64,000 nucleotides of DNA, from NCBI GenBank assembly GCA_048938105.1, contig JBHLMN010000004.1, forward strand, positions 1 to 64,000. The letters run 5' to 3'. This document shows, in pieces, positions 1 to 64,000 of this stretch (position 1 is the first letter of the stretch; every line of letters begins with the position of its first letter). The position numbers and the translations under genes were made by a program. Origin of the DNA: Promethearchaeota archaeon (lineage in GTDB: Archaea; Asgardarchaeota; Heimdallarchaeia; Hodarchaeales; Hodarchaeaceae). The notes beneath the pieces are model-generated. The model worked only from the letters and a program-made list of their open reading frames with translations. It was not told the origin of the DNA and searched no databases.

Positions 1-1655
1 TAAAAAGTGGTTTGGCTAATTTCGCTGATGACTGCTGTGTTTGCTTTAGAGAGGAGATACCTGATTTGAAATGTACTGGCGGTATAATTGTTGAGAGTGA
101 ATGTGATATTAATGAGGAAGTTTCCGACTGCGGTACCGTTGAACACAAAGGTCCAATTATAGCTGATAGGGTCTTTGGTTGCGTAGACAAGGATTGAACC
201 ATCGCTTTCAACATTTGGATCACTGGTTGAATTAAGGATTATCTCCGTTTCCTCATCATAATACCCAAGGATAATGGAAAAGGTATCAGAGTGACCTTCA
301 GAGTACTGGCGGGAGTAAGTACTCGTTTCATTCGCGAGTAACGTATTGTCAAGTGCATCTCGGGCTTCGATCCCTGTGGGTCGCTTAATCACCGTAAAAG
401 AGGCGATTATTGAGCTATTATGGAAATATGAATGAAAAAACGTGATATTGATGTCGTGAATGCCCAGCGGGAGAGCTGTAGGAGCGAAGCGGAACCAATA
501 TTTGTCTCCTTGCTGGTTGAGGAATTGGACTTTTGTCGTATCATTAATATCTATCTCAGCATCAGTATACAGAGTAATATTTTCATTGTGGTTTGTATTA
601 TTGACTACTAGCGCAAAATCATAAGAGTTATTCCAAAGTATGTATGTTTCAGCAATTTCGCTAATGACTTCTGTTTGAGCTTTTATTATCACATATTGAA
701 TTTGGAAGGTTACAGAGGTGTAGTTATCCAAGCTAAAAGAAATATTTATCAGAAAACTACCGATTTCAGATCCATTGAATTCAAAAGTCCAGTTGTAACT
801 AATAGGGTCTTTCCATTTATAAACAAGAATTGATAAATCACTTTCTATGATTGGGTCTGTTGTTACGTTCAGGGTAGCTGTTGTCTCTTGATCATAATAA
901 CTAACAATAATCGAAAAGTTATCTGAATAACTGTCTGAATATTTTCGATAGTAAACACTCGTTCCGTTTATTAGTAAAGTGTTATTAACAGCATCACGAG
1001 CTTCAACATTTGCTGGACGATTAATTACCGAGAATGTTAGTATTACGAAAGAACTTTGAACATAACTATGTGAAAATGTAATATTAATGTTATAAGTCTC
1101 AATAGGAAGAGTCGTGGGAGCGAAGCGGAACCAGTATCTGTCTCCTTGCTGGTTGAGGAATTGGACTTTTGTCGTATCATTAATATCTATCTCAGCATCA
1201 GTATACAGAGTAATATTTTCATTGTGGTTTGTATTATTGACCACTAGCGCAAAATCGTAAGAGTTATTCCAGGGAATGTTTGTTTTGTCAATTTCACTTA
1301 TAATCGAAGCATCAGCTTTTCTAATCACATACCGAATCTGAAAAGTTGCTGGAACATAATCTTCCAAATTGAATGTAATATTAATGAGAAAGCTGCCAAC
1401 CGCGGATCCATTAAACTCAAAAGTCCAGTTGTAACTAATTGGGTCTTTCTTCTTATAAACAAGAATTGATCCATCGCTTTCAACTAATGGGTCTGTAATA
1501 ACGTTCAGGAAAGTTGTTGTTTTTTCATCGTAATAACAAACAATAATCGAAAAGTTATCTGAATAGCTAGCGGAATATTTGCGGTAGTAAGTACTCGTTC
1601 CATTTATCAGTAATGTGTTATTGACAGCATCACGAGCCTCAATACTTGTTGGACC
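1..1655 (-). repeat. Intragenic tandem repeat, 636-bp (212-aa) unit, about 2.6 copies visible
   Basis: GGAGCGAAGCGGAACC at 481 and 1117 (period 636). Protein motifs EARDA.NTLL.N.TS and KDPISYNWTF recur three times. Confidence 0.9.
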
Positions 1656-3824
1656 TATAAATGAGACAGAAACCTGCTTTGTCCAATTAACGAACCAAGG
1701 AAACATCGTTGTAATGGTAACCGTGCCATTTTGACCAGCACTTCGGTCGTTGGTATCAAAAGAAGCGTTATAATAATTTTCATTCACCTGGTTCATATAC
1801 ACATTATTGGTCCAATTACTTTCACAGAAAATTTTAGCGTTTTTTACCTGACTATCGTTATGAATTGAAGTATAATACGCAGTCACGTTAAATAATTGAC
1901 CAATTACAACTTGAATATCCCCATAGACGGTTAGTGATGTATTAATGAGCAAATCCAATGTACGAGTGAATGTTCCTACCTTCGTTTTTTCATTGTTCTC
2001 CCAAAATCCTTGTAGACTATAAGTTCCATTGATATTTGTAGTCTGATCCAAAGTCTTGTTGATTTCCCAGAGATCAGTTATTGTTGTATGAATGTCATCA
2101 ATATTTGTTTTTTGGAGAACTTTAGATTCATTTGGATAATCAATCCAATAGGTAAGGTTACCAGTTTCTCCTACTTTAAAGGTTAAATTATAATCATTCA
2201 TTATGAAAGTTCTATAGGGTAACGAAAGAACATTTCCCTCCCTTGACAATGTGATGTTTAATAAATAATTCGGAGCATCAAATGAGGCAATCCAATCTGT
2301 TGCGATGGCTAGCGTGGAGGTATTGATAATCATAGCACTGGATTGATTCGAGTAAGTAATAGATGTGTTAAATCCGCCTGAAGGTGTCGAATTGTACTCT
2401 AGTGTGCCATCAAGGTAAATAGCGGTACCATTCCAATCGTTTTCAAGACCATTAATGGTAATTGTACGATTGCGGATGCTATAGCTGGTTGTCACGCTAT
2501 CTGTTGAAAACGTCAGATTCCAATGCGTCACAGTATTATTTGTTGTCAGGTAAGACGCTGAAACGGTTAATGGATTGTTAACAGATGTGAGGTTGATAAT
2601 CCATGCCAAATCGAAGCTAACGGAGGTGTTAGTTCTGAACCGATGGATGTTATCAGAGGTAGCGTTCCATTCAAACCAGTTAAACCTGGTTAAATTCGTT
2701 TCATCCACTGAGGTATTATACAATAACTCAATTTCCGTGGGATCACTGTAGGTTTTTTGGAAGTAATCTCCCCCTGATTTTTCAACAGGTAACACAGATA
2801 TGACTAAATTCAAATCTAGTTGATTAGCGCTTGTTCCATAAGTCCACGAGTCCTCTGCATGAGTTAGCCACTTATAATAAAAAGCCCCCTCATCAATACT
2901 GTCTCCCCCGACTGATGTAAGATCTCTCTGGACACCCCATTTCCAATAGGCATTGTTACCTGCCGGAGTTGTATCATTAAGGATAATAAAATAATTACGA
3001 TCTCCTCGTAGAGTGATATTCTCACTAAAAGTAAGAGGAGGAATTGTCCACCCAGTACTTGTGCCCAGAGATATCGTTGATAAGACCTCAGTTCCGTTCG
3101 GTTTCCACCTAGAATTGACACTATCCCAAGAGCTATTCACGAGTAAGAGCTCGCCACTTGGGACATCAAAACCAACCTGCTCACTAACAATCCGAACATA
3201 GAGGGAGGATAGATTCACATAATCTTCAGTAACGTTGAACTGCATGGCAACCTCATACCAGCCATTACCACCGTCATCTGAATCAACATATAGACTAAGT
3301 GATTCGTCATCCTCGATTGCTCTCACATCAAATTCTGCTTTGACATTTGTGATGTTAAAAATGCCAGAGCGGTTTGTGAAGCCGTTGGGCACAGTAATCG
3401 TGAAGTCATCTTGGCGAGTTTCGGGTGATGCAATAGTATTGGAAATGGCTATCGCTTCGGAATTGGTGAGATTCAAGGAGTCATTCACAATGTAATTTCC
3501 TCCTCCTACACCATTTTGACTTCCAATGGCGAAATTTGATGTTAGTTTATTGTTGGAATCTAATTCGGAAATTTCAGAGTGATTGTTTCCAGAGACGTAG
3601 GAATCTAATTCGGGATTAGATGATTTTTGTTTCATTAATTTGGGAATGTGAACTAATGTATTCTGGAGTGAATCCTTGATAGAATCATCTTTTTCTTGAG
3701 AAATTCCAAAATCTGAGAATATAAATACTAGACTAGTGGAGAATTGGCTTATAATCAATGAAAGAGTAATTAAAATACTCAAGATCTTTTGTTGTTGGCC
3801 TGATAGGAATACTGTTTCTACCAC
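1..3824 (-). CDS. Giant secreted/cell-surface glycoprotein with 212-aa tandem repeats (3' end runs off the window)
   Basis: Absent from the ORF track because there is no stop in the window. Reading from GTG at 3824 (MVETVFLSGQQQKILSILITLSLIISQFSTSLVFIF..., a hydrophobic signal/anchor) I found no stop through to position 3 (...SEISQTTF). Asn/Thr/Ser-rich, many N-x-S/T sequons, beta-rich repeats. Confidence 0.88.
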   Translation of the reverse strand, partial: MVETVFLSGQQQKILSILITLSLIISQFSTSLVFIFSDFGISQEKDDSIKDSLQNTLVHIPKLMKQKSSNPELDSYVSGNNHSEISELDSNNKLTSNFAIGSQNGVGGGNYIVNDSLNLTNSEAIAISNTIASPETRQDDFTITVPNGFTNRSGIFNITNVKAEFDVRAIEDDESLSLYVDSDDGGNGWYEVAMQFNVTEDYVNLSSLYVRIVSEQVGFDVPSGELLLVNSSWDSVNSRWKPNGTEVLSTISLGTSTGWTIPPLTFSENITLRGDRNYFIILNDTTPAGNNAYWKWGVQRDLTSVGGDSIDEGAFYYKWLTHAEDSWTYGTSANQLDLNLVISVLPVEKSGGDYFQKTYSDPTEIELLYNTSVDETNLTRFNWFEWNATSDNIHRFRTNTSVSFDLAWIINLTSVNNPLTVSASYLTTNNTVTHWNLTFSTDSVTTSYSIRNRTITINGLENDWNGTAIYLDGTLEYNSTPSGGFNTSITYSNQSSAMIINTSTLAIATDWIASFDAPNYLLNITLSREGNVLSLPYRTFIMNDYNLTFKVGETGNLTYWIDYPNESKVLQKTNIDDIHTTITDLWEINKTLDQTTNINGTYSLQGFWENNEKTKVGTFTRTLDLLINTSLTVYGDIQVVIGQLFNVTAYYTSIHNDSQVKNAKIFCESNWTNNVYMNQVNENYYNASFDTNDRSAGQNGTVTITTMFPWFVNWTKQVSVSFIGPTSIEARDAVNNTLLINGTSTYYRKYSASYSDNFSIIVCYYDEKTTTFLNVITDPLVESDGSILVYKKKDPISYNWTFEFNGSAVGSFLINITFNLEDYVPATFQIRYVIRKADASIISEIDKTNIPWNNSYDFALVVNNTNHNENITLYTDAEIDINDTTKVQFLNQQGDRYWFRFAPTTLPIETYNINITFSHSYVQSSFVILTFSVINRPANVEARDAVNNTLLINGTSVYYRKYSDSYSDNFSIIVSYYDQETTATLNVTTDPIIESDLSILVYKWKDPISYNWTFEFNGSEIGSFLINISFSLDNYTSVTFQIQYVIIKAQTEVISEIAETYILWNNSYDFALVVNNTNHNENITLYTDAEIDINDTTKVQFLNQQGDKYWFRFAPTALPLGIHDINITFFHSYFHNSSIIASFTVIKRPTGIEARDALDNTLLANETSTYSRQYSEGHSDTFSIILGYYDEETEIILNSTSDPNVESDGSILVYATKDPISYNWTFVFNGTAVGNFLINITFTLNNYTASTFQIRYLLSKANTAVISEISQTTF

Positions 3825-3971
3825 CTATTAAGGTTCGATTTCCAGAAGATAATTTTGCTCTCCTTTAACTAGGAAGAGTAAGTCATCCTCTGGTGGATAT
3901 AAGTCCTGTTAAACTGTAATTAAAGGGCTTTTTTATATATGTTCAAATGTAAATTCTATTTTATGTATTGA

Positions 3972-4144
3972 TAATAAGGCTCCTTAGTCAATTCATTCGT
4001 AAAAGATTAAATTTCGAATTTTATTGTAGAGTGATAGTTAAGTATATGTACTCATTTTTAGGAGATTTCATAATATGTAGGTTCTATCCAATGATAAGTA
4101 ACTTTCCTAATAAGGCTCCCTAGTGAATTTATTCACAATAGATT
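3972..4144. promoter_or_regulatory. Pair of 37-bp imperfect direct repeats, candidate regulator-binding sites
   Basis: TAATAAGGCTCCTTAGTCAATTCATTCGTAAAAGATT (3972-4008) and TAATAAGGCTCCCTAGTGAATTTATTCACAATAGATT (4108-4144), upstream of the surface-protein gene. Confidence 0.5.
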
Positions 4145-4349
4145 TTTTAATGACACTATATAACGTTATTACTCAAACTTATTAATTATAATAGTTTTAT
4201 TTGAAGAATTTCTAATTACTGTTGTTAAAATGTAATTCAATTGAAATATACCATTCAATTCTTTTAAAGAAACAGAACACGTTAGTCGTGTCCGTTATGA
4301 GTAAGTAAGAATTATACAACAAATTTAAGAATGAGGATATGATCCTTTC

Positions 4350-5456
4350 TTAAACCTCAGAGAACATATATTGTCTAAGACACGGGATTGGTTCACCTAA
4401 GGTGATATTATCAGGATCTAAAAAATAAGCTACCGCGGATGTCGAGCTTAAGAGGGAATTTCCATCCTGGGGAGTGTAAGAATATCCTACTATCTCAACT
4501 TTATCAGTAAAGAGCTCACTTTGACGAACCATTAGACTTGGTAAAACAACTACTAATTGATTTAGAATTCGACCAAAGTGGCCATATTCACGACCAAAGC
4601 TGAAAATCACATTCGCATCTGTTTTATTTGTTACTGCAACATAAGGATCATCGGAGAATTTTCGCTTAACCTCCTCAAGGGAGAATGCTTTCTCTTTATC
4701 CAGAACTAAGTTAAAAAAGGAAGTATGCATGTATTGAGTGTTTAGTTTGATAGCACTGGAAAAAACGTTGAGATGATGACCAAGTGTTGAATACAAGCGG
4801 TAGACATCTTTTGCGTGGTGTGTTCCAAATGTTTGATCCTTATGTTTGCCAACAGATGGCCCAGCAATGAACTTACCAGTTTGAGAAACATCAGTAGCTC
4901 TTCTCATGAAAACAAAACGGGCCTCACTTAGAATGCTTCTTCCTTCCTCATCAAATGCCAAGTTTTTAAGAATTCTAGATGCTGCATGAGTATTGCAACT
5001 CACAACTTGTAGGAATTGAGAATTATCTCTGTGTAAAACTGGGTCATTTAAGCCAACACCATAAGGAATCCCAAAGCCATGTTCGGATCCTTGAGCTAAA
5101 AATGCTCTAACATCTTCTTTTACATTCTCATAGAATAGAAACCGATTTCTAACTCCCATTCCTTCAGTTGAACAATCAACAACAACAGTTGACTTGGCAA
5201 GGGCATCCTCAAAAGTATAGGTTGGTTCGACACCTAGCTCGCGGAATTTGTTAAACTTCTCTATCTGGCAGCACATATGGGCTCCCTTTGTAAGTAATCC
5301 CCGGATCATGGGACGATCTGTTAGCCTAGGAGTATGTTTATAAAATATAAGCTCGTCAATTCCTATTTTCTTTGATAAAGCCGCTAAAAGTCCTGTCAAT
5401 GGTTCGCCTATAGTACCAGTACCCACGATTAGTACAACATTCCCATTGTTTACCAT
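4350..5456 (-). CDS. gap: Archaeal-type (type II) glyceraldehyde-3-phosphate dehydrogenase-like protein
   Basis: Rossmann GTGTIG, AQGSE, catalytic VVSCNT, MRRATD, GTHHAKDV and QYMH motifs resemble archaeal GAPDH; divergent. Confidence 0.7.
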   Translation of the reverse strand: MVNNGNVVLIVGTGTIGEPLTGLLAALSKKIGIDELIFYKHTPRLTDRPMIRGLLTKGAHMCCQIEKFNKFRELGVEPTYTFEDALAKSTVVVDCSTEGMGVRNRFLFYENVKEDVRAFLAQGSEHGFGIPYGVGLNDPVLHRDNSQFLQVVSCNTHAASRILKNLAFDEEGRSILSEARFVFMRRATDVSQTGKFIAGPSVGKHKDQTFGTHHAKDVYRLYSTLGHHLNVFSSAIKLNTQYMHTSFFNLVLDKEKAFSLEEVKRKFSDDPYVAVTNKTDANVIFSFGREYGHFGRILNQLVVVLPSLMVRQSELFTDKVEIVGYSYTPQDGNSLLSSTSAVAYFLDPDNITLGEPIPCLRQYMFSEV

Positions 5457-5595
5457 GAATAAGCCTCCAGTACTGAATAAACGTTAAATTTCCAATATAA
5501 ATGTGTTGAAATGTAATAAAACTACACGTAAGAAAGAGATTTTAATCCCCATATAAAGACCTGTATCACTCATAGGGGTCAAATTTTATTCTACG

Positions 5596-6699
5596 CTAGA
5601 TATCTTTTTCTGTGGACTCTTTCCTATTATTTTGCTTATTTATATGATTTTTTAATTTATATTCACTTGTCAAGTCATAACAAGGAGTAGAAGCCATAAA
5701 ATCAATAATATTTTCTAAAGAGCCTATTTTTCCTGTAGAAATCTGATATCCTGCTACTGCATTTGCAAATTTTGTTGCAATTGGGATTGCTAAGCCTAAT
5801 TGCCATCCTACTAAAAATCCAGCATGCCAATTGTCTCCTGCGCCCGTTGCTTTAAGAACTGAAATCTTAAAACACGGTTCAAGAGCTTTTTGTTTACCAT
5901 TTCTCCAGACTTCAGCTTTATTAGACATATGTAATCCAAACAATATTTCAGGATATGTAAGAGATAATTCGTGGATTGCTTCTTCTGGTGTCAAATTGGG
6001 TGATTTAGTTAGTAATTGAAGTTCCGTTTCATTACCAGTAATAAATGATGGAGGTCTCATCGGATGTTCAAGGATTCGTTCTCGAAACCCTTCTATTCGA
6101 TTAAGGTGAGGTGTTAAGTCCGAAAAGTCAACTGAAACGATAATAGAAGGTGATACCTCATTAAGAATAGCTTCAACTAGATCTTCCATCTTAAAATTTT
6201 GAGCATTTGTTACGGCAATAACATGACTGTCTTTGAGTGCACGCCATTGTTCAGGTGTTAATTTGTCTGAAGAGAAATTAGCAACACTCCCCGAGGAACA
6301 AAACATCACATTATGTTTGTCAGTATCATGGGGAATTTCGAGTATTACTGAGCTGGCAATGTCACCTGAGGTAGATATTAATGTCTTCACTCCAAGCGGA
6401 TGTAAGAAAAATTCAACTAGCTTTTTACCTAGTGGAGATGTTTCACATAAGAAAGTAGTTGTAACCCCTAAACCCCCTAATGTCTTAGCTACATTTCCTC
6501 CATTTCCACCTGCTATGAATTGAGCTTCCGGTCCAAGAAGATTCCCCCCTCCTCTTGAATAGACAGTCTGGATCCCTTGTATTAACTGATCATAAGACAT
6601 TCGTGGATCTACTATGATATCAAGATAAAAGTCAGGTAAAACGGTCATTTTTAATTGTTTTATCTTAGTTGAAGCTGTTTCAAAATCTATTGAAAGCAT
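5596..6699 (-). CDS. PfkB/ribokinase-family carbohydrate kinase
   Basis: GGNGGNVA, NETE and ATGAGD (anion hole plus catalytic Asp) motifs. Confidence 0.85.
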   Translation of the reverse strand: MLSIDFETASTKIKQLKMTVLPDFYLDIIVDPRMSYDQLIQGIQTVYSRGGGNLLGPEAQFIAGGNGGNVAKTLGGLGVTTTFLCETSPLGKKLVEFFLHPLGVKTLISTSGDIASSVILEIPHDTDKHNVMFCSSGSVANFSSDKLTPEQWRALKDSHVIAVTNAQNFKMEDLVEAILNEVSPSIIVSVDFSDLTPHLNRIEGFRERILEHPMRPPSFITGNETELQLLTKSPNLTPEEAIHELSLTYPEILFGLHMSNKAEVWRNGKQKALEPCFKISVLKATGAGDNWHAGFLVGWQLGLAIPIATKFANAVAGYQISTGKIGSLENIIDFMASTPCYDLTSEYKLKNHINKQNNRKESTEKDI

Positions 6700-6897
6700 T
6701 CTTCATCACTTTTGGCTTCATTTTTCGTGTACAGAATTATTCATTGATTAATGACATTCCTTAATTAATGTCTTTTTCTCTTCAAAATAATTGTTTTTTA
6801 GTTACTTTCGGGTAATATGGAAAAAATATAAATAAAAATATCTCAAAATCAAAGCAACGTTAAAATTAATGTTAATGAATGTTAATGAGGAATTCTT

Positions 6898-8184
6898 ATG
6901 GGAAATAAAGAACTTAGAGATTGTGTAGTTGTTGATGCGATTCGTTTACCTATGGGAAAATCTTCTCGGGCTCAAATGGCGAAATATGGGGGATATTATA
7001 GGAATGTATCATCACAGGATATGTTAGCAGGTGTTTTGGAGACCCTAGTTGAGAGAGTACAAACCCAATCCAGTTCTTTTGACGCTCATGAAATCGAGGA
7101 TGTTCATGTCGGTATTTTAACTCAAATAGGTGATCAAGGAGGTAATGTCGCTCGAGTTGCCCAATTAATGGCAAAAAACATTCCAGATATTGTGGCTGCT
7201 GCAACAGTTAATAGATATTGTAATGCAGGATTACAGGCAGTGAATACATGTGCGAACGCTATCAGGGTAGGTGATGGTGATATTATGATAGCAGCAGGAG
7301 TTGAAAATCTTACACATTACCCCATGGGAATCGATATTCAGGTTGGTTTTATGTACCCCGTGGATAATATTTATTGTCATATGTCGGAGACCCGTATGGC
7401 CGAGCTTCAAGAACGTATGAGTTTTGTCCAAGGTGAGTCTGCAGAATTAGTAGCAGAAAAATATGGCTTAACTAGAGAAGAGATGGATAAATTTGGCTTA
7501 TGGAGCCACCAAAAAGCAACTAGAGCAATGCGGGATAAAGAAAACTATGAGAAACGTATCGTACCGTTTGAAGTGACAATAGAAAAACCAAATGGATCAT
7601 TTGAAACAAAGACAGTGACAGAAGATCAAACAGTTCGTACAATTGCTCTTGATGATCCAGACACAGCCTGGACTCAGATGCAAGCCCTTCCTCCAGTTTT
7701 CAGGCCTGAAAATGGAAAAGTTACCGCAGGAAATTCATCACAAATAACAGATGGTGCATCAGCGATTATGCTTATGTCCAAAGATAAAGCTGATGAGCTC
7801 GGCTTAAAACCCATGGTTCGGATTCTTTCAACAGCAGTTGCAGGTGATGATCCAATGTTAATGCTGACAGGACCCATTCCAGCGCAAGAACGTGCGTTGG
7901 AAAGATCAGGGCTTGAGATGAAAAATATGGATTGTATTGAACCAAATGAAGCATTTGCCTCACCTTGTCTTGCTTTTGCAAAGCATTTTGGGTATGCATT
8001 TGATGATCCACGTGTTAATCCTTATGGAGGAGCGATAGCGACTGGCCATGCAATTGGTTCCTCAGGAACACATTATTTTTGTGATATGGTTCACTATCTG
8101 GTAAATAAAAAGAAACGTTATGGTATTCAGACATTATGCGGGGGTGGAGGTGTGGGTATCGCTACTGTGGTTGAACGTATATAA
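6898..8184 (+). CDS. Thiolase (acetyl-CoA C-acyltransferase)
   Basis: NRYC (catalytic Cys), VTAGNSS.ITDGA, NEAFA, GHAIG, LCGGGG. Confidence 0.95.
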   Translation: MGNKELRDCVVVDAIRLPMGKSSRAQMAKYGGYYRNVSSQDMLAGVLETLVERVQTQSSSFDAHEIEDVHVGILTQIGDQGGNVARVAQLMAKNIPDIVAAATVNRYCNAGLQAVNTCANAIRVGDGDIMIAAGVENLTHYPMGIDIQVGFMYPVDNIYCHMSETRMAELQERMSFVQGESAELVAEKYGLTREEMDKFGLWSHQKATRAMRDKENYEKRIVPFEVTIEKPNGSFETKTVTEDQTVRTIALDDPDTAWTQMQALPPVFRPENGKVTAGNSSQITDGASAIMLMSKDKADELGLKPMVRILSTAVAGDDPMLMLTGPIPAQERALERSGLEMKNMDCIEPNEAFASPCLAFAKHFGYAFDDPRVNPYGGAIATGHAIGSSGTHYFCDMVHYLVNKKKRYGIQTLCGGGGVGIATVVERI

Positions 8185-8195
8185 AATCCTTGCAT

Positions 8196-8214
8196 TTCCT
8201 TTTTTTTCTTTTTT
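8196..8214 (+). terminator. U-rich archaeal-type terminator after the thiolase gene
   Basis: T-rich tract (two T runs, of 8 and 6) 12-30 nt after the stop. Confidence 0.45.
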
Positions 8215-8437
8215 ACTAACATGCTTTCTCTAGAGAATATTTCTCAAAAAAGAATTAACTTTATTGTACGAACTTCTTACTTTCTATTACGGATAAAAGA
8301 AAAAATCTTAAAAAAACGGATTTAAGTGATTTCCACTAATCAGCTAAGTCCATTCAACTGCAAAAATCAATATTCATTGGACTAATAAGGCTAATATAAT
8401 GAAGACTTGAGTCTTATTCGGAGCAAACCGAAATAAT

Positions 8438-9859
8438 ATGTCTGATTTTGATATTATCGGTTTTATTTTCGCTTTAATCCTTGCTTTTATGCTGGTATTA
8501 ATGAACGGTTTTTTTGTGGCCGCCGAATTTGCTTTAGTAAGTGTTCGTCCCTCAAGAATAGAGGAACTTGTACGAAAAACTGGAAGTAGAAGAGCTAAAG
8601 CCGTCCAACTGGCTATAAAAAATCAAGACGAAGTAATTAGTGCTACTCAACTTGGAATAACAATGGCAAGTCTTGCACTAGGATTTTTAGCTGGAGCTTC
8701 AATCGAGCCCGTCATTGAAAGCTTATTTGAAGCATTGGGATTTATAACGTTCTTAGATAAATTAGGAGTTTTAGTGCTTTTAGGCGGGCTTTCTTTAGGT
8801 GCCTTGTTGGCATTCTCAATGACTACTTATATGCATGTTGTACTTGGAGAATTAGCACCTAAGAGTATGGCTCTTCAGTATCCCGAACGAACAAGTTTAT
8901 GGGTTGCAAAACCTTTGCATTGGTTTGCTCTGCTTTTCAAACCTATTATCTGGCTATTTAACCAAACTGGTTGGTTAATTTTAGCTTTGTTTGGCATTAG
9001 TCCTATTGTTGGACATCGAAGTGTGCATTCGGAGGATGAGCTAAAATTACTTATCACCCAATCAGAAAAGGCGGGTATCCTTGAAGAAAGTGAAACTGCA
9101 ATCTTAAAACGTACATTTGATTTACCAGACACCCAAGTTAGAATGATAATGACCCCAAGATATGAAATGAAAACAATTACAATATCTGATGAGTTTGAAG
9201 AAATAGTAAAGACTGTTAATGACTCTGGTCATTCCCGATTCCCTGTTTTTGATGAAGGACGGGAAAAAATCATTGGTTTTCTATACGCTAAGGATCTATT
9301 GAATTATCTAGAACTATTCTTAGATACTGATAATATTGATCATAAAAAGAAAAAAGTTGATATAACCCAATTATTGAGAGAAACTGATTACGTACCAGAA
9401 ACAATGCGAGCAGATTTGCTATTAAAAAAATTACAAAATACAAAACGACATTCAGCCATTGTAGTCGACGAATTTGGGGAGGTGGTAGGATTAATAACAT
9501 TAGAAGATATCTTAGAGCTATTAGTTGGCGATATCCAAGACGAGTATGACTATGAACCAGCTGAAATTACACCATCAGATGAAACTGAAGGTGAGTCGAA
9601 AGTAAGTGGTCAAACATCACTAGATGATTTTAATGATTATTTCAATACTAAATTTCAATCAGATTTTTCTGTAACTATCGGAGGATTCATTCAGGAAAAA
9701 CTTGGCCGATTACCTGTAGAAAAAGAAGTTTTCAAAATTGATAATATTGTTTTCACTGTTGATGAAATGTCTGAATTACGGATTGAATGTTTGTTAGTTC
9801 TTGGGAAAAAGAAAAGCACTGAAGAGGAGGAGGAAATTGGGGGAGAACCCCATACATAA
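8438..9859 (+). CDS. Hemolysin C/CNNM (CorB/TlyC) family Mg2+/Co2+ transporter: DUF21 + CBS pair + CorC domain
   Basis: NGFFVAAEFAL, QLGIT, GELAPK, MTPR, SGHSRFPV, VVDEFG...EDILE. Confidence 0.93.
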   Translation: MSDFDIIGFIFALILAFMLVLMNGFFVAAEFALVSVRPSRIEELVRKTGSRRAKAVQLAIKNQDEVISATQLGITMASLALGFLAGASIEPVIESLFEALGFITFLDKLGVLVLLGGLSLGALLAFSMTTYMHVVLGELAPKSMALQYPERTSLWVAKPLHWFALLFKPIIWLFNQTGWLILALFGISPIVGHRSVHSEDELKLLITQSEKAGILEESETAILKRTFDLPDTQVRMIMTPRYEMKTITISDEFEEIVKTVNDSGHSRFPVFDEGREKIIGFLYAKDLLNYLELFLDTDNIDHKKKKVDITQLLRETDYVPETMRADLLLKKLQNTKRHSAIVVDEFGEVVGLITLEDILELLVGDIQDEYDYEPAEITPSDETEGESKVSGQTSLDDFNDYFNTKFQSDFSVTIGGFIQEKLGRLPVEKEVFKIDNIVFTVDEMSELRIECLLVLGKKKSTEEEEEIGGEPHT

Positions 9860-9970
9860 TTAATGACAGATTTCTTTACTCCTAGCCTTCAGATTGCTTC
9901 TAAAAAAAAGTAAATTGAGAGAAGAAGAACCAAAAGATTGTTACAGGAAAATTCTCTTGCCTGATGAAAA

Positions 9971-10555
9971 ATGAAGTCTTTTAGACAGATTATAGATCTT
10001 CTACAAATGGGAGAGACTGAGGGAATTGCTAAACGATATATGGTGATGAATAGCTTTGATGGCGCTCTTACAGCGCTGGGTATCATCATTGGGAGCCTCA
10101 TAGCAGGTGTTCATGAACCTCGAACATTAATCCTCGCAGGACTAGGAGCAAGTATCGCGATGGGAGTTTCTGGGGGTTTTGGAGCATATTTGACTGAGAG
10201 TGCAGTGAAAAAAGAAGAACTAGCTGATATGGGGTCTGCGATGCTTGAGAAGATAGAAAATACTGTTCTTGATCAAGCAGCAACGATTTCATCCTATTTC
10301 GTGGCAGCAGTTGATGGTCTTAGTCCTTTTCTAGCAGCTTCAGTTTCATTTCTTCCTTTTTTTGGAGCTTATCTCTTAGGATGGGCTATTGAATTTGCAT
10401 ATATAGCTTCTATACTATTAACTAGTATTTCTTTATTTGTCTTAGGAGCATATTTGGGTAAAATCTCAAAGGAAAATATGGTCATGAATGGAGTTCGAAT
10501 GGTAATTGCTGGTGTTATTACAGCAATTCTGGTAATGATTCTTGAATTTTTATGA
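9971..10555 (+). CDS. VIT1/CCC1-like membrane protein (archaeal TIGR00267 type)
   Basis: NSFDGAL, AMGVSG..GAYLTE, five TM segments. Confidence 0.8.
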   Translation: MKSFRQIIDLLQMGETEGIAKRYMVMNSFDGALTALGIIIGSLIAGVHEPRTLILAGLGASIAMGVSGGFGAYLTESAVKKEELADMGSAMLEKIENTVLDQAATISSYFVAAVDGLSPFLAASVSFLPFFGAYLLGWAIEFAYIASILLTSISLFVLGAYLGKISKENMVMNGVRMVIAGVITAILVMILEFL

Positions 10556-10605
10556 TAAAAACACCTGAAACGAATAAAAACGTATTAGGAATGCGAGAGA
10601 GTTTA

Positions 10606-11631
10606 TTATTGCTGCGGAGAAAATGTATCAATCATTAGTTTTACATCGTCTGAGAGTTGATAAAGGACTGGACATGTACAACCACTTTCAATCCACTGGG
10701 ATACTTGTTCAAGGCATTCATTGGGTTTCCCACTAGCTGTTATTTTCTGTACAATCTCATCAGGGATATGTCTCATTGCTTTATGGATTTGTTCTCTTGT
10801 TGCAGGCCAAGTCAGTTCTTCGTGGATTTTATCAAGGATATCTTGAGGCATCTTACTTGCCTTCATTAAATGAGGTTGCTGACCCATGTATTGAGTAAGG
10901 AGTTCACGAGCTTCATTCAAAGCTTTCTCTCGATCGTGATCCATGGAACAGACTATCAATTGAGGTCGGTCAATGTCTTCAAGCGATCCTCCTCCTCTTT
11001 TTGCACCAATCTTTAAATGTTTTAAGGCAGTATGGTTATAAGCAGGAGACACCATGTAGTTGAGTAGTGCACCATCAGCTTGTTTTCGTGCGCAAAGCTC
11101 CCCAGTAAGCTCCATCATTTTCATACCTGTTGCGCCAATTAATATTGGGACTTCTCGTGGTTTATCTGGATCACCGTGAACAATATCTAATCTTATCCCA
11201 TCCACATGCACAAACTCGCCATCAAAAGTAACAGTTTCCATGTTGAGGAGTTTTTTCATAACTGTTGTATACTCTCTCATCATTTTTAATGGATTTTTAC
11301 GAGGTGTACCTACCTTACTTGCTAGAGGTTCCCACCAAGCGCCAATTCCACAAATAAACCTCCCAGGCGCCATTTGATCCATTGTACTAAATGTTGCTGC
11401 CATTAGTGCAACATTACGAGTCAGATTGTTAACTACTCCTGTGCCCAATTTAATCTTCTTTGTAACTGCAGCCATTGCAGAAAGTGGGATGGTTGCCACC
11501 CGAGCTAATCTAGACTCAGCTTGCCAAACAGCTTCAAATCCTTTACTCTCTGCATATTTCGCAAATTCTATTGACTTGGGAATATCATGCTTATCCTGTA
11601 AATAGAGTGCTATACGTGAATATTCAGACAT
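10606..11631 (-). CDS. LLM-class (Mer-like, probably F420-dependent) oxidoreductase
   Basis: AESKGFEAVWQAE, LGTGV, PGRFICGIG, PILIGATG..M motifs of the luciferase-like TIM barrel. Confidence 0.88.
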   Translation of the reverse strand: MSEYSRIALYLQDKHDIPKSIEFAKYAESKGFEAVWQAESRLARVATIPLSAMAAVTKKIKLGTGVVNNLTRNVALMAATFSTMDQMAPGRFICGIGAWWEPLASKVGTPRKNPLKMMREYTTVMKKLLNMETVTFDGEFVHVDGIRLDIVHGDPDKPREVPILIGATGMKMMELTGELCARKQADGALLNYMVSPAYNHTALKHLKIGAKRGGGSLEDIDRPQLIVCSMDHDREKALNEARELLTQYMGQQPHLMKASKMPQDILDKIHEELTWPATREQIHKAMRHIPDEIVQKITASGKPNECLEQVSQWIESGCTCPVLYQLSDDVKLMIDTFSPQQ

Positions 11632-11777
11632 GCTTCTACTAGCTCCACATTATCATTATCTTTATGAAAAAAAATCTTTATCCTCAATAATCTTTCCGTA
11701 ATTAGAATCATTTGAAGAAACTTAATTGACTTTTGGAAAAACTAAATTCCATTATTAAATTACGCTAGTATTTCCAG

Positions 11778-12281
11778 ATGGGTAACGGTGAAAACATGGA
11801 AAAAATCGAAAAAGAGAAATTATATCGTTCAATTCTTCAATCTATAGAGCATAAACTACTTCAAATCGAAGATATAACAGCTCGAAAAATATACATGATT
11901 GTCATTGATCAGCTTTCTACTATTCCGTATTTTAACTGGACTGGTATCTATCTACTTAACAAAGAGAAAAATGAACTTGTGTTGGACTATTATGTTGGGA
12001 AACCAACAGAACATACCCATATTCCAGTTGGTCGTGGTATCTGTGGCTCTGCAGTAGTAGATAAGACAGACAAGATAGTTGAAGATGTAACGAAGGAAGA
12101 TAACTATCTAGCATGCTCATTGGAAACACGTTCAGAAATCGTAGTATTAATACGGAATAAAACGGAAATTATAGGGCAGATCGATGTTGATTCTGATGAT
12201 ATCGCAATCTTTGATAAGACTGACCAAAACTATCTCCGTCAAGTTTCTGAGTTAATCGTTGAAAAGCTTCAGAATTTGTGA
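11778..12281 (+). CDS. msrC: GAF-domain free methionine-R-sulfoxide reductase
   Basis: NWTGIY, GRGICG, YLACS.ETRSEIVV, IDVDS; the start may be 11796. Confidence 0.8.
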   Translation: MGNGENMEKIEKEKLYRSILQSIEHKLLQIEDITARKIYMIVIDQLSTIPYFNWTGIYLLNKEKNELVLDYYVGKPTEHTHIPVGRGICGSAVVDKTDKIVEDVTKEDNYLACSLETRSEIVVLIRNKTEIIGQIDVDSDDIAIFDKTDQNYLRQVSELIVEKLQNL

Positions 12282-12336
12282 GTCGTTAGAAAGATTCTAG
12301 AAAGTGGATGTCTTAAAAACAGACAGAGGAAGCAAA

Positions 12337-13335
12337 TCAAACTAGTTCAATGTTCAAGCTAAGATAGTTATCAAACCTTAGACGGAAGCAACTCTCAACT
12401 GTTCCGTAAAAACCGTGAAAAATAGGTAATGGATTATCGGGATGGATTCTTTCTAATTCTATATTTAGATTAAATAGAAAGGAATTTGTGGAGATTTTAT
12501 CATCGGGGATAGTTAACTCTACTGTAATAGACCCAGTACCAGAAAGACTCCTATTCATTAAGTTATAAAATTCAATTGGTTCATTATTAGAATCCATTAC
12601 GTATTTAGGTGTGTTTAGATGCATTGTTTCATCATTAATATTTTCTACAGGATAGATATTTCCAAAATCAATATCCTGAAGTGAAACAACCTCATAATAC
12701 CTCGTTTCTCCGTTGAAGTAAGTGACAGAACCGTGAACAAAAAGATAGGTTGTTGAGAAGTATATGGTTTTATTGTTACCATCTGAAACAGTTTCTGTGA
12801 ATCCCCAATCATCCTGAAATACAGGAGTTATTTTTCCCCTTAGATTAGCTGGACTTGAGTTAGGAGACAATGATAAACTACGAGTAAACCTTACTAAACA
12901 AGGATTCTTCTGAAATACATGGATATAATCAAGATGACTTTTATGTAAGACTAAGGGTTCGTAAGCTTTGATTTGTTCAATGACGAGGTCATGCGACTGA
13001 ACATAACTAGGTTGGTTCCCAATGGGTAGAAAAACACGTTCTGGTCCAGCCAGCTCAATTTCAGCGTCGAAATGGGTAACTGTTCTCACCCCTCTTTGAC
13101 GAATAAAAATTAATCGTTCCGTTATGCTTTCAAGGGATAGATTAAAGGTAGTATCACGGAAGGGAGCTGCCCCATTAACACCAGGAACCCCATTATAATA
13201 AGAAGGGGAACTAGGAGCTTTATATATAAGAGGGTGACTGGAAAAAGGAATAAGAATCAACACTAGAGTAAGAAGAAATAATGAGAAAATAGCTGCAACA
13301 ACAATCTGATGTTTTTTGCTTAGCTTGATACTCAA
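12337..13335 (-). CDS. Hypothetical protein with N-terminal membrane anchor
   Basis: 332-aa ORF; basic N-terminus then one hydrophobic helix; beta-rich remainder. Confidence 0.7.
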   Translation of the reverse strand: MSIKLSKKHQIVVAAIFSLFLLTLVLILIPFSSHPLIYKAPSSPSYYNGVPGVNGAAPFRDTTFNLSLESITERLIFIRQRGVRTVTHFDAEIELAGPERVFLPIGNQPSYVQSHDLVIEQIKAYEPLVLHKSHLDYIHVFQKNPCLVRFTRSLSLSPNSSPANLRGKITPVFQDDWGFTETVSDGNNKTIYFSTTYLFVHGSVTYFNGETRYYEVVSLQDIDFGNIYPVENINDETMHLNTPKYVMDSNNEPIEFYNLMNRSLSGTGSITVELTIPDDKISTNSFLFNLNIELERIHPDNPLPIFHGFYGTVESCFRLRFDNYLSLNIELV

Positions 13336-13474
13336 AGTTAATTTAGACTTTATATTATAAAAATGTAAAGAAAACGGAAGGCTATTCCTATTGAAGAAAA
13401 AAAATTCTTAAAACGATTATAATAAATAAATTATAGATTAAAATAGATTGTATGCCATAAATCTGCTTAAAAAA

Positions 13475-15898
13475 TTAAGAACTTTGATAAAAAGGTCTTC
13501 CATGAAATATAACCGCAGTGCAATCGATTTCACGAACCAATTTTTCAGATGGTCTTCGACCTAATCGAGGTTTGCCATATCCAAGAATTAGAAGGTCTAG
13601 ACGATCTTTCTTGACAACCTCAGCAATTGATCTGACGAAATCATGCCCTAAAACATGTCTTTGTTCAATGGGTATTCCCATTCTAAGAGCTTCTCCAATA
13701 TTGTGCAAGAATACAGAAATATCTTCCTGTACTCCAGGAGCTTCAGACATTACTTTGGGTGTAATTAATTTTGGAACATGAGTCCAGTGATAAGCTATTA
13801 AATCAGCAATTCTCGTTGATGAAACCATAGCAATCCCAAGCTGTAATAAGAAAGGGTCACGTCTAGTGCCTGGAGTCAACGCGCCTACATGTTCGAAGGT
13901 TATTTTTTGCTCGGGTTTCTCCTTTTTACTGGGAAAAACTTGAAGGCCTGGGATTGGCATTTTTCGGAGTGTATTACGAGAAATACTAATTTCCCAGAAT
14001 TTTCGCCCACGAGGGGAGGGTAAAATAGCTAATTGATATTCTCCTGTGTTAGCCACCTCAATCATGTGTTGAATGATATCACGAGCTGAAATATTTCTTT
14101 GTGGAGGTTTAACAAGAATTAATTCATATGGTATTTGAAATCGTTCTAATTCGTTTGTATAACTGCTAAATGTTTTTTCTGCTTCATATCCAAAATGATA
14201 AAGCGTAACTTTTGGGCCAAATTCGTGAGCAATGTGAATAGCTATTCTGATAGCGTCCCATTCAAAAGGTCTTCCTCTTACAGGAACTAGAATGTTGTTT
14301 AATATGGTTGTAAAAAAAGCTTCTGGAACGTAGTCAGCTCTAAGCCGAACATATTTTCCTAATCTTGATGGAGCTTTAATTGGAATTCTTCTACGAGCAT
14401 ATCCTTCATAAAGGATTATACCTAGTAACAACCAAACTGAAGTGGCTAAAAAAGCTTCTGGATGTAGAAATAGTGTGAAAGAAAAGATGGTTAATAATGC
14501 TATTCCTCCTAGTATAGGAATGAGAGGAAACAATGGGGTCTTATAGCCATAATCTAGTTTTTCTATAGAGATCCTGACTTTTCTCCTGATTAAAATGGCT
14601 GCTACCATAACTTGTCCGAATAATATCATAAACATCAAATCAGCAGAAGTTGCTACAGCTTCAATGGGGATTAAAATAGCCATTAGAATAACAACTACTC
14701 CAGTCACATATATGGAATTGACTGGTGTGTGTGTTTTAGCTGAAACTGTTGCTAATTGTGGAGGTAAAGAGCCATTCCGAGCTAAAGCAAACGCTACTCG
14801 AGTTGATGAAAAAATAGCAGCATTTAAGGCTGATAGTGTTGATAATATTCCTCCAAAAAGAATAACAACTAATCCTAAACCTGGAAGCATTTGTTGAGCA
14901 GCATAGAGAAGGCCTAATTCCTTATTTTCGCTTAAGAATTCCCAAGTTGCCTGTCCTTCCACTGTAAATGCTCCCAAAGAAACCACTCCCACTAATAGAT
15001 ATATTGGTATCACGATTAATACCGATAGAATTACTGATTTTGGAATACTAGTCTTTGGATCGTAAATTTCCTCTCCTGTTTGACAAACAACTTCATATCC
15101 TTCAAAGGCAATGAACGTGAATCCCATTGCTGTAAAAATGGAAAAAAATCCTCTTGGGAAAAAATCCATGAAATTTACTGAGGTTAGAGTAGGATTTGAG
15201 GTTATAATAATCAAACCTGTTAAGATAAAAAATACAAGCACTATTACCTTAATACCCGAAATGTAGGTCTCAGCTTTTCCCATGACTGAGGATCCAAATT
15301 GATTGATAATTAGAAATAGTACAATGGCACCTATTGCAATTATCTTTTCTAAAAAGAAAATAGTTTCAGAAGGCATTTCAAAACCAAGATTAATTATTAT
15401 TCCTACAAAATACGCACCAAATCCAAGGGCATATAACGATCCCGCCACAGCTGCGGCAAACCAACTCATCCAGCCCGATAAGAATCCTTGTCGTTCTCCC
15501 AACCCTGCTCGTGCCCAAACATATCCTCCCCCTGCTTCAGGTATTGCGGATCCTAGTTCTGCATAAACCATTGCAATTAAAGTGGCAATCACTCCATTAA
15601 AAGCAAATGCAACTAATAATCCTGGTCCAGCAATTCCAGCAGCAATCCCTGTAAGAACAAAGATCCCTGCTCCAATCATCGCTCCTACTCCTGTCATTGT
15701 TGCTTGAGTTACCGTCATGTCTCGTGAGAGATCTGCACCACTCAAGACAGCATCAGGTCCCTTGTAAGGTTCAAGCACAAAACGCTTTCTCCCCAAAAAT
15801 AATACTTGAATCAAAGAATAGACTGATAAGCCAAGTATGATGAAAAATGCGATGCAAATTAACAGTAAGCCAAATAATGCATCAAGGACTAGGGCCAT
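13475..15898 (-). CDS. APC-family amino acid permease with C-terminal universal-stress-protein-like domains
   Basis: GAMIGAGIF, YAELGSAIPEAGGGY, FIAFEGYE; C-terminal NILVPV and DLLILG USP-like motifs. Confidence 0.9.
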   Translation of the reverse strand: MALVLDALFGLLLICIAFFIILGLSVYSLIQVLFLGRKRFVLEPYKGPDAVLSGADLSRDMTVTQATMTGVGAMIGAGIFVLTGIAAGIAGPGLLVAFAFNGVIATLIAMVYAELGSAIPEAGGGYVWARAGLGERQGFLSGWMSWFAAAVAGSLYALGFGAYFVGIIINLGFEMPSETIFFLEKIIAIGAIVLFLIINQFGSSVMGKAETYISGIKVIVLVFFILTGLIIITSNPTLTSVNFMDFFPRGFFSIFTAMGFTFIAFEGYEVVCQTGEEIYDPKTSIPKSVILSVLIVIPIYLLVGVVSLGAFTVEGQATWEFLSENKELGLLYAAQQMLPGLGLVVILFGGILSTLSALNAAIFSSTRVAFALARNGSLPPQLATVSAKTHTPVNSIYVTGVVVILMAILIPIEAVATSADLMFMILFGQVMVAAILIRRKVRISIEKLDYGYKTPLFPLIPILGGIALLTIFSFTLFLHPEAFLATSVWLLLGIILYEGYARRRIPIKAPSRLGKYVRLRADYVPEAFFTTILNNILVPVRGRPFEWDAIRIAIHIAHEFGPKVTLYHFGYEAEKTFSSYTNELERFQIPYELILVKPPQRNISARDIIQHMIEVANTGEYQLAILPSPRGRKFWEISISRNTLRKMPIPGLQVFPSKKEKPEQKITFEHVGALTPGTRRDPFLLQLGIAMVSSTRIADLIAYHWTHVPKLITPKVMSEAPGVQEDISVFLHNIGEALRMGIPIEQRHVLGHDFVRSIAEVVKKDRLDLLILGYGKPRLGRRPSEKLVREIDCTAVIFHGRPFYQSS

Positions 15899-16071
15899 GG
15901 AACTTCATCTTTAATCATTTGTCTTATGTTATTTCAATGATGGATCTTAGTTAGTCATCAGGTAAATTTAACATAATACCTGCTCCTTTGTTATATTAAT
16001 AAAAATGCTTAACTGAAAAGAGTTTAATGTACAGATATAATTTCGAAAACTATGAATAGAAGGGAATAAAA

Positions 16072-16410
16072 ATGCAAAAACAACCTATTATTAAAGTAAA
16101 ATTTGAAGATGTACCGAGTTTCGCTATTTCAGGGTTTTTTGGTGGGGTTAATCCCAATGAGGGAAATATTAGCTTCTTCCAGGATCAACTTATACCACGA
16201 GAAAGCGATAGACCTGGACAGATTGTACTAGATACAATAGAACATAATTTTGTGGTTACAGTTAAGATGAGTCCTGCAGTGTTCAAAAGGATGGCAATAT
16301 GGATGTCAGAACATGTAAAGCGTTTCGAGAATATGCATGGAGAGATCCAATTAGGTCGTCTACCTGGTATTAAAAAGCCAGATCAAGAACCGCCATCTTA
16401 CTATGGTTAA
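16072..16410 (+). CDS. Small hypothetical protein, DUF3467-like
   Basis: 112 aa; G.FGG..P...ISFF and V.MSP..FK....W....V..FE..HGEI pattern. Confidence 0.65.
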   Translation: MQKQPIIKVKFEDVPSFAISGFFGGVNPNEGNISFFQDQLIPRESDRPGQIVLDTIEHNFVVTVKMSPAVFKRMAIWMSEHVKRFENMHGEIQLGRLPGIKKPDQEPPSYYG

Positions 16411-16465
16411 TATAATAATGCAGCTTGGAAGTATGAGTTAAAGAGCGCTAGTTTTACTTGTTTTT

Positions 16466-16609
16466 TTACTTTTTAACGCCTTTTATTTTCTTTTCAGCTT
16501 CTGATTTTACTTTCTTTCCCGTTGCTTTCCCTTTCTCCACTGTTTTTTTGCCTAGTTTTTCAGCTTCTTTCTTCTTTTTTTCAGCTTCTTTTTTGAGTTT
16601 ATTGAACAC
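16466..16609 (-). CDS. 47-aa lysine-rich microprotein (MFNKLKKEAEKKKKEAEKLGKKTVEKGKATGKKVKSEAEKKIKGVKK)
   Basis: GTG at 16609 preceded by SD-like AGGTGA; TAA at 16468-16466; 20 of 47 residues Lys; below the ORF-track cutoff. Confidence 0.75.
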   Translation of the reverse strand: MFNKLKKEAEKKKKEAEKLGKKTVEKGKATGKKVKSEAEKKIKGVKK

Positions 16610-16840
16610 TTTTTTCACCTTCTATAGGTTTAGTTTTAACTGTTTAATCAGTATTTTTTATAAGATCATGATATTTTGTAGTCTTCATGTAATATTTAAA
16701 GTTGTATTAAATATTCACCTAGTCAATCATTTTTATCCCCTTTGATTATTCATAAGTAGAATAAACTAGTGAATATATTGGAGCTTGAAAATGTTATAAT
16801 ATCTATAATTTATACAAAAAAACTAAATGACTGAAAAAAA

Positions 16841-17314
16841 ATGACAGGAGAAGCAGATCTAACAGCACAAATGTTCTTGATGGCCATTTTTGGTTTCTTC
16901 ATAAGTTTGATATGTTTAAGATTTGTTTATAACAGTAGGAAAAAACTGGAGAGAAGTAAAACTTGGCCTTCAGTTAAAGGAAAAGTTGAACAATTAAAAC
17001 CTTCTATCGCGGGTTGGGAAGAAGTTAGAGTATACAGCACTAATATTATTTACAGTTATGAATTCAATGGGAGAAACTACCAATCAAAGGTAATTAGACT
17101 CAAGGGAGGAGACACAAAATCTGATGAGATGAGATATCCCAAGGATCGAATTGTTGATGTATATGTCAACCCTAATAACCCGAAAGAAGCTGTTCTTGAA
17201 ACAGGAGGATCCCTAGATTCCGAAGATCTGGTTTTCCTCGGGATTAGTATATTTGGATTCGTTATGAGTTTTGTGTGTCTATTAATTGGCCTTTTTCCTG
17301 GATTGATCTCTTGA
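16841..17314 (+). CDS. DUF3592-like membrane protein
   Basis: TM, then WPSVKGKV...YSYEFNGRNY...VYVNPNNPKEAVL, then TM. Confidence 0.8.
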   Translation: MTGEADLTAQMFLMAIFGFFISLICLRFVYNSRKKLERSKTWPSVKGKVEQLKPSIAGWEEVRVYSTNIIYSYEFNGRNYQSKVIRLKGGDTKSDEMRYPKDRIVDVYVNPNNPKEAVLETGGSLDSEDLVFLGISIFGFVMSFVCLLIGLFPGLIS

Positions 17315-17443
17315 AAAAGTTAGCTATTACTTCGCATTCCATTCATATTACTATATTATTAGCAATAACAATACAGTAAAGCCAAAAATAAATCCTCATA
17401 AGTATCTGTATAAGAACCACTACTATGACTAGTTTCAGTCGAT

Positions 17444-18562
17444 TCATACTCTCCTTTTCTTGGTAATAAAAAGGAAATCGTGACTCATCATCCCTGTAGA
17501 TCTACCGTGATGAGTTGATCGGCCTGAAGCAGCACGATCATCACTTAATTTTACTTGAATGGATGTGAGCAAGTCAAAACCAACTAAATTTAATTGATCC
17601 TCAAACTGTGTTAAATCAGATGTATTCTTGAACCCAGTCCAATAAAAAGCAAATTTATGAGGTTTAAGCACTCGATAGCATTCTTTTAATGATTTCAAAC
17701 TGTTTTCCCAATAATTTACTCCTGATCCACCGCATAAAATGTTCTTGGAGAGAGGGATTGTCCCTAGAATAGCTGATATTACATTAGAACGTTTTGATCG
17801 GTGTAAACTTCTTCTTTGAATTTGGATTTGTTGATACTCGACATCTTTGTCTTTATAGGGAGGAGAGGTGATTATTAAATCAACTGAATTTCTTTCTAGG
17901 TCAACATGATGGTTGGATGCTAATTTAAAAATTGGAGTGAATTTTGGATTTTTCGGAAGAGAGGAAATTTTTTGTATCATCTTTCGTGCTTTACGCTCAA
18001 AGATAGGGATTATAGAAGCATCTTTCCATTTTTTCTTTAATTCAAAATCCCGTCTACCAACGATTTTAATCGAATGAATTAATGCTAATTCGAAAAATTG
18101 TTTAAAGGAGATTTTTCTCGAATTATTTGAAATACATTCATATAAGGAGTTTATCTCATGGGAGATTTTCGTTCCTAAACATATTTTATCTTCTTCATCT
18201 AAAATATCAGATTTAGGTTCGATTAACTTTTTCTGTTGAGTAAGTATTGAATTTAAATGAACCTGTAAGGTTTCAGACTCCAAATAGGTTGTTTTAACGC
18301 TTGATACCAAAATTGCAAATGGATTCAAATCATAACCAATAAACTGCCGCTCTAATAACATAGCTTCAAGTCCTGCGGTTCCTCCACCAACAAAAGGATC
18401 GAAAACAAGATCTTCTCTCTCCGAAAACCTTTCAATTAAACCTCTAGGTAACTTTGAAAGAAACTTGGCAGGATAAGAATAAAAAGTCCGTGTATAGCCT
18501 TTTTCACGCTCTGGTTTGGCAAGATCAGTGATCCAAAGTATATCATTATTAGTAAGGGCCAT
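17444..18562 (-). CDS. Orphan DNA methyltransferase, probably N4-cytosine
   Basis: YPAKF, DPFVGGGT (SAM-binding motif I), DLIITSPPY (motif IV); no adjacent endonuclease. Confidence 0.8.
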   Translation of the reverse strand: MALTNNDILWITDLAKPEREKGYTRTFYSYPAKFLSKLPRGLIERFSEREDLVFDPFVGGGTAGLEAMLLERQFIGYDLNPFAILVSSVKTTYLESETLQVHLNSILTQQKKLIEPKSDILDEEDKICLGTKISHEINSLYECISNNSRKISFKQFFELALIHSIKIVGRRDFELKKKWKDASIIPIFERKARKMIQKISSLPKNPKFTPIFKLASNHHVDLERNSVDLIITSPPYKDKDVEYQQIQIQRRSLHRSKRSNVISAILGTIPLSKNILCGGSGVNYWENSLKSLKECYRVLKPHKFAFYWTGFKNTSDLTQFEDQLNLVGFDLLTSIQVKLSDDRAASGRSTHHGRSTGMMSHDFLFITKKRRV

Positions 18563-18760
18563 GGAAATGAATTCCGATGTACAACTCTTTAATTTTTATT
18601 GTAGGGAGAAAATAGATTGTTTTTACTCTAACCTATAAAGGTTTATTAATTAATTATTCAGTATGGTCTTACAGAAGAAGCATCTTCTCATTAATGGATT
18701 TATAAAATTAAAAAATGATAATAAATAAATAAATAAATAGAGATCAAGAAGGAATTAGCT

Positions 18761-19018
18761 ATGCCAATTTGTCCATATTGCACAGAAGAATTGAGGTTAA
18801 AACTGACTGCTAAATTAATCGCTGATATTGACGAGGATTATTAACGTACAATAGAAGCACAAATCAAGCACCTACCACGTATGCTTAGAGGGGTAATGAA
18901 GAGTCAAATGAACCGTATGCAACAATACCCAATGATGGTTGAACTTCTTGTTTGTTCAGCATGTAATCGTGTTTTGGGTAGTGAAATTCAAAGGATTACA
19001 CATACTGGTTCAGTTTGA
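18761..19018 (+). pseudogene. Small zinc-ribbon protein interrupted by an in-frame TAA
   Basis: MPICPYC...DEDY*RTIEAQ...LVCSACNRVLG...TGA; the two CxxC pairs are in one frame on either side of TAA 18842-18844. Confidence 0.7.
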
Positions 19019-19041
19019 AAAAATAAGTTGAGAAGATAGGA

Positions 19042-20181
19042 CTATATCTGAGTAAAAGAGTCTACTGTTTTCTGATCCAGCTTCTTGACTACTTCTGTCA
19101 GAAGGTCAACCGCGTTCTCAACATCTCCAAGATCTAATATTCCATTATGAGAATGGATATGTCTTGTGGGAACCCCCAAAACAAGAGAGGGACAACCAGC
19201 TCCAGTTATGTGTATGATTCCAGCATCAGTTGCTCCTCCTAATATTATGGAAAGCTGGTGTGTAATCCCCTTTTCTTTAGCTATATCTAATACAAAGTGT
19301 TTTAATCGGGGATTAGGTATCATAGATGCATCTGCAGTTAGAATTGAAACTCCTTTCGACATTTCTGTGGGAGCTTTTGTTTTTTCAACCCCTGGTACAT
19401 CTCCAGCAATGTCTACTTCCAAAGCAAATCCAACATCAGGTTGGATGACATGTGCAGCTGTACGAGCACCGCGTAGACCAACCTCTTCTTGGACAGTTGC
19501 GACACCATAAACCTGGTTAGGGTGTTCGATATTCTCTTCTTTCAAACGACGCATAACCTCTGCAGCAATGAAGGCTCCAATCCGATCATCGAAACCTTTA
19601 GCCATCGCTAGAGTTACTTCTTTTTTCTTTTCTTCCTTATCCTTTTTTTTCGTAATTTGTACACGCTTCAAGAGTTCAAATTTACTATCAGGGACTGCTG
19701 GATCACCAATCTTGATGCCAAGGGCTTCAACTTCTTTTTTGCTTTTACATCCAACATCAATGAACATCTTTGTTTTAACCACGACTTTTTTTCTCTCCTC
19801 GGGGTCAAGTATGTGAGGGGGTTTGGCTACAATAATACCTGTGATTTTAGAACCATCACGTACTCTGATAATGACTCTCTGACTTAAAAGAGTTTGATCC
19901 CACCATCCTCCAAGCTGATTAAAAGTGAGATATCCTTGTTTGTTGATCCCCGTAATAATAAACCCTATTTCATCCATGTGGCCTGCAAGCATAATTTTGG
20001 GCCCTTGACTGCCTTTTCGGAATATAATTGAACCTGTTTTATCTTGAGTCACCGATTCGGCAAAATCGGTTACATATTCCTTAATGAGTTTTGCTACTTC
20101 GAGTTCAAAGCCTGATGGGCCAAAGGCGTTTGTCCATTTTTCCAATTGATCGATGTTTAGTTTCATTTCGATTTTCCTCAT
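19042..20181 (-). CDS. M42 family (TET-like) aminopeptidase
   Basis: AGHMDEIG, FDDR.G, VQEEVGLRGA, GATDAG, RHIHS. Confidence 0.95.
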   Translation of the reverse strand: MRKIEMKLNIDQLEKWTNAFGPSGFELEVAKLIKEYVTDFAESVTQDKTGSIIFRKGSQGPKIMLAGHMDEIGFIITGINKQGYLTFNQLGGWWDQTLLSQRVIIRVRDGSKITGIIVAKPPHILDPEERKKVVVKTKMFIDVGCKSKKEVEALGIKIGDPAVPDSKFELLKRVQITKKKDKEEKKKEVTLAMAKGFDDRIGAFIAAEVMRRLKEENIEHPNQVYGVATVQEEVGLRGARTAAHVIQPDVGFALEVDIAGDVPGVEKTKAPTEMSKGVSILTADASMIPNPRLKHFVLDIAKEKGITHQLSIILGGATDAGIIHITGAGCPSLVLGVPTRHIHSHNGILDLGDVENAVDLLTEVVKKLDQKTVDSFTQI

Positions 20182-20329
20182 AAAATATTGTAGATTACAA
20201 TATAATATGGCAATTATTTCAATGTTTACTGCAATTCAGGATACATTTAGACCTATTGACAACTTTTATTTCGAATAAATGAAGCTATAAATTTATGAAT
20301 TCATAACAAAAAACATCTGATGAGATATA

Positions 20330-21265
20330 ATGAAATTTACTGTTATTGGGAATACCAACGTAATGGCCTCCCAAATTGGTTTAGGAACATGGCAATTCGG
20401 ATCTAAAGGTTGGGGATATGGTACTGATTTTGACAAATCTGATGCTATTTCAATTGTACAAAAAGCATTAGAATTAGGAATTAATGTAATAGACACTGCA
20501 GAAGCGTATGGGTGGGGGAAATCAGAAAGCATTATAGGCGAGGCAATTAAAGGTTATGATCGTGACAAGTTCATTATTTCCACTAAATTTCTTCCCATGG
20601 CAATTAAACCTTCTGCAGTGGTAAGGGCTCTGAATAAGAGCCTTAAAAGACTGAATACAGATTATATCGATATATATCTAATTCATTGGCCTGTTCCTTG
20701 GCTTATTAATAGGGTTCTTAATCACATGGAAAGAATGGTAGATGAGGGGTTAATTCGTTACATTGGAATAAGTAATTTTAATCTTAAAAGATTACAGAAT
20801 GCTCAAAAGAAAATGCAAATTCATAGAGTACAAGTAAATCAGGTGAATTACAGTATAGCTAAGAATAAAGTAGAAAATGATCTTCTTCCTTATACACAAC
20901 GTGAAAAAATCACCATAATGGCCTATAGTCCTCTTGGTCAAGGATGGTTGACTGGGAAATATGCTGCTGGTAATTCTCCTGGAGGAATCCGTCGACGTAA
21001 TAGGCTGTTTTCAAAGAGGAATTTTAAACGAGGAGAGCAATTATTATCTATTATTAGAGAAATAGCTGAGGATCATCAAGTCACCATGGCTCAAATTGCA
21101 CTTAATTGGGTAATTAGGAACCCAACTGTAATAGCAATCCCTGGCGCAAAAAATCTAGCTCAACTAGAGGAGAATATAGGATCAGCTGAATTTGAATTGA
21201 CAAATGATGAAATTAACCGTATTGAAAAAGCTTTAAAGGAATTTCATCCTAGACTTTTTTTGTAA
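20330..21265 (+). CDS. Aldo/keto reductase
   Basis: IGLGTWQ, DTAEAYG, STK, YLIHWP, IGISNF, AYSPLGQG, IPGAK. Confidence 0.95.
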   Translation: MKFTVIGNTNVMASQIGLGTWQFGSKGWGYGTDFDKSDAISIVQKALELGINVIDTAEAYGWGKSESIIGEAIKGYDRDKFIISTKFLPMAIKPSAVVRALNKSLKRLNTDYIDIYLIHWPVPWLINRVLNHMERMVDEGLIRYIGISNFNLKRLQNAQKKMQIHRVQVNQVNYSIAKNKVENDLLPYTQREKITIMAYSPLGQGWLTGKYAAGNSPGGIRRRNRLFSKRNFKRGEQLLSIIREIAEDHQVTMAQIALNWVIRNPTVIAIPGAKNLAQLEENIGSAEFELTNDEINRIEKALKEFHPRLFL

Positions 21266-21369
21266 TAGATAACAGATAGACTTAAAGGATATTGTATTAA
21301 AGCATCCTATGGTTATTATTGGTATCAAGAACCAATGAAGCACAAACTCGGTTCTGTGGAGGCGTTATC

Positions 21370-22353
21370 ATGATAGAAATCAAAAATCTCGAAAGTGGGC
21401 TAACATACACAGACTTTGTTCCAGGAATCACCCCTAAAATACCTACTTGGCTTATATGTAATAATCCAGCCAAAGAAGAGCTTCTAATGATCCAACAAAC
21501 TTTCGGAATTCCTTGGGAAGACCTTGAAGATGCATTAGATGAAGACGAACGACCACGTTTAGAGCTGGAGCCTGAACATGATCCACCATTCCTCAAACTC
21601 GTCTTACGTGTCCCAGCTTTAGAAGATGTAGCAGAAGAAGATTTATCAGGAAATTTACCTACTACACATCCAGCAGTTGTATTTCTGACAGAAAATCATC
21701 TGATAACTGTTCAGAGTGCTATGCTCAAAACAAAAAGAATCAGAAAGCCGAAAAGTCTTCGTAGAAAACGGCCTACTCCCACAATACTAGTATTACTTGA
21801 TTATCTTGAATCCGTAGTAAAATCATTTGAGCTGAAAGTCGATATGATTGATCGAAAGTTAGAAAAGATTCAAAAAGTGATTTTTCAATCAATTAGGAGC
21901 TCCTCAATCGAAAAGGTATTCCATCTTTCCATGGATACGACTTACCTTGATGCTGCACTCCGTGGTAATTTGCGTGCGTTTTATGGTTTAAAGAAAGCTC
22001 CTCAATTTGCTGAACATGATGAATTACTGGATGATCTTGAAGATTTAGCTATCGATCTCCAACAACAAGCGGATCTTCTTCGGATCTATCGCGATTTAGT
22101 TGAATCAAGCCTTGACGCGTTCGCCTCTGTCATTTCTAACAACCAGAACGATCTCTTGAAGGTACTAGCATCAATAAGTCTTATCCTTATGGTTCCTACC
22201 CTCATTGCTTCTTTATATGGAATGAATTTGGGGACAGAGTTTGGCTTCTTACCGTTAGCAAATAATCCCTATGCTTTTTGGATAATACTAATTCTAAGCA
22301 TAATTTTAATAGTCCCAATATGGTTTTATTTAAGGAAAGTTGATCTTTTATAG
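21370..22353 (+). CDS. corA: CorA-family Mg2+ transporter
   Basis: D.DERPRLE, PT...SLYGMN signature, two C-terminal TMs; ATG at 21370 follows GGAGG. Confidence 0.88.
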   Translation: MIEIKNLESGLTYTDFVPGITPKIPTWLICNNPAKEELLMIQQTFGIPWEDLEDALDEDERPRLELEPEHDPPFLKLVLRVPALEDVAEEDLSGNLPTTHPAVVFLTENHLITVQSAMLKTKRIRKPKSLRRKRPTPTILVLLDYLESVVKSFELKVDMIDRKLEKIQKVIFQSIRSSSIEKVFHLSMDTTYLDAALRGNLRAFYGLKKAPQFAEHDELLDDLEDLAIDLQQQADLLRIYRDLVESSLDAFASVISNNQNDLLKVLASISLILMVPTLIASLYGMNLGTEFGFLPLANNPYAFWIILILSIILIVPIWFYLRKVDLL

Positions 22354-22366
22354 AAATGAATTCCTT

Positions 22367-25300
22367 TTAGGTGTCTACCCCATTTCTTGGAAGAGATATG
22401 TCTTCTAAAAGTTCAAATAATCTTACTACTTGATAATTAGATTTTTTTGCTTTAGTCAACCATTGATGAATTATTTGGAATATTCTCTCAAGTTCTTTTA
22501 TAAGATCCTTTTCTCTCTTTAAGTTTGAAACGTTATTTATTACCGAAATAATGAATAACCATCGTACTAAATTCTCAAAAGCTTCTTTGTTGAACCATAA
22601 GATATCCTGATAGCGATTTGTTTGTAAGTATGATTGGATTTCAAGATCAGTCATAAGAATTCTCATAATTTGGGCCGCTTGATGATCTGATTCTACCTTG
22701 GTCAGGTACCAATTTTGATGTGATGTTAGGATTTTTATTAATATAATAGCTTCTAAAACACTTTGTGGTTTTTCATAGAGGTCCTTTATTGTCCATTCAA
22801 TGATTCTACCGAGTCCCCATTCATCGATCCAACTTCTACTCTGTAATTCATAATAAATAGGATCTACAGTCTTTCCGAGTAAGTGTACAAACAACCATGA
22901 CAGGATAATGTTCCAATCAGAATTTGATGGGAAATTTTCGTTGAAGTATTCAAGAAATAACCCTGAAGTTTCTGAAGAGAGAGGTAATTGATTAACCGAT
23001 TTTCTTAGCTGAATTAAACAACGAAGCTTGCTTATGATTACATCATTCAAATCGGAATTAATGATTTTACCTGAAGAATAAGTAATTACCTCCTTTATGA
23101 GAGATGATATTTTTGGGTGTATTTTTCTAAGAATTTTGTCCAATTTTGTAGGATCATTAGAATTTAATGCTTCAAGAATTGTTTCAAAGACTGATTTATT
23201 TACCAATTCTTTGAAAGCTTTGTGAAGGGAGTGGTAAATTAGTTCTTGAAGCGTCTCATCGATATTATCAACCCCTCTTCCTGCGAGAAAATCATGCAGT
23301 AGAGTATAACTTTGGGATTCTCTATCTTGAACCTCTCGAAAGTTGAGAAAGACCACTGAATGATATGCATCTAGCTCCAAATACAGTCCTTTTTCGTAGA
23401 TTTCCTTACTATTACGAATATATTCTAACCCACTATTATGATCTCGAAAAATACAGTAATAATCTCCATCATTATGTAACGATAAACCCTCTCCCAATGT
23501 CTTTTGAGTTAACTGTGTTTGATCCCCTTTTTTAATCGCAAATGCAGCTGAAGTTTTAATCCAGCCACTAGTCTTAGTAAATCTGTTATGGTAGACAACT
23601 AATGCTTGTTCTTCCTCCATCCGATTCGAATAAGCAAAAACATCCTCATTCACAAAACCACTTGAGGTATAGAAGTCATAAAGAAGGAAATTTTCAACTT
23701 CTGCAAATAGATATCTCTTTTTTACTAATGGAAATATTAGTTGTTCATGATATTGGACAAATCCATCATCAATGTTTTCGTCCCAATAGGCACGACGATA
23801 CTCCATTCCATATTTCTCTTCAAACCCCTCAATTTGTCCATGTCCAAACATACATAGGCCTGGCATGGTAACAAGTAAGATACATATTCCAAAATATTTA
23901 TCCCCTTTTCCAAATTGGTCGACAGCAGTTTTTTCATCAGGATTATTCATGAAATTCACAAAGCGCTTTAAAATCTCTGGGTCGTACTCAAGAGTATTCT
24001 TGATCACAGAACGATATTTTGCGTTGTCTTCGTCTCTAAGCATATTCATGAATGCTGAATTATATACACGATGCATACCTAATGTTCGTACAAAAAATCC
24101 TTCCAAGAGCCAAAACGCTTCTGCAAGTAATAGTGTATCTGGAGCTTCTTGATTAATTCTGTCAACAACTTCCCGCCAAAATTCCCTTGGCATTGCTTTG
24201 TCAAAATCCTGTTTGGTTATTCCATGTTCAGCTCGCGAAGGGATATCACCTCCACTCCCCGGTGCTGGAAACCATAATCTATGGTAATGCTTCCTTGTTA
24301 GAGTCATTGCTGCATCGAATCGTATGATAGGAAACATTCGAGCGACATGTAGAATTGTTTGGATCACTGCTTCCCGTACTTCTGGTTTGAGAAAATTTAA
24401 TTGAGCTGTATCATTCCAAGGCATTGAGGTTCCATCATTCCCATGATAAATAAATCGAACTTCTTGTGTTTCGTGATCTACCCATTTGAAGGTAACTGCT
24501 GCATCTGTTCGTGAAAAGTAATGATCTTCTACGAAAATGCCTATCCTTGGATTTTTAGACAAGCTCTGACCACTATAAGAATAAATTGGGAATGGACTAT
24601 AAGGTAAAGAAATAAACCAATCAGGATGTTCCATCATCCATTTCGAATCTATACCCGTATGATTAGGAACCATATCGGAAGCAATACGAATCCCTTTTCT
24701 CCACGCTCGTGCTTTTAGATCTGTAAGTGCTTCGTTTCCACCAAGATCACGAGCTATAACATAATCATATAAGGAGTATGCCGATGCTTCTGCTTCTGGA
24801 TTGCCACACCATTGTTTAATTACCTTTGATGCCTGACTTCTTTGCCATACACCAATAAGCCATAAGGCATTAAACCCCCATCTTGCTAATTGATCTAACT
24901 CCTCATCTGGAATGTGATCTAACCTGTGAAGATGAGATTTATATTTTTTTGAAAGTTGATCCAACCAAACATAAACATTCTTAGCAATCATTACTACTTT
25001 TGGCATCCAATCTTTATCAGGGGTGTAATTTTCTTCTAAGTAGTCGTATTCATATACTTGGGCTTCTCCTGGCCCCAACCCCCTTAATTTTTCTTCCTCC
25101 CTGAAGAAATCAAGAGCTAACAAAATCTTGAATTGAAGAGGGCTAATCAAAGACCCCCATTTCTCATTAATGTATTCAAGTTGCCTTTTTATAGAATGTG
25201 GTTCTTTTAGTGATAATATTTGCAACATTTCAAAGAAATTTTGGTTATCTGGCCCAAAATAGGGTTTTGTATCAAAGAATTCTTTAATTCCTTCAATAAT

Positions 25301-25828
25301 TTGAATATATTTAGTCTTTTTTTCCAAATCAGTGTCATCAAGTAATTCTAGATTGTTAGAAAAAGCGGGATTTCCATTACTTAACCATAAGCACACCATT
25401 GAGAAGATAGTAATGTACTTATTAGGTATTCCATTTGTTTTTTCTTTAAGATAGGTATCAATTTCAATTTCACCATTAAAAATTGATGGTGGAGGAAATT
25501 CCTGTAACAATAGTCTAAGAGTGCTGTCTAAATTCTTTGATCCAATTTTTTCATCCAACCAGGTTGGAATTTCTTTTATCAGGTCGATTTCGTTCTGTTT
25601 TTGATAAATATCAAATAAAAGATTGAAAATTTCGTTTTCAAGGGCCATACCATTGATTTCGCTACCTTTTGCAGCTAATTCTGGAAAATTTATTAAATCA
25701 CGTTTTTGATTAATTCTTTGAACAAAAACACGAGCATTGTGCAAGTTTGGAAAAATAACAAACCCTGTAGGGGTAAAAAATGAGTCATCAAACTGGTATT
25801 TTTCTCTAGCTTTTCGGTCGATTCTCAT
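22367..25828 (-). CDS. Large GH13 alpha-amylase-family glycoside hydrolase
   Basis: DMVPNH, WNDTAQLN, RFDAA (nucleophile), AEAFW (acid/base), NNPDE. Confidence 0.9.
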   Translation of the reverse strand: MRIDRKAREKYQFDDSFFTPTGFVIFPNLHNARVFVQRINQKRDLINFPELAAKGSEINGMALENEIFNLLFDIYQKQNEIDLIKEIPTWLDEKIGSKNLDSTLRLLLQEFPPPSIFNGEIEIDTYLKEKTNGIPNKYITIFSMVCLWLSNGNPAFSNNLELLDDTDLEKKTKYIQIIEGIKEFFDTKPYFGPDNQNFFEMLQILSLKEPHSIKRQLEYINEKWGSLISPLQFKILLALDFFREEEKLRGLGPGEAQVYEYDYLEENYTPDKDWMPKVVMIAKNVYVWLDQLSKKYKSHLHRLDHIPDEELDQLARWGFNALWLIGVWQRSQASKVIKQWCGNPEAEASAYSLYDYVIARDLGGNEALTDLKARAWRKGIRIASDMVPNHTGIDSKWMMEHPDWFISLPYSPFPIYSYSGQSLSKNPRIGIFVEDHYFSRTDAAVTFKWVDHETQEVRFIYHGNDGTSMPWNDTAQLNFLKPEVREAVIQTILHVARMFPIIRFDAAMTLTRKHYHRLWFPAPGSGGDIPSRAEHGITKQDFDKAMPREFWREVVDRINQEAPDTLLLAEAFWLLEGFFVRTLGMHRVYNSAFMNMLRDEDNAKYRSVIKNTLEYDPEILKRFVNFMNNPDEKTAVDQFGKGDKYFGICILLVTMPGLCMFGHGQIEGFEEKYGMEYRRAYWDENIDDGFVQYHEQLIFPLVKKRYLFAEVENFLLYDFYTSSGFVNEDVFAYSNRMEEEQALVVYHNRFTKTSGWIKTSAAFAIKKGDQTQLTQKTLGEGLSLHNDGDYYCIFRDHNSGLEYIRNSKEIYEKGLYLELDAYHSVVFLNFREVQDRESQSYTLLHDFLAGRGVDNIDETLQELIYHSLHKAFKELVNKSVFETILEALNSNDPTKLDKILRKIHPKISSLIKEVITYSSGKIINSDLNDVIISKLRCLIQLRKSVNQLPLSSETSGLFLEYFNENFPSNSDWNIILSWLFVHLLGKTVDPIYYELQSRSWIDEWGLGRIIEWTIKDLYEKPQSVLEAIILIKILTSHQNWYLTKVESDHQAAQIMRILMTDLEIQSYLQTNRYQDILWFNKEAFENLVRWLFIISVINNVSNLKREKDLIKELERIFQIIHQWLTKAKKSNYQVVRLFELLEDISLPRNGVDT

Positions 25829-25923
25829 AAATGTACACTTTTTTAGTTTTGTTGAATTTAGCTTAATCTTGAAAGCTTGTTCAATGTTATAGATAATTTA
25901 TCTGAAAAAATGCTTAATTAGCA

Positions 25924-28059
25924 ATGAAATCGAATGCTATAAATATAGATAACCACAATTTGCGAGCTGCGGTATTACATGTGAGGATGTCGTCTCTTAA
26001 AACAAAGGATTTAGGAGTTATTTACACCCCAAAAGAAATTTCTACCTATTTATGTCGAAATACTATTATTCCTTATGTTCTAGATAAGGTAAATGATAAA
26101 TTCGGGACTCTGTTTAAATATAAAGGACATATTGGTGAAATCCTAGATCAGTTGGATCGACAACAATTAATATTCGTTATGAATGTTATTAAACGACTTA
26201 AGATCCTCGACCCAGCCGTAGGGACTGGACACTTTTTACTACAAGCGTTAAGAACGCTTGAAGAAGTATATACTTATCTAATCAGAAAAGAAACCTGTCA
26301 TTGGAACGAATACCAAGTAAAAGAATGGATAATTACCCACAACCTCTATGGTATCGATATCTCTCAAGTTGCAATAGATATGTGTAGATCAAGACTCTCT
26401 TCCATTTTGGATTTAACCAAAAATAATTTGAATACCTCAGAATCATTACTAAAACTAGGTTCTAATATTCGATGTGGTAATTCACTTATAGGGCCTGTTT
26501 TAGGGGAAAGTCAGCATGAAGTTATGAAAATAGTCGAACTGCGACCTTTCTATTGGGATCAAGAATTTCCTAAGATTATGGATAATGATGGATTCGATTT
26601 GTGCTTAGGAAATCCTCCATGGAATATAATGAAACCAGTTGAAAAAGAATTCTTTGGTCAATATGATCCACGATTAACAAAGTATGGAGTAGATAAGAAA
26701 GAAGCAAAGAAAATTATTGTTAATTTACTAGAACAAGAACACATCAAAAAACAATGGGACAATTATAGACGTTCAATTCGCCTTGTTGGGGCTTATTTTA
26801 GGAGTAAGGAATATCAGTATCAGTCTGATGAAATACAAGGAGTAGATATTACAAGAACGGTGAGTGGGGATCTTAACCTTTATAAACTATTCCTTGAGAG
26901 AATATATTACTTATTAAGACCCAGAGGTTATTGCGGAGTCATAATTCCATCTGGATTTCATACTGATGCTGGTACAAAGGGATTACGAAGATTATTATTT
27001 GATGAAAATCAAGTGAGAGAGCTTTATTCATTTGAAAATCGGAAGGGGGTTTTTCCTTCTATTCATAAGTCGTTCAAATTTGATTTATTAATTTTCAAAA
27101 AAACAGGTAAGACAGAGTCATTTAGCGCAGCATTCATGCTACACAATCCAGCTATTCTCGAAAAAATATCTAACAGATCAATTTCGGTTAATTGGAGAAA
27201 TATCAAACATTTATCCCCTTCATCTTGGTCAATATTAGAGTTTAAAACACTAAAAGACATTGAATTAGCAAATCAAATGTATCAGCACCCTTCTTTAAGA
27301 ACAGAGGTTACTTCATTCTGGAAGGTTCGTTTTTCAAGGGAGTTAGATATTTCACTTGATAGTAAACTGTTCAATAAGGAGCAAAAAGGGCTGATTATTT
27401 TTGAAGGTAAAATGATTGAGCAATTCACTCACAAATTCAAGGAACCAAGGTATTGGATTAAAAAGGAAAACGTACTCTTGAAGTTTGGCTCACAATACCA
27501 AGATTATAATGAATATAGATTAGGATTCCGATCAGTTGCAGCAAGCACGAACCGAAGAACAATGATTGCTACAATTATCCCACGAAATGTTTGTTGTGGA
27601 AATTCTTTGATTGTGACTAAAGTCTTCGATCCAGAAAACAATATACGCTTAATTGAGGAATCTGATTTACTTTATTTATGTGGAGTATTCAATAGCTTTG
27701 TATTCGATTATTTACTTCGACTGAAAGTCACAACAAATTTGAATATGTTTTTTATATATGATATGCCTGTACCTCGTCTATCTAAGCATGATTCCATCTA
27801 TCAAGAGATTGTAAGAAATGTCGCAGATTTATTTCCTGAATTTGACTCACTTCACAAGCAGTTCGGAAAAAACTTCTCACATCAGTCTTTTCATGACAGA
27901 ATTCAATGTCGAGCTACGATTGATTCCTTGATTGCTAAGATTTATGAACTAGATATTCCGAGCATTGAGTATATCTTAGATCAATTTCATCTAAAAGATC
28001 CAAGAAAAGAAGAAGCATTAACTATTCAGAAAAACGCTATTCTCGCTAGGTTTGACTGA
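25924..28059 (+). CDS. Eco57I/Type IIG-like N6-adenine DNA methyltransferase with target recognition domain, no endonuclease domain
   Basis: YTP, ILDPAVGTGHFL, LYGIDI, GNPPW, LYKLFLER, C-terminal FNSFVFDY TRD; the start may be 25987. Confidence 0.85.
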   Translation: MKSNAINIDNHNLRAAVLHVRMSSLKTKDLGVIYTPKEISTYLCRNTIIPYVLDKVNDKFGTLFKYKGHIGEILDQLDRQQLIFVMNVIKRLKILDPAVGTGHFLLQALRTLEEVYTYLIRKETCHWNEYQVKEWIITHNLYGIDISQVAIDMCRSRLSSILDLTKNNLNTSESLLKLGSNIRCGNSLIGPVLGESQHEVMKIVELRPFYWDQEFPKIMDNDGFDLCLGNPPWNIMKPVEKEFFGQYDPRLTKYGVDKKEAKKIIVNLLEQEHIKKQWDNYRRSIRLVGAYFRSKEYQYQSDEIQGVDITRTVSGDLNLYKLFLERIYYLLRPRGYCGVIIPSGFHTDAGTKGLRRLLFDENQVRELYSFENRKGVFPSIHKSFKFDLLIFKKTGKTESFSAAFMLHNPAILEKISNRSISVNWRNIKHLSPSSWSILEFKTLKDIELANQMYQHPSLRTEVTSFWKVRFSRELDISLDSKLFNKEQKGLIIFEGKMIEQFTHKFKEPRYWIKKENVLLKFGSQYQDYNEYRLGFRSVAASTNRRTMIATIIPRNVCCGNSLIVTKVFDPENNIRLIEESDLLYLCGVFNSFVFDYLLRLKVTTNLNMFFIYDMPVPRLSKHDSIYQEIVRNVADLFPEFDSLHKQFGKNFSHQSFHDRIQCRATIDSLIAKIYELDIPSIEYILDQFHLKDPRKEEALTIQKNAILARFD

Positions 28060-29000
28060 TGACCCATATAAAAAGGATTAAAAGTAAATTCTTGGGTTCT
28101 ATCCTAGGAAGCGTGATCGGTGATTCATGGGGAGCCAGATATGAGGGATCATATCATAATTCCGTTCGTGTTGAAGATTTTCAGATGGTTGGAGGTAGAT
28201 ACACAGATGACAGTGAAATGATGAGAGGGGTTTTGGAATCCATTTGCGCAAATAAGGGGGAGTTTAACGGGCCAGATATGGCTGGAACATTTGTGCATAA
28301 TTTTGATCATACTAGAGGGTATGGGCCTAGTACCATTTCAGTCTTAATGAAGATTAAAGACGGAGATCCATGGGATAAACCTGCAAAAGAAGCTTTTTAC
28401 GGTGAAGGATCATTAGGGAATGGTGCTGCAATGAGAATTTGTCCTATCGGCTTACTTTATCATACTGATAAAAAGAAACTTGTAGAAATTACTGATCAAA
28501 TCTCGATGATAACACATTCGCACCGTTTAGGGAGACAAGGGGCAATTCTACAGGCTTATGCTGTTGCGCTAGCTGTTGAAAGTGATCCTAGGGATTTTGA
28601 GCCCCATGATTTCATTGAGCAACTGAGAACAATTCCTCAAGAATTATCTCCTGTATATCGAAAGAAGCTAGAGAAAATTGAAACTTATTTAAATTCTCCC
28701 CCTCCTACTGATACGATCGTTAAAGAGCTCGGTGTGAACGTAACAGCTCCAGAATCAGTTCCAATAGCAATATACAACTTTTTAAACAATTCCTCGAATT
28801 TTTATGAAGTACTTCACTCCTCTATAAGATGTGGAGGAGATACTGATACAATTGCTTGTATGTCAGGTGCGATTACTGGTGCTTTTTTGGGTGTAAGGGA
28901 AATTCCACAGAACTGGATAGATATTGTTGAAGATGTGGATATTTTCCAAGAATTAACTGAAAATCTTTTTGAATTATGGGTAAAGCAATCCTCTAAATGA
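28059..29000 (+). CDS. ADP-ribosylglycohydrolase (DraG/ARH family)
   Basis: GDSWG, YTDD, GNGAAMR, THSH, GGDTDT; ATG overlaps the MTase stop (TGATG). Confidence 0.93.
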   Translation: MTHIKRIKSKFLGSILGSVIGDSWGARYEGSYHNSVRVEDFQMVGGRYTDDSEMMRGVLESICANKGEFNGPDMAGTFVHNFDHTRGYGPSTISVLMKIKDGDPWDKPAKEAFYGEGSLGNGAAMRICPIGLLYHTDKKKLVEITDQISMITHSHRLGRQGAILQAYAVALAVESDPRDFEPHDFIEQLRTIPQELSPVYRKKLEKIETYLNSPPPTDTIVKELGVNVTAPESVPIAIYNFLNNSSNFYEVLHSSIRCGGDTDTIACMSGAITGAFLGVREIPQNWIDIVEDVDIFQELTENLFELWVKQSSK

Positions 29001-29048
29001 ATATACTATTTTTCAAGATCAGGTTTATTTTCTTGGTTGGTATTTCTT

Positions 29049-29579
29049 ATGAGTTTAAAAAAGGAAGTTACAATTCAACAGGGTATGATGGCACTTCCAG
29101 GCTTCCCAGTTGTGTTAGTGTGCGTAAGAGACAATATAATTACAGTTGCTGCTTTTAGCTTTTTCTCTTTTGGGGACAAAGAAGGAGTTCCCCCAATGAT
29201 CATGGTTGGAATTGTCCCTACACGATATACTTTTGAGCTACTCAAAGAAATAGATGATTATTCAGTTAATATACCCACGGTTGAACTTCTTGAAGCTGTT
29301 AAAATCTGCGGATCAAAATCGGGGAGAGATGTTGATAAATTCAAGGTTGCTGGATTAACTCCTAAAAAAGCTCAAAGAATTTCTTCCTACATCATCGAAG
29401 AGTGTCCAATAAATTTGGAATGTAAAGTGGTTCATAAAATTGACTTACAAGGTAGTTCTCATACTTGGTTTGTTGGGGAAATCGTAACAGCTTATCAACG
29501 AGAAGATTATGATCGATCCCAAGCAATTTTGTATTGGCCTCGTGAATACCGTGAAGTGGGGAAAGTAATCAAGAAATAA
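29049..29579 (+). CDS. Flavin reductase-like (flavoredoxin) protein
   Basis: PVVLV, RYT, SVNIP, CGSKSGRDVDKF, ECPINLEC, SHTWFVGEI. Confidence 0.9.
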   Translation: MSLKKEVTIQQGMMALPGFPVVLVCVRDNIITVAAFSFFSFGDKEGVPPMIMVGIVPTRYTFELLKEIDDYSVNIPTVELLEAVKICGSKSGRDVDKFKVAGLTPKKAQRISSYIIEECPINLECKVVHKIDLQGSSHTWFVGEIVTAYQREDYDRSQAILYWPREYREVGKVIKK

Positions 29580-29736
29580 TCAGTTTTAGCGCATAAAGAA
29601 GAAATAACGGTTCAAGAATTAACTTTTTCTTATCAAATCAAATATAGATAAAAATAAATACTATAAAGATCATAATTACTAATTACATTTTCAGTTGTAA
29701 TTATGTAATATATTTCTTTGTAGGTTTATCCAGGAG

Positions 29737-32700
29737 TTGTGGGTGAAAGTTGTGAGTAATTATAAGATGAAAATTAAATCTACTAATTTTAATGGATCTA
29801 AACTCCAATCGTGCAGATTAAAAGTGTTTAAGAGAAAAATGACTCATATTTCCACTAAAGGAAAAGGAATACTATTCATTTTCTCTCTCTTAACGATTTG
29901 GGTCATTTATCCCGATACTTTTGAAGTAGTACCAGTAGAGGGTTATACAGGCAGCTATTCTGATGATTTCACATCTTCTACATATAAGGATTTAGCTAAC
30001 ACGAATGTTACTGGGTGGGAAGAAACTTATGACTCACATATACCTGGTAGTGGTCATTTGAATCTATCAGGTTATGTTTATGTGAATCAAGTTTTGTGTG
30101 ATGCAATCAACCAGTACGGGTCTTGGGCTGGGATATTCGTTGAGTTTTATAGTCAATCATTCTCTAGTATTGCTCGGATCTATTATGAATTTGCTGCTAG
30201 TGGTCAAGATTCGGATTTTAATTGGCCTTACAAGATTAAAGTGTATAATCAGACTGGTAACTGGTTAAATTTTAATCGGGATGTCTTTCAAGATTATATA
30301 GATCAACATGGGGGCAATCCTTATGAGGTAGAACAAATTGGGATAGTTTTTTGCGTATTTGCAAGGGATGGTGGGGATTTCGGTGATAGAGGAGTTTCAG
30401 AAGCATATTTCGATGATTGGACTCTGCGAGGTCATTCAGTTGCTAATGGTGATTTTGAATTGGGAGCGACTGGGGATTGGGAATTAATCTATTTTGATCA
30501 AGGATATGATTATTTATATGAAGTTAATCAAGATAATCCTCACTCTGACCAATCCTCATATTATATTTATACAGAATCTTATCGGATCGGAGCCGATTCC
30601 GAGAATGAACGTAATTGTCATATTTATGTTGGCCAAAATGTCACTCTCAATACAAATAATAATTTTATTACACTTCCCCGGAAGACTCCTGAACTTATAG
30701 GAGCATTTAACACACCTAATAATGCCAAAGATGTTGTGGTTGAAGGAAATTATGCATACGTGGCTGATGATAATCAGGTTGGAGGGATTCAAGTCATTGA
30801 CATCTCTGATCCCAAAAATCCAAGCTTAGCGGGTTGTTATAATGCTAATGAAACAGCTTATAACGGTATTGATGTAGCAGGTGATTATGCTTATGTTGCT
30901 ACGGATTTACTTGGCATTTTGGTATTAAACATAACTGATCCATCTACACCAGAGTATATAACGAATGTTGCTGTACCAGGTGAACCTCAAAAAGTAATTG
31001 CGATGGGAACAGAATTATTTATAGCATCAAAAGCTGACCCAACAGGACAAGGGAATGGATCACATATTGTTGATATTTCAATTCCTACAACCCCTCAGCT
31101 GACAGATTCATACAGCACATCAGGTAATGCAATGGATGTATGTGTACCTGCTTCATATTTTATTTTAAATGCGGATACATTAGATGGATTAATAAGAAGC
31201 TGGGGGAGTGCTAATAATTCAGCTATGGGGGCTGCATACGGATTAGATTTTAAAGGTGATCATGCCTTTGTTTCAGGAGAAAATGGGTTCTATATCATAA
31301 ATATCAATAATCAATATCAATTTTCTGTAGTTGGAAAGTATTTAACAACAGATACAGCCACCCATGTTTCCGTTTATGGTGATTATGCATATGTCACACT
31401 GGGCTATAGCGGATTAGAAGTCATAAACATTCGAGATCTAAAAAACCCTTATTCAGTGGGAATGTATAACACCCCTGGTAAATGTCAAAGAGTGAAAATC
31501 GTTGGAAGTCATGCTTTTCTTGCTGCTGGTGGAGATGGTCTCCAAATATTAGCTATTAATGAAATTGTAAGTCCTAGCCTAGCTGCATCTTATGATAGCT
31601 CTAATGCTTTGGATCTTACGCTAGATGGAGACTATGCTTATTTTATCGACGCAATAGATGGAAGATACGTAATTAACATAAGTGATCCAACAAGCCCTAG
31701 TTATGTAACAAACTACCCTGTCTATGACGGTCCTCCAGCGGAACCCTGTTGTATTGCTGTTATGCATAATTTTGTATATATTGGATATTATCAGCAAAGC
31801 GATCTTATTTCATTCGATATTACGAATATATACGATTGGACTATGATAGGTTATAATTCTCCCCCAGGTAACGATATTTATTCATATGAGAATTTTGTTT
31901 TTGGAAGATATTTATATCAAGCCAATAAAAGAGGAGGTTTGCAGTGTTATAATAGCAGTACCCCGTGGGCAGGTAGCCCTCAATCGCTTGGTAGTTATGA
32001 TATAGGTGAAATTGATCTTTATGGGGTTTTTGTGACCGGAACTTATGCTTATCTTGCATATAGTCATATGGGCTTATATATTCTTAATATTGCCAATTGG
32101 CAGGTTAATCCTCAAAATAAAACTAATGAGCTTCCCCCAAGGTTGCTAGGGAGTGTTGATATAGGCTCACCTGGAATTGCCACGAAAGTTTTTGTTTCGG
32201 GAGATATTGCATATATTGCTGCACAGACTGAGGGGCTAAAGATCGTTAATGTCAGTGACCCCACTAATCCCTTTGTTATTACTTCTTATGATACTCCAGG
32301 CGTTGCTGTGGATGTATTTGTGCAAGGAGATTGTGCGTTTGTAGCGGATGGTCCATATGGTCTCTATGTAATTGATATAAGCGTTCCCAGTAATCCCACA
32401 TTAATTGGATCTTATGATACCTCTGGTGAGGCGAATTCAGTTATTGTGGAGGGGGACTATGCCTATGTAGCTGATAAAGGGGGTGGTTTACAGATCATCG
32501 AGGTAAGTCAAAATCTTGGACAAAAATTCAAATCTTTCGCCAGTGCCCAATCTACATTAGTTCATGATAGTGGTTCATCCCAGTTATTTAGTACCGCAAC
32601 ATTAAATCCGTTTGATTACGTGCCTTCAGGAACATCGATTACTTATGAACTCTCCCCTGATAATGGGGTGCATTGGGAACAGGTTACTCCTGGAGTTGAG

Positions 32701-34872
32701 CATATATTTTCTAATGAGGGGCATCAATTACTATGGAGGGCAAATTTAACCACAACAGATGATTTGACAACTCCAGTAATCTTTGATATTAGAATAGACT
32801 ATGATACTAATCTTATGCAACCATCATTAATATCCCCTGCAGATGCATTCACATATGATAATAATACTCCCAGTTTCGAGTGGGGATTTGTTACCAATGC
32901 AACTAGTTATCTTTTTCAGCTTGATACATCTACAAATTTTAATACACTAAATCTCATTAACGAAACAGTTACTGGTCTTGCTTATACCCATAGTTCTCCC
33001 TTAACAGAAGATACATGGTATTGGCGTGTTGCGGGGATTGATTCAACTGATGACTTAGGAGATTTTTCTGAAATTCATTCATTTCAAATTATACTAGCTC
33101 CTCCCCAGCTAGGATCTCCTAAAGATTTCTCTTTGAATGCTGGTGAAAGGGTTTCCATCATCTGGGGTGTAATAGATAATTATCCATCAAATTATACCGT
33201 TTATCGTAATGGATCCATCCATCAACAAGGTGTTTGGACTTCTTCCGTACTAGTATGGCTAGATACATTAGAAGTGGGAGTTCACGAGTTCACTTGTGTT
33301 GTGGAAAACATTTTTGGTAAGACTGATTCTGATGATGTGATAATTACCATTCTACCAGCCCTGCCAGATACAACACCTCCCAACATTACAAGTCCTGAAA
33401 ATATTGTATTTGAAGAAGGTAGTATTGGTTATTCGATTATTTGGAAAGGTTCTGATGACCGTTCTCCTTGGTGGGTAAAAATTAGGAAAGATGGATCTCT
33501 GATAATTGATAAGGGCTGGTTGGGGGAAGATATTGAAGTTTCACTTGATGGACTAACTCAAGGGCTTTATGAGTACAATTGCACATTATTGGATCAAGAA
33601 GGAAACTCCGTTTCTGATATCGTGATGGTGAGTGTAACAGAAGCAGTTCCTGACACTGAACCACCAGAAATTGTACCCCCTAGCCCGATGGAATATGAAG
33701 AGGGTTCCATAAACCATTATCTGTACTGGATCTGTACTGATGACCATCCATTTGCTTATAGCATGATTATAAATGGTACAGAGATTGAATATGGGCCTTG
33801 GCATGGTGAGAATCTAAACCAAAGTGCTGATGGTCTAGATCGAGGTATATGGGAGTTTAAATTAATAATCTGGGATCTATCGCAACATAACGACACAGAG
33901 ACTGTGCTAGTTACAGTCGTTCCCGATACAACTCCTCCTGAAGTAAGCCAACCAGCTGATCTATTAATTGCAGAAAATATGTTCGGATCGATAATATGGG
34001 AAGTATTCGATGATAATCCATCAAATTATGAAATTGTGAGAAATCAAACGCTTACTGTATCATCTGGCCCATGGATGTCAGGCATTCTTCAATATTCCTT
34101 TACTTCATTACCAATAGGATCCTGGGAATTTACACTTACTGTTTGGGATCAATCAAATTTAGCTGCAACAAGTACTGTTAATGTTAAGGTCATTCCTCTG
34201 AGTTCTTATGATACCTCTCCTCCTTTAATCTCTCATCTTCCTGATAGACAGATAACTTTTGGTACAACAGGAAATATTCTGACATGTCACCTTTTTGATG
34301 ATCACCCTCAAATCTATCGAATCTATCTTGATGATGTGCAGGTATTAGAAACATTATGGACAATTCCAAATGTTGAAGTCGATTTTAGTTTAGATGGATT
34401 AAGTATTGGACAGTTTGAGTTTAAAATCGTTGCCTGGGACCTATTTGATAATTCAGCAACCCAATCTGCAACGATAACTATCTTAGGAGATATCACTTCT
34501 CCCACAATTTCTTCACCTCCTGATATTGTAGCTTCTGAGGGACACTATGATGATATTTCCTGGGAGGTTTATGATGAGACTCCTCATCGTTATGAGATAA
34601 TTTCACTCCCAGATGGAGATATCATCGAAGAAGGACCTTGGTCGAATAATCTTATTGAATTAGATGTGTCAAATTTCACTGAAGGCATCTATATGGTTCG
34701 TTGCATAGTTTATGATGCTTCAGGGAATTTTGCTTTTGATGATGTAAAAATTACTATTCGTACGAGTGAGTCTGCACCTAGTTTCAATTTTCTTATTGTT
34801 GTACCTGTTCTTTTCATCCTTATTATGATAAGGAGAGACTTTTTTGAGAATAAGAGGAGGCGAACTAAATGA
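29737..34872 (+). CDS. Giant surface protein: LVIVD beta-propeller repeats, Ig-like repeats and C-terminal TM anchor
   Basis: Many G.YAYVAD...GLQIIDISDP..P...GSYDT repeats; DTTPP...G.YEF....D..GN Ig-like repeats; APSF + TM + basic tail; true start probably 29839. Confidence 0.9.
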   Translation: MWVKVVSNYKMKIKSTNFNGSKLQSCRLKVFKRKMTHISTKGKGILFIFSLLTIWVIYPDTFEVVPVEGYTGSYSDDFTSSTYKDLANTNVTGWEETYDSHIPGSGHLNLSGYVYVNQVLCDAINQYGSWAGIFVEFYSQSFSSIARIYYEFAASGQDSDFNWPYKIKVYNQTGNWLNFNRDVFQDYIDQHGGNPYEVEQIGIVFCVFARDGGDFGDRGVSEAYFDDWTLRGHSVANGDFELGATGDWELIYFDQGYDYLYEVNQDNPHSDQSSYYIYTESYRIGADSENERNCHIYVGQNVTLNTNNNFITLPRKTPELIGAFNTPNNAKDVVVEGNYAYVADDNQVGGIQVIDISDPKNPSLAGCYNANETAYNGIDVAGDYAYVATDLLGILVLNITDPSTPEYITNVAVPGEPQKVIAMGTELFIASKADPTGQGNGSHIVDISIPTTPQLTDSYSTSGNAMDVCVPASYFILNADTLDGLIRSWGSANNSAMGAAYGLDFKGDHAFVSGENGFYIININNQYQFSVVGKYLTTDTATHVSVYGDYAYVTLGYSGLEVINIRDLKNPYSVGMYNTPGKCQRVKIVGSHAFLAAGGDGLQILAINEIVSPSLAASYDSSNALDLTLDGDYAYFIDAIDGRYVINISDPTSPSYVTNYPVYDGPPAEPCCIAVMHNFVYIGYYQQSDLISFDITNIYDWTMIGYNSPPGNDIYSYENFVFGRYLYQANKRGGLQCYNSSTPWAGSPQSLGSYDIGEIDLYGVFVTGTYAYLAYSHMGLYILNIANWQVNPQNKTNELPPRLLGSVDIGSPGIATKVFVSGDIAYIAAQTEGLKIVNVSDPTNPFVITSYDTPGVAVDVFVQGDCAFVADGPYGLYVIDISVPSNPTLIGSYDTSGEANSVIVEGDYAYVADKGGGLQIIEVSQNLGQKFKSFASAQSTLVHDSGSSQLFSTATLNPFDYVPSGTSITYELSPDNGVHWEQVTPGVEHIFSNEGHQLLWRANLTTTDDLTTPVIFDIRIDYDTNLMQPSLISPADAFTYDNNTPSFEWGFVTNATSYLFQLDTSTNFNTLNLINETVTGLAYTHSSPLTEDTWYWRVAGIDSTDDLGDFSEIHSFQIILAPPQLGSPKDFSLNAGERVSIIWGVIDNYPSNYTVYRNGSIHQQGVWTSSVLVWLDTLEVGVHEFTCVVENIFGKTDSDDVIITILPALPDTTPPNITSPENIVFEEGSIGYSIIWKGSDDRSPWWVKIRKDGSLIIDKGWLGEDIEVSLDGLTQGLYEYNCTLLDQEGNSVSDIVMVSVTEAVPDTEPPEIVPPSPMEYEEGSINHYLYWICTDDHPFAYSMIINGTEIEYGPWHGENLNQSADGLDRGIWEFKLIIWDLSQHNDTETVLVTVVPDTTPPEVSQPADLLIAENMFGSIIWEVFDDNPSNYEIVRNQTLTVSSGPWMSGILQYSFTSLPIGSWEFTLTVWDQSNLAATSTVNVKVIPLSSYDTSPPLISHLPDRQITFGTTGNILTCHLFDDHPQIYRIYLDDVQVLETLWTIPNVEVDFSLDGLSIGQFEFKIVAWDLFDNSATQSATITILGDITSPTISSPPDIVASEGHYDDISWEVYDETPHRYEIISLPDGDIIEEGPWSNNLIELDVSNFTEGIYMVRCIVYDASGNFAFDDVKITIRTSESAPSFNFLIVVPVLFILIMIRRDFFENKRRRTK

Positions 34873-37800
34873 GAAGTCATATAAGACATTATAATCGAAA
34901 TTCCTATCGAATTCAGTTAATTTTAAGTTGCTTACTTTTATTGATCCTAATTTATTCTATTCCATCAGGTATTTCACAAAGATCCAAATTAGACTTAATT
35001 ACTACCTCAAAATTTGAAGAAATAACAAATGAGAGTTTTAATTATGAAAAAATGACTCAAAAAGCGTATAACTATCTGGAGAATCATTGGAATCCACAAA
35101 AGACAGCACAATCTTGGATATCTGATGATCTTCCAACAATGGAGGATGCTTTTAGATCAACATTTTTCGATAATATGCTTGAAAGTGCTATAAGTAATGA
35201 ACTACAAACTACTACCTCTTCTCAACCTAGAAGTCATATTTCGACTAAAATAACGCCCCTTAGTGAGGGGGGCGAAGTAGTCGAACATACACAAATCTCT
35301 GGGAAACCCAAAATAAGACTTGATGTGTTTAATCAGTCTATTCTAGATGATATTATAATTCCTGTGCGTTCAATCTCTGATATCAAGGTTTTCCAACCTG
35401 AATATACAACCGTTGAAAAAGAAGTGAAAATTGGATTTGAATTTGATCTCCCAAAAATTGATGAAGAAATAATCTTTAAGTTCTCAATATTCAGATTTCG
35501 AGCTTGGGCAAAGTTTGAATTCCGAGTACACTTTGTTTTTCCAGTGAAATTAAGGATTACATACCCTGTGGAAGTTATTGAAGGGTATCCTTATGATTTC
35601 ACCTGTCAAATGATTCCATGGAACCTCCCCAGCTATAATGAATTTGAATTCTTGCTTGATTTTGATTTTGGAGCAGCTGCTGAAATAAAAGTATTCGGGG
35701 CATGGAGAAAACTAGTTGGGAAGAGTTTAGCATTTAATTTTCATAAAGCTAAGACTTTTACAACTCCTCTCGGTAAAACACCCATGAAAATAGGATTACC
35801 TGATATCGACATTATCGAAAAATATATTGATTATTATTTGGAAGAAAATGAGGAAAATGTTTCTAAGAGAACAGGCAATGTTCTGAAGATTCTGAAAAAT
35901 GTTGTCGGAGCAGGTATTGGTTTAGGAACTATAAATTTTTATGGAGATATGGTTTCAGCGAAGCTAGGAGTATATACTGATATTAAAAAAATTGGGAAAA
36001 GGGGTGTTGCATGGACAAAAGCAGATGAAAAAAGAAGTTTTCGTTTCTCAATTGCACAAGCAACTGGGGAGGCTATTGCTAAATTCGTAAAATTTGAGAT
36101 AACAGATCTTCTCTATCATTTGAGAGTGACATGGAGACCAAATCTATTTTTTACTTTCAAGAATATTAAATACTTTGGAATTAAGGTTCCTTTGAAAGAT
36201 TGGCTAGGTGAATATCGTCTTCATCTTCCCGAAATCCCTATTGGAAAAATTTGGCTTATTCCCTCTTTATTTTCATATTCAACATCAGGATCATATACAA
36301 CAGCTTGGGATGCTTATGGTTTTTCAGCAACTTTCGAGGAACTTCCTCCATATGAAGGTCAGGGAATCCTATCTAATATTAGAGTTCATGATTATATGTA
36401 TAAAGTTAAGGTGAGAAATCTTGGAACTAGAACAGATTTAATTCGCCTTGAAGTTTTGAATCTACCTCCTGGATATAAAGTATTTACAAATAGTGACTCT
36501 AAATATTTTACTATAAGTCCAACTGCTAGAGAAATTGATGTGGTCATTTCCGCGCCTGATCGAATTAGTGTTCCACCTGGGCCATGGAAGCTTAGCTTCA
36601 AGGTCACTAGTATATCCCTAGAGATTCTTAAATACTCTACTCCCTCCATCTCATCTCAAGAATTCCAGATTGAGATTCCACATATTATAGATATGGATTT
36701 TGAATTGGATCATGATATGGCTAACATTTTCAATGTCACACGACAAAAATACAATTCAATTGCATTCTATGGTGGAAATGGAGGCAATTTAAACGATACA
36801 ATAATTGTTAATGCGTCTTTAATTACTGATAGAGGCAATCGAACCTTGTTGAGGAGTTTTAAATTAGATCCGTGGGCTTCAGGGCCAGGAGAACATTTTC
36901 AAGGCGAATTTGGTTTTTATTTTGACCTGAATAATCTTTATCCATCTCCAGGGTACTACTTATTTGAGATTCAAGCAAGAAGTGCGAGAGATCCTAATGT
37001 TCAAATAGAATATAAATTCTTTATGGATTTCCCTCAAGTACATAGTGTTATAGCGGAACTTACACCAAAGAATGTTACGATATTTGCAGATTGGGGTGCT
37101 ACATTTACATTACAAGTTAATAATACAGGTAATTATTGGGATAATTTCTCTCTCATATGCAATGCAGGTGATTTAGATGGATATCTTGATTTTCCTGATG
37201 AAATCTTGAATCTTGGATTTTTAGAAGTGGAAGAAGTGTCTATCGTCTTGGCTATCCCTGATCCTAGTATTATCCCTGCTATGGTTGCTAATATGCGAAT
37301 AATCACCCAGTCTCAGGGAAAACAATCAGTGTACGAGGCTGAATATGCTAATACCAAGATATTAGAAGCTGATGATGTACCCCCTGGTATTAACTATATT
37401 GAACCTATGTTTAGTTCAGATAATTTAACGTTACCACAATCATTATTAACTCTTGGACCCAGCTGGAAAGCTATAGATGAGTATCCTGGTCCTGGAGCTT
37501 ATACCATTTATATCGATGGGATTGTACCTGCAGAATCGTGGGCTACTGGTTCATGGAGTATGGATATTCCCGTTCAAGTTCCCATGACTGATATATACTC
37601 TCTTCCAATCGGTATTTATAACGTGACGATTGAATTCTCCGATGAGGCTGGAAATACTGCAACAGATCAAGTTTGGGTTAATATTACTTCTCCTGACAAT
37701 ACTTTACCAATCCTAACCCCAATAACCACTGGAATTTCTTTTCCAATTAATTTTGTAAATGAGAGATTAATCAGTTGGTATTGTGAGGAAGCTTATCCTT

Positions 37801-39536
37801 TAAATTTAATAGCGCTTTTAGATGATATCGAAATCCCAGATTCAGATCTCTTTACTACTCAATATGATGTACATTCAAAAAGCTGGATAACAAGTTGTAT
37901 TTTAAAGCCAGGGACTTTACCTGTTGGTACATATAATTTTACTGTTATCCTTCAAGATATGGGTGACAATATCGTTATTTCAAGTATTTTTGTTGATATT
38001 ACTACCTCAGATAATGAGGTTCCAATAATGATTGGAACTACTCCGTTATCCGTTGCAATACATGGTCAAGATGAAACTGTTTCAATTAATTTCACTGATG
38101 ATAATCCTGATAATTATGAATTCTGGATAAATTCAATACTAGAGGATTCAGGACATTGGGAAGCTGGTGTTGCCCTAAGCTATGAAGCAGAGTCGCTAAG
38201 CTCAAATGTTGGAGAGAATAATTTTACTTTTGTAGTTTATGACCTTGCTGGTCACCAAACTACACATCAATGGACATTTACTTGGAGAGATCTCGACCCC
38301 CCCACAGTTCTTATTACTCCAACAGACTCAACTTTTTATGAGCATAATATTACTCAAGCAATGGCCCCATATTGGATGTTAGAAGACTATGATATACGAC
38401 CTGGCAGTTATAAAATTTATAAGAATAATATAGTGGTAGAAGAAGGAATATGGAATCGAGGTAATGGAACTATCTTCATTCCAACTGTAAATATTACCCC
38501 TGGTATATATGAATTCCACGCTGAATTTCGTGATGCTACAGGTAATCTATTCCCAAGTCCTAGTGTGACATTAAGCATCCTAGATATTTTAGATCCTTTT
38601 ATTTTACCTATAGAATCAATTGATTATGAACCTCCTTTTGCTCCTAGTTGGTTTGAATTCATTGTTGTGGAATCATATTTGAGTAATTATCAGCTTTATA
38701 TAAATGATATTATGGTTCAAGAGGATACTATATCATCAGATTTTCCCATTCTCTTTATAAATCTTGAAGAAACCTTACCAGGTGATTACAACTATACTTT
38801 AATTGTAACAGATGAATCAGGAAATATTGGAAAAGAATCTGTATCTGTTCAAATGCATGATTATACTCCACCTTTGATAAGAATCCCAGCTAATATAATT
38901 TATTCAGAAGGTACAACAGGACATGCAATTTTGTGGGAGATTATAGAAGCTAATCCACTTAACTATTCAGTATATTGTAATGGAGCCCTCATTACTTCTG
39001 GAACTGATCTCTCATTAAATTTCACTCTCTCCGTGGATGGGTTAACATTAGGAAGTTATGAGTATGTAATCCTAGTATATGATGAATCAGGTATGTCTCA
39101 TACCAGCTCTTGTTATGTGACGGTTGTAGATGTTACAAAACCTGCCCTAATACACGTTGGTGATTGTAGGTTCGTTTCAGGAGACGAAAACGCGGAAATT
39201 ATCTGGCGAGTGGATGACCCTCACCCAGAGTCCTATACCATCTTCCTCGATGGGGAAACACTTCTTGAAGAAACATGGAATGGAAACGATATCACACTAA
39301 GCTTAATAGGATGGTCTCCAAACAACTACACACTTCGCTTACAAGTCTTTGATACATCAGGTAACCATGCAAATGACGAGATTAAAGTTGAAATAATTGA
39401 ATTTGAAAATGAAGAAGAATATGTGGAAATAGCTACAGCCTTTTCTTTGCCTTTTGTATTGATATGCTTGATGGTCCTTAGGGTGATTAATAAGAGCAGA
39501 AATAGAGAGGATAGAATAAAAAAATTATATGATTGA
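34869..39536 (+). CDS. Giant surface protein with Ig-like repeats and C-terminal TM anchor
   Basis: Signal peptide, unique beta-rich N-terminal half, repeated D..PP / G.YN.T....D..GN modules, C-terminal TM + basic tail; ATGA overlap with the upstream gene. Confidence 0.88.
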   Translation: MRSHIRHYNRNSYRIQLILSCLLLLILIYSIPSGISQRSKLDLITTSKFEEITNESFNYEKMTQKAYNYLENHWNPQKTAQSWISDDLPTMEDAFRSTFFDNMLESAISNELQTTTSSQPRSHISTKITPLSEGGEVVEHTQISGKPKIRLDVFNQSILDDIIIPVRSISDIKVFQPEYTTVEKEVKIGFEFDLPKIDEEIIFKFSIFRFRAWAKFEFRVHFVFPVKLRITYPVEVIEGYPYDFTCQMIPWNLPSYNEFEFLLDFDFGAAAEIKVFGAWRKLVGKSLAFNFHKAKTFTTPLGKTPMKIGLPDIDIIEKYIDYYLEENEENVSKRTGNVLKILKNVVGAGIGLGTINFYGDMVSAKLGVYTDIKKIGKRGVAWTKADEKRSFRFSIAQATGEAIAKFVKFEITDLLYHLRVTWRPNLFFTFKNIKYFGIKVPLKDWLGEYRLHLPEIPIGKIWLIPSLFSYSTSGSYTTAWDAYGFSATFEELPPYEGQGILSNIRVHDYMYKVKVRNLGTRTDLIRLEVLNLPPGYKVFTNSDSKYFTISPTAREIDVVISAPDRISVPPGPWKLSFKVTSISLEILKYSTPSISSQEFQIEIPHIIDMDFELDHDMANIFNVTRQKYNSIAFYGGNGGNLNDTIIVNASLITDRGNRTLLRSFKLDPWASGPGEHFQGEFGFYFDLNNLYPSPGYYLFEIQARSARDPNVQIEYKFFMDFPQVHSVIAELTPKNVTIFADWGATFTLQVNNTGNYWDNFSLICNAGDLDGYLDFPDEILNLGFLEVEEVSIVLAIPDPSIIPAMVANMRIITQSQGKQSVYEAEYANTKILEADDVPPGINYIEPMFSSDNLTLPQSLLTLGPSWKAIDEYPGPGAYTIYIDGIVPAESWATGSWSMDIPVQVPMTDIYSLPIGIYNVTIEFSDEAGNTATDQVWVNITSPDNTLPILTPITTGISFPINFVNERLISWYCEEAYPLNLIALLDDIEIPDSDLFTTQYDVHSKSWITSCILKPGTLPVGTYNFTVILQDMGDNIVISSIFVDITTSDNEVPIMIGTTPLSVAIHGQDETVSINFTDDNPDNYEFWINSILEDSGHWEAGVALSYEAESLSSNVGENNFTFVVYDLAGHQTTHQWTFTWRDLDPPTVLITPTDSTFYEHNITQAMAPYWMLEDYDIRPGSYKIYKNNIVVEEGIWNRGNGTIFIPTVNITPGIYEFHAEFRDATGNLFPSPSVTLSILDILDPFILPIESIDYEPPFAPSWFEFIVVESYLSNYQLYINDIMVQEDTISSDFPILFINLEETLPGDYNYTLIVTDESGNIGKESVSVQMHDYTPPLIRIPANIIYSEGTTGHAILWEIIEANPLNYSVYCNGALITSGTDLSLNFTLSVDGLTLGSYEYVILVYDESGMSHTSSCYVTVVDVTKPALIHVGDCRFVSGDENAEIIWRVDDPHPESYTIFLDGETLLEETWNGNDITLSLIGWSPNNYTLRLQVFDTSGNHANDEIKVEIIEFENEEEYVEIATAFSLPFVLICLMVLRVINKSRNREDRIKKLYD

Positions 39537-39576
39537 AACTTAACTTAAAAAATCAGCTGGGAGAGATAAATCTCAG

Positions 39577-40196
39577 TTAGCCTTTCTTTCTGATGAAACA
39601 AACAACAATTAATGTCGTAATGACTAGGAAAATAACAATGGAAGGAGATACTTGTTGTTCAGTAGTTGTTGTTTCACTGCTTGATGTTTGCTGTGGATTT
39701 GAAGAGGCTGGATTGAGACCGATATTCACTTCATAACCGTCAGATAAGCCATCACCATCAGTATCCCAAACTATTGGTTTAGTGTTGTAATTATGGACTT
39801 CTTGATTGTCTGACAAGCTATCAGTATCAGTATCAGGCACTGCTTGGAGAGTTCCTAAATTATATTCCTCACCATTAGTTAATCCATCTCTATCAAAATC
39901 CTCGCTGGTATCATTGAAGATGTTCATTCTAGCGCATAAAGATAATATTCACTACAAAATATGATGTCCAGAATATCTTAACCAGTGATTTCAACAAGAG
40001 CTGGAGAATACATAATTCGGCCATCTGCAGTATAATTCCATAATCTAAACGTTATCGGAATAATGGGAGGTATTGGAATAATGGGAAAGGCTTCAATTTG
40101 AGATGTGAATAGAAATAAATTTAAGAAAAGTATCAAGGATAATAGACTTCTTTTAGAATTCAAACCAAGAACCCTAACTTGTTTCATAGATTTCAC
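39577..40196 (-). pseudogene. Degraded FG-GAP / thrombospondin type 3-like Ca-binding surface protein
   Basis: Signal peptide + WNY...SPALVEITG*DILDIIFCSEYYLYALE*, then a frameshifted tail with DFDRDGLTNGEE / DTDGDGLSDGYEV repeats, S/T linker and TM anchor. Confidence 0.65.
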
Positions 40197-40335
40197 CCAT
40201 TAAAATTGTCCTAAGTGTATTTAATAAAAACTTCAATAATAATTTAAATTCAGTTAATCTTTCACTATTTTGGATGTTATTAGATTTATCAGATAAAATA
40301 TTCAAGAAAAGACCTTTTTCAGGGATTGAAAGAGA

Positions 40336-41028
40336 ATGATCATTGAAGATAGGAATTTACGTAATAAATACTACATATTTGACTCTAGAAGGCGCGCGGG
40401 GTTTTTACTTGGGCCATATATTGCTTTAGAAGACTTTGATATCCTTTACATAATTCCTAATGGAGGAGTTCCTATTGGATTAGGCTTACTCGAATTTCCT
40501 CTGGTTTCACCCCTGAAAGTGTTTGACCTTTTAATTGTACGAAAAATACAGATTCCAGGAAGCACCGAGGCGGGAATGGGTGCAATTACTCCTGATGGCC
40601 AAATTTTTCTAAATGAACAACTTGTCTCTCGATTGTCAGTAACAAACTATCAGCTAGAACAACAGATTGAAAGGGCAAAACAACAGGTGGAAAAACGGAG
40701 ACGGAGTTTTCAGCTACCCCCCTCGCCAAAAGTGTATGGTAAGAAAGTCTTAATCACTGACGATGGGATCGCTTCTGGTTTCTCAATGTTAGCAGGAGCA
40801 AAATGGTTGAAGAAACTTGGTGCTGAAGCTGTATTAATTGCTGTACCAACAGCACCAATGAGCTCGATAAATCATTTAGAACCACATGCAGACAAGATAA
40901 TTTGTTTAAACATCCGAGATCGCTATCCTTTCGCTGTGGCTGATGCATACAAAGATTGGTATGATTTAACTATGTCAGAGGTTAAAAAATATATTGATGA
41001 GATAAGAATGCTTCAAAAAGTAAGTTAA
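40336..41028 (+). CDS. Phosphoribosyltransferase-family protein
   Basis: IPNGGVP, VRKI..P...EAGMGA, PRPP-binding LITDDGIASG. Confidence 0.88.
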   Translation: MIIEDRNLRNKYYIFDSRRRAGFLLGPYIALEDFDILYIIPNGGVPIGLGLLEFPLVSPLKVFDLLIVRKIQIPGSTEAGMGAITPDGQIFLNEQLVSRLSVTNYQLEQQIERAKQQVEKRRRSFQLPPSPKVYGKKVLITDDGIASGFSMLAGAKWLKKLGAEAVLIAVPTAPMSSINHLEPHADKIICLNIRDRYPFAVADAYKDWYDLTMSEVKKYIDEIRMLQKVS

Positions 41029-41173
41029 CTAGAGTGATAAGAGTTTAGATATTGAAGCAAACAGCCTATTATTAACAAACAATATTGATGTCTTAATTCT
41101 ACTACAAACTCTTTTAAACTTCTCATTAGAATTTTATTCTTTGTTATTTAAACTTACATAGGAGAATTATAAA

Positions 41174-42007
41174 ATGGGATATATTACTTTTCTACCAGGT
41201 TTACCTTTGGTATGGAATTTTATCCTCGGAGCAATCGTTGCTATGATTTATATACAAGGAATTATTATGCTTATGGAAAGATTGGTTAATGGTGGAACAT
41301 TGTCATCAGATCTCTCACGAAAAGTCATCCATATTGCAGCTGGTTCTTTCATTTGGATTTGGTTGTTCATGGATACCTCGGATAAACTTACGTATATGTT
41401 AAACATTGTAGTACCGTTATTATTCTTTCTAACCTTCCTTCTCAAAGGCACTAGAGGTTCTCCAGATGATAAAGATGTTAAAACGATGACACGAACTGGA
41501 AATCCTCGTGAGTTACTCAAGGGACCGCTTTATTTCACTATTGTCATGATGGTAGCAGGTACAATTCTGTATGGAACCTATGCAGGTATGTTGATGATGG
41601 CCATCGTGGGGTGGGGTGACGGTATTGCTCCATACATTGGGCAAAGGTGGGGAAAGCGTAATTATAAGACCCTTGGCCGTGAGAAAACTCTTGAGGGTTC
41701 TGTTGGTGTCTTATTATTTAGTATTTTAGGTTGTTTAGTCTTTTATGTCCTTCTTGGGATCATTGGTGACTTAGACTTTGGTACTGATATAATTCTTGCT
41801 AATCCAGGTGATAATGTGGATTTAACAATAATCCTTGTTGTAATTGTAATCCTCGGTGTGGTTGCAATGATTATAGAAGCACTTTCGCCTTCCGATCTAG
41901 ATAATTTGTTGATCCCTGCCTCTACTTTGATCACATTATTCATCATCGACATTCTATTAGGGAATCCTTTAACAGGTTTTCTTCAAATCCTCCCTTTTAG
42001 TGTTTAA
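41174..42007 (+). CDS. CTP-dependent isoprenoid alcohol (phytol/farnesol/dolichol) kinase family protein
   Basis: SRKVIHI, ELLKGPLYF, WGDGIA..IG, KTLEGS, DNLLIP; multi-pass membrane. Confidence 0.85.
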   Translation: MGYITFLPGLPLVWNFILGAIVAMIYIQGIIMLMERLVNGGTLSSDLSRKVIHIAAGSFIWIWLFMDTSDKLTYMLNIVVPLLFFLTFLLKGTRGSPDDKDVKTMTRTGNPRELLKGPLYFTIVMMVAGTILYGTYAGMLMMAIVGWGDGIAPYIGQRWGKRNYKTLGREKTLEGSVGVLLFSILGCLVFYVLLGIIGDLDFGTDIILANPGDNVDLTIILVVIVILGVVAMIIEALSPSDLDNLLIPASTLITLFIIDILLGNPLTGFLQILPFSV

Positions 42008-42146
42008 TTTTAAAAAATAACAGGGGGTCTCATTCTATCTCTTTCTTTTATCCTAAATTAGTATAAAGGAATTATTTGTTTGAAATAAGGTTAGTAATAA
42101 TTAAATATTAGATCACTTTCAGTTTGAGATCTATTGATTATTATTG

Positions 42147-42398
42147 TTAATTCTTTTTGATCAAGATGTGCCACATATTCTGTTCATTATGATCAATATT
42201 TTCAATTAGCTGCTGTTTAAGATTCGAGATCGCTATAAGGATTTCCTTTCGAGATATTTCCTCCTTTCTTGTGCCAACGAATTTGATGATTTGGCCTTTT
42301 ATGGCATTTTTTATTGCTCTACGAGCCTTAATTAATGGAATTGGACAAGTTAAGCCTGTTACATCAATAATAAAATCAGGTTCTTCTTCATTATTCAT
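42147..42398 (-). CDS. tusA: TusA-family sulfur carrier
   Basis: IDVTGLTCPIP motif, 83 aa. Confidence 0.85.
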   Translation of the reverse strand: MNNEEEPDFIIDVTGLTCPIPLIKARRAIKNAIKGQIIKFVGTRKEEISRKEILIAISNLKQQLIENIDHNEQNMWHILIKKN

Positions 42399-42407
42399 TG
42401 AATTCTC

Positions 42408-42815
42408 TTATCCCTCTAACTCTTCTATTGATCGTCCTTTCTTCTCAAGATAATTTATTATTGCTCTTTGAAGTGCATCCACAGCTAGATTCGAACAATG
42501 CATCTTTTGTTTTGGAAGGCCGCCTAAGTCATCAGCTACTTGTTTCTTTGTAATTCTATAAGCTTCTTTTAATGTTTTACCTTTGGCAATTTCTGTTGTG
42601 TGAGAACTTGTAGCTATAGCTGCGACACATCCGAAGGTTTTGACTTTAATATCTTCAATTACGTCAGTTTCATCATTAACCTTAATATAGATCCACATTA
42701 CATCTCCACATACGGGATTTCCTATTTTCCCAAGTCCGCTGGGGTTCTCAATTTCTCCCATGTTCTTAGGATTCATAAATAATTTCATTACTTCTTCAGA
42801 ATATATATGAGCCAT
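42408..42815 (-). CDS. iscU: Fe-S cluster scaffold IscU/NifU-N
   Basis: NPKNMG, GNPVCGD, FGCVAAIA, LGGLP..KMHCS; ATG at 42815 lies 1 nt after the iscS stop. Confidence 0.93.
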   Translation of the reverse strand: MAHIYSEEVMKLFMNPKNMGEIENPSGLGKIGNPVCGDVMWIYIKVNDETDVIEDIKVKTFGCVAAIATSSHTTEIAKGKTLKEAYRITKKQVADDLGGLPKQKMHCSNLAVDALQRAIINYLEKKGRSIEELEG

Positions 42816-42816
42816 A

Positions 42817-44070
42817 TTAATCATCCTCTGCATCATCCATGTTATGATGATGGTCTTCCTCAATAATCGCTCCTTGATCCTTCATTTCTTGCCATTCCCT
42901 CATAAATTCGGCATTCATAGGACTAATTGTTCTTAATCTTTCAACAACACTAGATAGATGTTCAACAAATTGATCTATCTCTTCTTTGGTGTTGTATTTA
43001 CTTAATCCTATTCGAACACTGCCATGACTAACTTCAGTTGGTAATCCAATCGCTGAAAGAACGTGGCTTGCTTTCAATCGTTTTGAAGAACATGCTGATC
43101 CTGTAGCAATCATAAAATCAAGCAGGTCTAAGTGTAACAAGATTGATTCTCCTTCAACATAACTAATTACAACTGAAAAGTGGTTTGGAAGTCGTTTTTC
43201 TGTGTCAATTGGACCAGTAATTTGGAAATCATGGATTTTTTTCTTAAAGGTCTGCCATAAATAATCTCTCAACTCTGTAACTCTTTCATTGATTTCTGGA
43301 GAATATATTTCAACAGCTTTTGCAAAACCTACAATGCCTGGAAGGTTTTCAGTTCCACCTCGTTTTTTATTTTCCTGGAGCCCACCGTCAATAAGCTTTT
43401 GAATCTTAATACCCTTCTTAATGTAAAGTGCTCCAACACCTTTAGGCCCATGGATTAAATGACTAGTTATTGTTGCCAAGTCAACGATTGAAGCATCAAA
43501 AGGAACCTTACAAAAACTATAAGAAGCTTCGACATGAAGCGGAACATTATGATTATGACAAATAGAGGCAATTTCCTTAATATCTTCGACAGTACCGATC
43601 TCAACATTGCCATGTGGAACTGAAACTAAAAGAGGGGGATCATTACTATCACTAAGAAGTTCTCGTAGATGATTCAGGTCAATAAATCCCTCTGAATCGA
43701 CTTTTATTAATTTAACGATAAAACCAAGCTTTTCTAATGCTGTTAAACTGTCCAACACTGTGGAATGAGATACACTTGAAGCAAGAAAGGTTCTCTTTTT
43801 TTTCTTAATATTTGCTAATGCTATACCTTTCACTGCAAAGTTGTTTGATTCTGCCTGACCTGATGTAAAAACAATTTCAGATGATTTTACATTAATTTTT
43901 GCGGCAATAATCTCTCGTGCTGAATCAAGAGCTTGTTTTGCTTCAACTCCGAAAGAATGTCCATAGTCTGAACTAGGTGGGCTTATTATCTCTGTGAAAT
44001 ATGGCATCATAGCCTCAATGGCCGCTGAATCGACCCTTGTTGAAGCATTGTTATCTAAATAGACCTTCAA
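42817..44070 (-). CDS. iscS: IscS/NifS-family cysteine desulfurase homolog lacking the PLP-binding lysine
   Basis: YLDNNAST, IVFTSG..ESNN, GPKGVG, RGGTEN, TGSACSS (Cys loop), SHVL; SHLIHGPK where SxHKxxGPK is canonical. Confidence 0.88.
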   Translation of the reverse strand: MKVYLDNNASTRVDSAAIEAMMPYFTEIISPPSSDYGHSFGVEAKQALDSAREIIAAKINVKSSEIVFTSGQAESNNFAVKGIALANIKKKKRTFLASSVSHSTVLDSLTALEKLGFIVKLIKVDSEGFIDLNHLRELLSDSNDPPLLVSVPHGNVEIGTVEDIKEIASICHNHNVPLHVEASYSFCKVPFDASIVDLATITSHLIHGPKGVGALYIKKGIKIQKLIDGGLQENKKRGGTENLPGIVGFAKAVEIYSPEINERVTELRDYLWQTFKKKIHDFQITGPIDTEKRLPNHFSVVISYVEGESILLHLDLLDFMIATGSACSSKRLKASHVLSAIGLPTEVSHGSVRIGLSKYNTKEEIDQFVEHLSSVVERLRTISPMNAEFMREWQEMKDQGAIIEEDHHHNMDDAEDD

Positions 44071-44238
44071 GAAGAAAACACCTTCAATAATTCAACGTTA
44101 TATTCTTTTTGATGCCAATAACAATAGTTTATTTTAACTATTATTATACGGAAAAGATAGTAAAAAGCATAATTTTTACTCAAAAGATCAATTGTTCAAA
44201 GCTCATTGGTTACCATTGATTTTATACAACTCGAAACC

Positions 44239-45159
44239 TTAATTCATCATTCCAAGGGTCTCTTTGATAATTTTTGCTACAGCGAAAGCAGTAATATTTG
44301 ATTGATCATAATCAGGACAAAATTCTACAATATCAATGGCGAAAATAGGCAGATTTGATAATTCTTGAATAAAGTTAATTACATCACGAGTTGTTAATCC
44401 TCCTGGTTCTGGATTTCCTAAACCAGGTGCAAACGCAGGATCTAAGATATCTAGATCCATAGATAAGTAAATTTGGTCAACTGTTTGCTTGAATATTTTC
44501 TCAGTCAAGTATGCTATTGCAGCTGCTCCCTTTCTCTGGAATTCATTGCTAGTAATAGTTGTTATTCCTGAATTTTCTGCAAATTTCCTTTGTTCTTCCG
44601 TACTGGCCCGAATTCCGACTTGAATTATATTCTTTGGATTTATCTTTGTTTGATCAATAATACGTCTTATGACACAAGCGTGGGAATATATATTTCCCTT
44701 ATATTGATAGTATAAGTCAGGGTGTGCATCTAAGTAGATAATCCCTACCTTATTATCTTGAAACAGTCCCATTTGAGTAAGTGAATAGATACAGAAATAA
44801 GTTATTAGATGATCTCCTCCAAGAAATAACAATCGCGGGTTTCTCTTTACATCATAAATTCGAGTTAGAGTAGTTAAAACCTCCTTTCGGGTATTCATTG
44901 CATCATTCGTTGAGATTTCAACGTCATTAGAGTCAAATATTTGCCATTTATCCTCAATGTTTACCCCAGCTTCAGTGTAAGGATTATATAATTCACTTGA
45001 GGTTGCCTGACGGATCTTTTTTGGTGCTTTGGCACATCCTTTCCTAAAAGATGAGGAATCATCCCAAGGAATCCCTAGTGCAATTAAATTGGCTTCATCA
45101 ATATCCTCTACGGTAGCACCAAAAAAGAATGTAGAAAATATTGTTTTTGAGGAACCCAT
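44239..45159 (-). CDS. speB: Agmatinase (ureohydrolase family)
   Basis: GGDH, DAHPD, SHA, GIR, SMDLDILDPAFAPG.G.PEPGG, DIVE. Confidence 0.9.
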   Translation of the reverse strand: MGSSKTIFSTFFFGATVEDIDEANLIALGIPWDDSSSFRKGCAKAPKKIRQATSSELYNPYTEAGVNIEDKWQIFDSNDVEISTNDAMNTRKEVLTTLTRIYDVKRNPRLLFLGGDHLITYFCIYSLTQMGLFQDNKVGIIYLDAHPDLYYQYKGNIYSHACVIRRIIDQTKINPKNIIQVGIRASTEEQRKFAENSGITTITSNEFQRKGAAAIAYLTEKIFKQTVDQIYLSMDLDILDPAFAPGLGNPEPGGLTTRDVINFIQELSNLPIFAIDIVEFCPDYDQSNITAFAVAKIIKETLGMMN

Positions 45160-45255
45160 ATCCTGACATCCTTTGAAGACTGTTATATTATAAAATACAC
45201 TCTTTATTTAATATATAAAGCCAACAGTTTGACTCTGTCTTTTGAAAGGGGATTT

Positions 45256-46815
45256 TCACTTGATTATATAATTTCTTTTTTGATAACGTAATTCTTCTCC
45301 AAGAGTGTTTATTGGAATTCTTACTTGCTTCATCGTATCTCTATTTCTTATTGTAACCTGTTTATCTACCAGAGTTTTGTAGTCGATTGTGACACAGAAT
45401 GGTGTTCCAATCTCATCATGTCTTCTGTACCGTTTTCCTATTGAACCACTGTCATCATAATAAGCAATAAATCCATCTGCTTTCAGATTCTCGAAAATTT
45501 CTCGTGCCTTAGCAAATATTTTTTCATCTTTCTGTAATGGAAAAACAGAAACATCATAAGGCGCTAATCGTGGGTGGATTTTCAACACGACTCGTTTCCG
45601 TCCTTTAACAACTTCCTCAGTGTAACCTTCAGCAATTACAGTGAGTAAAATTCTACCAAGACCAACTGAAGGCTCTGCGACAACATACGGGATATATCGA
45701 ATCACACATTCATCTGTTTGTTCCATGAACTCCATTTTCGATTTTGAGAATTCTTGATGTTGGGTTAAATCAAATTGAGTTCGATTTGCGCACCCCATAA
45801 GTTCCTTCCAGCCAAAAGGGTATTTATATTCCAAATCCCAAGTGTCCAAGGCGTAATGACTTAATTCTGTTTTCATATGTTGTCTTAATCGTAATCTTTC
45901 TGATCGAATTCCTAATGCTTTAACAAACCAGCGTACAAAAATAGTAAGCCAATAGGCTTGCCATTTATTCTTGAATATCCCCTTCTCCCACGCTTCTGAC
46001 ACTGATATCTTTCTATAATCTTCTTCAAAATCTTGGTCTTGTTCTATTTGTGATAAAATATTAATTTCATATTCAGCAATTTCATCAAAATTTGGACAGT
46101 CATTCGTTTTTTCAGGATTTGAGAAGTACTCGAATTCCATAAGTTCATATTCTCTCACTCGAAAAAGAAAATTACGAGGAGAAATCTCATTTCTGAAAAC
46201 AATTCCTGTATGGGCTATTCCAAATGGCATCTTCACACGTGTGGAATCAATAACGTTTTTAAATCCAGAAAATATGAGTTGAGCATTCTCTGGTCGTAAA
46301 TAAGCAACTGAAGATGAGTCTTGTACTGGGCCAATATTTGTGGTAAACATTAAATTGAATGTGACTGGTTCACCAAGATTTCCTCCGCATTCAGGACATT
46401 GTACCACTTTTTCTTTAATAATCTTACCTAATTCATCAATTCCCATGTTTTCAGTATGGATATTCAGTTGATCTTCTACTAAATGGTCTAATCTATGTTT
46501 TTTCTTACATTTTCCCTGACAAAAAATTAGAGGGTCATTAAAACTTGTTAAATGACCTGATGCCTCCCATACCTTAGGATGAGTGATTATTGCACCTTCA
46601 TAACCCACGATATCATCACGATTGCGTACAAAATCATTCCACCATGCTTCTTTGATTCGGTTCTTTATCTCAACTCCGATGGGACCATAATCCCAAAATC
46701 CCGCTAATCCTCCATAAATATTTCCAGTAATAAATGCAATTCCAGTTTTATTCGCAAAAGCTATTATTTTTTCCAGAAATAGCTGCATTTCCTTGTCATT
46801 CTGTCCAGTTTTCAC
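45256..46815 (-). CDS. glyS: Glycyl-tRNA synthetase, homodimeric archaeal/eukaryotic type
   Basis: IYGG..GFWDYGP.G, WEASGH, LRPE.AQ, FRNEISPR, EPSVG, GSIGKRYRRHDEIGTP. Confidence 0.97.
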   Translation of the reverse strand: MKTGQNDKEMQLFLEKIIAFANKTGIAFITGNIYGGLAGFWDYGPIGVEIKNRIKEAWWNDFVRNRDDIVGYEGAIITHPKVWEASGHLTSFNDPLIFCQGKCKKKHRLDHLVEDQLNIHTENMGIDELGKIIKEKVVQCPECGGNLGEPVTFNLMFTTNIGPVQDSSSVAYLRPENAQLIFSGFKNVIDSTRVKMPFGIAHTGIVFRNEISPRNFLFRVREYELMEFEYFSNPEKTNDCPNFDEIAEYEINILSQIEQDQDFEEDYRKISVSEAWEKGIFKNKWQAYWLTIFVRWFVKALGIRSERLRLRQHMKTELSHYALDTWDLEYKYPFGWKELMGCANRTQFDLTQHQEFSKSKMEFMEQTDECVIRYIPYVVAEPSVGLGRILLTVIAEGYTEEVVKGRKRVVLKIHPRLAPYDVSVFPLQKDEKIFAKAREIFENLKADGFIAYYDDSGSIGKRYRRHDEIGTPFCVTIDYKTLVDKQVTIRNRDTMKQVRIPINTLGEELRYQKRNYIIK

Positions 46816-47389
46816 ATTAATCGCCCATAATGCTCTTTCTTGTCTAACACAGTTAGTATTTAAAATTTATTTTTATTTATAAGTTATCTTCTCTCAGAAT
46901 GATATTGTATAATTCTTTAATAGATTTTTAATGAGATTTCTTACTTTTTAAGCAAGTTTTTCCCCTTAATAAAAGAAGAATCCCTGAGATTATTTTCCTG
47001 ATGATTTTCTCTAGATGCTTTGAATTTTCTAGAAGTCATTAACTATTCAGAATTAGTTTTGAAATAGTGGTTTATATTTAAAGATTAGGATTATTTGTTA
47101 AAATTATGTTTATTTTTAGATGATAATATTAAAATTACTTTTTAATAATAAATTATTTCTTTTCGCAAGAAAATTGGATGGTTAATCTTGATATTCAGCA
47201 GATTTGTAACTTTCGAGAAGTAAACAAATAATTTTAAAATAGAAACAAGTGAATTTCTAAAAAACGTTACTTTTATACAAGAAAAATTGGATTGAAACCA
47301 AAGCAACTATAGATCATTAAGAAAATGTGATAGACCATTTATTCAGCTATATCGTTAATGTTGTAGGCATAAAATGAGGAAATTACATT

Positions 47390-49468
47390 TTGAATCGAAT
47401 TACTGAGCACCCCATTCTTTCTATCCCTGAAATGAAAGAACTAATATTCTTTTGGAATGGGAAACAGATGAGAGGATTGAAAGGAATGGTTATTTCCTCA
47501 GCATTGTTAATGAATGGTGTTACAATTTTTGGATATCATCCTAAAGATGACAGCCCCCAAGGAATTTTTTGCGCTAATAATCAATGTGCCCAATGTATGG
47601 TGATTGTTAATGGAAAACCTGTAAAGTCTTGTATGACCCTGCTAGAGGAAGGTATGAGAATACAAAGTTGTTGTGGTCTACCTGAACTCTTAGCAGATGA
47701 TTCACCAGTTAGGTTTGGAAAGACCCCCTTTGTTAAAACAGATGTTCTCGTGATAGGTGCAGGACCTGCAGGCCTATCTGCAACAAAATATCTTGGTGAA
47801 AAAGGTGTTAAAGTTATCTTAGTTGATGATAAAGATCGTCTTGGAGGGAAACTCGTCCTACAAACTCATAAGTTCTTTGGTTCCATACAAGATGTATTTG
47901 CAGGAAAAAGAGGAATTGAAATTGCCAAAATTCTAGGTAAAGCAGTAGAATCACTTTCAAATGTAGACATATGGTTATCAAGCACAGCTGTTGCCGTTTT
48001 TAGTGATAAAATAGTCGGAATCTTGAAAGGACAAGAATATACGTTAATCAAACCAAAAAAACTTCTTATTGCTACAGGAGCTAGAGAAAAAATGCTTGTA
48101 TTTCCAGGAGATATTCTTCCAGGAGTTTATGGAGCAGGAGCATTTCAAACCCTAGTTAATCGTGATTTAGTCAGATCAGCTGATAGAATATTTATTGTTG
48201 GAGGAGGTAACGTTGGATTAATTGCCGGTTATCATGCTTTACAGGCAGGGATCAATGTTGTTGGATTAGTTGAAGTATTACCCAAATGTGGAGGGTATAA
48301 AGTTCATGAAGATAAACTCCGTCGGCTGGGTGTTTCCATATATACAAGTCATACAATCCTCTCTGCTAATGGTGACGGTAAAGTAGAGTCAATCACAATT
48401 GGTAAGCTAGACCAAAATTGGAATGTTATTCGAGGTACAGAAAAATCCTTTTTGTGTGACGCCATCTTAATCGCAGTTGGATTGGATCCTGTGAATGAAT
48501 TTTATACAAAGGCTATAGAATTTGGAATGGATGCTTGGGTTGCCGGAGATGCTCAAGAAATAGCAGAGGCTTCTGCAGCAATATTTACAGGTCAAATAGA
48601 GGCACTGAAGATTCTTCATTCATTAGGAATAGAAACTGAGGAGAAGCTCAAAGAACTTGAAGAAAAAGCCCAAATTATGAAATCTCCCCCACCAAATCCC
48701 AAAATAAGAGGAATAACAACTCAGGAAGAAGGGATCTTTCCCATTTTTCACTGTAATCAGGAAATCCCTTGTAATCCTTGCACTGAAGTATGTCCTCAAC
48801 ATCAAATAAAAACTGAGAATGACATGATAACAAGTCTACCGTATTTTAAGGGAGAGAAAATGTGTACTGGATGTGGGAGATGTGTTGCAGTATGTCCAGG
48901 GTTAGCAATTTCACTAATAGACTATAGAAAAGATAAAGAAAACCCATTTGTGACCTTTCCATATGAAATGATCGAAAGAAGTGTCAATAGAGGGGAGTTA
49001 GTTACAGTAATGAGTAATGATGGAGAATTAGGTGAATTTCCTATCAAACGTATAAGGAAACTTAAAGAATACCCACGAACTCTTCTAATTACTATTAAAT
49101 TACCCAAAAAGATTGCAAAATACGCTATTGGAATAAAAATTCAATCTGATGATATTGGGGAACCATTAACAATCTATCATAAACCACCATTGGCAGATAA
49201 CGCAATTGTATGTCGTTGCGAGCGCGTAACAGCTGGAGAGATTAGAGAATGGATTCGTAGAGGAGTGAAAGATATTAATCAATTGAAAGCTCTTACTCAT
49301 GTCCAAATGGGTGCTTGTGGCGGGAAAACATGTACAGCTTTGATTAATAGGATTTTTCGGGAGGAGGATATTGATTACAGTCTGATTACTCAAGGAACAC
49401 AACGACCCTTGTTCGTTGAAGTACCATTAGAAATTTTTGCTTCTGCCAAGGAAGTGAGGGATAAATGA
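47390..49468 (+). CDS. Fused FAD/Fe-S oxidoreductase (2Fe-2S + pyridine nucleotide oxidoreductase + 4Fe-4S + BFD-like), proline/sarcosine dehydrogenase alpha-like
   Basis: FCANNQCAQC, VIGAGPAG, ATGARE, CNPCTEVCP / CTGCGRCVAVCP, CRCE...GACGGKTC. Confidence 0.88.
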   Translation: MNRITEHPILSIPEMKELIFFWNGKQMRGLKGMVISSALLMNGVTIFGYHPKDDSPQGIFCANNQCAQCMVIVNGKPVKSCMTLLEEGMRIQSCCGLPELLADDSPVRFGKTPFVKTDVLVIGAGPAGLSATKYLGEKGVKVILVDDKDRLGGKLVLQTHKFFGSIQDVFAGKRGIEIAKILGKAVESLSNVDIWLSSTAVAVFSDKIVGILKGQEYTLIKPKKLLIATGAREKMLVFPGDILPGVYGAGAFQTLVNRDLVRSADRIFIVGGGNVGLIAGYHALQAGINVVGLVEVLPKCGGYKVHEDKLRRLGVSIYTSHTILSANGDGKVESITIGKLDQNWNVIRGTEKSFLCDAILIAVGLDPVNEFYTKAIEFGMDAWVAGDAQEIAEASAAIFTGQIEALKILHSLGIETEEKLKELEEKAQIMKSPPPNPKIRGITTQEEGIFPIFHCNQEIPCNPCTEVCPQHQIKTENDMITSLPYFKGEKMCTGCGRCVAVCPGLAISLIDYRKDKENPFVTFPYEMIERSVNRGELVTVMSNDGELGEFPIKRIRKLKEYPRTLLITIKLPKKIAKYAIGIKIQSDDIGEPLTIYHKPPLADNAIVCRCERVTAGEIREWIRRGVKDINQLKALTHVQMGACGGKTCTALINRIFREEDIDYSLITQGTQRPLFVEVPLEIFASAKEVRDK

Positions 49469-50616
49469 CCGAATATGACTGCATTATCATTGGAGCGGGT
49501 AGTGTAGGAGTTCCCACGGCATTAGCAATGGGTAAAGAAGGTCTTAGGACTTTAGTACTTGATAGTGCTCCATCTGTAGGTTGTGGTGATAATAAACATG
49601 CAATTGGAGGAATAAGGGCAACCCACTCCAATAAAGGGAAAATTTGGGTATGTCAACGTTCTATAGAGATTTTTTCTGAGTGGGAGGAAAAATTTGGTGA
49701 TGATATCGAGTGGATACAAGGGGGATATTCTTTTGTGGCTTTTAATGAAGCTCATGAACATTTATTGAAAGACACTGTTCAACTCCAAAAACGATATGGA
49801 TTGAATATCGATTATCTTGAAGCAGATAAAATTAAGGAATTAATTCCAGGGATTAACGGTGGTGGACTTCTTGGAGGGACTTTTTCACCTGAGGATGGTA
49901 ATGCCTCCCCATTATTAACTATAAACGCTTTTTATCGTCAGGCGCGAAATTTTGGGGTGGAATTTAAATTTAAAGAAGAAGTAATAAATATTCAGATCAG
50001 TAAAGAACAAATTGTGTCTGTAAAAACCATCAAGGACACACATCAGTCTCAGTGTATTATAAATGCCGCAGGAGCTTGTGCAAAAGATATCGCTCAAATG
50101 ATTGGTAGTTATGTTCCAGTAGTACCTGATTCTCATGAAGCAGGTATAACAGAACCAGTTAAGCGGTTCTTTTCACCTATGGTTGTTGATATTCGGCCCT
50201 CAGAGGGATCTAAAAACTATTATTTTTATCAGAATAAAGAGGGAAAGATTATTTTTTGCCTCACCCCTCACCCTCCCATTGTTGGAACAGATAGACGAGA
50301 AACTAGCGTTTTTTTGCCACAAATTGCTAAAAGAATGATTAATTTACTTCCAAGACTCAAAAATATCAAGGTCCGACGAACATGGCGTGGATTATATCCA
50401 ATGACACCCGATGGTAATCCTATAGTAGGCCCAATAAATGAAATAAATGGGTATATCAACGCAGTTGGAATGTGCGGCCAAGGTTATATGATTGGACCTG
50501 GGATTGGTGAGGTTCTTGCACGCCTTGTGGCAAAAAAAAGCACCTCAAAAGACAGAGAAATTCTTGATGAATTTTCATTATACCGTGACTTTGTTAAAGA
50601 AGAGAAATTAAAGTAA
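49465..50616 (+). CDS. DAO-family FAD oxidoreductase, proline dehydrogenase/sarcosine oxidase beta-like
   Basis: IIGAGSVG, INAAG, W.GLY.MTPDG.PIVG, GMCGQG; ATGA overlap with the upstream gene. Confidence 0.9.
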   Translation: MTEYDCIIIGAGSVGVPTALAMGKEGLRTLVLDSAPSVGCGDNKHAIGGIRATHSNKGKIWVCQRSIEIFSEWEEKFGDDIEWIQGGYSFVAFNEAHEHLLKDTVQLQKRYGLNIDYLEADKIKELIPGINGGGLLGGTFSPEDGNASPLLTINAFYRQARNFGVEFKFKEEVINIQISKEQIVSVKTIKDTHQSQCIINAAGACAKDIAQMIGSYVPVVPDSHEAGITEPVKRFFSPMVVDIRPSEGSKNYYFYQNKEGKIIFCLTPHPPIVGTDRRETSVFLPQIAKRMINLLPRLKNIKVRRTWRGLYPMTPDGNPIVGPINEINGYINAVGMCGQGYMIGPGIGEVLARLVAKKSTSKDREILDEFSLYRDFVKEEKLK

Positions 50617-50673
50617 TGGCTCTTAAAAAGACAAAAAGTCAGAACTTCGTTTTATTTGTTTTTAGAATTTATA

Positions 50674-51546
50674 TCATGAAGATACATCGAGAATTTCACG
50701 TAGAGATTGAGCTAATAAATCACTTCTAATAAAGGAAAATTGTAAAGGAGCGTCTTTCTTTGATATTGAGGTTAAGAGTAAGTCGTTTCCGATATCAAAA
50801 AATAATAAAGTTTGATCACTTAGGTGTATTGTGCATGCAAGGTTCTCCGTTTTATATGCTTCTTTTAAACGTTCATTAGTTCCAAGCCATAAATTTGCAG
50901 GTAAAATAGCGATTTCTGTTTCACCTATTTCAATAACAGGAAGACCATCTGAAGATAGAATCGAAGCACCGTAAAAATCTTCATTTGTTTGAAGAAATTC
51001 GTTAATTTTATTTTGGGCTTGCGTAATCTCAAAGGAAGACTCATGAATTAGTTTCATAATTTGAGCCATCATTGCTATTGCTGAATCATCCTTTATTGAT
51101 GTACAATAGAAGTTTATTTGGTCATCAGCATCAGATTGAAAATCTTTCCTCAGTGATTCAAAGAATGTGTTTTGGTCTTCTAGAGTAAGCATATCAGTCT
51201 TATGAAAGCAAACAAATTTCGTAGTAAACGGTGCAAATTCTTTCAGAAAACCTAATACCTTGTTCCAATGAAAAACAGAAGTAGAAATTGTACGTGACTC
51301 AGCAACGTCGAGAATCCATAGAACAATTTGAACATTTGAGAAAATTTCTTTAATCTCTTCTTTTGAGAGCATATCTATTGAATTCTCTTCCTGAAAATGG
51401 ATTTGAAGGACTTTTTGAAGAGATTTAACCTTAAGAATCCTAGTTTTATGTGGATCGCCTTCTGCTTCAGTTATTGCTTCATAGGCTTCTTGGAGTATCG
51501 ATGATTTTCCAGCTTTAGGTAATCCCAAGAGTAAAATTTTAACCAT
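50674..51546 (-). CDS. Rag/Gtr1-like small GTPase fused to a C-terminal roadblock domain, G3 motif degenerate
   Basis: G1 GLPKAGKS, IFSNV..V.W..DV, G4 HKTD, G5 TSI; C-terminal ILSSDGLPV roadblock; no DxxG. Confidence 0.8.
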   Translation of the reverse strand: MVKILLLGLPKAGKSSILQEAYEAITEAEGDPHKTRILKVKSLQKVLQIHFQEENSIDMLSKEEIKEIFSNVQIVLWILDVAESRTISTSVFHWNKVLGFLKEFAPFTTKFVCFHKTDMLTLEDQNTFFESLRKDFQSDADDQINFYCTSIKDDSAIAMMAQIMKLIHESSFEITQAQNKINEFLQTNEDFYGASILSSDGLPVIEIGETEIAILPANLWLGTNERLKEAYKTENLACTIHLSDQTLLFFDIGNDLLLTSISKKDAPLQFSFIRSDLLAQSLREILDVSS

Positions 51547-51661
51547 AGTATCTCATCTTGAAAGGTTATACATACTACACTATAACTCATCCTACTAGTA
51601 GTATATAGTTATCTAAGGGCCTTATCGAACTGAACAATCTCTTATCAGAATTAATTTAAGA

Positions 51662-53338
51662 TTATTGAAGAATGTATTCGTTGAAGAATGAGACTATGTA
51701 TTCAGGGATTTCATGAATTAAGAATTTCCTAGCAAGTAATTCAGCAACAGATGACCCATATCGTCTTCTAAAAAATTCATCTAAAATGTTTTGAACTATA
51801 CTTTTATCAGAGACTTTTCTTTCTCTTTTTTTGTTGATGTAATTTTGGAGTTCACTAATAGAGGGAAGTCCATCTTGAATTTTACTGGAAGTACGAAGAA
51901 ATACAATTGGATTATTAACAAATAATGACTCAATACTATCTTCCTTCAATGAGAAAAATGTATTCTCTGGAAAAACTGAAGACCAATTCTTCTTAACTTT
52001 GTTGTAAGTTTCTGAATTAACAATATCTCCATCTGTGATTGCCAAAGCACGACTCCTAACAAATTTACTTCTTAATAATTCAATAGAAATTACAAATTTC
52101 ATGTTTGTCCATCCCCCCACTCCAATATAAGAAACTCTGTTCTTTGTTACTCTGGATTGATTACCTAGAAGGATGTCCTCAAAAGCTCGAAAAACTCTCG
52201 CATCTGTTCTTCCTTCTACAAATACAACAACATCAGCACCAAGAGAATCAGAGGGTCTAATACCCAACAATTTAGCTACCTTTTTCATTGATTTTTCACC
52301 GTGAATTGGCCGTATTTTGGTCCAACCTTTTAGTAATTCCACTAGATATGCGTGGCCAATGAGTAACCGAGTAGAATGTGTAGAGAAAATAAGTTGATGA
52401 TCTTTTGAAAAATTTTCCAATCTTCTAGCTAATTTACGCTGTCCTTTTGGGTGTAAGTATAGCCCAGGATTGTCAATGATAATAATTTGGTTCACAGGAC
52501 TTGCTGTTAAAAGATAAGCCAATGAAATGATCCTTATGGTTCCAGTAGACATCCTCCAAAGAGGACTAGTGAAAGCTTGTTCAATTGTGACTTCTACATC
52601 TTGTCCATGATCATGATATTCTCCTAACTCAAAAATAAATTCCTGTCCGATAATATCCTTTAAGAAGTTTTCAATTGCTGTTATTGCTTTATAATCCTTG
52701 TTTTTTATAATCCGTGAAATATTGTCATTTAGAAACTCATATTCAGAGGTCTCATGAAAACGCCGAATAAATGCCGAACCAAGAGCTTGTTGAATGACAA
52801 GAAGATCATTTGATTCAAAAGGTATAAATTCGCCGTTTTTAAGTCGTAAATAACAATTTAGCTCTGTAAACATTAATTGTTCCTGCGAGAGATTCATGTT
52901 GAATTTGAAAGCAGAAATACTAGAAAGGTTTGTAATCGTCTCCAACTCCTTAAAAAAACGATTGAAATAATCATGTGATCGCTTTTGAGTATGAAGAAAA
53001 GCCGTATTAACAAAAATTTCACGTAGATAATCATTCTCTAACCAAGAATCAATGCCTTTGTCAAGCTCTAATTCAAAAACTCCACTAATAGTATTCGTGT
53101 TACTAATATAAGAAAGGATAGGAGGAGCTTGGAGTACTTGTTGACCTAGGCTTATTTTTATTAGTTGATTTTGTTGAACTGATGCACGAATATAAGGGTC
53201 CCAAAAGAGAGTTATCCCATCTAAAATATTCGTTTTCCCCGAATTATGGGGGCCAATAAAACAATTCAACCTCTGAAGGTCTAAAGTTAGCCGTGGTACA
53301 CTTCGGAAATTTATTATGCTTAACTTTCGAATATGCAT
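51662..53338 (-). CDS. OLD-family ABC ATPase-TOPRIM nuclease
   Basis: INFRS, Walker A GPHNSGKT, MSTG signature, IIIDNPG.YLHP, STHS, TOPRIM VFVEG.TD and DGD, SIESL. Confidence 0.85.
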   Translation of the reverse strand: MHIRKLSIINFRSVPRLTLDLQRLNCFIGPHNSGKTNILDGITLFWDPYIRASVQQNQLIKISLGQQVLQAPPILSYISNTNTISGVFELELDKGIDSWLENDYLREIFVNTAFLHTQKRSHDYFNRFFKELETITNLSSISAFKFNMNLSQEQLMFTELNCYLRLKNGEFIPFESNDLLVIQQALGSAFIRRFHETSEYEFLNDNISRIIKNKDYKAITAIENFLKDIIGQEFIFELGEYHDHGQDVEVTIEQAFTSPLWRMSTGTIRIISLAYLLTASPVNQIIIIDNPGLYLHPKGQRKLARRLENFSKDHQLIFSTHSTRLLIGHAYLVELLKGWTKIRPIHGEKSMKKVAKLLGIRPSDSLGADVVVFVEGRTDARVFRAFEDILLGNQSRVTKNRVSYIGVGGWTNMKFVISIELLRSKFVRSRALAITDGDIVNSETYNKVKKNWSSVFPENTFFSLKEDSIESLFVNNPIVFLRTSSKIQDGLPSISELQNYINKKRERKVSDKSIVQNILDEFFRRRYGSSVAELLARKFLIHEIPEYIVSFFNEYILQ

Positions 53339-53526
53339 CAGAATTCCAAATCAATTTTTCATTTATTTATTCTTACGGAGCCCAATGAAATTTAAAGATG
53401 ATCATTTTTTCAGTATATTTAATCCTTAGATTTAGAATAAATAAGTAATAGGGATTTAAAAAGCAATAACAAATTCGTATTGATATAAAGGATAAAAATT
53501 TAAGTAACAGATGTTTTAGAATAAGG

Positions 53527-54774
53527 ATGAGGGATTATAAATTCTTGAATTTTCGGAGATTATTTGTTTATTGGGTAATCTTTTGTATTATTATCACATT
53601 TAGCTATATATTTCTACAGATGCTTCATTTCATAAATTTCTGGGATAACATTGGAATCTCACCAGCTCCAGACCAAATTGAGCCATTTTCTTCATTAGGA
53701 CTCTTGTTTTTCGAAATTATATTTGTGATTGGATGGAGTGTAACAACTGGTGTGTTTATTTGGAAAATGACATCACGTTTTTTCTCTTCAACACAACCAC
53801 AAATTAGATTTTTCCAAGAAGTAGCTCACTCATGGATTACTCTTTCTGGATTTGAAGGCTCATTAATCATTTTTGATGAGATTTTTTCTGTTTTCGTGAA
53901 AGGCTACCTTTATCCTGTTCGTATTAATATCCCAACTCCCATTAATTTTCCAATCTTTCCTTCCTCACTCCAGCCTATCTTTAATGTCAGTTGGATTAAC
54001 ATAATCCTAGTAAGCCTTTTCTATACATTTATTGGTTTTCAAGCTCTAAGGAAAAACCTCGCTCTTGAAAATTTTCTCAGAAGAGTTGTTTTTGATATTA
54101 TTCAAGTAACAGCAATGGTAATTATGGGATTATTAGGATTATTACCTTTCATTTCCACTGAAGATATAATCTTTCTCCTTATACCGTCCTTTGGAAATTA
54201 TTATGCTGTTCTTATTTTCTGTCTTATATCGATAGAATATGTGTGGTGGACGGGAGGGAATATCGAAAAAATAAAAGAACAGTTCCAACAGGACTTTAAC
54301 ATACGGATATTTTTGTTACAAACTTCATTGCTTTTTATTCCATTCGTTACAATTATAACTTTTTTTCCTTCCCCTTTTTACCTTTTAGTGATGGATCCTA
54401 GTTTATGGGTTGCCTTACTATTAATTAGTGCAATAATATCAGTTATTGGTTTGATTCTGTATCGATTGGTTAAAATAATGGCTCCTGATCTATTCGAAAA
54501 TTTCGAACAAAGATATGAATACTTAAAATATCATTTTGATTTAGCATTCGCTCTTAGAGGTACAATGTTTAATTATCCACCACCAGTTGATATCTTATCG
54601 GGAAAAACATTAACAAAAACGATAGAGAGTAAATGGCAAAAAGTCACATTGAAGATAGCGTGCGGTCACTGTTATCATGTATTTACAACACAAACATTAA
54701 AGAATGGTTCCAAAGTTAAACCTGTTCCGTGCCCCTTCTGCGGCTCAATGGCTACAACTCCAATTTGGGAATGA
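53527..54774 (+). CDS. Multi-pass membrane protein with C-terminal zinc ribbon
   Basis: About 8 hydrophobic segments; C-terminal CGHC...CPFC. Confidence 0.75.
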   Translation: MRDYKFLNFRRLFVYWVIFCIIITFSYIFLQMLHFINFWDNIGISPAPDQIEPFSSLGLLFFEIIFVIGWSVTTGVFIWKMTSRFFSSTQPQIRFFQEVAHSWITLSGFEGSLIIFDEIFSVFVKGYLYPVRINIPTPINFPIFPSSLQPIFNVSWINIILVSLFYTFIGFQALRKNLALENFLRRVVFDIIQVTAMVIMGLLGLLPFISTEDIIFLLIPSFGNYYAVLIFCLISIEYVWWTGGNIEKIKEQFQQDFNIRIFLLQTSLLFIPFVTIITFFPSPFYLLVMDPSLWVALLLISAIISVIGLILYRLVKIMAPDLFENFEQRYEYLKYHFDLAFALRGTMFNYPPPVDILSGKTLTKTIESKWQKVTLKIACGHCYHVFTTQTLKNGSKVKPVPCPFCGSMATTPIWE

Positions 54775-54925
54775 AAAATCCAGATTTTAAGAATACTGAG
54801 TCTTTTCATTAAATATTAAAGAAATTCCATTCTTTAGGACAAATTGAGTTATAAGCCCTAAAACAGGATTAATTTTTATTTATTTTAATAAAATCCCCTT
54901 TATAATCCTTGGAGATAGACTTAAT

Positions 54926-55711
54926 TTGCCTTATTTTACTCGTGATGGATATACATTATATTATCATCATGAAGGGACTGGTCAACCGATTGTGTTTATT
55001 CATGGATATTTGGGGAGCTCTAAATCCCATTGGGGGGATCAGCTAAGTGATCCTAAGCTTATTTCTCAGTATCAGCTAATTGCACCAGATTTACGTGGTT
55101 ATGCGAAATCTAGTCTCGGGAGAAAAGTAGAACAACATCACACTTTGGAACATATTCTCGATTTGCATTTCCTTCTATCTCAACTTCAGCTTAACCAGAG
55201 ACCTATTTTTGTGGGTTACAGTATTGGGGGAACCTTAGCATTGATGTATGCATTAAAATATCCAAATATGGTCCAAAGTATTGTTCTTGTGAGTTCTCGA
55301 CCATTTTTAGGGGATAAAACTCGTTCATGGAATTTTTTAGCGAAAGAAAAACGGAGTGGTAAGCAAAAAAGCTCAATCATTTCGTTTTTATGGAAAATAG
55401 TAAAAAAAATCCAAAGAATTACAACTTATATCTCAATAAAGCGGCAATATAAACGATCGAGTTCGTATCTTCTTCAGCTTGAGCATATAGATGTCCCCCT
55501 CCTAATACTCTATGGGAAAAAGGATACAGTTAACCCTTCTATTGCATATAGTGTTCTAAGAAAGCATCTTCCTCAAGCTGAAGTTGTAGAACTAGACTGT
55601 GATCATGGGATCCCCCATGAACTATCAGAAGTATTCAATAGAATTCTCTATCAATTCCTGAGACAACAAACAAAACAGTCGTCTCAAAAGCAGACTGACA
55701 GGCAGTATTAG
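54926..55711 (+). CDS. Alpha/beta hydrolase
   Basis: FIHG, DLRGY, nucleophile elbow GYSIGG, G..D and late His. Confidence 0.9.
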   Translation: MPYFTRDGYTLYYHHEGTGQPIVFIHGYLGSSKSHWGDQLSDPKLISQYQLIAPDLRGYAKSSLGRKVEQHHTLEHILDLHFLLSQLQLNQRPIFVGYSIGGTLALMYALKYPNMVQSIVLVSSRPFLGDKTRSWNFLAKEKRSGKQKSSIISFLWKIVKKIQRITTYISIKRQYKRSSSYLLQLEHIDVPLLILYGKKDTVNPSIAYSVLRKHLPQAEVVELDCDHGIPHELSEVFNRILYQFLRQQTKQSSQKQTDRQY

Positions 55712-55968
55712 GCTATCATAATTGTTTTCATTAAATTATCCAATATATCCTTATCAACTATTCCATTCTGATCTCTTTTTGCAATATAACCTGCTTTCCT
55801 GTGTGTAATTTTCGGAATATCTAGGTTATCCTTGTAGGATAAAATTCAACACTTATTGACATTATTCTTTATGAATGTTCTCTGAACAATTAGAAATTCA
55901 GTTTGAATTGGTCAAGTTAGATTTAATAAAATATTCCATTATATTTTGTAAGTGGAGTTTAATTTTAT

Positions 55969-57921
55969 ATGATTAAGTTACCTGACATAGAAATTGTTCA
56001 TGAAGCTCTCCTACAGGCTATTGAAGAAGATCCTGATCTTCAGATAAAAGCTCTGATCGCTTCCCACATTTCACAGCGAAATTCATACTCTTTGATACAA
56101 AAATTACTCGCATTGTCGAAATCATCTCATCCAGAGGTTCGTGAAATAATTGCAATCAGTCTTGAGGGGCATTTTGAAGTACTTGATGATTTATTGGATT
56201 GGTTTGAAGCTGAAGAAGATTTGTCAACGCTCAATGAGCTTTTCTTTACTATTTCTTCAACTCTCAAAGAAACTTCAGAAGATCCAGATCTTACTGGAAC
56301 AGCTATTCGTCTCAAAGAATTTATTGAACAAGGACACCATTTAAATTATAGTTTAGAACTGATTGGATATTGTAATGGACTCATTGCAGCGGAAACTCTA
56401 TTAAATGCTTCATACATTCATAGGTACAACGACACTGTTAGAGTCTCTGTTCTCAGAGGTATGTTACACCTTGCACAAAAAACTCAAAATTTCCCTGATG
56501 ATTTACAAAATTACCTAATTGGTCTTGTTGGGACTATATATGAACCTCCAGAGCTGCGAATAATTAGCTTAGAAGCATTAGGTGAGGTTAATAAGCAAGA
56601 AATAATTGATCAATTAGAAATAATCATTGAAACTGACCACAATCCAACTTTACGAAAAAAGGCTATTGATCTAATTGGTAAATGGGGAGTCATTGAATTA
56701 TCTCCATTATTAATTGAAAAATTAAAGTATGATGGAATTTCTGATGTTCGGGCGTCCGCAGCTTCTGCTCTAGGAGCGATTTCATCCTTTGATGCTCTTC
56801 CTGAACTTACTGAGGCACTAGAAATTGATGTAAGCTTTTCTGTTCGTGAAGCTTCAGCTGAAGCATTAGGTAATCTGAAGTCTCAACAAGCTTTGGCTGC
56901 CCTTCTCAAAGGATTAGAGGATCAAGATTCGTATGTCCGATCTATATCTGCTTGGTCAATTGAACAGATCCAACCAACGTCTCCAGAGTTAATTCAAAGA
57001 ATTTGCTTTGCAGCTGGATCAATTGAACAGGTGTCAAGTATCCGAAGTGGGATGGTAGCATTATTAGCTCGTATGAGTTCTATACTGGAAGCAGCCAATT
57101 GTTTATTAACAATATTCAGAAGGGATAGAACGCCTCTGCGTGAGTTAGTGATTGAGGCACTAGAAGAGTTTGTAGAAATCCTAAGAGACGATCGAAAATT
57201 TCTAGAGGATGATCTTCCCTTTATTCAGGAGACTTTAGCAACATCAAAATCGTTTTCGCTAAGAGCAGCAATATGTTCTTTCCTTGGGCATTTAAAAGAT
57301 GATACAACTTTTCCCTTTCTGCTGGATAGGTTGTTAAATGACGATGATGCCTTTGTACAGCGACAGGCGGCTTGGGCTATTTCAAATCTAAATCCAGATC
57401 ATACTCTCAAGATTCGATCGTTATTGAAAGATAAAACTCTCAATAAAATAGTTCCTCTCTTTTTAGAAATATTAACTTCTTGGGCTCAAATAGAGGATGT
57501 ACCTCTAGCAATAAGCTATCTAAAACCTGAGATGGACATTGAATGGCGTTGTAGAGCTGTTGAGCTCCTCACAGCAATCATAGACTCTCCAGATCTAGTT
57601 ACAAATAAGCAATATACTCACGAAATAATCAATATCCTAATTTCCTTACTACAAAAGGATCATGCAAACACTGTGAGAAGTGCATGTGCACATGCTTTGG
57701 GTCATTTTGAGGGTCATGATTCTTTAATTACTCCAGCGTTAATACAGGCAATCAAAACAGATCGTGTTTATACTGTGCGTGAATTAGCTGCCGAAGCCCT
57801 CGGCTATCGTGGAGGAATATCAGCTGTACCTGAGCTGATAGATCTGATTAACCACAAATTGGAAAAGGATCCTAGTATTCGCTATTTTAGCAGTCTTGCA
57901 TTACTAAATATAGAGTTTTAA
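55969..57921 (+). CDS. HEAT/PBS-lyase repeat protein
   Basis: Repeated D...VR..AA.ALG modules throughout. Confidence 0.9.
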   Translation: MIKLPDIEIVHEALLQAIEEDPDLQIKALIASHISQRNSYSLIQKLLALSKSSHPEVREIIAISLEGHFEVLDDLLDWFEAEEDLSTLNELFFTISSTLKETSEDPDLTGTAIRLKEFIEQGHHLNYSLELIGYCNGLIAAETLLNASYIHRYNDTVRVSVLRGMLHLAQKTQNFPDDLQNYLIGLVGTIYEPPELRIISLEALGEVNKQEIIDQLEIIIETDHNPTLRKKAIDLIGKWGVIELSPLLIEKLKYDGISDVRASAASALGAISSFDALPELTEALEIDVSFSVREASAEALGNLKSQQALAALLKGLEDQDSYVRSISAWSIEQIQPTSPELIQRICFAAGSIEQVSSIRSGMVALLARMSSILEAANCLLTIFRRDRTPLRELVIEALEEFVEILRDDRKFLEDDLPFIQETLATSKSFSLRAAICSFLGHLKDDTTFPFLLDRLLNDDDAFVQRQAAWAISNLNPDHTLKIRSLLKDKTLNKIVPLFLEILTSWAQIEDVPLAISYLKPEMDIEWRCRAVELLTAIIDSPDLVTNKQYTHEIINILISLLQKDHANTVRSACAHALGHFEGHDSLITPALIQAIKTDRVYTVRELAAEALGYRGGISAVPELIDLINHKLEKDPSIRYFSSLALLNIEF

Positions 57922-57940
57922 GCTTCTCAATGAATTGCAG

Positions 57941-58846
57941 TTAGGTAAGGACTTTTACCCCATTAGATGTTACTAAAACCGTATGTTCTGCCTGAGCTAC
58001 CAATCCCCGAGTTTTTTCTATTAGAGGGCGATAACCATGGAAATTGTCTCTGTCGAGAACTTCAGCAATATTATGTATCGGTTGATTTTTCTCCTTTAAG
58101 AAAAGTGTAGCTGAACGAAGAGAAAAAGGGATTTTGTGAAATCTCTTTACTAAAATCTTACCAATTTCTGTTTTGGGATTACCTGTTGATGAATAAATCA
58201 AGGGTGGAGATGATCCTTCCTCCACATAACCTGCTGCCCCCTGTGTACTAAAAGGTTCAATAGCTAAAATCATACCCTTTTTTAGTTTAGATCTTTGAGC
58301 AAATGGAATTGACTTTATACTAGGTATCGACAATCCAGCATGAAGATTCCCTTTCTTCAATTCATGACCAGTTAAATTAGCTATGGGTTTAAATCCATAA
58401 CCCTCGATTGTTTCTTGGATAATAGCACCTATTTCACTCACACGAAGACCAGGTTTTATGATATTAATAGCACTATCCAGTGCATCCTTTGCTGATCTTA
58501 TTAATTTGAAATGCTTCCCATCAATGGAAAAGGTTTTAGCTGTATCTGAAAGCATCCCGTTAACATTAGCTCCAAGGTCTACTTTAACGAGGGCTTTCTT
58601 GAGAATGAATCGTTTTTCTGTTGGATCTGGAGCGGCAGTATCATGAGCAGCACACTCGTTGATAGAAATATTCGGGGGAAAAGCTAAGTCTACACCTTTA
58701 GTTTTAGTAATTAATTTAACAATAGAGTCGTAAAGAGTCCCGATAGAGACACCTGGTTTCACATGTTTTCCTATTTGATCTAGTGTTAAACGAGCTATTT
58801 TCCCAGCGAGGAATAAATCATGAAGTTCCTCACGAGTCCAAGACAT
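57941..58846 (-). CDS. map: Methionine aminopeptidase type II
   Basis: AFP.NISIN..AAH, KVDLG, DTA, NLTGH, AIEPF, AQAEHT; start MSWTREE at 58846. Confidence 0.92.
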   Translation of the reverse strand: MSWTREELHDLFLAGKIARLTLDQIGKHVKPGVSIGTLYDSIVKLITKTKGVDLAFPPNISINECAAHDTAAPDPTEKRFILKKALVKVDLGANVNGMLSDTAKTFSIDGKHFKLIRSAKDALDSAINIIKPGLRVSEIGAIIQETIEGYGFKPIANLTGHELKKGNLHAGLSIPSIKSIPFAQRSKLKKGMILAIEPFSTQGAAGYVEEGSSPPLIYSSTGNPKTEIGKILVKRFHKIPFSLRSATLFLKEKNQPIHNIAEVLDRDNFHGYRPLIEKTRGLVAQAEHTVLVTSNGVKVLT

Positions 58847-58892
58847 GCTTAACCACCACTCAATTGTATAATGGGTTAATATGAATGACTGT

Positions 58893-60233
58893 TTAAATTG
58901 ACCCTGATATAGTTGGGACTTTCTCGATATCCCTTTTAAAGCCTCGCAACCATCCAACCAAGAGTAAAACCAGAATTAATATGTTTAACACCAATGTAAT
59001 TAGTAATAATGGTCTTCCCCCTTCAACCTGATAAACAAAACCAACAATGGGACTAATAAAAACACCAAGCCCAGATATAGACATTGAAAGAATAGCCATA
59101 ACTTTTCCAGTGTGTTCTCGTGGAAGTTTACGACCAACAGCTCCCCATGCAATTGTTCGCCATACCTCATCATTTCCTGCTTTAATAATAACCGCAATGA
59201 AAGCTGTACTTGAAAGAATGGCACCAATTTCTTCACCTGATAATAGATTTGTCCATTCTGGTACTGATGGTGAAAGAAATAGGAGAATAATTGAGAAAGG
59301 AAGAAACATGTATACTAGAAACATAACTCTTGCATCATTCTTAGTCCTATCAAGGAGGAATCCAGCAAAAAGCCCTCCTATTACTCCTAGAATAATTGCT
59401 CCAATCATTGTATAGTTTATGGTGCTGTAATCCATACCCACTTCCTCATTAAGAAAAAATGTCTGAACAAAACGATAATTTATATCACTCGCGATGTCTA
59501 GTAAAAATACAATGAAGAATAGTGGAATTGTAGATATAAGTACCATAACTCCTGTTCGATATTGATTAAAAAGGTCTTTAATCCCTCTAGTATGATCTTT
59601 AACTGGTTGTGCTGGTTGTGTTTTCCTTAAAAAGATCAATCGAAGAAAAAAATTTCCTATCGCGACTATAGTAAAAAGGTGCCAAAAAACCTTTAGGCCG
59701 GATACGAAATTATCTTGAATTAAGATCGCAACAATAAGCAGTCCAACAATTCCAAAAATGCCTGTCAGTGTAAATAGACTGGTTCCTGTACCCATTTGTT
59801 CTGGAGGAATGGACTCAAACAAGATAGGATCAATGCTAGCTTGACAGAATTGACTAAATCCAAAAACAGTCCAGACTAAGAGAAGTCCAATAAAATTTGT
59901 AACAAATGGAATAAGAAAGGTAGCAATAGCTAGAAAGAACATGTTAAATGTTGCCATATATTTTCGATGAGGAATATATTTATCGGCCCAATATCCCCCA
60001 AACAGAGTTGCAAAAAGACCAAGAATCATTGCCCAAGAATCCGCAAGACCAAGTTCAAAGTAAGAAATTCCTACATCCCTGAAAAAGAGGTTTAAGTAGA
60101 TCCACGCTGCTAGGAAAATAGCGCCAGAATAGTTTGTAAAGAGGATGACAAGATAATTCCTTGAACTAAAGACAATCTTAAGATTCTCCAGATAACTACT
60201 ATGAGAATCAGGTTTGGATTCCTGCATTGACAT
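58893..60233 (-). CDS. MFS transporter
   Basis: About 12 TMs; GGYWADK and GFLLDR loop motifs. Confidence 0.85.
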   Translation of the reverse strand: MSMQESKPDSHSSYLENLKIVFSSRNYLVILFTNYSGAIFLAAWIYLNLFFRDVGISYFELGLADSWAMILGLFATLFGGYWADKYIPHRKYMATFNMFFLAIATFLIPFVTNFIGLLLVWTVFGFSQFCQASIDPILFESIPPEQMGTGTSLFTLTGIFGIVGLLIVAILIQDNFVSGLKVFWHLFTIVAIGNFFLRLIFLRKTQPAQPVKDHTRGIKDLFNQYRTGVMVLISTIPLFFIVFLLDIASDINYRFVQTFFLNEEVGMDYSTINYTMIGAIILGVIGGLFAGFLLDRTKNDARVMFLVYMFLPFSIILLFLSPSVPEWTNLLSGEEIGAILSSTAFIAVIIKAGNDEVWRTIAWGAVGRKLPREHTGKVMAILSMSISGLGVFISPIVGFVYQVEGGRPLLLITLVLNILILVLLLVGWLRGFKRDIEKVPTISGSI

Positions 60234-60551
60234 AATACCTTCAATTCAGTTATTGAAGTTCCAATTGGTTGCTAACTAAAACTGTTGATAATCTATAAAA
60301 AATATTTTCCTTTAGGCAATATCACCTATTAATTTTAACATTATCATTTGGTATTAGCCTTATCAAATTGGGAAAGCTAATCCTGCGCTGCTCATTTTTT
60401 GTAATTTGAGTTCCCCGAGTATATTATTGGAAATTTATTCTCTTAAAATCACTTAAACGTTAGATTATGACTTGAAATTTTCTATCCAATAAAAGATTCA
60501 TTATATGCACACCTTGAAAAAGAATGATCTCAGTTGGTTTACTGAGCTCCA

Positions 60552-61622
60552 ATGGATAATCTCTCACCGGCAGACAAGGTTCGACGAAAGCAGCAAATAA
60601 AGCACTTATTGGCTGAAATTGTTGAGAATTTGAAAGATTATTTTGATGAACTTCAATTAAAAGAGTTTGGCCAAAAATCTCGGTTCGTTGTACTTAATGA
60701 TATTCAAGCTGTACATAAAATTGGATCCAAAGGGCTACAATTAGTGACTGCCGATTTCAATAGTGAACTAGGAAGTTTAACGCTAACAATAGCTATAAAG
60801 AGCTTTGATTCACCAGATGAAGCTTTGCGAAATAAAATATTAACTAATCGTTTGTCAAAAAAATTAAAAGACACTGGGGTATTAACACCCCGTGTTATCT
60901 TCGAATATGGTTCTATATTGATTTATGAAGGAATTCAAGGTAAATCATTTTATGATTCAGAGATAAATCCCGAACTTAAGCTTTTACTGACCGGAGAGGC
61001 TCTTTCCAAATATCATTCAACTGTTTTAAAACCAATGCAAAAAGAGAGATATGTTTTCATTTTGAAAAAGACCTTCCAAGACATTGTAATGCCTAAAGAA
61101 CGTAAAGAAGCTTTCATAGACCTTGCTAGTAAGTCATTATCGAAAATACTTAGATATTCAAGTGGTACTGCCGGTACGGCTGGATTCGGAGACTTCCATC
61201 AGGGAAATGTGTTATTCTCGTTTGAGAAAGATGGTAGTGACAAAAAAAGGATCCAGGTGTGGTTAATTGATCCTGAATACGTAGAAGAAGAGCAATCTGC
61301 TGATAGAATGGAAGATATTGGCACTTTTTTCCTACATTCAGCAATTGATAATTATGATAATGATGGAAATTTATATACATTCTGGAGGGAAATTCAACCA
61401 TTCATAGAAGGATATGAAAGAAACCTTTCAGCTGTTGGGTTGTCTTTGAATGAAATATACAGGAATTACGAAGCTGCATTAGCATTTCACCTAGGATTGA
61501 ATGTGTTGCTAGAAGGTCTATTTCTGCAAAAACGTGCAAATATGGATGATGAAACAGCGTTCGATCGAATGGCAACCTGTGTTGCGTTGGCAAATTACTG
61601 TTGGAAGATTGGTTTGAAATAG
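60552..61622 (+). CDS. APH/choline-kinase-like phosphotransferase-fold protein
   Basis: IAIK, TPRVI, LSKYH, FGDFHQGNV (catalytic loop), LIDPE, EDIG. Confidence 0.7.
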   Translation: MDNLSPADKVRRKQQIKHLLAEIVENLKDYFDELQLKEFGQKSRFVVLNDIQAVHKIGSKGLQLVTADFNSELGSLTLTIAIKSFDSPDEALRNKILTNRLSKKLKDTGVLTPRVIFEYGSILIYEGIQGKSFYDSEINPELKLLLTGEALSKYHSTVLKPMQKERYVFILKKTFQDIVMPKERKEAFIDLASKSLSKILRYSSGTAGTAGFGDFHQGNVLFSFEKDGSDKKRIQVWLIDPEYVEEEQSADRMEDIGTFFLHSAIDNYDNDGNLYTFWREIQPFIEGYERNLSAVGLSLNEIYRNYEAALAFHLGLNVLLEGLFLQKRANMDDETAFDRMATCVALANYCWKIGLK

Positions 61623-61663
61623 TCTAGCTTCTAGCTATCTTAAGGTCTATTCGTGTTGAACAT

Positions 61664-61957
61664 ATATCTTTGCATCTACCTGAAATTGTAAAGAATTCTA
61701 GTTTGGATGTATGCAAGTGAATTACTTTTTTCGCTTATAAGGGAAGGTTTTCACAACCTTATCAGTCATAAAAGCTAGTCTAATCATTCTTATCAGATTA
61801 TATCGTCTTATAGAACTAGAGGATGGCGAATTATCAAATATCAACCGTCTTTAGGGTTGTAAATGAGAACACAAACGTGTTGTCTTATTATCAGAGGTGA
61901 TGATAAATCTAAAGTAATTCTACACTTATCAAGCTATTCTAGATCCCCCAAAGATAT
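61664..61957 (+). ncRNA. Candidate structured RNA of unknown family
   Basis: Nested complementary segments forming a five-way junction with G-U pairs on the + strand (see findings); no known family motif recognised. Confidence 0.3.
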
Positions 61958-62118
61958 TAAAAATGCCATATAATAAAACTAAATAACATGATGATTTTTC
62001 TTAAGTATTATCAATCCAAAAATTAATTCTAAAAGAGATATAATACTTAGTTATTTGTATTTTAGATACAATAAGTCTTTCTAGGAGTACATTGTTCAGT
62101 CTATAGTGAGGTTATATA

Positions 62119-63540
62119 TTGGATATAGCAATCATCAATACTTGGTTAATGACCTTTAAGGGAAAGGGTTTGGGAATAGTACCTAATGGAGCAATAGGTA
62201 TCGAGGATGGTAAGATATCATTTCTTGGAAAATCTGATGATTTTAACCACAAACAGGCTGATAAGATCATTGATGGTGAAAATCATATCACGATGCCAGG
62301 ATTGATTAATGCACATACTCATACAGGATTAACTCTCTTAAGAGGGGGCGCTCAGGACCTACCTGAAATTGAATGGATGAATAAAGGACTTGGGCCATTA
62401 GCAAGGAATTTAAACAAAGAAGATCTCATTTTAGGTTCAAAACTAGCCGTTCTCGAAGGATTAAGATCAGGTACAACAACTTTTGCTGAATACGCTAGTT
62501 TTGTATCAACTCTTATCCATGAAGTGTATATACCCTTCAAAGTTCGTGTTGTAGGTATTGAGACCATAAATGAGGTTAGCTCAGACAGAGCTCAATTGAA
62601 GCCTACAGATCTTTATCAATTTGATCAATCTAAAGGAGAAGCAGCTCTTAAAAGAGCTAATGGTGTATTTCAAGAATTTCATGACAACGATCTCGTTAGT
62701 TCGATGTATGGACCTCAAGCTTTAGATTTCTGTTCCTTAGAACTCTTAAAAAATATCAAACAACAAGCAATTGATCGAGATTGTAAAATTCATATGCATG
62801 TAGCGCAAGGAGGACGAGAAAGACTTCAAATTTGCGGTCGTTTTGGAAAAGGTTCAACAACTGTAAGTGTACTTAAGAAGAACGGTTTACTTGATGCCAA
62901 CCTCGTTGCTGCTCACATCCACGATACCACCCCAGGTGAACGATTATTAATGGTGAAAAATGGAGTAAAAATGGTTGGGTGTCCTTCATCTATCGCAGTA
63001 ATTGATGGTATAATTCCTCCAATTAATCATTATATAGAAATTGGAGGTACAGTTGCTCTAGGGACAGATCAAGGCCCTGGGCCAGGGCATTATAACATGT
63101 TTCAAGAAATGAAAATGGCTAGTATTTTATCTAAAATTCAGGAAAAAGACCCAACAGCATTACCACCCTGGAAATCACTTCAACTAGCAACAAGAGGAGG
63201 AGCTGAAGTACTCGAGCTTGGAATTGGAAGTCTTGAAGTGGGGAAGCAAGCAGATGTCATTACTGTTGAATTAACAAATTTAAATTTAACTCCCATTGTA
63301 GATAATCCTTTCAAAAACTTCGTACCTAATATTGTATATTCCAGCACTGGCAATGAAGTGGATAATGTAATAGTAAACGGAGAAATAATCATGACTGACA
63401 AACAGATGGTTGATATCGAAGAAATATCAATAATCAAAGAGGCGAATAAACGAGCTAAAAGAGTCTTCGAGGAAGCCTCTGAAGATTGGATTGAAGCAGG
63501 TTCGAAGATGGTCTTATATCATCAAAATGGTTTTTTATAA
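62119..63540 (+). CDS. Metal-dependent amidohydrolase, MTA/SAH deaminase (Atz/Trz) family
   Basis: MPGLINAHTH, SGTTT, HMHVAQ, AAH, LGTD, GSLEVGKQAD. Confidence 0.88.
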   Translation: MDIAIINTWLMTFKGKGLGIVPNGAIGIEDGKISFLGKSDDFNHKQADKIIDGENHITMPGLINAHTHTGLTLLRGGAQDLPEIEWMNKGLGPLARNLNKEDLILGSKLAVLEGLRSGTTTFAEYASFVSTLIHEVYIPFKVRVVGIETINEVSSDRAQLKPTDLYQFDQSKGEAALKRANGVFQEFHDNDLVSSMYGPQALDFCSLELLKNIKQQAIDRDCKIHMHVAQGGRERLQICGRFGKGSTTVSVLKKNGLLDANLVAAHIHDTTPGERLLMVKNGVKMVGCPSSIAVIDGIIPPINHYIEIGGTVALGTDQGPGPGHYNMFQEMKMASILSKIQEKDPTALPPWKSLQLATRGGAEVLELGIGSLEVGKQADVITVELTNLNLTPIVDNPFKNFVPNIVYSSTGNEVDNVIVNGEIIMTDKQMVDIEEISIIKEANKRAKRVFEEASEDWIEAGSKMVLYHQNGFL

Positions 63541-63713
63541 ACATATCAAAAAGATATAGAAAGATTTTTGAACTTTTCTGAAAAGATTCATTGGTTTTAT
63601 TGATAAATCGGTGAAAATTTCTGAAAATGTCTTCTTTGTTTAAGAAGGTAATATTTTTTAGAGAATAAAAGATAAATTTGGTTCTAAGGTTAAAAAAAAT
63701 TACTGGTGAGAAT

Positions 63714-64000
63714 ATGGTTCATCCAAATGATATTCCTCTATGGCCTGAAAATGTTCCAAAAACGATTGATTATCCTAACATTCCCCTTTTTGCGAACTTG
63801 GATCGTTCAGTCTTAGAGTTTCCAGATCGAACCGCACTTATCCTTGATACTGGAAGTTTTGATAAGGTTGCTCAAATTACTTTTAAGGATGCGGGAGAAT
63901 TATCTGATAAATTTGCTGCATTCCTTGTCGATAAGGGAATACGACCAGGAGACAAGGTAGCTGTTTTTTTACCTAATATGATAGAGTTTGTTATTGCTTA
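63714..64000 (+). CDS. Long-chain fatty acid-CoA ligase, N-terminal part (runs off the window)
   Basis: MVHPNDIPLWPENVPKTIDYP...FPDRTAL...GIRPGDKVAVFLPN; SD-like GGTGA upstream; not in the ORF track. Confidence 0.8.
   Translation, partial: MVHPNDIPLWPENVPKTIDYPNIPLFANLDRSVLEFPDRTALILDTGSFDKVAQITFKDAGELSDKFAAFLVDKGIRPGDKVAVFLPNMIEFVIA

Follow-up and report, generated by a model that had tools for sequence, protein, structure and literature searches.

A conserved iscS-iscU-tusA operon of Heimdall/Hodarchaeales-type archaea encodes an IscS-like protein without the PLP Schiff-base lysine

An operon of a Promethearchaeota archaeon (Heimdall/Hodarchaeales type) encodes an IscS-like protein, the scaffold IscU and the sulfur carrier TusA, and in the IscS-like protein a leucine, Leu205, occupies the position of the lysine that binds PLP in class I cysteine desulfurases. 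Our analysis indicates that the operon is probably a MIS-type module, in which an IscS devoid of desulfurase activity would partner IscU through Cys327, and in which sulfide or a persulfide on TusA would supply the sulfur. The proteins that group with this IscS-like protein, here called the Leu clade, are a new lineage of the known Archaeoglobus “dead IscS” type and represent no new principle. The origin of the sulfur for Fe-S clusters in anaerobic archaea is a still-open question.

Operon organization

The window, that is, the whole stretch of 64,000 nucleotides that was analysed, carries the three genes on the minus strand, with 1 nt between iscS and iscU and 9 nt between the iscU stop and the tusA start.

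42817..44070, minus strand: iscS-like gene, MisS/NifS-like class I fold, 417 aa, TTG start, without the PLP Schiff-base Lys
42408..42815, minus strand: iscU, single-domain NifU_N scaffold, 135 aa, ATG at 42815, 1 nt past the iscS stop
42147..42398, minus strand: tusA-like sulfur-carrier gene, 83 aa, C-P-I-P motif, Cys18 codon at 42345-42347
44071..44238, minus strand: A+T-rich spacer 5' of iscS, 168 bp, likely promoter region as read from the sequence

A GGTG motif resembling a ribosome-binding site can be read 8-11 nt ahead of the TTG start of iscS. A longer iscU reading frame with a TTG start from 42863 finds no support in the N-termini of the relatives, which read MAHIYSEEV. Genes for an agmatinase, a GlyRS-like protein, a membrane protein and a PRTase lie within 3 kb of the operon, and the upstream agmatinase gene is syntenic in the closest relatives only. 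HscAB, IscA or another A-type carrier, Fdx and IscR were not seen within these 3 kb, and no thiolation enzyme (MnmA, Ncs6, MoeB or similar) adjoins the operon.

The IscS-like protein and its partners

The IscS-like protein has the aminotransferase class V/fold-type I architecture, with a PF00266 match (E 2.7e-56) covering positions 1-371 of 371. It does not reach any curated NCBIfam equivalog cut-off; the best model is TIGR03402 NifS (391.3 vs 530.75 bits), and the IscS models score 318-323 bits against cut-offs of 548-643. The AF2 model (pLDDT 88.7) was matched by Foldseek to NFS1, IscS and A. fulgidus 4eb5 with TM-scores of 0.86-0.95, the superposition on 4eb5 giving a TM-score of 0.95, an rmsd of 1.8 A and 42% identity. 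The following positions in the protein bear on its function.

43456..43458, minus strand: TTA codon of Leu205 at the Schiff-base Lys position (sequence read and alignment to PDB 9wer)
43090..43092, minus strand: codon of Cys327 in the mobile loop GSACSS, candidate persulfide or cluster-ligand Cys (conservation)
42820..42861, minus strand: C-terminal acidic/His tail EEDHHHNMDDAEDD, residues 404-417, predicted to be disordered (conservation and AF2)

In class I desulfurases the Lys, set in an S-x-H-K motif, both forms the Schiff base and serves as the catalytic base, the catalytic Cys lies in a mobile loop of the pattern SSGSAC[ST]S, and PLP is contacted by Thr76, His104, Asn155, Asp180, Gln183, Ser203, His205 and Thr243' (E. 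coli numbering). Leu205 corresponds to K206 of E. coli IscS, and its codon lies in the context act agt cat TTA atc cat ggg cct aaa ggt on the minus strand. Compared with the closest solved desulfurase, PDB 9wer (E 1.8e-92), the Schiff-base motif is tSHLIHGPKG instead of tAHKMYGPKG, and hVEASYS, SVSHST and SGQAESN stand where 9wer has hTDAAQS, EIEHHS and SGGTEAN. In general terms, SGGTESN has shifted to SGQAESN, IEH to VSH and DAVQS to EASYS. The full set of PLP contacts is thereby broken: Ala73 replaces the phosphate-binding Thr, Tyr184 the O3' Gln and Glu181 the Asp. His102, Asn155, Ser203, His204 and Thr240 are kept, i.e. five of about nine ring and phosphate contacts, so that, judging from the sequence, PLP or PMP may still bind non-covalently. 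A substitute Lys was sought in the Leu clade and none was found, Lys being absent from the 16 clade-specific conserved residues. The residues of the former pocket are near-invariant in the clade (Gln72, Ser101, Tyr/Phe184, Leu/His205), as is a clade-specific Cys187 (65 of 66 members).

Cys327 is invariant in all 66 clade members and in 51/51 canonical relatives, and the loop residues 326-331 have a low pLDDT, as expected of a flexible loop. In the tail, residues 405-417 fall below a pLDDT of 50. The first-pass annotation of this DNA had pointed to the His/Asp-rich tail as a possible metal binder. Its (E/D)n-HHH-acidic pattern is indeed kept across the Leu clade, but HHH occurs as well in the f11-type IscS, which also lacks the Lys, and in two Lys-containing relatives (P0056 and P0058), and the latter led us to reject the tail as a mark of Lys loss.

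IscU matches PF01592 (E 1.6e-44), with NifU_clost as best NCBIfam model (177.5 bits), and has the complete ligand set of three Cys, Asp and His (GNPVCGD, TFGCVAA, KMHCSN). It is the most conserved partner of the operon, and Cys36/Asp38, Cys62 and the His-Cys pair are found in all operon orthologues. TusA matches PF01206 with 41 bits (cut-off 28.6); it is the most divergent of the five TusA genes in the genome, and its CP[IV]P motif is present in 13/13 operon orthologues. What the first-pass annotation had read from the letters, namely the tight coupling of the genes, the TTA codon, the changes in other PLP-pocket motifs, and the intact GSACSS loop, three IscU Cys and TusA C-P-x-P, was confirmed, and the pocket changes are common to 66 homologues.

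Conservation and phylogeny of the Leu clade

Among approximately 66 Heimdall/Hodarchaeales homologues (58-100% identity), the residue at the Lys position is Leu in 59, His in six and Tyr in one, the His being the trait of a subclade. The relatives write the Leu with four synonymous codons (TTA, TTG, CTA, CTT), and pairwise dN/dS values of 0.04-0.10 show strong purifying selection on the iscS-like gene. Each of the 13 complete loci from relatives retains the gene order, and 13 relatives have an uninterrupted frame. A decaying, non-functional gene or a sequencing artefact would be suggested by nothing other than the lost catalytic residue; given the low dN/dS, the synonymous Leu codons, the intact frames and the 66 homologues alike, this explanation is barely credible and was rejected.

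On the tree, the Leu clade (support 100) stands apart from the ND clade (97) and the SHT clade (100). A. fulgidus 4eb5, which reads SSNDIYGPKG (His to Asn, Lys to Asp), groups with the ND clade, whose SSND motif is found in Asgard archaea too, and not with the Leu clade. The ND and Leu clades being separate and well supported, their Lys losses were independent. In total, the tree shows at least five changes of the Lys state, and at least four sequence types of Lys-less IscS were seen in Asgard archaea. A literature search for a described Asgard Lys-less IscS retrieved nothing specific, which is no proof of absence.

A Lys-containing sister clade (L040) has the same iscS-iscU-tusA order. The tusA linkage is thus older than the Lys loss and not its signature, and we rejected it as specific to Lys-less proteins. 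In other Lys-less types (L066, L072) tusA-dsrE lies just upstream of iscS, and for the f11-type no tusA was found within 3.5 kb of iscS in 16 loci. The operon is dispensable, as indicated by five same-genus genomes without it. The first-pass annotation had held a sequencing error to be unlikely, had seen the Leu variant as separate from the A. fulgidus Asp type, and had named strain-specific decay as the reading that would undo it; the results above uphold the first two and speak against the third. Its proposed survey of Asgard homologues for tusA linkage gave a mixed answer, as the linkage exists in the Leu clade but extends to L040.

Other Fe-S and sulfur genes

The search for a canonical desulfurase or SufBC elsewhere in the genome, also suggested earlier, was successful. 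The genome encodes a SufS-like enzyme of the canonical class II type, with its HK and HC motifs, and in addition SufC and SufB as a pair and another IscU, the second one. The cell is therefore not reliant on the iscS-iscU-tusA operon alone. In one relative with a single-contig, 96% complete genome (G009), the operon is present and the SufS-like gene was not found.

The genome to which the window belongs also has a tusA-dsrE2-dsrE-tusA-SQR locus, on contig C50. An SQR/DsrE2/TusA locus occurs in nine of 20 same-genus genomes without tracking the operon. As a dedicated sulfur source for the operon the C50 locus was rejected for this reason, and it is only a weak lead.

Proposed function and alternatives

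In the function that we propose, the IscS-like subunit would have no role as a PLP-dependent cysteine desulfurase, Leu205, Ala73 and Tyr184 having taken the places of Lys, Thr and Gln. By analogy with the crystallised (IscS-IscU)2 complex of A. fulgidus, the IscS-like protein and IscU would form a complex, and Cys327 would act as the fourth cluster ligand, as a thiol relay, or as both. The sulfur would not be made from cysteine by the IscS-like protein but would arrive as sulfide or as a persulfide on the co-transcribed TusA. Sulfide can supply IscU-dependent assembly in E. coli without iscS (PMC13015791). TusA, in turn, could be loaded by other systems of the genome that carries the window, such as the SufS-like enzyme or the tusA-dsrE2-SQR locus.

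Several observations count for a desulfurase-dead IscS: the replacement of the Lys and of two more PLP contacts with no new conserved Lys, the fully conserved Cys327 next to intact Cys/Asp/His ligands in IscU, the purifying selection, the operon kept at 13 of 13 loci, the fit of the AF2 model to A. fulgidus IscS, and G009 with its operon and no SufS-like gene found. On the other side are the five retained PLP contacts, the loose co-occurrence with SQR/DsrE2/TusA and the dispensability of the operon. The tusA-containing operon of the Lys-containing L040 counts against it too, since TusA may simply have been, from early on, a protein that accepts sulfur and does not donate it. The retained contacts, together with the His at the Lys position in one subclade, would fit a residual desulfurase that binds PLP non-covalently and slowly turns over cysteine via another base. 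We consider this improbable, because class I enzymes depend on the Lys for the Schiff base and for base catalysis alike, and the phosphate Thr and O3' Gln are gone as well. Moreover, no new conserved Lys was found, and the A. fulgidus precedent is reported to be inactive (PMC7585200).

A different main function would be a persulfide relay opposite in direction to that of E. coli, in which TusA, charged by another enzyme, would give sulfane sulfur to Cys327 for delivery to IscU, with the remodelled pocket (Gln72, Ser101, Tyr184, Cys187, Leu205) in a new transfer role. It draws on the presence of tusA in every complete locus, on tusA-dsrE upstream of other Lys-less types, on the near-invariant pocket replacements with Cys187, and on the direct binding of TusA by E. 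coli IscS (PDB 3lvj). We nevertheless regard it as rather unlikely, as the operon is the same in the sister clade that has the Lys, the f11-type lacks a tusA within 3.5 kb, the operon has no linked donor and SQR co-occurs poorly. Alternatively, the module could work through TusA in the thiolation of tRNA (s2U) or molybdopterin and not in Fe-S assembly at large, IscS and IscU being adaptors. Bacterial TusA is known to act in tRNA thiolation and Moco synthesis (PMC13066941), and SufCB and the second IscU provide the genome with other Fe-S machinery. Yet no thiolation gene adjoins the operon, and its most conserved protein is an IscU with full cluster ligands, which makes this alternative quite improbable.

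Returning to the MIS-type module with a desulfurase-dead IscS, the near-invariance of the pocket residues under purifying selection suggests that the IscS-like protein may serve a new role at this site. The former PLP pocket could have been rebuilt to bind another ligand, or Cys187 and Cys327 could form a two-thiol relay that passes sulfane sulfur from TusA, or sulfide, into IscU; we offer this extension tentatively, as a sequence-based and doubtful one. If true, the archaea most closely related to eukaryotes would have a PLP-independent way for sulfur to enter Fe-S assembly.

Lys-less and presumably inactive IscS proteins are common in Asgard archaea and no oddity, and the Heimdall/Hodarchaeales type combines three proteins, the IscS-like one, IscU and TusA, in a compact unit. 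Labels such as “cysteine desulfurase family protein” overstate the abilities of these genes, which is a warning to annotators.

Comparison with known systems

The nearest parallel is the A. fulgidus IscS2-IscU pair (PDB 4eb5, 4eb7 and 4hvk, with 4r5f as the D199K variant). Both systems share the class I fold, the missing Schiff-base Lys, the loop Cys and the adjacent iscU. They differ in their motifs, as A. fulgidus 4eb5 keeps SGATE, EH and DA, whereas the Leu-clade protein has SHL together with SGQAE, SH and EASY. The carrier gene is placed differently too: tusA is downstream in the Leu-clade operon, while the Asgard ND-type loci, where they have any carrier gene, have tusA-dsrE upstream. The Lys-less IscS of A. 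fulgidus is reported to have no desulfurase activity and to give a Cys ligand to the [2Fe-2S] cluster of IscU (PMC7585200).

M. acetivorans IscS1 also lacks the Lys; it is uncharacterised, and a role like that of A. fulgidus IscS has been suggested for it (PMC7585200). IscS1-IscU1 (MA0808/MA0807, isc1 cluster) is thus another pairing of a Lys-less IscS with IscU in an anaerobic archaeon, but, unlike in the Leu-clade unit, its loop reads STGSACFS and its IscU is long (24 kDa). Its Asgard counterparts (L066), with an SHT motif, IEDFP, an IscU-DUF59 and tusA-dsrE upstream, form a separate clade.

With the canonical class I desulfurases (E. coli IscS 1p3w, NFS1, NifS, the 9wer series) the IscS-like protein shares the fold, the dimer-type architecture, the Cys loop and the partnership with IscU. 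The canonical enzymes keep three residues that are replaced here, namely the Lys of the Schiff base, the Thr that binds the phosphate and the Gln that binds O3'.

Finally, PMC13066941 and PMC12192291 present MIS (minimal ISC; Garcia et al.) as a two-gene unit of a NifS-like and an IscU-like protein with cysteine desulfurase, and reviews call MIS the least studied of five assembly systems. The Asgard unit resembles MIS in its NifS-like/IscU-like pair without HscAB, IscA, Fdx or IscR nearby. It differs in including tusA and, as its residues suggest, in most likely having lost the desulfurase activity.

The operon and the PLP pocket of its IscS-like protein

The operon comprises three tightly coupled genes:

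42817-44070, minus strand: iscS/nifS-like gene (417 aa, TTG start; Pfam Aminotran_5, E 2.7e-56)
42408-42815, minus strand: iscU (Pfam NifU_N, E 1.6e-44)
42147-42398, minus strand: tusA-like gene (Pfam TusA, 41 bits against a cut-off of 28.6)

The iscS stop lies 1 nt from the iscU ATG, and the iscU stop 9 nt from the tusA start. IscU keeps its full ligand set, and TusA its C-P-I-P motif. Upstream are an agmatinase-family and a class II aaRS-like gene, and downstream, on the opposite strand, genes for a membrane protein and a phosphoribosyltransferase; ORF and Pfam reading of these flanks revealed no chaperones, A-type carrier, ferredoxin or IscR.

The IscS-like protein fails the defining feature of cysteine desulfurases, the Schiff-base lysine. 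Codon 43456-43458 (minus strand) is TTA, and alignment to 9wer, the closest solved cysteine desulfurase (E 1.8e-92), reveals a leucine at this position together with further pocket changes.

Pocket motifs of 9wer and of the IscS-like protein
Lysine motif: tAHKMYGPKG in 9wer; tSHLIHGPKG in the IscS-like protein
Phosphate-site motif: SGGTEAN; SGQAESN
EH motif: EIEHHS; SVSHST
DAxQ motif: hTDAAQS; hVEASYS

With pocket positions in E. coli numbering, which we take from established structures, Lys206, Thr76 and Gln183 are gone, Asp180 is replaced by Glu, and His104, Asn155, Ser203, His205 and Thr243' are retained. The loop cysteine, Cys327 in GSACSS, is intact. Judged by these residues, the protein is unable to form an internal aldimine and has lost the usual catalytic base. 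The first-pass annotation had reported the leucine, the altered DAxQ, EH and SGAT motifs, the intact cysteines and C-P-I-P motif, and the tight gene coupling, all of which are borne out.

The AF2 model (pLDDT 88.7, pTM 0.88) has the IscS fold and, by target-normalised score, matches A. fulgidus IscS best (TM 0.95, rmsd 1.8 A); the Cys loop is modelled with low confidence and the C-terminal tail is predicted to be disordered. This acidic-HHH-acidic tail (42820-42861, minus strand) could bind metal. It also occurs in the homologues P0056 and P0058 and at the loci L041-L057, L070, L072 and L076, is widespread on Asgard IscS-like proteins with and without the lysine, and is not tied to lysine loss.

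Conservation and loss of the lysine

Labels on near-identical database proteins put the organism among the Asgard archaea (Heimdallarchaeia/Hodarchaeales type). Those of the 120 best database homologues that share 57-100% identity make up one family; together with genome-derived orthologues, this clade numbers 66 sequences, of which 59 have Leu, 6 His and 1 Tyr in place of the lysine. The replacement residues are nearly invariant (Gln72 in 64/66, Ser101 in 66/66, Tyr or Phe184 in 63/66), as are the retained ones (His102 66/66, Asn155 65/66, His204 65/66, Cys327 66/66). Among the 16 clade-specific conserved residues we found no lysine that could act as a substitute; they do include a new cysteine, Cys187 (codon 43510-43512, minus strand; SFCK, 65/66). 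It follows Tyr184 by three residues and adjoins what was the PLP pocket. Canonical relatives carry Thr or Gly at this position, but the cysteine is also present in P0061 and P0064, two proteins with an otherwise canonical pocket.

Across 40 related genomes, the gene was found in 15 of the 20 from the same genus, and the iscS-iscU-tusA order was kept in 13/13 complete loci. Relatives encode the leucine by TTA, TTG, CTA or CTT, and pairwise dN/dS of the iscS-like gene is 0.04-0.10. The protein is under strong constraint and keeps its loop cysteine and its IscU partner.

In an IQ-TREE phylogeny built with the trait columns removed, the clade (support 100) is nested in a group of 24 rows (support 92). 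This group also contains the f11 type, the “Leu-only” proteins (P0061, P0064, P0081; otherwise canonical pocket) and a small clade in which both Leu (P0059) and Lys (P0056, P0058) occur. On this tree we count at least five changes of the lysine state; a larger FastTree gives at least eight. The pocket series, from Lys with a full pocket through Leu only and Leu with Gly-to-Gln to full remodelling, looks as if PLP contacts were lost step by step once the lysine had gone. The operon architecture is older than the lysine loss, because a lysine-containing sister clade (L040/P0062) has the same gene order.

Lysine-less types in Asgard archaea

Of 300 sampled Asgard genomes, 253 gave an IscS-like match, and 40 further loci were pulled. 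Lysine-less genes are common and of several kinds.

Lysine-less IscS-like types in Asgard archaea
Type of this operon: SH[LH] at the lysine position; SGQAE, VSH; tusA downstream in 13/13 complete loci
Related f11 type: DAH[HLRV]IHGPKG; no tusA within 3.5 kb in 16 loci
T type: SHT; IEDFP, STGSACFS, long IscU-DUF59; tusA-dsrE upstream in 4/5 loci
ND type: SSNDIYGPKG, the A. fulgidus type (motif of its structure, 4eb5); tusA(-dsrE) upstream in 3/9 loci
Degenerate f3 type: His205 replaced; no tusA in 5 loci

Eighteen other lysine-containing loci had no tusA near iscS. The T-type features match M. acetivorans IscS1/IscU1 as reported (PMC7585200). Another Heimdallarchaeia type (L033-L037; genomes G023, G027, G031, G035, G037) is paired with a long IscU; the His before the lysine is replaced (SSK, SSR, SQK, SNR), SG becomes HG, FS or HS, and some members carry Arg at the lysine position. 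In some ND-type loci (L064, 5407-6753, plus strand; L078), IscU carries a fused flavoprotein domain resembling thioredoxin reductase (GGGPAG motif), which would put a possible reductant on the scaffold.

Sulfur and Fe-S genes elsewhere in the genome

The genome encodes no class I (IscS/NifS-type) member other than this IscS-like protein. On contig C2 it has a class II SufS-like enzyme that stands alone and carries the HK, DAAQS and HC motifs, and two further class V proteins are present. Four more TusA genes were found, two of them in the C50 cluster listed here with the other loci.

C63:85854-87122, plus strand (L002): second lysine-less PLP-fold protein, a class II SufS/EF2568-like paralogue (SHV) with CQSHVGFFAPPG where SufS has HK, DATRTAG for DAAQS, and a retained RSGSLCSH cysteine motif
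C14:195938-197961, minus strand (L082:5939-7961): SufC-SufB pair with a single SufB/D-type gene
C41:263043-263450, minus strand (L080:5043-5450): orphan second IscU (NifU_N, E 2e-45)
C50:74661-77330 (L084:2659-5349, minus strand): tusA-dsrE2-dsrE-tusA, then a type III-like sulfide:quinone oxidoreductase (SQR) and an AsnC-type regulator

The C14 pair, with no SufD, SufS or SufE nearby, represents a minimal SUF system of the SMS type; the adjacent, divergently oriented gene encodes an Arf-family small GTPase. The orphan IscU has no desulfurase gene beside it, adjoins an Rpb6-like gene and is two genes from nadA, which encodes quinolinate synthase, a [4Fe-4S] enzyme. The C50 cluster is a candidate sulfide-to-persulfide route. 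Its SQR-like gene (PDB SQOR, E about 1e-42; NCBIfam SQR_III, 310 bits, below cut-off) occurs in only 9/20 genomes of the genus, with a distribution that does not follow the operon's.

Five same-genus genomes lack the operon. Three of them have no gene of the IscU family; the other two carry an adjacent pair of class II SufS-like and divergent IscU/SufU-like genes (G001:C22:23608-25198; G016:C5:33258-34848). No SufS-like gene was found in one operon-bearing near-complete relative (single 4.9-Mb contig, 96% complete).

Proposed function

By analogy, the protein is probably a dead desulfurase acting as an IscU partner. A. fulgidus IscS is reported to have no desulfurase activity and to provide a cysteine that ligates the [2Fe-2S] cluster of IscU (PMC7585200). 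In E. coli without iscS, sulfide supports IscU-dependent assembly (PMC13015791). Acting in the same way, our protein would bind IscU, Cys327 would serve as ligand and/or thiol relay, and sulfur would arrive as sulfide or as persulfide on TusA.

A dedicated relay from TusA through Cys327 to IscU, with a repurposed pocket, is conceivable yet rather unlikely. Residual PLP chemistry seems improbable, and a thiolation role instead of Fe-S assembly slightly more so. Decay or an artefact has next to no likelihood and is refuted by the low dN/dS and the synonymous variation of the leucine codons.

Comparison with known systems

The evolutionary part of the first-pass interpretation is sound and the functional part plausible. 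A separate leucine variant had been proposed, which the tree bears out; strain-specific decay, which would have refuted it, is contradicted by the 66 lysine-less sequences. The suggested surveys uncovered the consistent tusA linkage and, elsewhere in the genome, a canonical SufS-like enzyme and SufC-SufB. We found no published description of this Asgard clade in a literature search that did not reach all key papers.

Lysine-less IscS is already established: the A. fulgidus protein has been crystallised, and M. acetivorans IscS1 is noted as another example (PMC7585200). With the A. fulgidus type our protein shares the features readable from sequence: no lysine, a kept cysteine and an adjacent iscU. 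It differs in lineage, as the ND clade (support 97), like the T clade (support 100), falls outside the 24-row group, and also in its more thoroughly remodelled pocket and the tusA inside its operon. Since it lacks the lysine, stands outside the A. fulgidus lineage and is alike in these features, its clade is, on sequence grounds, a new, independently derived lineage of an already known lysine-less IscS type.
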